Shown: positions 1-24,000, counted from the stretch's first letter. The stretch is DNA of 24,000 nt from Melioribacteraceae bacterium (GCA_965224785.1 OZ245062.1:1075091-1099090), one strand, 5' to 3'. The notes: generated by a model not told the origin, from the sequence alone. Made by a program: numbers and translations.

Positions 1-263
1 TCATCTAAATCGTTTGCCAATAGATGATAGTAACCCGAAATAACTTCTTTCGTTTCATTGTAAGGGCCATCAATAACTTTCCCATTTTTATAAGAAAGCA
101 TTCTCCCTTCTGCCTCTAAGGGTTGGGCAGATTTCATTTTTCCTTCATCAACTAACTTTTTAATGAAAGCACCAATCTTCTCAATGTGTTGTTGTAATTG
201 TTCTGGAGATAAATCAGCTTTTGGTTTTTCTTCACTTTTAATAAAGAGCATGAATTCTTTCAT
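1..263 (-). CDS. YCII-related (DGPF) domain protein; N-terminal part only, gene runs off the window start
   Basis: My own reverse-strand translation from ATG (261-263) is open to position 1: MKEFMLFIKSEEKPKADLSPEQLQQHIEKIGAFIKKLVDEGKMKSAQPLEAEGRMLSYKNGKVIDGPYNETKEVISGYYHLLANDLD. The DGPY-ETKE-x-GYY-x-A-DLD pattern is typical of YCII/DGPF proteins. AAGGAAAA lies upstream of the ATG. It sits 50 nt downstream of the sigma gene on the same strand. It is absent from the ORF track because it is truncated. Confidence 0.75.
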   Translation of the reverse strand, partial: MKEFMLFIKSEEKPKADLSPEQLQQHIEKIGAFIKKLVDEGKMKSAQPLEAEGRMLSYKNGKVIDGPYNETKEVISGYYHLLANDLD

Positions 264-313
264 TTGTTTTCCTTTTTTATTTTGGTTAATGGATACACTA
301 ATAACAATTGAGA

Positions 314-1585
314 TTAGGAAATAGGGACAAGCTCTTTTAACTTTTTTTCTAAAAAATCTTTATCGCGTTTATTAGCTGAAAGAGAAATTGCTTTATTGAA
401 ATGTTTGATTGCTAAATCAATTTTATTTTCCAATTTGTAAAACTCAGCAATGGTCGATTGGAAAAGATAATAATTCCCAATATCTGAATTTGAATTGAGA
501 TTTAACAATTCATTAATTGCAACTTCATTTCCCTTTATTTTTGATAAGGCAACACATCTGTTTAATTCAATAATAGGGGAGTTCTGTAACAATAAAAGTT
601 TATCATATAGAGAAAGAATTTCTTTCCAATTTGTTTGTTCAAAAGTTTGGGCTGTACAATGGTTAGCTGAAATTGCTGCTAAAATATGATAACTGGAAAC
701 TTTATTTTCACTTATTCCTAAATTTAGATTATGAATTCCTTTCGCGATTAATTCTTTATTCCATTTATTACGGTCTTGCTTATCCATTTCAATTAAAGAA
801 TTATCTTTGTTTGTTCGAGATTCAAATCTAGAAATGTTCAAGTACATAAGAGCTATCAAGGCATAAGAATCAGCCTTCTCTTTAATATACTTACTGCTAA
901 TAATTATTTCAGTTAACCTAATAGCTTCAAGACATAAATCGTATCTTATTATTTCGTTTTTATTTGATGGACTGTAACCCTCGTTAAAAAGTAAATAAAT
1001 AGTTCTAAGAATAATTGTAAGGTTTTCATTTATATTTTGTGGAATTTCAAAACTGACTTTGTTCTCTCGTAACTGTTTGCGTCCTCTTACTAATCTCTTA
1101 TTGATTGTTTCGTTAGTTGAGAAAAAAGCATTTGCAATTTCTGCAATACTAAAGCCACAAAGTATCTTTAGAATTAGAGCAATTTGAGAATTCTCAGAGA
1201 TTGATGAATGGCAACAAACGAACATCATTTTTAATTGTTCATCTAAAATCATTTCTTCAGATATTTGTAGATTCTCAAATTCTACATAAGAAGATTGTAA
1301 ATTTCTTGTCTCCGACTTATATTTTATGTGATGTTGTTTTCGCTTTAATATGTTGAGAGTTAAGTTTTTTGCAGTTGTATATAACCAAGCATTGGGCTTT
1401 TCGGGTAAACCGTTTTGTTGCCAAGAGTCAACTGCTTTTAGTAAAGTTTCTTGAACAATATCTTCGGCAGTTTCAACATTTTCAGTTCCAATGTATCTTG
1501 TAATTACAGAAACAATTTTACCATATTCATTTCTGAAAAAGTGTTCGATTAATTCTTGGCTATATTTCTTGTGAAATTTGTTCAT
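314..1585 (-). CDS. ECF-type RNA polymerase sigma-70 family factor with a long C-terminal TPR-like extension (ECF42-like)
   Basis: 423 aa. The N-terminal ~170 aa has sigma region 2 (AEDIVQETLLKAVDSW) and region 4 HTH (SIAEIANAFFSTNETINKRLVRGRKQL). About 240 aa of helical-repeat extension follows. ATG start at 1583-1585. A YCII/DGPF gene lies immediately downstream, the partner typically found with ECF42. Confidence 0.85.
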   Translation of the reverse strand: MNKFHKKYSQELIEHFFRNEYGKIVSVITRYIGTENVETAEDIVQETLLKAVDSWQQNGLPEKPNAWLYTTAKNLTLNILKRKQHHIKYKSETRNLQSSYVEFENLQISEEMILDEQLKMMFVCCHSSISENSQIALILKILCGFSIAEIANAFFSTNETINKRLVRGRKQLRENKVSFEIPQNINENLTIILRTIYLLFNEGYSPSNKNEIIRYDLCLEAIRLTEIIISSKYIKEKADSYALIALMYLNISRFESRTNKDNSLIEMDKQDRNKWNKELIAKGIHNLNLGISENKVSSYHILAAISANHCTAQTFEQTNWKEILSLYDKLLLLQNSPIIELNRCVALSKIKGNEVAINELLNLNSNSDIGNYYLFQSTIAEFYKLENKIDLAIKHFNKAISLSANKRDKDFLEKKLKELVPIS

Positions 1586-1634
1586 AGATTAGAAGTATGA
1601 ATACTAACCCTAAAGTTGGTTTTCGGATTTACGT

Positions 1635-1728
1635 TGTCATACTGGTTTGCGTTTTTTGCAACACCGGTATCTGTTTTAAGTATAAGATTCAAGTATTTTA
1701 TCAAAAAACGATAAAAATCGGAATGACA
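1635..1728. repeat. Dispersed TGTCAT...ATGACA element, CCGG subfamily (degenerate copy)
   Basis: tgtcatactggtttgcg...ttttgcaacaccggtatct...aagtataagattc...aatcggaatgaca aligns block by block with the copies at 7911, 8031 and 8950. It is intergenic, about 50 nt upstream of the sigma start. Confidence 0.7.
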
Positions 1729-1781
1729 GCATACTTAACTGAGATATTAAATATCGTTCTATTACCGTCAGTTAAATATAT

Positions 1782-2126
1782 CTAAGTATTATCAATTACA
1801 TTTTTTACTCTATTAGCTTCATCTGATTTAGTGAGAGTGAGGCGAATAATACTATCTTCTATAGCATTTAAATTGTGAGGAATTCCTCCATTTAAAGCAA
1901 TTAAATCGCCTTTCTTTAAATTTAGAACATCCTCTTGAACTCCAAAATCAATTGCACCATCAACAATTTCCACAACAATTGGGAATGATGTTTGGTGCTT
2001 ATTCATTGTTTGTCCTTTACGCATTGCAATTCTAATTTCTTTAGTAAAAGTTGTTTCAAACAATACTTTTATTGCCGGTTTGCTTTTTTCGTACTCAAGG
2101 TCTTCAAAAATTGAGGCTGTTTTCAT
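1782..2126 (-). CDS. Small cupin-domain protein
   Basis: 114 aa. The beta-rich sequence with H-x-...-G-x5-...-P-x-H-N pattern (NKHQTSFPIVVEIVDGAIDF...GDLIALNGGIPHNL) resembles a single cupin_2 barrel. An AGGAG SD lies 5 nt upstream of the ATG. Only 1 nt separates it from the upstream globin stop, so the two form an operon. Confidence 0.65.
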   Translation of the reverse strand: MKTASIFEDLEYEKSKPAIKVLFETTFTKEIRIAMRKGQTMNKHQTSFPIVVEIVDGAIDFGVQEDVLNLKKGDLIALNGGIPHNLNAIEDSIIRLTLTKSDEANRVKNVIDNT

Positions 2127-2127
2127 T

Positions 2128-2514
2128 TTAACTCCTGCCTTTATTTATAAATTGTAATTTAGATTGAAAAATATTAGCTATTGATTTTGCTCTTTCTTTG
2201 GCTAATTCAGTAGTCTTACCTTCAAATAATTCATCTATATTTTGAATGAAAAGCTTTAACCATCTATCAAAATGAAGTTTATCAATTGGAAGAGGAATAT
2301 GCTTTGGAAATGGATTTCCCTGGTAATCTACGCCACCCAAAAGTACCATATCCCAAAAACTATACATAATTGGAAGATGCACTTTCCAATCTACTTTTGC
2401 AAAGTCATTGAAAACTTGGGATAAAATATCATCCGAATTTACTTTGTCGTAAAACAAATTCACCAATGTTTCTATATCTTTCTTGGATGTAATATCTTTT
2501 TTATTATTTATCAT
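2128..2514 (-). CDS. Group III truncated haemoglobin
   Basis: About 128 aa. LVNLFYDKVNSDDILSQVF...WKVHLPIMYSFWDMVLLGG..YQGNPFPKHIPLP...HFDRWLKLF matches my memory of the group III trHb (Ctb-like) family. The track start at 2520 is a TTG. The ATG two codons in (2512-2514) is preferred. Confidence 0.75.
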   Translation of the reverse strand: MINNKKDITSKKDIETLVNLFYDKVNSDDILSQVFNDFAKVDWKVHLPIMYSFWDMVLLGGVDYQGNPFPKHIPLPIDKLHFDRWLKLFIQNIDELFEGKTTELAKERAKSIANIFQSKLQFINKGRS

Positions 2515-2672
2515 GTTCAAAGCTAACCACTAAGCAATAACTTTACTAATATTTTCGTAAGTTGAATCTGAAATAGTTGATTCTCTCACAGAATAAAGGA
2601 AAAATTGTCGTCTTTTTGACTCAAATTTTCTGAGAAAAATTGTTTATTATGTAATAATAAAAAGGGAATATT

Positions 2673-3395
2673 ATGAAATCATTACTATTAGTTTTAGTTT
2701 TTTTATTGGGATGCAATTCAACGCCAAGTGCAAGTTCATTTGATCATTCAACTTTTGATAATTTATTAAAACAAAATGTAAATGAAATAGGACTTATAAA
2801 TTATAAAGCGTTTCAAGAAAGTGAATCATTCAATAAATATCTTAAACAAATTGCTGAAGCAAATGTTAGTAAGTTTTCTAAATCTGAAAAGTTAGCTTTT
2901 TATATTAACACTTATAATGCGTTAATAATTAAAAATGTTATAGATCATCCAAACATAAAATCTCCAATGGATGTTGATGGATTTTTTAAGAAAATAAAAT
3001 TTGAAGTTGCTGGGGAGCATATTACTTTAGATGAACTGGAGCATACCTACACTCTTAAAATAGATGGAGTTTTACCTCACTTCGGACTTGTTTGCGGAGC
3101 TAAGAGTTGTACTAAACTTATTGCAAAGGCTTATAGCTCTAAAGATGTTTTCAAACAGTTAAAGCAAAACGCTAAAGATTTTTTAGGTGATAAATCAAGA
3201 AATTATTATGATAAGGAAAATGATACTTTACATTTGTCAGCAATATTTAATTGGTTCAAAGGATACTTTGAATTTGAATATGGAACTTTGTTAAAAGCAG
3301 TTAAGTTATTATCAAATAAGAAGATAGGTCTTAATATTTCAAGTTCTACAAAGGTGGAATTCTTAAAATATAATTGGGAGTTAAATGTACAATAA
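2673..3395 (+). CDS. DUF547 domain lipoprotein (paralogue 1)
   Basis: 240 aa. Lipobox signal MKSLLLVLVFLLGC. DUF547 hallmarks: FYINTYNALIIKNVI, PHFGLVCGAKSCTKL, LSAIFNWFKGYF, FLKYNWELN. AGGGAA SD before the ATG. Confidence 0.85.
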   Translation: MKSLLLVLVFLLGCNSTPSASSFDHSTFDNLLKQNVNEIGLINYKAFQESESFNKYLKQIAEANVSKFSKSEKLAFYINTYNALIIKNVIDHPNIKSPMDVDGFFKKIKFEVAGEHITLDELEHTYTLKIDGVLPHFGLVCGAKSCTKLIAKAYSSKDVFKQLKQNAKDFLGDKSRNYYDKENDTLHLSAIFNWFKGYFEFEYGTLLKAVKLLSNKKIGLNISSSTKVEFLKYNWELNVQ

Positions 3396-4947
3396 AAAAT
3401 TTTTGGAGATCTTAAAAAGAAATATTCTAAATACATCTGTTCTTTTAATGTTGTTAAATATTTCGAGTGTGGCACAAATAAATAGTTTAGATAATTACTT
3501 TTCAAAAGCAGATTTATTTTTTAAGACTTATGTAAATGATGGATTAGTCAAATACAAAGAAATTAAATCTAACAATAAATCGCTAAGTGAATTAACAAGC
3601 TTTATATCGAATGTAAACTTAGCTGAATTAAAGGATGCTCCCGAAAAGAAATCATTTCTAATAAATACTTACAACTTATTTGTAATTAGTGTTATTGTAA
3701 AAAAATATCCAATTAACTCGCCAAGAGATATTCCTGGTTTTTTTAATTTTATAGAACATAAAATTGGAAGTGAAGAATACACTTTAGATGAGATTGAAAA
3801 GCAACTTCTTTTTGCAGAATACGATGACCCACTATTTCACTTCGCTTTAGTTTGTGCAGCTGTAAGTTGTCCTGAAATAATAAATGAAGCTTACAAGCCT
3901 ATAGATATTGACGAAACTCTGAATAAGAAAGCAAAGCTGACATTAAATAGTAGTAAACATATAAAAGAAGATGAATCAAATAAAACAATTTATTTAAGCA
4001 AAATATTTGATTGGTACACAAGTGATTTCAAGAAAGATGGTAAATCTGTAATAGAATTTATAAATCAGTTTAGAGATGTTAAACTAAACAACAATTATTC
4101 AGTTCAATATTTACCTTATGATTGGGCATTGAACCAAGTTAATACTAGCGGTTTAGATCTACAAAGTTTATCTCCGTCTGCCTTGCTCCCAAATGGACAA
4201 GTTGAACTGAAAATGTTTAACAATCTTTACACTCAAACCGCATATTACAATTCTGAATCAGAGAAAATTGAGCAGGGGAATAGGAGTAATTTTTTAACAT
4301 CAATAATCTCAGCAACCTATGGTCTAAATTCATCAATCAATTTGGGTCTAGATTTGTGGTTACGCTCATCTTCTGAAGTTGAAGAATCTTCTTCTCCGTT
4401 TGGACTTTTTAGTTTTAATGCAAACCGCCAACGTACTGCTATTAGTAGGATAGGTCCACGTATAAAGTTTGTTCCTTCCAAAAGCGGAGCATTGCAAAAT
4501 GTTTCAATTCAATCAAGTTTTTTAATTCCAACAGTTTCTAATTTAAGCGGAAGTGATGAATTCTTTTATCTTGATGATGACACTTATTTATTTATAAATC
4601 AGTTTTTGTATGATGCAACTTTGAATAAAGATTTATCATTATACGTTGAACTTGGCGTTTGGATGAAACTAAACCGAGATGATTTATTTGAAAATATAAA
4701 TTACAATCTACCCCTAAAATTATTTGTAAATTATTATGCAACACCAAGACTAACACTTTATGCAATGAATGAATTTAACTATGGCTTTAATTCTTTTAAT
4801 GATTCTTATTTTAACCAAACTGGAATAGGTGCAAAATATTTAGTTCTTCCAAATATGGAGTTGGAAGGATTAGTAACAAAGTTTTTATTTGCAAAAAGTC
4901 AAGGAGCTGGAACTACGTTTAATCTTGGCATTAGATTGATTTATTAG
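3385..4947 (+). CDS. DUF547 domain (N-terminal ~250 aa) fused to a C-terminal ~260 aa putative outer-membrane beta-barrel-like domain (paralogue 2)
   Basis: 520 aa. Signal-like N-terminus (...VLLMLLNISSVAQ). DUF547 motifs: FLINTYNLFVISVIV, FHFALVCAAVSCPEI, LSKIFDWYTSDF, YLPYDWALN. The C-terminal half has alternating hydrophobic/polar strands, is rich in N/S/Y/G and ends in an aromatic residue (FNLGIRLIY). Its start overlaps the upstream stop by 11 nt and is preceded by GGAG. Confidence 0.8.
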   Translation: MYNKKFLEILKRNILNTSVLLMLLNISSVAQINSLDNYFSKADLFFKTYVNDGLVKYKEIKSNNKSLSELTSFISNVNLAELKDAPEKKSFLINTYNLFVISVIVKKYPINSPRDIPGFFNFIEHKIGSEEYTLDEIEKQLLFAEYDDPLFHFALVCAAVSCPEIINEAYKPIDIDETLNKKAKLTLNSSKHIKEDESNKTIYLSKIFDWYTSDFKKDGKSVIEFINQFRDVKLNNNYSVQYLPYDWALNQVNTSGLDLQSLSPSALLPNGQVELKMFNNLYTQTAYYNSESEKIEQGNRSNFLTSIISATYGLNSSINLGLDLWLRSSSEVEESSSPFGLFSFNANRQRTAISRIGPRIKFVPSKSGALQNVSIQSSFLIPTVSNLSGSDEFFYLDDDTYLFINQFLYDATLNKDLSLYVELGVWMKLNRDDLFENINYNLPLKLFVNYYATPRLTLYAMNEFNYGFNSFNDSYFNQTGIGAKYLVLPNMELEGLVTKFLFAKSQGAGTTFNLGIRLIY

Positions 4948-4986
4948 AAAGAACATTGTGAATACCTCTCATAAAGAAAAACACCT

Positions 4987-5025
4987 TGTCATTCCGGTTT
5001 CTGTTTTTTAGAATACCGGAACCTC
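4987..5025. repeat. Half copy (left arm hairpin) of the CCGG-subfamily element
   Basis: tgtcattccggtttctgttttttagaataccggaacc. The TTCCGGT/ACCGGAA stem matches the left arm of the full copies, and no right terminus follows. It lies 40 nt after the stop of the 3385-4947 CDS, so it could serve as a terminator hairpin. Confidence 0.6.
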
Positions 5026-5215
5026 ATAACACAGTTAGGCTCATACTAATAAAAAAATAAGAATGGCTTTCCGAAAGTAAAATCAATTTTAATAATTGTT
5101 CTCATGAGATATCCGCATGTCTTTGTTGGTAAATTAAATTACGATTACAAAGGTGTAGCCATTCATAGAATTATTTATATTTTGATAATAATTATATTTC
5201 ATATTTATAATTAGG

Positions 5216-5965
5216 TTAAAAAGTTCTTACAACTCTTACTCTATATTCATCACTTTTTGCTCTAACGTAATTTGCTCCAGATCCAGTATAAAGACTAACT
5301 GCAATTGCCCTTACATACGTATATTCAGTGGAACTCCAGTAAAGAGCATCAGAAAAATTTCCTATATCATCTTTCATAGTATATATAATACCTAATTCTC
5401 TTCTAGTTGGTAAACGCCAGTCCTTAAAGTTTTTAGAATAAGACCATTGGTTATAACTCCAACTAGTTTCATCATTAATAAGATTTGGTGGATCATACCA
5501 ATTTGCATTTGAAAAATGATCTCTGTAAGCAACTACAGTACCATGTTCCCCATTAGGACTCACTTCTATTACATATCCTCCAAGGCTTGTATACCAATTG
5601 CCAACAGAATATTTATAAATACGTTTAAGCTCAGTTCTTTGCCACATTAGTTTACCATTTCTTTGGTATAATCTATTTCCATCAAGAGTATCACTAACAG
5701 ATTTTAATAATATAGAAGCAGCATCATTCCCTTGATCTATGATTTGAAGTATTGCGTTGCCAGTTTCATTTCTAAACGATATACTATCACCATTGGCTTG
5801 AGGTGAATTAGGTTGTAGAAAATTGGTTTTATCACTATTCTCATTTTCGGATTGCATAATAGTATTTCCTTGTGCAATAATGAGAGACGTTTCGTCTCCA
5901 AAAAACTCTGCCACAATAGGTAAAAGAAAGACGAAAAACGAAAGATGTAAAATATTTATTTTCAT
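5216..5965 (-). CDS. Secreted DUF1566 (Lcl C-terminal-like) domain protein
   Basis: 249 aa with a hydrophobic signal (MKINILHLSFFVFLLPIVA). The C-terminal half carries GGYVIEVSPNGEHGTVVA, WRLPTRRELGIIY and YWSSTE, which are characteristic of DUF1566. Confidence 0.65.
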   Translation of the reverse strand: MKINILHLSFFVFLLPIVAEFFGDETSLIIAQGNTIMQSENENSDKTNFLQPNSPQANGDSISFRNETGNAILQIIDQGNDAASILLKSVSDTLDGNRLYQRNGKLMWQRTELKRIYKYSVGNWYTSLGGYVIEVSPNGEHGTVVAYRDHFSNANWYDPPNLINDETSWSYNQWSYSKNFKDWRLPTRRELGIIYTMKDDIGNFSDALYWSSTEYTYVRAIAVSLYTGSGANYVRAKSDEYRVRVVRTF

Positions 5966-6139
5966 ATTATTGCTCCATATTTTGGTTTAACTTGTTTGTG
6001 AGATTTCTGTCTTCCCAAAAAGATGGTAAATTTGAATGACAAATGTTTTAGCAATATGACAGAGGGTCTCATTTAATTGGTTTATATTTAGTAATTATAT
6101 TTGTGTAGTAAACTAATAGTATTAACTATATAAAATCAA

Positions 6140-6155
6140 CTACCTATATAGGTAG
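6140..6155. promoter_or_regulatory. Perfect 16-bp palindrome CTACCTATATAGGTAG in a long non-coding gap (possible dimeric regulator site or hairpin)
   Basis: Read directly from the sequence; it is self-complementary over all 16 nt and followed by tattttt. It lies between the divergent genes 5216-5965(-) and 6542-7888(+). Its function is unknown. Confidence 0.35.
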
Positions 6156-6541
6156 TATTTTTGAGTTGAAAATTTTTAAAGGATTAAAAATGCAGCACTT
6201 AAAATAAAATACACTTAATAATAGACAGTAAAATATTTGGGAAATTAAAAGTAGGAGGGTGTTTAATCTTTTTGTTTTCGTAAAGTTAATTGCATAAAAC
6301 TTTAAGCTAAGTTCCAATTATCACAGCAAATAATATCCCCTCAAAAAACGGAGGGCAGGCTGTACCAATGGTACTTTTGTTGTTTCTTATATAAATATTA
6401 TTAAATAGTTTATAATGCGGTTCCAAGTAAAACTTCGCCAAGTTTTATTATTATAGTAATATAACTAATGTAAGCTATATGACTAAAAAAGAAGTTTAGT
6501 AGAATTATTATAATGTTCAAATGTTTTAAAAATAAGTAAAC

Positions 6542-7888
6542 ATGAAATATTCAATAATAATAATAACCCATAACGAAGAAGATAAAATACTTGAGTGCAT
6601 TACTAGTGTAAAGAATACCTCTAAGAATATTTCCGAATATGAAATAATAGTTTCAGATGGGGGAAGTACAGATAATACTCAAAAAATTGTTGAAGGCGAA
6701 GGAGCATTATTTAATAAATCTCCAGTTGGAAGAGGTGTGCAGACAAATACGGGAGCACGGTTAGCAAGTGGCGAGATTCTAATCTTTCTACACGCAGATA
6801 CTTTATTCCCCAAGAATGGATTTGATGTTTTAGAAAAAGCATTTAAAAACGCAAATGTAAAAATTGGTACTTTTAAAATGATGTTTGATGAACCAAGTTT
6901 TATTTATAAAGTTTATTCTTTTTTCACAAAATTTGATTCAGTTTTTACTTCCTTTGGTGACCAATGTATTGTTGTAAGAAAAATCTTTTTTAACAACTTA
7001 GGTGGTTATCCCGATTGGCAGATATTTGAAGATGTTCACTTTTTACGTAAGGCAAGAAAAGAAACTAAGATTTATTCATTCAATGGAACAGTAATTACTT
7101 CTGCTCGTAGATTTAAAAAGAATGGATTACTCTGGCAACAATTTAGAAATTCATATTATATTTTTCTTTATTTTACTGGAATTAATCATAAGAACTTAAA
7201 AGAAAAATACGGAAGTACTAAAATAGGAACTATGAACGAATCACTAATTATTTTTGTTAAATACCCTGAAGAAGGAAAAGTAAAAACTAGACTTGGAAAA
7301 ACAATTGGTTTTGAAAAAGCCACTAAAATTTATACTCAATTAGCGGAGCATAGTTTTAACGAAGCTAGAAAATTAAAAAAAGTTTCTCGCTATTTATTTT
7401 TTGTCGATGAACTAAATAGAAAAAAAATATCAAATTGGGTTGGTGTTGGTTTTAGTTTTTATCCCCAAAGTATTGGAGATTTAGGAGACAAAATGAGAGC
7501 AGCGTTTTCTAAAGTCTTTACAAAAGGTGCCAATAAAACTTTAATAATTGGCTCAGACTTGCCGGATATTTCAAAATCATTAATGTCAAAAGCTTTCAAA
7601 GATTTAGATAAAAATGATATTGTAATTGGTCCTAGTAAAGATGGAGGTTACTATTTACTTGGTATGAACAAGTTTTATCCTGAATTATTTGATGGAGTTG
7701 CTTGGAGTACTGAGCAAGTTCTTGAACAAACTTTGGAGAAAGTAAAATCACTAAATCTTTCTGTTACATTATTAAAAGAACTGAATGATATTGATACTAT
7801 TGAAGATCTAAATGATTGGCAGAATAAGGAGCATACAAAAGAAGATTCTAATTCGCTTGTTGAAAAGTTAGTCTTAGAATATAAATAG
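6542..7888 (+). CDS. Fusion protein: N-terminal family-2 glycosyltransferase (TIGR04283-like) plus C-terminal DUF2064 transferase (TIGR04282-like), the 'rSAM/selenodomain-associated' or 'arsenosugar biosynthesis' transferases
   Basis: 448 aa. N-domain: YSIIIITHNEE, VSDGGSTDNT, GRGVQTNTGARLASGEILIFLHADTLFP. C-domain from about residue 231: MNESLIIFVKYPEEGKVKTRLGK...LIIGSDLPDIS...VIGPSKDGGYYLLGM...AWSTEQV, which is the DUF2064 pattern. An in-frame ATG at 7232 marks the junction. Confidence 0.8.
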   Translation: MKYSIIIITHNEEDKILECITSVKNTSKNISEYEIIVSDGGSTDNTQKIVEGEGALFNKSPVGRGVQTNTGARLASGEILIFLHADTLFPKNGFDVLEKAFKNANVKIGTFKMMFDEPSFIYKVYSFFTKFDSVFTSFGDQCIVVRKIFFNNLGGYPDWQIFEDVHFLRKARKETKIYSFNGTVITSARRFKKNGLLWQQFRNSYYIFLYFTGINHKNLKEKYGSTKIGTMNESLIIFVKYPEEGKVKTRLGKTIGFEKATKIYTQLAEHSFNEARKLKKVSRYLFFVDELNRKKISNWVGVGFSFYPQSIGDLGDKMRAAFSKVFTKGANKTLIIGSDLPDISKSLMSKAFKDLDKNDIVIGPSKDGGYYLLGMNKFYPELFDGVAWSTEQVLEQTLEKVKSLNLSVTLLKELNDIDTIEDLNDWQNKEHTKEDSNSLVEKLVLEYK

Positions 7889-7910
7889 CAGATAAATAAT
7901 TACTGCAATG

Positions 7911-8011
7911 TGTCATTCTGGTTTCTAGTCTTTGGATTATCGGAATATATAAACTCTAGTTGTATGAGATTCCGGTATCCCGCGTAAGGAACTGCGGAAA
8001 CCGGAATGACA
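7911..8011. repeat. Full copy of TGTCAT...ATGACA element, CCGG subfamily
   Basis: 101 bp. Termini tgtcattctggtttc / gaaaccggaatgaca are inverted. Internal blocks are ggattatcggaat, gagattccggtatcccgc and gcggaaaccgg. It starts 23 nt after the stop of the 6542-7888 CDS. Confidence 0.85.
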
Positions 8012-8030
8012 AAGTAAAAAAATCCAAATC

Positions 8031-8129
8031 TGTCATTCCGGTTTCTGTTTTTTGGAATACCGGAATCTCCGATCTAGAATTGTACGAAATTCTTGTGTTG
8101 AATAAAAGACAATGCAAACTGGAATGACA
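8031..8129. repeat. Full copy of TGTCAT...ATGACA element, CCGG subfamily (right arm degenerate), in tandem with the 7911-8011 copy
   Basis: 99 bp: tgtcattccggtttctgttttttggaataccggaatct...aaactggaatgaca. A 19-nt spacer separates it from the previous copy. It ends 28 nt before the TTG start at 8158. Confidence 0.8.
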
Positions 8130-8157
8130 GATGAAAATATAACAAAGGAAATTAAAT

Positions 8158-8916
8158 TTGAGAATAATAATTTTATTAACAATTTTTATTTTATCCACAA
8201 ATCTTTACTCGCAAGATCAACACTCAACTTTTACAGAAATTCTTAAAAGAAATGTTTCTGATGGGAAAGTTGATTATAAAGGATTGCTAACCGAAAAAAG
8301 TTTTGATATTTATCTCAACCAACTTAAAAATACAAATCCAGATACAATTAAAAACAAAAACAATAAACTAGCTTTTTGGATAAACGCATATAATGCTTTT
8401 ACATTAAAAATTATTCTTGATAACTATCCACTTGAAAGTATTAACGATTTACATAGTGGGGGACTAATTTTTGGGAGCATATTTAGTACAACTATTTGGG
8501 ATAAAGATTTTATTATAATCAATAATGGGGCAATTTCTCTTGGTGCAATTGAACATAAAATATTGAGAAAGAAATTTAATGAACCTAGAATACACTTTGC
8601 AATTGTATGTGCTTCAATCAGCTGTCCACCATTAAGGAATGAAGCTTTTGAAGGATATAAAATAGACGAACAATTAACTAGTCAAGCAAAGTTATTTGTA
8701 AATGATGTTACAAGAAATAAATTTGATATAAATAAAAAAGAAGCAGAGTTATCAAAAATATTTAGTTGGTTTGATGACGATTTTGGGAATGATGATGACA
8801 AGGTACTTTTGTTTATATCACAATTTCTACCAGAAGAATTGAAAAGTAACATTACAAATAATAGCACTGAGTGGGATATCGATTACTTAAGCTATAATTG
8901 GAATTTGAATGAATAG
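8158..8916 (+). CDS. Secreted DUF547 domain protein (paralogue 3)
   Basis: 252 aa. TTG start, with AAAGGAA 8 nt upstream and no in-frame ATG that would retain the signal peptide MRIIILLTIFILSTNLYSQ. Motifs: FWINAYNAFTLKIIL, IHFAIVCASISCPPL, LSKIFSWFDDDF, YLSYNWNLN. Confidence 0.8.
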   Translation: MRIIILLTIFILSTNLYSQDQHSTFTEILKRNVSDGKVDYKGLLTEKSFDIYLNQLKNTNPDTIKNKNNKLAFWINAYNAFTLKIILDNYPLESINDLHSGGLIFGSIFSTTIWDKDFIIINNGAISLGAIEHKILRKKFNEPRIHFAIVCASISCPPLRNEAFEGYKIDEQLTSQAKLFVNDVTRNKFDINKKEAELSKIFSWFDDDFGNDDDKVLLFISQFLPEELKSNITNNSTEWDIDYLSYNWNLNE

Positions 8917-8949
8917 AAAAACTAAACTAAGGTTTTGTTTTTTTTTGTT

Positions 8950-9052
8950 TGTCATTCCGGTTTCCAGTTCTTTTGGAATACCGGAATCTTCAAACTAACA
9001 AAGTATGAGATTCCGGTATCCCGCATAAGAAACTGCGGGAATCGGAATGACA
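8950..9052. repeat. Full copy of TGTCAT...ATGACA element, CCGG subfamily (best-preserved copy)
   Basis: 103 bp. Left arm hairpin ATTCCGGT(8954-8961)/ACCGGAAT(8980-8987). Right arm attccggtatcccgc...gcgggaatcggaat. Termini tgtcattccgg / atcggaatgaca. It ends 43 nt before the ATG at 9096. Confidence 0.85.
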
Positions 9053-9095
9053 ATTACTAATTGGGTGTAAATGGATTAAAAATAAAAGGAGAAGT

Positions 9096-9428
9096 ATGAA
9101 TTACTACGAATCAAAAGATTTAGGAAAATTTGCAGAAGTTGGAAAATTTAAAAAAGAACTAATGGACAAGTTTTTTGACTATTACAATAGTGTTCTTAAT
9201 GCAGATGGATCACTTACAAAACGTGAGAAGTCCTTGATAGCCTTAGCTGTTGCACATTCCAAACAATGTCCGTATTGTATTGATGCATACACAACATCAT
9301 GTTTAGAAAATGGTTCTAATCCGGATGAAATGACAGAAGCAATTCACGTTGCTGCTGCAATGGATGCTGGAATTGATTTGGTGCATGGAGTACAAATGTT
9401 AAACCAGTTTGATAAGTTAGGGGTATAA
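9096..9428 (+). CDS. AhpD-like / carboxymuconolactone decarboxylase-fold 'arsenosugar biosynthesis-associated peroxidase-like' protein (TIGR04169-like)
   Basis: 110 aa. AhpD-type motif ALAVAHSKQCPYCIDAYT (CxxC). Strong AGGAG SD. Its stop overlaps the ArsS start (TAATG at 9426-9430). Confidence 0.75.
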   Translation: MNYYESKDLGKFAEVGKFKKELMDKFFDYYNSVLNADGSLTKREKSLIALAVAHSKQCPYCIDAYTTSCLENGSNPDEMTEAIHVAAAMDAGIDLVHGVQMLNQFDKLGV

Positions 9429-10456
9429 TGGAAAAGTTGGATTTTGAAATACTAACTAAAAATGGAAGTACAGCAAAAAGTGAATTTGACTTTGCGAAAC
9501 ATTTAGAAAATCACAAAGTAGATATCTCTCCACTCTCTGTTGAGACACTGCAAGTTAACATTACGAAATTATGTAACCAAGCTTGTTTGCATTGTCATGT
9601 AGATTCATCTCCAAACAGAACGGAGCATATGGATTTGAGGACTATTGATAAATGTCTTGAAATTCTTGAAAGTGATGATAGAATTAAGAATTTAGATATT
9701 ACCGGAGGTGCTCCCGAACTACATCAGCACTTTAGATATATGGTTAAGGAAGCTCGTAAAATGAACAAGCGAGTAATGGTGCGTCATAACCTTACTGTTA
9801 CTCACGATCCTCATCCTAATACTGGCGAAAGTAATTTTGACCTTCCAGATTTTTTTGCTGAACAGAAAGTTGAACTAATTTCATCCTTACCATATTACCA
9901 AGAGTACTTTACAGATAAACAAAGAGGGCGAGGGGTTTTTGAAAAAAGTATTGACTCACTAAAAATGCTAAATGCAAAAGGGTATGGAAAGGGGAATCCG
10001 GAATTAACTTTAGACTTAGTTTATAATCCAGTTGGAGCTTTCCTTCCGGCATCCCAATGCGAGTTAAAAGAAAAATTTGAGAAAGAATTATCTGCAAATT
10101 TTGATATTACATTTGACAATTTATTTGTTGTAACAAATATGCCAATTCACAGATTTAAAAAAGATTTGGAACGTAGAAATGGATACGAAGATTATTTGGA
10201 CAAACTTGTTAATGCATTTAATCCAATAGCAGCAGAAGGTGTTATGTGTCGCTCTATGATTAGCGTTAGTTACGATGGCAAAGTTTATGACTGTGATTTT
10301 AATCAAATGTTAGAAATGCAAATAACAAATAAAACACCTCAAACTATTTTTGATTTTGATTATAAAAAATTATTAGAAAGAAAAATATTAGTTGACTCAC
10401 ATTGCTTTGGTTGTACTGCCGGAGCAGGGAGCAGTTGTGGTGGAGAGACAGCTTAG
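9428..10456 (+). CDS. arsS: Radical SAM / C-terminal Cys-rich domain protein, ArsS family (TIGR04167-like)
   Basis: 342 aa. Radical SAM CX3CX2C at C49/C53/C56 (KLCNQACLHCHV, nt 9572-9595). GGAPEL glycine-rich SAM motif. Cys-rich tail CRSMISVSYDGKVYDCDFN...HCFGCTAGAGSSCGGETA. Translationally coupled to the AhpD-like gene. Confidence 0.8.
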   Translation: MEKLDFEILTKNGSTAKSEFDFAKHLENHKVDISPLSVETLQVNITKLCNQACLHCHVDSSPNRTEHMDLRTIDKCLEILESDDRIKNLDITGGAPELHQHFRYMVKEARKMNKRVMVRHNLTVTHDPHPNTGESNFDLPDFFAEQKVELISSLPYYQEYFTDKQRGRGVFEKSIDSLKMLNAKGYGKGNPELTLDLVYNPVGAFLPASQCELKEKFEKELSANFDITFDNLFVVTNMPIHRFKKDLERRNGYEDYLDKLVNAFNPIAAEGVMCRSMISVSYDGKVYDCDFNQMLEMQITNKTPQTIFDFDYKKLLERKILVDSHCFGCTAGAGSSCGGETA

Positions 10457-10493
10457 GGATTAAACTGTACTTCTATTGTTGTATGTTTTATGT

Positions 10494-10646
10494 TGTCATT
10501 TCCAGCCACTCTTAAAAAAAACACCGATAAAAAACATCGGGGTAAACCGGGATAAACTTTGATTTGGAATCCATGAAATATTATTATATGGATTTCTCAG
10601 CCCAACAAAACGGCGGACAAGCTGATAAAGACATTCGGAAATGACA
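10494..10646. repeat. TGTCAT...ATGACA-bounded element, long variant
   Basis: 153 bp. Termini tgtcatttcc / ggaaatgaca. Internal hairpin ggaatccat...atggatttc. It also contains the cccaacaaaacggcggacaagctg motif shared with three other sites. It starts 38 nt after the ArsS stop. Confidence 0.7.
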
Positions 10647-10678
10647 AACAAGGAAAGTTGGACGTGGTATTTTCAATT

Positions 10679-10806
10679 TGTCATTCTGAATGAAGTGTCT
10701 TTTACTGAATGAAGAATCTTAGATATATTAAAGGTTGAGATATTTCCACCGCAAAATAACTGCGGGGTAAACGAACGTTCAAAATACAAACTTCTTCAAT
10801 ATGACA
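10679..10806. repeat. TGTCAT...ATGACA element, CTGA subfamily (long copy)
   Basis: 128 bp: tgtcattctgaatgaag...gaagaatct...gagatatttc...cttcaatatgaca. It shares these blocks with the copies at 19882 and 22257. Its terminal ATGACA supplies the ATG of track ORF 10801. Confidence 0.8.
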
Positions 10807-10857
10807 TGTCCATTTTCTTTTAGTCAAGAAACCACTTTAATTTTAAAGCATAACTTT

Positions 10858-11190
10858 ATGGATTTCGAAACAATTAAAATATGGTTTATGAGTTTAGGTG
10901 AAGAGTATGGAGTTAATCCCATTATCTTTGGAGCAATATATATAGCTGCAATTCCATTCTTTACATTGTCAATTGCATGGTTAGTTAAAAGCTTCAGAAA
11001 TAAAAAGTCTATTCTTCTACCAATGATATCAAGCGGATTCTTTTTTATCTCTGCATATTTGTATTTAATAATAGCTGGTAAAAATGTTCCAATTTGGGTT
11101 TATAGTTTTATCGTTCTTCTAGTTGTGTTCGGTGGGTTTACAACAATAAAAAAAGTTAAAGGACAATTTAGTAATCAGAGAGTTAAATAA
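10858..11190 (+). CDS. Small integral membrane protein (about 3 TM helices), function unknown
   Basis: The track ORF is 10801-11190, but its first 19 codons lie in or abut the repeat terminus. The internal ATG at 10858 (MDFETIKIWF...) is preferred. There are three hydrophobic stretches and I recognise no family. Confidence 0.5.
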   Translation: MDFETIKIWFMSLGEEYGVNPIIFGAIYIAAIPFFTLSIAWLVKSFRNKKSILLPMISSGFFFISAYLYLIIAGKNVPIWVYSFIVLLVVFGGFTTIKKVKGQFSNQRVK

Positions 11191-11373
11191 TAGTGATAGT
11201 AAATAACTATAGTCAATAATATTTTATATCTAATAAGGTTACTATTGAAAATAGATATTAAAATATTTTTTGTTATGAATTGCAAACTATAATAACTTCT
11301 TTTGAGAAAGAGAGCATAACTTGACACTCAACTACGTTAGTAGATGAAGATGGACATTATTAACTATTTATTC

Positions 11374-11844
11374 TTAATTTTTAGAAAACTTAAAACCCTT
11401 TATAGGTTCACGCAAAGTTAAAACTGGACACGGAGCTTTACGTACAACTTTTTCTGCCGTGCTACCAAATAAAAGATGCTCCATTCCAGTATGTCCGTGA
11501 GTTGCAATAATAATTAAATCAATATCTTCTTCAGCGGCAGTTTCGTTAATCTCAACAAAAGGTTTGCCAGTTTTTATTATTACATCCGTTTCAATTGTGT
11601 CGCCAATTTCTGTTTTGATTAAGGTATTCAATTCTTCTTTTGCTCTGTCCGTAATTTCAACATCAGACGATGGAAATGAAACTTGTCCCATACTAAAATC
11701 AGAGGGATAAATTACTGGTTCAATAACATAAACCAAATAGATTTTTGAGTTGAATTGTTTAGCAAAACTAACAGCGTAGCGAAGAGCATTTTTGGAGTAA
11801 TTAGAAAAATCAATTGGAACTAATATTTTGGATATATTGTTCAT
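11374..11844 (-). CDS. Universal stress protein (UspA family)
   Basis: 156 aa. ILVPIDFSNYSKNALRYA...DLIIIATHGHTGMEHLLFGSTAEKVVRKAPCPVLT is the canonical USP ATP-binding pattern. AAGGAG SD 8 nt upstream. Confidence 0.9.
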   Translation of the reverse strand: MNNISKILVPIDFSNYSKNALRYAVSFAKQFNSKIYLVYVIEPVIYPSDFSMGQVSFPSSDVEITDRAKEELNTLIKTEIGDTIETDVIIKTGKPFVEINETAAEEDIDLIIIATHGHTGMEHLLFGSTAEKVVRKAPCPVLTLREPIKGFKFSKN

Positions 11845-12008
11845 AACTGAAACTCCTTACTTTGTGGTATGAGTAAACTAATGGTAAGAAAAAAATATCA
11901 ATTTGTCAAATATTTTCATAATTGTAAAAGTCGGCTAATTGCTTAGAGGGAGTGATATGTTAAGTCTTCTGTAGCGTTGCACAAATTGCTGGTAATTATA
12001 TTCGCAGA

Positions 12009-12044
12009 CTGGAAAGTCCACGATACGTAGTGTAGACTTTCCAG
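12009..12044. repeat. 10-bp inverted repeat CTGGAAAGTC / GACTTTCCAG with a 16-nt loop
   Basis: Read directly: 12009-12018 pairs with 12035-12044. A second hairpin TAGTACTT(12061-68)/AAGTACTA(12072-79) lies 15 nt downstream (minus strand) of the HisA-like stop. Neither hairpin has a U-tract. Confidence 0.5.
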
Positions 12045-12094
12045 CATGCGTAGAAGTTTTTAGTACTTAGAAAGTACTAGCAAATGGAAATCAA

Positions 12095-12847
12095 TTAATC
12101 AAATATTCCAGACTCTGCAACTCGCCACATTTTCTGGCATGCAAATTTATTCTCGTACATAGCTCGCCCAATAATAACGGAGTCAATTCCAAACTCTGAA
12201 TTTTCTTGAACCGAAATTAAATCTTTATAATTACTTACACCTCCGGAAAGCGTAACTTTACCTTTTGTAGCTTGAGCAATATTTTTGCAAAGTTCAATGT
12301 TGGGTCCTTCTAACATTCCATTTCTTATCACATCAGTTACAACAAATCTATTTATTCCAAAGTCTGTAAGTTTTTTGGCAAACTCAATTGCTGACATTCC
12401 AGTTTTGTTTTTTCTGCCATGAGTTACAACTTCATTATTGATAACATCAATAGAGGCAGAGACTTTTGTTGGTCCATACTTTTCTAATATTTTCATATAT
12501 TCATTCGGATTAGAAACAGCAAGAGAGCCAACAACAATTCTAAATACACCAAGCTCAAAAATTTCATCAGCTTCTTCTAAGGAATGAATACCACCTCCAT
12601 ACTCAATTGGAATAATTACAGACTCGCAAATTTCACCAAGTATTTCATAGTTCTTATGCGAGTGATGATGAGACGAATCAAAATCTACAACGTGAATAAC
12701 CTTTGTATTTTCGGCTCGCCAAATCATTGCCATCTCTACTGGATCGTCTCCATACTCTTTGCAATTCAAATACGGAATTCCTTGTACAACTCTTACAGTT
12801 TTTCCATCTTTAATATCTAAAGATGGTATTACTAATATTTTATTCAT
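12095..12847 (-). CDS. HisA/HisF-family (beta/alpha)8-barrel protein (ProFAR isomerase-like), orphan
   Basis: MNKILVIPSLDIKDGKTVRVVQG...IPIEYGGGIHSLEEA...VVGSLAV...ASIDV...VVTDVIRNGMLEGPN...LSGGVSNYKDL...VIIGRAMYEN follows the HisA/HisF pattern. The track start at 12889 is a TTG adding 14 aa. The ATG at 12845-12847 gives the canonical N-terminus. No other his genes are nearby. Confidence 0.65.
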   Translation of the reverse strand: MNKILVIPSLDIKDGKTVRVVQGIPYLNCKEYGDDPVEMAMIWRAENTKVIHVVDFDSSHHHSHKNYEILGEICESVIIPIEYGGGIHSLEEADEIFELGVFRIVVGSLAVSNPNEYMKILEKYGPTKVSASIDVINNEVVTHGRKNKTGMSAIEFAKKLTDFGINRFVVTDVIRNGMLEGPNIELCKNIAQATKGKVTLSGGVSNYKDLISVQENSEFGIDSVIIGRAMYENKFACQKMWRVAESGIFD

Positions 12848-12928
12848 TTTATATTTCCCATGTAAATCAAATTGATTTTCGGATTTCAATATTATATATG
12901 TTTGTTACCCACGATATTGTTGTTCAAT

Positions 12929-12970
12929 AGATTCTGGTATTACTCAAAGAACGTGTAAACTGGAATGACA
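12929..12970. repeat. Half copy (right arm and terminus) of the CCGG-subfamily element
   Basis: agattctggtattac...gtaaactggaatgaca resembles the right half of the 8031-8129 copy. No left terminus was found. Confidence 0.5.
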
Positions 12971-12999
12971 ACCGGATGTATTTCATAATTTCGAAACCT

Positions 13000-14139
13000 T
13001 TATATCTTCCAAATACCTTTATCTTTTATAGCTTTTCTTGCAATTATTATTTTTTGAATTTCACTAGTACCTTCAAAAATTCTTATAACTCTTGTATCTC
13101 TATAAAATCTTTCAATAGGTAACTCTTGCGAAAAACCCATACCACCGTGGATTTGCAAAGCCATATCAGCAACTTCAGAAACGGCTTCCGAGCAAAATAG
13201 TTTAACCATTGCAGCTTCTTGTGCAACATTTTCATTTTTTTCATATTTTTCTGCAACTCTATAAAGCATACTTTCCATTGCGTAAATTTTAGTACTCATT
13301 TCTGCAATCATAAATTGAACACCTTGAAAACTAGAGATTGGTTTATCAAACTGTTTACGTTGTGCCGCATATTGAACAGACATTTCTAACAACTCTTTTG
13401 CTCCTCCAATGGAGCATGCTCCAATACCTATTCTTCCAGTGTCAAGAGTGTTCATTGCAACAATAAAACCACGTCCATCTTTGCCAATAATATTTTCTTC
13501 GGGTATCTCAACATTTTCAAAAGTTAGCGTATTTGTTACACTTCCTTTTATACCTAGTTTCTTTTCGTTAGGGCCAATAATTACTCCAGGAGAATTGCTA
13601 TCTACTACAAAGCCAGTAATCCCTCTTGGTGTTCTTGCAAAAACTGAAAACACATCTGCAATTGAACCGTTAGTAATCCACAATTTTTGTCCGTTAAGAA
13701 TCCATTTACCATTATCAAATTTAGCTGTTGTTTGTAAATTAAATGCATCCGAGCCTGCTCCAGGTTCGGTAAGTGCAAAAGCAGCTAGTTTTTTTCCACT
13801 AGTTAAATCGGGTAAATATTTTTGTTTTAATTCTTCAGAGCCACCAAGGTAAATTGCATTTGTTCCTATTGATTGATGTGCTCCAATGAAAGCAGCAGTA
13901 GATGCACAAGCTCGTGTAACTTCTTCTTGTGCGATACAAAAACCTACTTCACCAAATCCACCGCCGCCATATTCTTCGGGGAAAGCAGTTCCCAATAAAC
14001 CAACTTCACCTAATTTATCCATTAGCTCTTTGGGAATTTCTTCATTTTCATCAATTGATTTTGCTAATGGACGAATTTCAGCATTTGTAAAATCTCTAGC
14101 CATTTCCCTTAGCATTTGTAAGTCTTCTTTGGATGTCAT
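13000..14139 (-). CDS. Acyl-CoA dehydrogenase
   Basis: About 379 aa with typical ACAD blocks: ALTEPGAGSD, KWILNGQKLWITNG, QRKQFDKPISSFQGVQFMIAEM, IHGGMGFSQELPIERFYRDTRVIRIFEGTSEIQ. The track start at 14145 is a GTG. The ATG at 14137-14139 is preferred. Confidence 0.92.
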   Translation of the reverse strand: MTSKEDLQMLREMARDFTNAEIRPLAKSIDENEEIPKELMDKLGEVGLLGTAFPEEYGGGGFGEVGFCIAQEEVTRACASTAAFIGAHQSIGTNAIYLGGSEELKQKYLPDLTSGKKLAAFALTEPGAGSDAFNLQTTAKFDNGKWILNGQKLWITNGSIADVFSVFARTPRGITGFVVDSNSPGVIIGPNEKKLGIKGSVTNTLTFENVEIPEENIIGKDGRGFIVAMNTLDTGRIGIGACSIGGAKELLEMSVQYAAQRKQFDKPISSFQGVQFMIAEMSTKIYAMESMLYRVAEKYEKNENVAQEAAMVKLFCSEAVSEVADMALQIHGGMGFSQELPIERFYRDTRVIRIFEGTSEIQKIIIARKAIKDKGIWKI

Positions 14140-14280
14140 TTGCACTCAGATAAATTCAAAAATATTTTTTATATTTACAATTATAACATTTATTTTGTTT
14201 ATGTGTTTTGCATATTCAGATTATGACTACATTTACTTAAATCTTTGGTCATAGTTTCTTTAACCTACCTAGAATCACTT

Positions 14281-15348
14281 ATGAACCTTAAAGAAAAAAT
14301 ATTTCTTTTATCTATTGTTATTTTTATGGTGTCTTGCGATTATGGAAATAATCTAAAAGATTTTGGAACCACTATTTATAAAATCTACACATTTAATTTA
14401 TCTGATAGCACGCTACATGAAATATCAGATGGACTTAGACCAATTACATTATTTCAGGCAGACAAACTATTGTTTGTTACTGAAGAAAATTTTTCCTCAA
14501 AAGTTTGGTTATATGATTTTTCAACGAAAGGAAAAGAAATACTTGCCAATGACTTGCATCCACCCTTGTTTGATGATAGTGTTGTATCCCCAGATGAAAA
14601 ACATCTAGTATTTATTAAAGATAAAAAGCTAAAACTTATGGATTTAAATAGTGGTAATGTTCAAGTCATTGATTCATCTTCAAATGAACTGATACATATT
14701 CCAGTACCTAAGTTTTCAAATGATGGGAAATATATTGTCTATATATCCAGCGTAAAAGAAAAGATGGATTCTAGCAGTTCAAAATTCTATTATTTGAACA
14801 TTTATAATATTGTTTCGAAGAGTACAATATCAATTGATACTGCTTTTGTTAAAGGACATGATAGATTAGAAGCTAAATTTACAAATGATTCTAAAAAAGT
14901 TTATATGTTACGAGATGGCTGGCATCCTTCTAATTTTCGGCGTCAGTTTGAATTTACAATTTATAGTTTAGAACAAACTCCTAAACTGTTTAGAAAAAAA
15001 ACTATTTACACTTTTGATTACAGAAATAATTCTTGGAATATCGAGGATGATAAAATTTTAATTCTAGATAGAGTAGGTCTGAGAGAATATGATATCAAAA
15101 ATGATATTTTAACAAAAACCAAAAAAATAGATATTTCATTAAAGGAGTTTGAAATTAGAAAAGTAAAAAACTTAGATTATTTAATAGGAGCAGATGAAGA
15201 AAATAACATCCAACTAATAGATCTAAAAGGTGAAATAAAGTATAAAATAAAACCTAAAATTGAAGGACAAATTTATTGGGCAGATTATTTTCAGAAACAT
15301 AATTATATTCTATTTGCAACAAGCCAATATTTGCCACCACAAAATTGA
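14281..15348 (+). CDS. Lipoprotein, possible beta-propeller (TolB/PD40-like repeats)
   Basis: The track start at 14245 is a TTG. The ATG at 14281 gives MNLKEKIFLLSIVIFMVSC, a lipobox. Repeated motifs VSPDEKHLVFI and FSNDGKYIVYIS resemble PD40 blades. The functional call is weak. Confidence 0.55.
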   Translation: MNLKEKIFLLSIVIFMVSCDYGNNLKDFGTTIYKIYTFNLSDSTLHEISDGLRPITLFQADKLLFVTEENFSSKVWLYDFSTKGKEILANDLHPPLFDDSVVSPDEKHLVFIKDKKLKLMDLNSGNVQVIDSSSNELIHIPVPKFSNDGKYIVYISSVKEKMDSSSSKFYYLNIYNIVSKSTISIDTAFVKGHDRLEAKFTNDSKKVYMLRDGWHPSNFRRQFEFTIYSLEQTPKLFRKKTIYTFDYRNNSWNIEDDKILILDRVGLREYDIKNDILTKTKKIDISLKEFEIRKVKNLDYLIGADEENNIQLIDLKGEIKYKIKPKIEGQIYWADYFQKHNYILFATSQYLPPQN

Positions 15349-15400
15349 TATTCATTCTGCTTTCTTGACTTTTCAACGATAAATAGACATATTTAAATCT

Positions 15401-16243
15401 ATGAGCCAAAATTATGTTTATAAAACAAGTCAATACAATGAAATTAACATAACCACTTTTGGCAATGATAATCTAGAAAACAAAAATTGTCTAATTTTCA
15501 CACACGGATTTAAGGGATTTAAAGATTGGGGTTTTGGTCCTTACTTAGCTAGTTATTTTGCTGAAAAGGGATTTTTCGTAATCACTTTTAATTTCTCGCA
15601 TAATGGAGTTAGGGGAAACCCTTTAGAGTTTACTGAGTTGGATAAGTTCGCGGAGAACACTTATTCATTAGAAGTTAATGAACTTACTGAAATAATTTTA
15701 GCTTATAGAAATGGATTTTTTGGGACTGTAAGTAAGGAGTCAAAACTTGGTGTTATTGGACATAGCCGAGGTGGAGGAGTATCAATTGTAGCAACAAGTC
15801 TATCTAAACATGTTGATGCTTTAGTAACTTGGGCAGCAATTGCTAAGTTTGACAGATATTCAGGAAGACAAAAATCTGAGTGGAAGAAGAAAGGATACTC
15901 TGAAGCATTAAACTCAAGAACCAATCAAATGATGCGACATAATATGGCATTGCTAAATGATGTTGAACAAAATGCAAATGGATTTCTAAATTTAGAAAAG
16001 GCATTACAAAATATAAATATTCCTCACTTGGTTATTCACGGAACGGAAGACTTAGCTGTAAAGATAGAAGAAGGTGAACAGATTTATGATTGGTCAAAAA
16101 AAGAAAATACTGAACTGCTAAAAATATATGGAACAGGACATACTTTTGATATCAAACATCCATTCGATGGTTCATCAAAAGCATTTGATAAAGTCCTTGA
16201 AAAGACACATCACTTTTTTTATAAAAAATTCAAAGAAAGTTAG
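15401..16243 (+). CDS. Alpha/beta-fold hydrolase
   Basis: 280 aa. Oxyanion-region HGFKG. Nucleophile elbow GHSRGG. Late D (GTEDLAV) and H (GTGHTF) are consistent with a Ser-Asp-His triad. Confidence 0.8.
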   Translation: MSQNYVYKTSQYNEINITTFGNDNLENKNCLIFTHGFKGFKDWGFGPYLASYFAEKGFFVITFNFSHNGVRGNPLEFTELDKFAENTYSLEVNELTEIILAYRNGFFGTVSKESKLGVIGHSRGGGVSIVATSLSKHVDALVTWAAIAKFDRYSGRQKSEWKKKGYSEALNSRTNQMMRHNMALLNDVEQNANGFLNLEKALQNINIPHLVIHGTEDLAVKIEEGEQIYDWSKKENTELLKIYGTGHTFDIKHPFDGSSKAFDKVLEKTHHFFYKKFKES

Positions 16244-16248
16244 TAACT

Positions 16249-18249
16249 ATGGAAGTTAAAAACATCGTATTCATTTTAGTATTTCTGTCTGCATTTACCT
16301 TTTTAGGATTTAACTTAAAAAGACTGCTAAGTTATTTAAGTGTTGGGCAAAAAGAAGATCGCTTTGATAATGTTGGAAAGAGAATTTCTAATGTTTTGAA
16401 AATTGCAATTGGTCAATCAAAAATATTACGCGAACCAGTTGCGGGTACAATTCATGCATTAATATTTTGGGGATTTATACTTTTCACAGTTGCAGTTCTG
16501 GAAGCAATCATACAAGGTTTTTATTCCAATTTCACTTTCGAATTTCTAGGTCCTATCTACTCACTAATTACAATTACTCAAGATGTTTTTGGAGTGTTAG
16601 TTTTGCTTGCTGTTTTATTCGCATTCTATAGAAGATACTTCATGAATATTAAACGCTTAGATCACGGCAAAGAAAGTTTAATTGATGCAACTATTGTTCT
16701 TGGTCTAATTTTATTTGTTGTAATTTCAATGTTCGGTCAAAATATTGCAAGCGTAGCAATGAATAATTTTCAGCTTCACGATTGGGAAGTGAGACCAATT
16801 TCTGCAAGTTTAGCTAAACTTTTTTATGGTACTTCAATTACAAATGCTTCTACTTGGTACGAAATTTTTTGGTGGATGCACATTCTTTTAGTTTTTGGGT
16901 TTATGAATTATTTACCATATTCAAAACATCTTCATGTTTTTACATCTTTACCAAATGTATATTTTGAAAATCTTGGGAAGAAAAAATTTGAACTAAAACC
17001 AATTGATTTAGAAGACGAAAGTATAGAACAATTTGGAGCAGCTGATATTGAACATCTAACCTGGAAACAAATGTTTGATGGTTATACTTGCACAGAATGT
17101 GGTAGATGTTCAGATGCTTGTCCAGCAGTAGCTACTGGCAAGTTGTTATCACCTAGAGAAATTATTATTAATGTACGAAAAAGAACTGAAGAAAAAGCAC
17201 CTCTTTTATTGTCGAAATCTGAGAACACGGAAGTCTTAGAAAAAACGTTAATTCATAATTATATAAAACCGGAAGAACTTTGGGCTTGTACAACTTGCGG
17301 AGCTTGTATGCAAGAATGTCCCGTTACTATTGAACATGTTGATACTATTGTTGATATGAGACGTAATTTAGTTTTAATGGAAGCAGACTTTCCACCAGAG
17401 CTTAACAATGTATTTAAGAACTTAGAAACCAATGGAACACCTTGGGCGTTTAATGCGCAAGACAGAGCTAACTGGGCTGAAGGAATGAATGTAAAAACTA
17501 TGGCTGAAGATTCTGATACTGAATATTTGTTTTGGGTTGGATGCTCCGGTTCGTTCGATGCTCGTTATCAAAAAGTTACAAAAGCTATTACAACTCTTTT
17601 TCAAAAGGGAGGAGTTGATTTTAGAATTTTGGGAACTGAAGAAAAATGCAATGGAGATACAGCAAGAAGATTAGGAAACGAATATTTAGCTCAAATGATG
17701 ATGCAAGAAAATATTGAGAAGCTAAATAATTACAAGGTTAAAAAAATTATAACTGGTTGTCCACATTGTTTCAATTCGCTCAAAAATGAGTATCCGCAGT
17801 TTGGTGGTGATTTTGAAGTTTATCATCACACAGAAATTTTGGAGAATCTAATTGATGATGGAAAAATAAAATTAAAAGATTCATCAGCAAAAGAAAAGAT
17901 TACATATCATGATTCTTGTTATTTAGGCAGATATAATAATATTTACAATTCTCCTAGAAATTTGTTAACTTCAGGTGCTGGAATTGAACTTATTGAAATG
18001 GAGCGTAATAAAGACAAAGGTTTTTGTTGTGGAGCTGGCGGTGGAAGGATGTTCCTTGAAGAAACTGAAGGGACAAAAATTAATATTGATAGAACAAAAG
18101 AAGCACTTGCTACTGGAGCAGAAACTGTTGCCTCAGCTTGTCCGTTTTGTATGACAATGATGACAGATGGAGTAAAAGAGTTTGAAAAGGAAGAAGAAGT
18201 TAAAGTAAAAGATGTTGCAGAAATTATTTTAGAAAATACAATTAGTTAA
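16249..18249 (+). CDS. Membrane-anchored (Fe-S)-binding oxidoreductase: NarI/HdrE-like TM domain, 2x[4Fe-4S] ferredoxin and two CCG (HdrD/GlpC-like) domains
   Basis: 666 aa. The N-terminal ~240 aa holds about 5-6 TM helices with conserved His (HALIFWGF, WWMHILLVFGF, SKHLHVF). Fe-S motifs CTECGRCSDACP and CTTCGACMQECP. Cys-rich CCG domains (WVGCSG...CNGD; HDSCYLGR...GFCCGAGGG...ACPFC). Confidence 0.85.
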   Translation: MEVKNIVFILVFLSAFTFLGFNLKRLLSYLSVGQKEDRFDNVGKRISNVLKIAIGQSKILREPVAGTIHALIFWGFILFTVAVLEAIIQGFYSNFTFEFLGPIYSLITITQDVFGVLVLLAVLFAFYRRYFMNIKRLDHGKESLIDATIVLGLILFVVISMFGQNIASVAMNNFQLHDWEVRPISASLAKLFYGTSITNASTWYEIFWWMHILLVFGFMNYLPYSKHLHVFTSLPNVYFENLGKKKFELKPIDLEDESIEQFGAADIEHLTWKQMFDGYTCTECGRCSDACPAVATGKLLSPREIIINVRKRTEEKAPLLLSKSENTEVLEKTLIHNYIKPEELWACTTCGACMQECPVTIEHVDTIVDMRRNLVLMEADFPPELNNVFKNLETNGTPWAFNAQDRANWAEGMNVKTMAEDSDTEYLFWVGCSGSFDARYQKVTKAITTLFQKGGVDFRILGTEEKCNGDTARRLGNEYLAQMMMQENIEKLNNYKVKKIITGCPHCFNSLKNEYPQFGGDFEVYHHTEILENLIDDGKIKLKDSSAKEKITYHDSCYLGRYNNIYNSPRNLLTSGAGIELIEMERNKDKGFCCGAGGGRMFLEETEGTKINIDRTKEALATGAETVASACPFCMTMMTDGVKEFEKEEEVKVKDVAEIILENTIS

Positions 18250-18296
18250 ATAAACTAAACCAATTAACCACTAACTCAAAAAAAAAGGAGAAAAAA

Positions 18297-18482
18297 ATGA
18301 GTGACTCATACACACAACTTGTTGAATTCGTTAAAAACATGGAAACAGACGTTGAAAAATTTTACGGTAAAGGGCAATCAGCTGCTGGTACTCGTGTACG
18401 TAAAGCTTTAAGTGAAGTTAAAAAAATGTCTCAAAACATGAGAAACGAAGTTCAAGCAATTAAAGTAGAAAGAAAAGGTTAA
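18297..18482 (+). CDS. Histone H1-like small basic DNA-binding protein (Bacteroidota-type)
   Basis: 61 aa. VEKFYGKGQSAAGTRVRKALSEVKKMSQNMRNEV matches the 'K-AAGTR-RKA-QELK' core that I recall from FCB-group histone H1-like proteins. Strong AAGGAG SD and a strong terminator downstream. Confidence 0.7.
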   Translation: MSDSYTQLVEFVKNMETDVEKFYGKGQSAAGTRVRKALSEVKKMSQNMRNEVQAIKVERKG

Positions 18483-18512
18483 GATTTTTTAATCGCTTCT
18501 TATTTTTATAAA

Positions 18513-18545
18513 AGGCTATTCTAATTTTTAGAATAGCCTTTGTTA
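18513..18545 (+). terminator. Rho-independent terminator of the histone-like gene
   Basis: Perfect 11-bp stem AGGCTATTCTA(18513-18523)/TAGAATAGCCT(18529-18539), 5-nt loop, then TTGTT. It lies 31 nt after the stop. Confidence 0.75.
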
Positions 18546-18576
18546 TATTAATCGGTTGTTTGGTATAAACGTACCA

Positions 18577-18616
18577 CAGATTAGCCTGCCCGCCATTTTG
18601 TTAGGAGGGTAATCTG
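18577..18616. repeat. Short inverted-repeat element CAGATTA...TAATCTG carrying the GCCTGCCCGCC...GGAGGG motif
   Basis: cagattagcctgcccgccattttgttaggagggtaatctg. The reverse complement of its core (ccctcctaacaaaatggcgggcaggc) matches motifs at 6337, 10601 and 23947. Confidence 0.55.
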
Positions 18617-18648
18617 CGAAAACAATTTGTTCTAACTATATTTATCAA

Positions 18649-19827
18649 ATGAAAAAATACATCTTCTTAATATTTGTTTCTCTAATTTTAATCTTACATT
18701 GGATCTTTAGTCCAGTCTATCTAACTGATAAAATAGAAGTTACACCTTTAGAAAAAATTGATTCTACAGTTACAGTTTCATTTTCTTCTGTTGGGGATAT
18801 AATGTGTCATTCAACTCAATTTAATTATGCAAGAGTTGGGAAAGATAGTTTTGATTTTAAGCCAATGTTTAACGAGATTGGAGAGTATCTTAGGGGCAAA
18901 GATATTTTATTCGGAAATTTAGAAACTGTTCTTGCCGGAGAAACAAAAAGGTATAGCGGATATCCATTCTTTAATACTCCTAACGAATTAGCTGAAGCGT
19001 TAAAGTTTGCTGGATTCGATTTTTTATTTACAACCAATAATCATTCAAATGATAAAGGGCAACAAGGGGTTGATAGAACAATTGATATTCTGAAAAAAGT
19101 TAACATAGTTCCAATCGGGACTGAAAAATTAAATAGTTCAGATCCAACATATAATATTTTTGTAAGAAAAGGTTTAAGGTTTGGAGTGCTTGCTTATACT
19201 TATGGAACAAACTATAATGAGAATGCAAAGCATCCGAGGAAATATGTAAACTATATTAATCCGAAAAAAATTAAAAATGATATTGAAAAATTGAAAGAAA
19301 AAAAAGCTGATTTAATAATTGTTTATTTCCATTTTGGTAAAGAGTATCAGAGAGAACCAACAAAATATCAAACTAAAATAGTTGATAAAACTATTAGCTA
19401 CGGAGCAGATATAATTTTGGCAAGCCATCCGCATATTGTGCAGAAGTTTGAAATATTCAAAACAGCCAATGCAAAATTGGATGCTGGATTTGTTACATAC
19501 TCACTTGGCAATTTTGTTTCCAATCAACGCTGGAGATATTCTGATGGAGGTTTGATTTTTAACTTCGATATAACCAAAAATATATATACAGATTCAGTTT
19601 ATATAAGTGATGTAAACTTTCTCCCAATTTGGGTTTACAAAGGGAAAGTGAATGGTAAGAAAGAATATGTTATTTTACCATCTGGAAATTATAAAGATTC
19701 AACAAAATATAGATATACAACAAAGGCAGATATTGACAGTATGAAAAAATCTTACTTCGATACAATTGAATTATTTACGGAAGGGAATGATTATCCAAGG
19801 ATAGATAAGTTGATGTTGATTGAATAA
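18649..19827 (+). CDS. CapA-family metallophosphoesterase-like protein (PGA_cap domain)
   Basis: 392 aa with an N-terminal membrane anchor. Motifs: SSVGDIMCH, FGNLETVL, TTNNHSNDKG, VYFHFGKEY, ASHPHIVQ. No capB or capC nearby. Confidence 0.8.
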   Translation: MKKYIFLIFVSLILILHWIFSPVYLTDKIEVTPLEKIDSTVTVSFSSVGDIMCHSTQFNYARVGKDSFDFKPMFNEIGEYLRGKDILFGNLETVLAGETKRYSGYPFFNTPNELAEALKFAGFDFLFTTNNHSNDKGQQGVDRTIDILKKVNIVPIGTEKLNSSDPTYNIFVRKGLRFGVLAYTYGTNYNENAKHPRKYVNYINPKKIKNDIEKLKEKKADLIIVYFHFGKEYQREPTKYQTKIVDKTISYGADIILASHPHIVQKFEIFKTANAKLDAGFVTYSLGNFVSNQRWRYSDGGLIFNFDITKNIYTDSVYISDVNFLPIWVYKGKVNGKKEYVILPSGNYKDSTKYRYTTKADIDSMKKSYFDTIELFTEGNDYPRIDKLMLIE

Positions 19828-19881
19828 AATTGTAGTAAATAAATATAACTTTAAACTTACATAGCAACTTATGGTTGCATC

Positions 19882-19980
19882 TGTCATTCTGAATGAGACG
19901 TAGTTTGTCGAAATGAAGAATCTCGATAATTTAATTATATGAGATATTTCAGTCATAAAGAACACTCCTTCAATATGACA
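19882..19980. repeat. TGTCAT...ATGACA element, CTGA subfamily
   Basis: 99 bp: tgtcattctgaatgag...gaagaatctc...gagatatttca...aaagaacactccttcaatatgaca. It ends 65 nt before the MFS start. Confidence 0.85.
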
Positions 19981-20045
19981 ACTAAAAAAAATAAAAATTA
20001 TAGTAGCCTAATATTAAAATAATTACATTCTAACAATTCATCCAA

Positions 20046-21245
20046 ATGAAATCCAAAAGCTCACTAACAATAATATTCCTAACTGTATTTATAGACTTGC
20101 TGGGTTTCGGTGTTCTAATCCCAATCCTTCCAACTTTTGCAAGCAAGGAATTACAAATTACTGATTTTGAAATTGGAATTGTGGTTGCTGCATTTTCATT
20201 TGTGCAATTTATTTTTAATCCAATACTTGGAAGACTCTCTGATAGAATAGGGAGGCGACCGATTATACTTGTCTCATTATTCATTACTTCAATTGCTTAT
20301 TTATGGTTTAGTTTTGCGGATTCGTTCCTAATACTTTTGCTATCACGAATGTTAGCCGGGCTTGGTGGAAGTAACATTAGTGTTGCTCAAGCTTATATAG
20401 CGGATATTACGGATGAAACCAATCGTGCAAAGGGGATGGGATTGATTGGAGCAGCTTTTGGATTGGGTTTTGTATTCGGTCCAATGTTGGGAGGAATGCT
20501 TTCGCAATATGGCTATCATATAGTTGGTTATGTAAGTGCTACATTTTCGTTTATGGCATTTTTGTTTGCAACTTTTAAACTTAAAGAATCACTTAAGGAG
20601 GAGAATAAATCTAGGGCAAAAAATACTTATGCAATTTTTTCAAAAGAAACTTTGTCCGAAGTTTTTAATAACCATAAACTTAGATTTGTAATATTTATTT
20701 ATTTTATAATAGTTTTTTCGATGGCAAATATTTATGGTACATTTTCTTTACTAGCTTATAAAGTATATCACTTTACAGATATGCAAATTGGTTATTTGTT
20801 TGGAACAATAGGAATTGTAGGAGCAATAGTACAAGGTGGATTGATAAAAAGATTGTCTCAAAAGTTTAAAGATGAACATCTAGTTTTAGCTGGAATATTT
20901 TTTATGATGCTTGGTCTTGTTGGTTTGCCTTATGGGGGAAGTTTTATTGGTGTAGCAATCATCGGAGGAGTTTTGGCATTTGGAACCGGCATTTTACAAC
21001 CAACAATTTTAGGAATGGTTTCCAAAGATGCGAACTCTGGGAATCAAGGGAGTATACTTGGGTTTAACCAATCTGCTGCATCAATGGCAAGAGTGCTTGG
21101 TCCTCTTTGGGGAGGATTTGCATTTGAATTTCTTGGTTATCAATTCCCATTTTTAACCGGAGGAATATTTACATTTGTTTTGCTAATTTTCACAATTTAT
21201 TATTTCAATTCACAAAATAGAAAGACAAATACTACGAATGTTTAA
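20046..21245 (+). CDS. MFS transporter (DHA1/tetracycline-efflux-like)
   Basis: 399 aa with about 12 TM helices. Motif A GRLSDRIGRRPIIL and motif C-like GLIGAAFGLGFVFGPMLGG. Confidence 0.88.
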   Translation: MKSKSSLTIIFLTVFIDLLGFGVLIPILPTFASKELQITDFEIGIVVAAFSFVQFIFNPILGRLSDRIGRRPIILVSLFITSIAYLWFSFADSFLILLLSRMLAGLGGSNISVAQAYIADITDETNRAKGMGLIGAAFGLGFVFGPMLGGMLSQYGYHIVGYVSATFSFMAFLFATFKLKESLKEENKSRAKNTYAIFSKETLSEVFNNHKLRFVIFIYFIIVFSMANIYGTFSLLAYKVYHFTDMQIGYLFGTIGIVGAIVQGGLIKRLSQKFKDEHLVLAGIFFMMLGLVGLPYGGSFIGVAIIGGVLAFGTGILQPTILGMVSKDANSGNQGSILGFNQSAASMARVLGPLWGGFAFEFLGYQFPFLTGGIFTFVLLIFTIYYFNSQNRKTNTTNV

Positions 21246-22230
21246 AGTTGGAAAAATAGAACTTGAAAATCCGTTGTTACTTGCTCCAATGGAAGATGTA
21301 ACAAGCATTGCTTTCCGAAAACTTTGCAAAGAGTTGGGAGCGGATATTGTTTATACAGAATTTGTAAATTCTGACGGACTAATTAGAGATAACAAAAAGA
21401 CTCACGATAAACTCAAAATAACCAATGAAGAACGTCCGGTAGGAATTCAAATTTACGGTGGAAGTATTGACCCGATGCGTGAAGCAGCAATAATTGCAGA
21501 AAGGGAAGCACCGGAGATAATAGATATTAACGCTGGCTGTTGGGTAAAGAAAGTAGCCAACAGAGGAGCTGGAGCTGGATTGTTAAAAGATCCTCCATAT
21601 ATGGCTGAGATGGTTAAGGCTGTTGTGGATGCAGTAAAAACTCCGGTAACAGTAAAAACTAGACTTGGTTGGGATGATAATAGTATAGAGATTTTGGATG
21701 TAGTAAAAAGATTAGAAGATGTGGGAGCAAAGGCATTAACAATTCATTGTAGAACTCGTAAACAAGGACACAGCGGAGAACCAGCTTGGCATTGGATTCC
21801 TAAAATAAAAGAAGTAGTCAAAATTCCGGTTGTGGTTAACGGTGGAATTATGACTGCCGAAGATGCGTTACGAGCAAAAGAAGAAACCAACGCAGATGGC
21901 TATATGATTGCTCGAGGAGCAATTAATCATCCTTGGATTTTCAGAGAGATTAAGGAAATATTTGAGAAAGGTTACGTTTCAACTTACTTAAATATTGATG
22001 AAAGAATTAGCACAGCTTTAAGACATCTTAAATATGAAATTAGTTACAAAGATGAACCAAGAAGAGCAATCATTCCGTTTAGGAAATATTACTCAGGCTA
22101 CTTGAAAGGTTTGTATGGAGCATCTAAAATAAAACAACAAATTATGGAACACGATACGTATGAACCAATTGAAGAAATATTGCTTAACTATTTAGAACAG
22201 TTAAAAAAGTACCAAGAGTTTGATGAATAG
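21238..22230 (+). CDS. tRNA-dihydrouridine synthase (Dus family; DusB/NifR3-like by my reading)
   Basis: 330 aa. LAPMEDVTSIAFRKLC, VGIQIYG, IDINAGCWVKKV, VTVKTRLGW, TIHCRTRKQGHSG, GGI...IARGA. Its ATG overlaps the MFS stop by 8 nt. The subfamily is not verified, so no gene symbol is given. Confidence 0.88.
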   Translation: MFKVGKIELENPLLLAPMEDVTSIAFRKLCKELGADIVYTEFVNSDGLIRDNKKTHDKLKITNEERPVGIQIYGGSIDPMREAAIIAEREAPEIIDINAGCWVKKVANRGAGAGLLKDPPYMAEMVKAVVDAVKTPVTVKTRLGWDDNSIEILDVVKRLEDVGAKALTIHCRTRKQGHSGEPAWHWIPKIKEVVKIPVVVNGGIMTAEDALRAKEETNADGYMIARGAINHPWIFREIKEIFEKGYVSTYLNIDERISTALRHLKYEISYKDEPRRAIIPFRKYYSGYLKGLYGASKIKQQIMEHDTYEPIEEILLNYLEQLKKYQEFDE

Positions 22231-22256
22231 TAAATGTTCAACGGATAACTTATGTA

Positions 22257-22356
22257 TGTCATTCTGAGGAGTCTGTCTTTTAGACGGCGTGAGAATCTCA
22301 TAACTCAAATGATCAGAGATATCTCAATCGCAAAGAACACTCATTTCGATATGACA
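22257..22356. repeat. TGTCAT...ATGACA element, CTGA subfamily
   Basis: 100 bp: tgtcattctgaggag...gagaatctc...agagatatctca...aaagaacactcatttcgatatgaca. It ends 26 nt before the ATG at 22383. Confidence 0.85.
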
Positions 22357-22382
22357 AATTACTAACTAATGATACACTACAA

Positions 22383-23012
22383 ATGAATAAAAAACTATTA
22401 GCAAAAATAATTTCTTATCAATTCATTCCACCAGTAATGAATGTGGTAATATTTGTTTTATTTGCGTTTAGGTTTGGGCAGACTGAAAAACTACTAGTTA
22501 TATTCTCATCACTTATTTTCGGTTTTATTCTGCCAATAGTTACATTTATTATTCTTCGTAGAAAAAATAAAATTGTAAATGATGATGCAACAATAAAAGA
22601 AGAAAGAACAATACCTTATTTGTATGGAATTGTTTTCTCTTTATGTGGAATGAGTTTATTGTTTTTTGGAGGAGCTTCTTTAGTAACTGTTTTATTATGG
22701 TCAGCTTATTTTGTTAATAGTACAATCTTAATTGTTGTAAATAAGTTCTGGAAAATAAGCGCCCACACAATGGGTGTTGCAATTCCACTGGGAGCATCAT
22801 TTGTTTTGGGCGGAGCATTGTCAATTGTATTAGGAGTAATATTGTTGCTTGTTGCTTGGGCAAGATATGAGCTAAAAGTTCATACAATACCGCAACTTAT
22901 TGTCGGAGCATTTGTTGGATTTATTACAACATATTTATTAGTACCAAACTTGTACAATCAACTTATACTTTCTCCTTTGAAAAAACTTTTTAATGGTGTT
23001 ATAATATGTTAA
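22383..23012 (+). CDS. Polytopic membrane protein, possibly a divergent PAP2-like phosphatase
   Basis: 209 aa with about 6 TM helices. KISAHTMG (compare the PSGH motif) and ARYELKVHTIPQ (the R-x5-H-x3-D/Q spacing of PAP2 motif C3, with D replaced by Q). The first motif is weak, so the family call is tentative. Confidence 0.45.
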   Translation: MNKKLLAKIISYQFIPPVMNVVIFVLFAFRFGQTEKLLVIFSSLIFGFILPIVTFIILRRKNKIVNDDATIKEERTIPYLYGIVFSLCGMSLLFFGGASLVTVLLWSAYFVNSTILIVVNKFWKISAHTMGVAIPLGASFVLGGALSIVLGVILLLVAWARYELKVHTIPQLIVGAFVGFITTYLLVPNLYNQLILSPLKKLFNGVIIC

Positions 23013-23036
23013 AATATAAAAATTAAAGGTCTTTAA

Positions 23037-23555
23037 ATGAACTTAGAAAAACTAATAAGAGACGTTCCAAATTTTCCAATTGAAGGAATTGTTTTCAAAG
23101 ATATTACAACCTTGCTTAAGGATGCAAATGGCTTTGAAGAAACTTTAGCTCAACTATATAACATAAGTAAAAACAAAAAGATAACTAAAGTTATTGGAGT
23201 TGAATCTAGAGGGTTTATTTTTGGTGGAGCATTAGCTGCAAAGCTTGGAGTTGGATTTGTTCCAATAAGAAAACCAGGTAAACTTCCTGCTGAAAAAGTA
23301 AGTGAAACTTACGAATTAGAATATGGAACTGACACAATTGAAATTCATAAAGATGCAATAAATGAAAACGATAGAGTTCTTATTCACGATGATCTTCTTG
23401 CAACTGGGGGAACAATGGAAGCAGCTTGCAAGTTAGTAGAAAAAGTGGGAGCATCTATTGAACAAATCTCTTTTATTATTGAGTTGGACTTCCTAAACGG
23501 AAGAGAAAAATTTAGCAAGTATGATATTCAATCACTCATTCATTATGATGAATAG
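23037..23555 (+). CDS. apt: Adenine phosphoribosyltransferase
   Basis: 172 aa. FPIEGIVFKDITTLL, IGVESRGFIFGGALA, EYGTDTIEIH, and the PRPP-binding motif VLIHDDLLATGGT. Confidence 0.93.
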   Translation: MNLEKLIRDVPNFPIEGIVFKDITTLLKDANGFEETLAQLYNISKNKKITKVIGVESRGFIFGGALAAKLGVGFVPIRKPGKLPAEKVSETYELEYGTDTIEIHKDAINENDRVLIHDDLLATGGTMEAACKLVEKVGASIEQISFIIELDFLNGREKFSKYDIQSLIHYDE

Positions 23556-23704
23556 TATAAGCCGATTCTAGATGCGACTATATTATCTAGTTACTGTTCG
23601 TATACTTATTATTTTCCTTTAACCTAAATATTAGAGTTTCTGCAAAAAAAAATATAAAACATCAATGGGACAAATATAAAAAACTATAATTATTTGCTCA
23701 CAGT

Positions 23705-23789
23705 TGTCATCTCCGCCCCGAAAGCTTTCGGGATAATCGGAGATCCATTGTTTGTGTTACCTGGATTCCCAATCAAGTTGGGAATGACA
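23705..23789. repeat. TGTCAT...ATGACA-bounded element, short variant
   Basis: 85 bp: tgtcatctccg...ttgggaatgaca. It contains the perfect 16-bp palindrome CCCGAAAGCTTTCGGG and the hairpin ATTCCCAA-tcaag-TTGGGAAT. It is flanked at a distance by inverted TTCTGCAAAA / TTTTGCAGAA. Confidence 0.7.
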
Positions 23790-23868
23790 AAGAAATTTTA
23801 TTTTGCAGAAGTTCTATTAAAAAATGATTATTTGAAACCTTTGAAAAATTGAAATTCAGATTAGAATA

Positions 23869-23985
23869 TTTCATGCTGAGTACTTCGATAAACTCAGTAT
23901 AAACTCCATCGAAGTGTGAGAACAGCTCAACTTACTGGTTCGACTTCCCTCCAAAATACTGGCGGGCAAGTGGCTCACCATGACT
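23869..23985. repeat. Related element with tcatgctgag...caccatgac termini, carrying the ccctccaaaatactggcgggcaag motif
   Basis: The left end tttcatgctgagtacttcgataaactcagta resembles the CTGA subfamily start. Motif at 23947-23973. The boundaries are approximate and close to the window end. Confidence 0.45.
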
Positions 23986-24000
23986 ATCGATATAATTTTT

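Follow-up and report, generated by a model that had tools for sequence, protein, structure and literature searches.

Results

Gene content of the locus

The window, by which we mean the whole 24-kb stretch of DNA that was analysed, carries at positions 6542-10456 what reads as an ordinary, already nameable copy, from a Melioribacteraceae bacterium, of the "arsenosugar biosynthesis" gene set that is widespread in bacteria. The host lineage of this version of the module is Melioribacteraceae (Ignavibacteriota). The ORFs called in an earlier, sequence-only reading of this DNA were recovered at the same positions, and a profile search placed all four family assignments made there (TIGR04167, TIGR04169, TIGR04283 and TIGR04282) above the curated NCBIfam cutoffs (Table 1). 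That reading had also taken 6542-10456 as the extent of the module; its genes are indeed present, but the upstream limit was wrong, as close relatives show two further DUF547 genes, DUF547a and DUF547b, to be part of the module. In a relative that is 85% identical, these two genes are contiguous with the fusion gene, and in the window a minus-strand Lcl_C gene is inserted between DUF547b and the fusion gene. None of the six module ORFs is truncated, and they retain every catalytic or invariant motif intact.

Table 1. Genes and repeats of the ArsS module and its surroundings in the window.
Feature	Position (nt)	Strand	Match or remark
DUF547a lipoprotein, 240 aa	2673-3395	+	Pfam PF04784, 76.4 bits
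DUF547b, 520 aa	3385-4947	+	Pfam PF04784, 68.0 bits
Lcl_C gene	5216-5965	-	Insertion separating DUF547a/b from the fusion gene
Fused twin transferase, 448 aa	6542-7888	+	TIGR04283 and TIGR04282; Pfam Glycos_transf_2 and DUF2064
Palindromic repeat, two tandem copies, ~100 nt each	7911-8130	.	TGTCATTCCGGTTTC...GAAACCGGAATGACA
DUF547c, exported, 252 aa, TTG start	8158-8916	+	Pfam PF04784, 96.0 bits
Palindromic repeat, third copy	8949-9053	.	Spacer between DUF547c and the AhpD-like gene
AhpD-like/CMD-family protein, 110 aa	9096-9428	+	TIGR04169, 167.6 bits (cutoff 120)
ArsS radical SAM enzyme, 342 aa	9428-10456	+	TIGR04167, 418.4 bits (cutoff 300)

The fusion gene and DUF547c, whose counterparts overlap by 4 nt in relatives, are separated here by a spacer that the tandem repeat copies fill. 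The 14-nt terminus of the repeat had no exact match in any relative locus examined. An Rfam search of the entire window returned zero matches, and thus no riboswitch was detected. Promoter-like sites in the window did not exceed the frequency seen in shuffled sequence, and terminator-like sites exceeded it only slightly (5 versus a shuffle mean of 2.9, sd 1.7).

ArsS, the AhpD-like protein and the fused transferase

The ArsS protein matched TIGR04167 with E=1.5e-125 over residues 37-340 (model positions 6-302 of 303), contains the Pfam domains Radical_SAM and DUF3641 (the latter with 176.4 bits) and is identical to NCBI protein P0001 from a Melioribacteraceae MAG, which is named ArsS there. 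Direct reading bore out the features noted earlier for this protein: the CX3CX2C motif is C49-C53-C56, exactly at nt 9572-9595, the Cys-rich tail HCFGCTAGAGSSCGG comprises residues 325-339 (nt 10400-10444), and the stop of the AhpD-like gene overlaps the ArsS start in a TAATG at 9426-9430, the arrangement of translational coupling. Across 84 orthologues, 63 ArsS positions are invariant, among them all eight cysteines, including C274, C289, C326, C329 and C337. Identity of the window ArsS to two ArsM-adjacent orthologues is 64%.

The CxxC of the AhpD-like protein, also recognised before, is C58-P-Y-C61 (nt 9267-9278). ArsS is accompanied by an AhpD-like gene, mostly directly upstream, in 62 of 80 genome loci (78%). 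NCBIfam holds an ArsM/AhpD-domain fusion family, NF041537, and the AhpD-like protein of the window weakly matches its AhpD region.

Upstream lies the GT2+DUF2064 fusion, both halves of which exceed the curated cutoffs. The GT2 half (residues 4-223, nt 6551-7210) scored 204.9 bits with TIGR04283 (cutoff 182), and the DUF2064/CofC-like half (residues 235-423, nt 7244-7810) scored 219.6 bits with TIGR04282 (cutoff 134). The latter half has a nucleotide-diphospho-sugar-transferase fold and matches PDB 3cgx (E=2.8e-40). The same twin-transferase fusion was found in loci L004, L005, L060 and L100; at least four lineages have the two enzymes joined in this way. A DUF2064-type gene accompanies 39% of the ArsS loci and a GT2-type gene 22%. 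A literature search found no characterisation of the chemistry of the transferases or of the AhpD-like protein, in line with the sequence-only reading, and a search on pathway steps beyond DDMAA found nothing.

Exported DUF547 proteins

The secreted DUF547 protein that had been reported upstream of the AhpD-like gene is DUF547c, which has an N-terminal signal peptide and the motif H146...C151-x4-C156-P (nt 8608-8625). Its AF2 model reached a pLDDT of 90.1, and searches by fold and by profile found no PDB relative. Orthologues of DUF547c sit inside ArsS operons. DUF547a has a signal with the lipobox LVFLLGC and the motif HFGLVCGAKSC, and it is contiguous with the module in the relatives L004 and L005. 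In DUF547b, which has an orthologue in L005, a signal peptide is followed by a DUF547 domain (motif HFALVCAAVSCP) and then by a C-terminal extension of ~270 aa ending in ...GIRLIY. The C-terminal half of DUF547b yielded zero Pfam matches even at E=5, and the single-sequence AF2 model of the protein has a pLDDT of 32; that this half might form an outer-membrane barrel is only a guess, based only on the terminal aromatic residue. All three proteins exceed the PF04784 gathering threshold of 27 bits, and the H..Cx4C-P motif is invariant across the ArsS-linked DUF547 members.

The operon order DUF2064-DUF547-AhpD-ArsS was found in 3/3 Ignavibacteriales homologues, which had been picked solely by how long their contigs were, and also in L087-L089. 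Loci of Ignavibacteriales relatives further contain a polyprenyl-phosphate-type GT2 and an MptA_B-family GT-C, and in L067 a DUF547 gene lies directly upstream of AsSugarArsM. NCBIfam has no DUF547 model, and a literature search on DUF547 in bacteria found nothing. In plants, the DUF547 domain is also fused to glutaredoxins.

Arsenic genes in the window and in related loci

The sequence-only reading had seen no ArsM-like methyltransferase, ArsR, ArsC or Acr3 in the window, and a scan of the ORFs of at least 80 aa, minus four overlapping annotated genes (7956-8198, 14363-14608 and 20030-20284 being those named), agreed with it. The same arsenic genes are likewise absent from ~7 kb further right and 1.7 kb further left, so that no arsM sits just outside the window over these distances. 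Searching every window ORF of 70 aa or more with an ArsM profile gave no match, and overall the ~33 kb in view contain neither arsM nor PNP nor any ars resistance gene. One ArsM type, that of L008, was used as a query, and none of its best 120 homologues (all at least 63% identical) came from the source contig.

We surveyed the 80 most similar species-level ArsS loci and scored an ArsM-like gene when it lay within 10 kb. Such a gene was found in 16 of the 80 loci (20%; 13-17% where the flanks are complete), which leaves 80-87% of them without one. Because only 20% of the loci have a linked arsM, its lack is the norm and does not set this locus apart, as had been supposed. Nor is the host unusual: because all 80 loci come from non-phototrophic lineages, a non-phototroph is the usual host within this part of the family. 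Five of six tested ArsM-like proteins reached the 'arsenosugar biosynthesis ArsM' model NF038099 (552-577 bits, cutoff 400). The small methyltransferases near ArsS in L098 and L099 are not ArsM-like. PNP genes are immediate neighbours of ArsS or the transferases in six loci, relatives have thiol-disulfide oxidoreductase/NapH fusions alongside the module, and genes for a rhodanese (NF045521) and a disulfide reductase recur near ArsS loci.

Comparison with known systems

The ArsM-ArsS arsenosugar pathway of Synechocystis sp. PCC 6803 was reportedly described by Xue et al. in 2019. Its ArsS shares with the window protein the TIGR04167 family, the Cys-rich C-terminal domain and, putatively, the reaction from DMAs(III) to DDMAA. 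In Synechocystis, arsS adjoins arsM and is co-transcribed with it (bioRxiv 10.1101/2022.09.23.509062), whereas no arsM is in view in the window; an ArsM of the NF038099 or PRK11873 type encoded together with ArsS, as in the complete Synechocystis-type pathway, was thus not found there. Beyond Synechocystis, the window has the AhpD-like partner, the fused transferase pair and three DUF547 genes. All four core families of the NCBIfam/TIGRFAMs set are present and follow the customary order, in which the AhpD gene immediately precedes ArsS. The window differs from that set by its fused transferases and in that DUF547 is part of the module in its phylum, and NF038099 AsSugarArsM and the NF045521 rhodanese are not in view at the locus.

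In the formation of the extended-hopanoid side chain, the radical SAM enzyme HpnH adds a whole 5'-deoxyadenosyl group, and the PNP-family enzyme HpnG removes the adenine to leave a ribosyl derivative. The ArsS module would work alike, and PNP genes flank ArsS in six surveyed loci, but HpnH belongs to another radical SAM subfamily, its acceptor is a carbon double bond rather than arsenic, and the window has no PNP gene. The ArsL/ArsM arsinothricin pathway also employs a radical SAM enzyme that forms a C-As bond alongside an ArsM-type methyltransferase. ArsL, however, transfers a 3-amino-3-carboxypropyl radical instead of 5'-deoxyadenosyl and belongs to an unrelated subfamily, and the ArsS protein of the window does not match it.

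Discussion

We consider it probable, at roughly 65%, that the locus is an ArsS module making 5-deoxy-5-dimethylarsinoyl-ribose (arsenosugar-type) compounds. The adenosylation of DMAs(III) to DDMAA by ArsS is documented (PMC13598754) and known only for the cyanobacterial enzyme (PMC13598754; bioRxiv 10.64898/2026.04.29.721666), and adenine removal after DDMAA formation has been described (bioRxiv 10.64898/2026.04.29.721666). By equivalog-level homology, the window ArsS would carry out the same reaction, in which SAM is reductively cleaved and the 5'-deoxyadenosyl radical is added to trivalent dimethylarsenic. For the AhpD-like, transferase and DUF547 proteins, we infer roles solely from gene neighbourhood and fold family. 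The AhpD-like CxxC protein may supply or hold the trivalent arsenical, either as a thiol reductant of DMAs(V) or by carrying arsenic in the form of an As-thiolate. A PNP-type phosphorylase would remove adenine from DDMAA in genomes with a linked one, the DUF2064/CofC-like half of the fusion could then activate the arsenoribose phosphate as a nucleotide sugar, and the GT2 half might move the sugar onto an aglycone to give a beta-riboside. The three exported DUF547 proteins, with their H...Cx4C-P motif, would work on the envelope side, with either the product or an incoming arsenical as their target. A linked arsM would not be needed here, since it is missing from most ArsS loci, and the dimethylarsenic most likely stems from an unlinked arsM or, as methylated arsenic, from neighbouring organisms.

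A stricter form of the latter supply is that the genome has no arsM at all and scavenges methylated arsenic from other microbes, with DMAs(V)/DMAs(III) being reduced via the AhpD-like thiol protein and turned into arsenosugar-type compounds of lower reactivity; capture could involve the exported DUF547 proteins. The lack of an arsM over ~33 kb, the failure of the source contig to appear among the best 120 homologues of the L008-type ArsM, the 80-87% of ArsS loci that also miss a linked arsM, the invariant Cys pair in all three exported DUF547 proteins and the thiol-disulfide oxidoreductase/NapH fusions of relatives are in keeping with such cross-feeding. We nevertheless regard it as unlikely; every result would fit an unlinked arsM just as well, and no arsenical transporter was identified. 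Disruption of the operon by the Lcl_C insertion and the repeats, with loss of co-expression or of function, appears highly improbable. The minus-strand gene at 5216-5965 and the three repeat copies do break up what in relatives is a compact arrangement, but the six ORFs have stayed full length with their motifs intact, and the AhpD-ArsS coupling is retained.

The sequence-only reading had raised the idea of a different substrate, in which ArsS adenosylates a selenium, sulfur or antimony compound where arsM is unlinked and the product is a 5'-deoxyribosyl compound free of arsenic. The family was indeed first noted for its selenoprotein members and is still named '(seleno)protein' at NCBI, genes for rhodanese (NF045521) and disulfide reductase are found repeatedly in the vicinity, and only a minority of loci carry arsM. 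However, ArsM-linked and unlinked ArsS proteins are interspersed, with a mean identity of 58.2% within and 58.4% between classes and zero discriminating columns. Because of this interspersion and the lack of class-specific residues, the idea has no sequence support. The 63 invariant positions with all eight cysteines, the 64% identity of the window protein to ArsM-adjacent orthologues and its score far above the equivalog cutoff also speak against it, as does the title of a paper reportedly published in ES&T in 2024, which, on an ArsS-ArsM fusion in a sulfate-reducing bacterium, ties ArsS to arsenic in a non-phototroph. We therefore hold a different substrate to be distinctly unlikely.

Heterotrophic bacteria very commonly carry ArsS modules, and the biochemically shown step is that of ArsS only. 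For the production of arsenosugar-type compounds, our preferred reading, the linked PNP genes together with the fused CofC-like/GT2 pair suggest, in concrete terms, how DDMAA could become a riboside. Because a linked arsM is the exception, co-occurrence at the level of genomes, and not of gene neighbourhoods, is the proper test of its association with ArsS.

In itself, the locus is unexceptional. Its newest lead, and the sole fresh one, is the exported DUF547 proteins that travel with the module. We tentatively raise the possibility, itself rather doubtful, that they form an extracytoplasmic arm of the ArsS module that has until now gone unrecognised. Their export sits awkwardly with cytosolic partners in the absence of an export step. 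If the proposal is true, the pathway of Ignavibacteriota would involve the cell envelope, and its endpoint would not be a soluble cytosolic arsenosugar. The DUF547 proteins would then work beyond the cytoplasmic membrane, attaching or processing a glycoconjugate or lipid that bears an arsenoribosyl group, or would capture environmental methylated arsenic; the polyprenyl-phosphate-type GT2 and the MptA_B-family GT-C of the Ignavibacteriales loci fit the glycoconjugate or lipid option. Because this DUF547 subfamily is a conserved member of ArsS operons in one phylum, it provides a first functional context for the DUF547 domain.

Core genes of the ArsS locus

The window carries a standard, already nameable instance of a known, poorly characterised module. 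All ORF positions of the sequence-only reading were recovered, and the four families that it had proposed for profile searches (TIGR04167, TIGR04169, TIGR04282 and TIGR04283) scored above their curated cutoffs. ArsS, a radical SAM enzyme inferred to act in arsenosugar biosynthesis, has the described CX3CX2C motif exactly at nt 9572-9595 (C49/C53/C56) and the Cys-rich tail HCFGCTAGAGSSCGG at residues 325-339, and its start codon overlaps the stop codon of the AhpD-like gene (TAATG at 9426-9430), in agreement with the claimed translational coupling. The supposed GT2+DUF2064 fusion is a genuine two-domain protein, whose C-terminal half also matches the structural-genomics entry 3cgx, and the protein taken for a secreted DUF547 protein (DUF547c) is one, with a signal peptide. 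Because an identical protein is already in NCBI under the name ArsS, on a 4,550,603-bp contig, this family assignment is one that the standard annotation pipeline already gives. The ArsS family is very large, with >8000 matches at E ≤ 1e-20.

Table. Features of the window and profile scores (bits versus cutoff)
Feature	Position	Strand	Size	Description
ECF-type sigma factor	314-1585	minus		DUF6596 C-terminal domain
Globin and small cupin-like genes	1782-2126, 2128-2520
DUF547a	2673-3395	plus
DUF547b	3385-4947	plus
Lcl_C gene	5216-5965	minus		Pfam Lcl_C
Transferase fusion	6542-7888		448 aa	TIGR04283, residues 4-223, 204.9 vs 182; TIGR04282, residues 235-423, 219.6 vs 134
DUF547c	8158-8916	plus
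AhpD-like protein	9096-9428		110 aa	TIGR04169, 167.6 vs 120; CPYC at residues 58-61
ArsS	9428-10456		342 aa	TIGR04167, 418.4 vs 300; Pfam Radical_SAM and DUF3641
Small membrane protein	10801-11190		129 aa	no family match
Palindromic repeat copies	1635-1729, 4987-~5090, 7911-8012, 8031-8130, 8949-9053
Repeat fragments	6017-6041, 12946-12970

Most ArsS loci lack a neighbouring arsM

Family scans of the window ORFs (at least 80 aa, minus four overlapping annotated genes) bore out the claim that the 24 kb hold no ArsM-like methyltransferase, ArsR, ArsC or Acr3, ArsM being the arsenite methyltransferase that makes the dimethylarsenic substrate of ArsS. Besides the sigma factor, globin, cupin-like and Lcl_C genes, the window encodes Usp, a HisA-family protein, an acyl-CoA dehydrogenase, a hydrolase, a CCG/Fe-S protein, PGA_cap, an MFS transporter, DusB and a phosphoribosyltransferase. 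On short contigs of the same strain, arsM was found neither in ~7 kb further right (sensor kinase, response regulator, beta-helix protein) nor in ~1.7 kb further left (two YCII proteins). When the ArsM of L008, an ArsM-adjacent ArsS locus of another genome, was used as query, the source contig was absent among the best 120 matches listed, all of at least 63% identity; the DUF547c search, by comparison, recovered the window's own protein from that contig.

With each species represented by a single genome, a survey yielded at least 600 ArsS loci, of which the 80 most similar (47-64% identity) were analysed. Their hosts belong to Bacteroidota, Acidobacteriota, Proteobacteria, Nitrospira, Planctomycetota, Gemmatimonadota, Myxococcota, Bdellovibrionota and others, and none of the 80 is a phototroph. 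ORFs were called in all loci, clustered and subjected to iterative profile searches. Within 10 kb of ArsS, we found an AhpD-like protein in 78% of the loci, a DUF2064 transferase in 39%, a GT2 transferase in 22%, an ArsM-like methyltransferase in 20%, a FAD disulfide-type oxidoreductase in 12%, a rhodanese (NF045521) in 11%, PNP and a fatty-acid-hydroxylase-like protein in 8% each, DUF547 in 6%, and a NapH-like protein, often paired with the oxidoreductase, in 5%. Because an ArsM-like gene accompanies only 20% of the 80 loci (17% of the 30 whose flanks each reach at least 5 kb, 13% of the 23 whose flanks reach at least 9 kb), an ArsS locus without arsM is the majority state and not an anomaly. 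The earlier supposition that the missing arsM marks something special is not supported.

The linked ArsM genes tie the ArsS family to arsenic in heterotrophs. Five of the six linked methyltransferases tested, of the ~323-aa type and from Bacteroidota-type loci, scored 552-577 bits against NF038099 (arsenosugar biosynthesis arsenite methyltransferase ArsM, cutoff 400); those of L008 and L086 are ArsM-like, yet fall below that cutoff. An ArsS-ArsM fusion reportedly exists in a sulfate reducer, according to a paper cited in reference lists.

Linked and unlinked ArsS proteins are inseparable

The sequence-only reading had also considered a non-arsenic substrate. In an alignment of 84 near-full-length ArsS sequences, classed by whether an ArsM-like gene is linked, mean identity was 58.2% within class versus 58.4% between classes, no column discriminated the two, and the nearest neighbour was unlinked for 6 of 16 linked sequences. 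Sixty-three positions are invariant, among them C49, C53, C56, C274, C289, C326, C329 and C337. The window ArsS is 64% identical to its ArsM-adjacent orthologues in L008 and L011, which are as near to it as any relative in the genome set outside its own phylum, save L007 (68%). The alternative substrate thus finds no support at the sequence level, and the comparison argues against a substrate switch.

Proposed pathway

ArsS homologues add the 5′-deoxyadenosyl radical to trivalent dimethylarsenic, DMAs(III), yielding DDMAA (PMC13598754), from which adenine is then removed (bioRxiv 10.64898/2026.04.29.721666). By homology, ArsS of the window would likewise convert DMAs(III) to DDMAA; we infer the later steps. 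Because it adjoins ArsS nearly always, is translationally coupled to it in the window, belongs to a thiol-redox family and has a domain type that is also fused to ArsM in NCBIfam NF041537, the AhpD-like protein may supply ArsS with the trivalent arsenical or regenerate it. Its own reducing partner in relatives may be a YpdA/TrxR-like reductase that is fused to a NapH-like Fe-S membrane domain.

Adenine would leave DDMAA by phosphorolysis via PNP. In six Bacteroidota-type (Chitinophagales, Flavobacteriales, Cytophagales) and Bdellovibrionaceae loci (L044, L054, L060, L079, L080, L084), PNP genes are immediate neighbours of ArsS or the transferases, which suggests that they provide the adenine-removal step; the representative tested scored 359 bits against NF006054 (cutoff 218). 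Such an order would parallel HpnH followed by HpnG in hopanoid synthesis. The ribose-1-phosphate product would pass to the CofC-like nucleotidyltransferase (TIGR04282) and then to the inverting GT2 (TIGR04283), yielding the beta-riboside that characterises arsenosugars. That the two families are repeatedly found fused supports their consecutive action.

In Ignavibacteriales, the ArsS operons of L087-L089 and L100 open with the gene for this ~830-aa protein, in which a YpdA/thioredoxin-reductase-like flavoprotein is joined to a NapH-like Fe-S membrane domain; genes for an MptA_B-family GT-C and a polyprenyl-phosphate-type GT2 flank these operons (examples of these features in L100: 4152-6650, 11209-12516). 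Separate flavoprotein and NapH-like genes adjoin ArsS in L027, L061, L064 and L081. An envelope-side step, hinted at by these two glycosyltransferases together with the exported DUF547 proteins, is speculation.

Extended module and palindromic repeats

The module is larger than previously described and includes three exported DUF547 genes. In L004 and L005, relatives with 85% identity, the uninterrupted order is DUF547 (240 aa), DUF547 (521 aa), GT2/DUF2064 fusion, DUF547 (252 aa), AhpD-like and ArsS, and the window holds the same six genes. Here an inserted Lcl_C gene, absent at this position in both relatives, separates the second DUF547 gene from the fusion; its product is exported and also matches the C-terminal region of the NCBIfam Lcl collagen-like adhesin model. 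The gene for the small membrane protein downstream of ArsS is kept in same-strain contigs and absent at that position in the 85%-identical relatives.

The Lcl_C gene is bracketed by copies of an intergenic palindromic repeat of ~100 nt with termini TGTCATTCCGGTTTC ... GAAACCGGAATGACA, whose 14-mer has nine matches at ≤2 mismatches in the window versus 0.06 expected. Spacers inside the module are also filled by repeats, two copies at 7911-8130 and one at 8949-9053. The DUF547 gene of relatives has a 4-nt overlap with the fusion or DUF2064 gene. The repeats resemble REP or MITE elements; they matched nothing in Rfam, and none of the retrieved loci contains an exact copy.

The ECF-type sigma factor gene is divergent from the first DUF547 gene, which it directly adjoins in L004; in the window, the globin and cupin-like genes lie between. 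It may regulate the DUF547 genes.

DUF547 proteins as module members

All three window DUF547 proteins are exported by sequence, the first with a lipobox and the others with a signal peptide. The second has a 270-aa C-terminal extension (residues ~250-520) that gave no Pfam match even at E=5 and ends in ...GIRLIY; it might be an outer-membrane anchor. A single-sequence structure prediction of this protein was unusable (pLDDT 32).

The order DUF2064, DUF547, AhpD, ArsS recurs in all three DUF547c homologues (55-58% identity) picked solely for their long contigs, and in L087-L089 (Ignavibacteriaceae). DUF547 also follows the DUF2064 gene in L027 (Flavobacteriales) and L082 (Chitinophagales), and lies directly upstream of AsSugarArsM in Adhaeribacter (L067). 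An H-x4-C-x4-C-P motif is kept in all ArsS-linked DUF547 proteins, and all start with a signal peptide or lipobox except those of L027 and L076, where the ORF start is unclear. A confident AlphaFold2 model of DUF547c from 35 sequences (pLDDT 90.1, pTM 0.86) had no PDB relatives by Foldseek (best E 1.4) or sequence profile, and no NCBIfam model matched the window DUF547 proteins. The sole literature context found for DUF547 was an uncharacterised plant class IV glutaredoxin-DEP-DUF547 fusion.

Because DUF547 combines operon linkage and an invariant motif with no PDB or NCBIfam match, it is a conserved, unexplained module member in this phylum. The extended anatomy, with its three exported DUF547 genes, and this phylum-level linkage are the modest new content of the locus.
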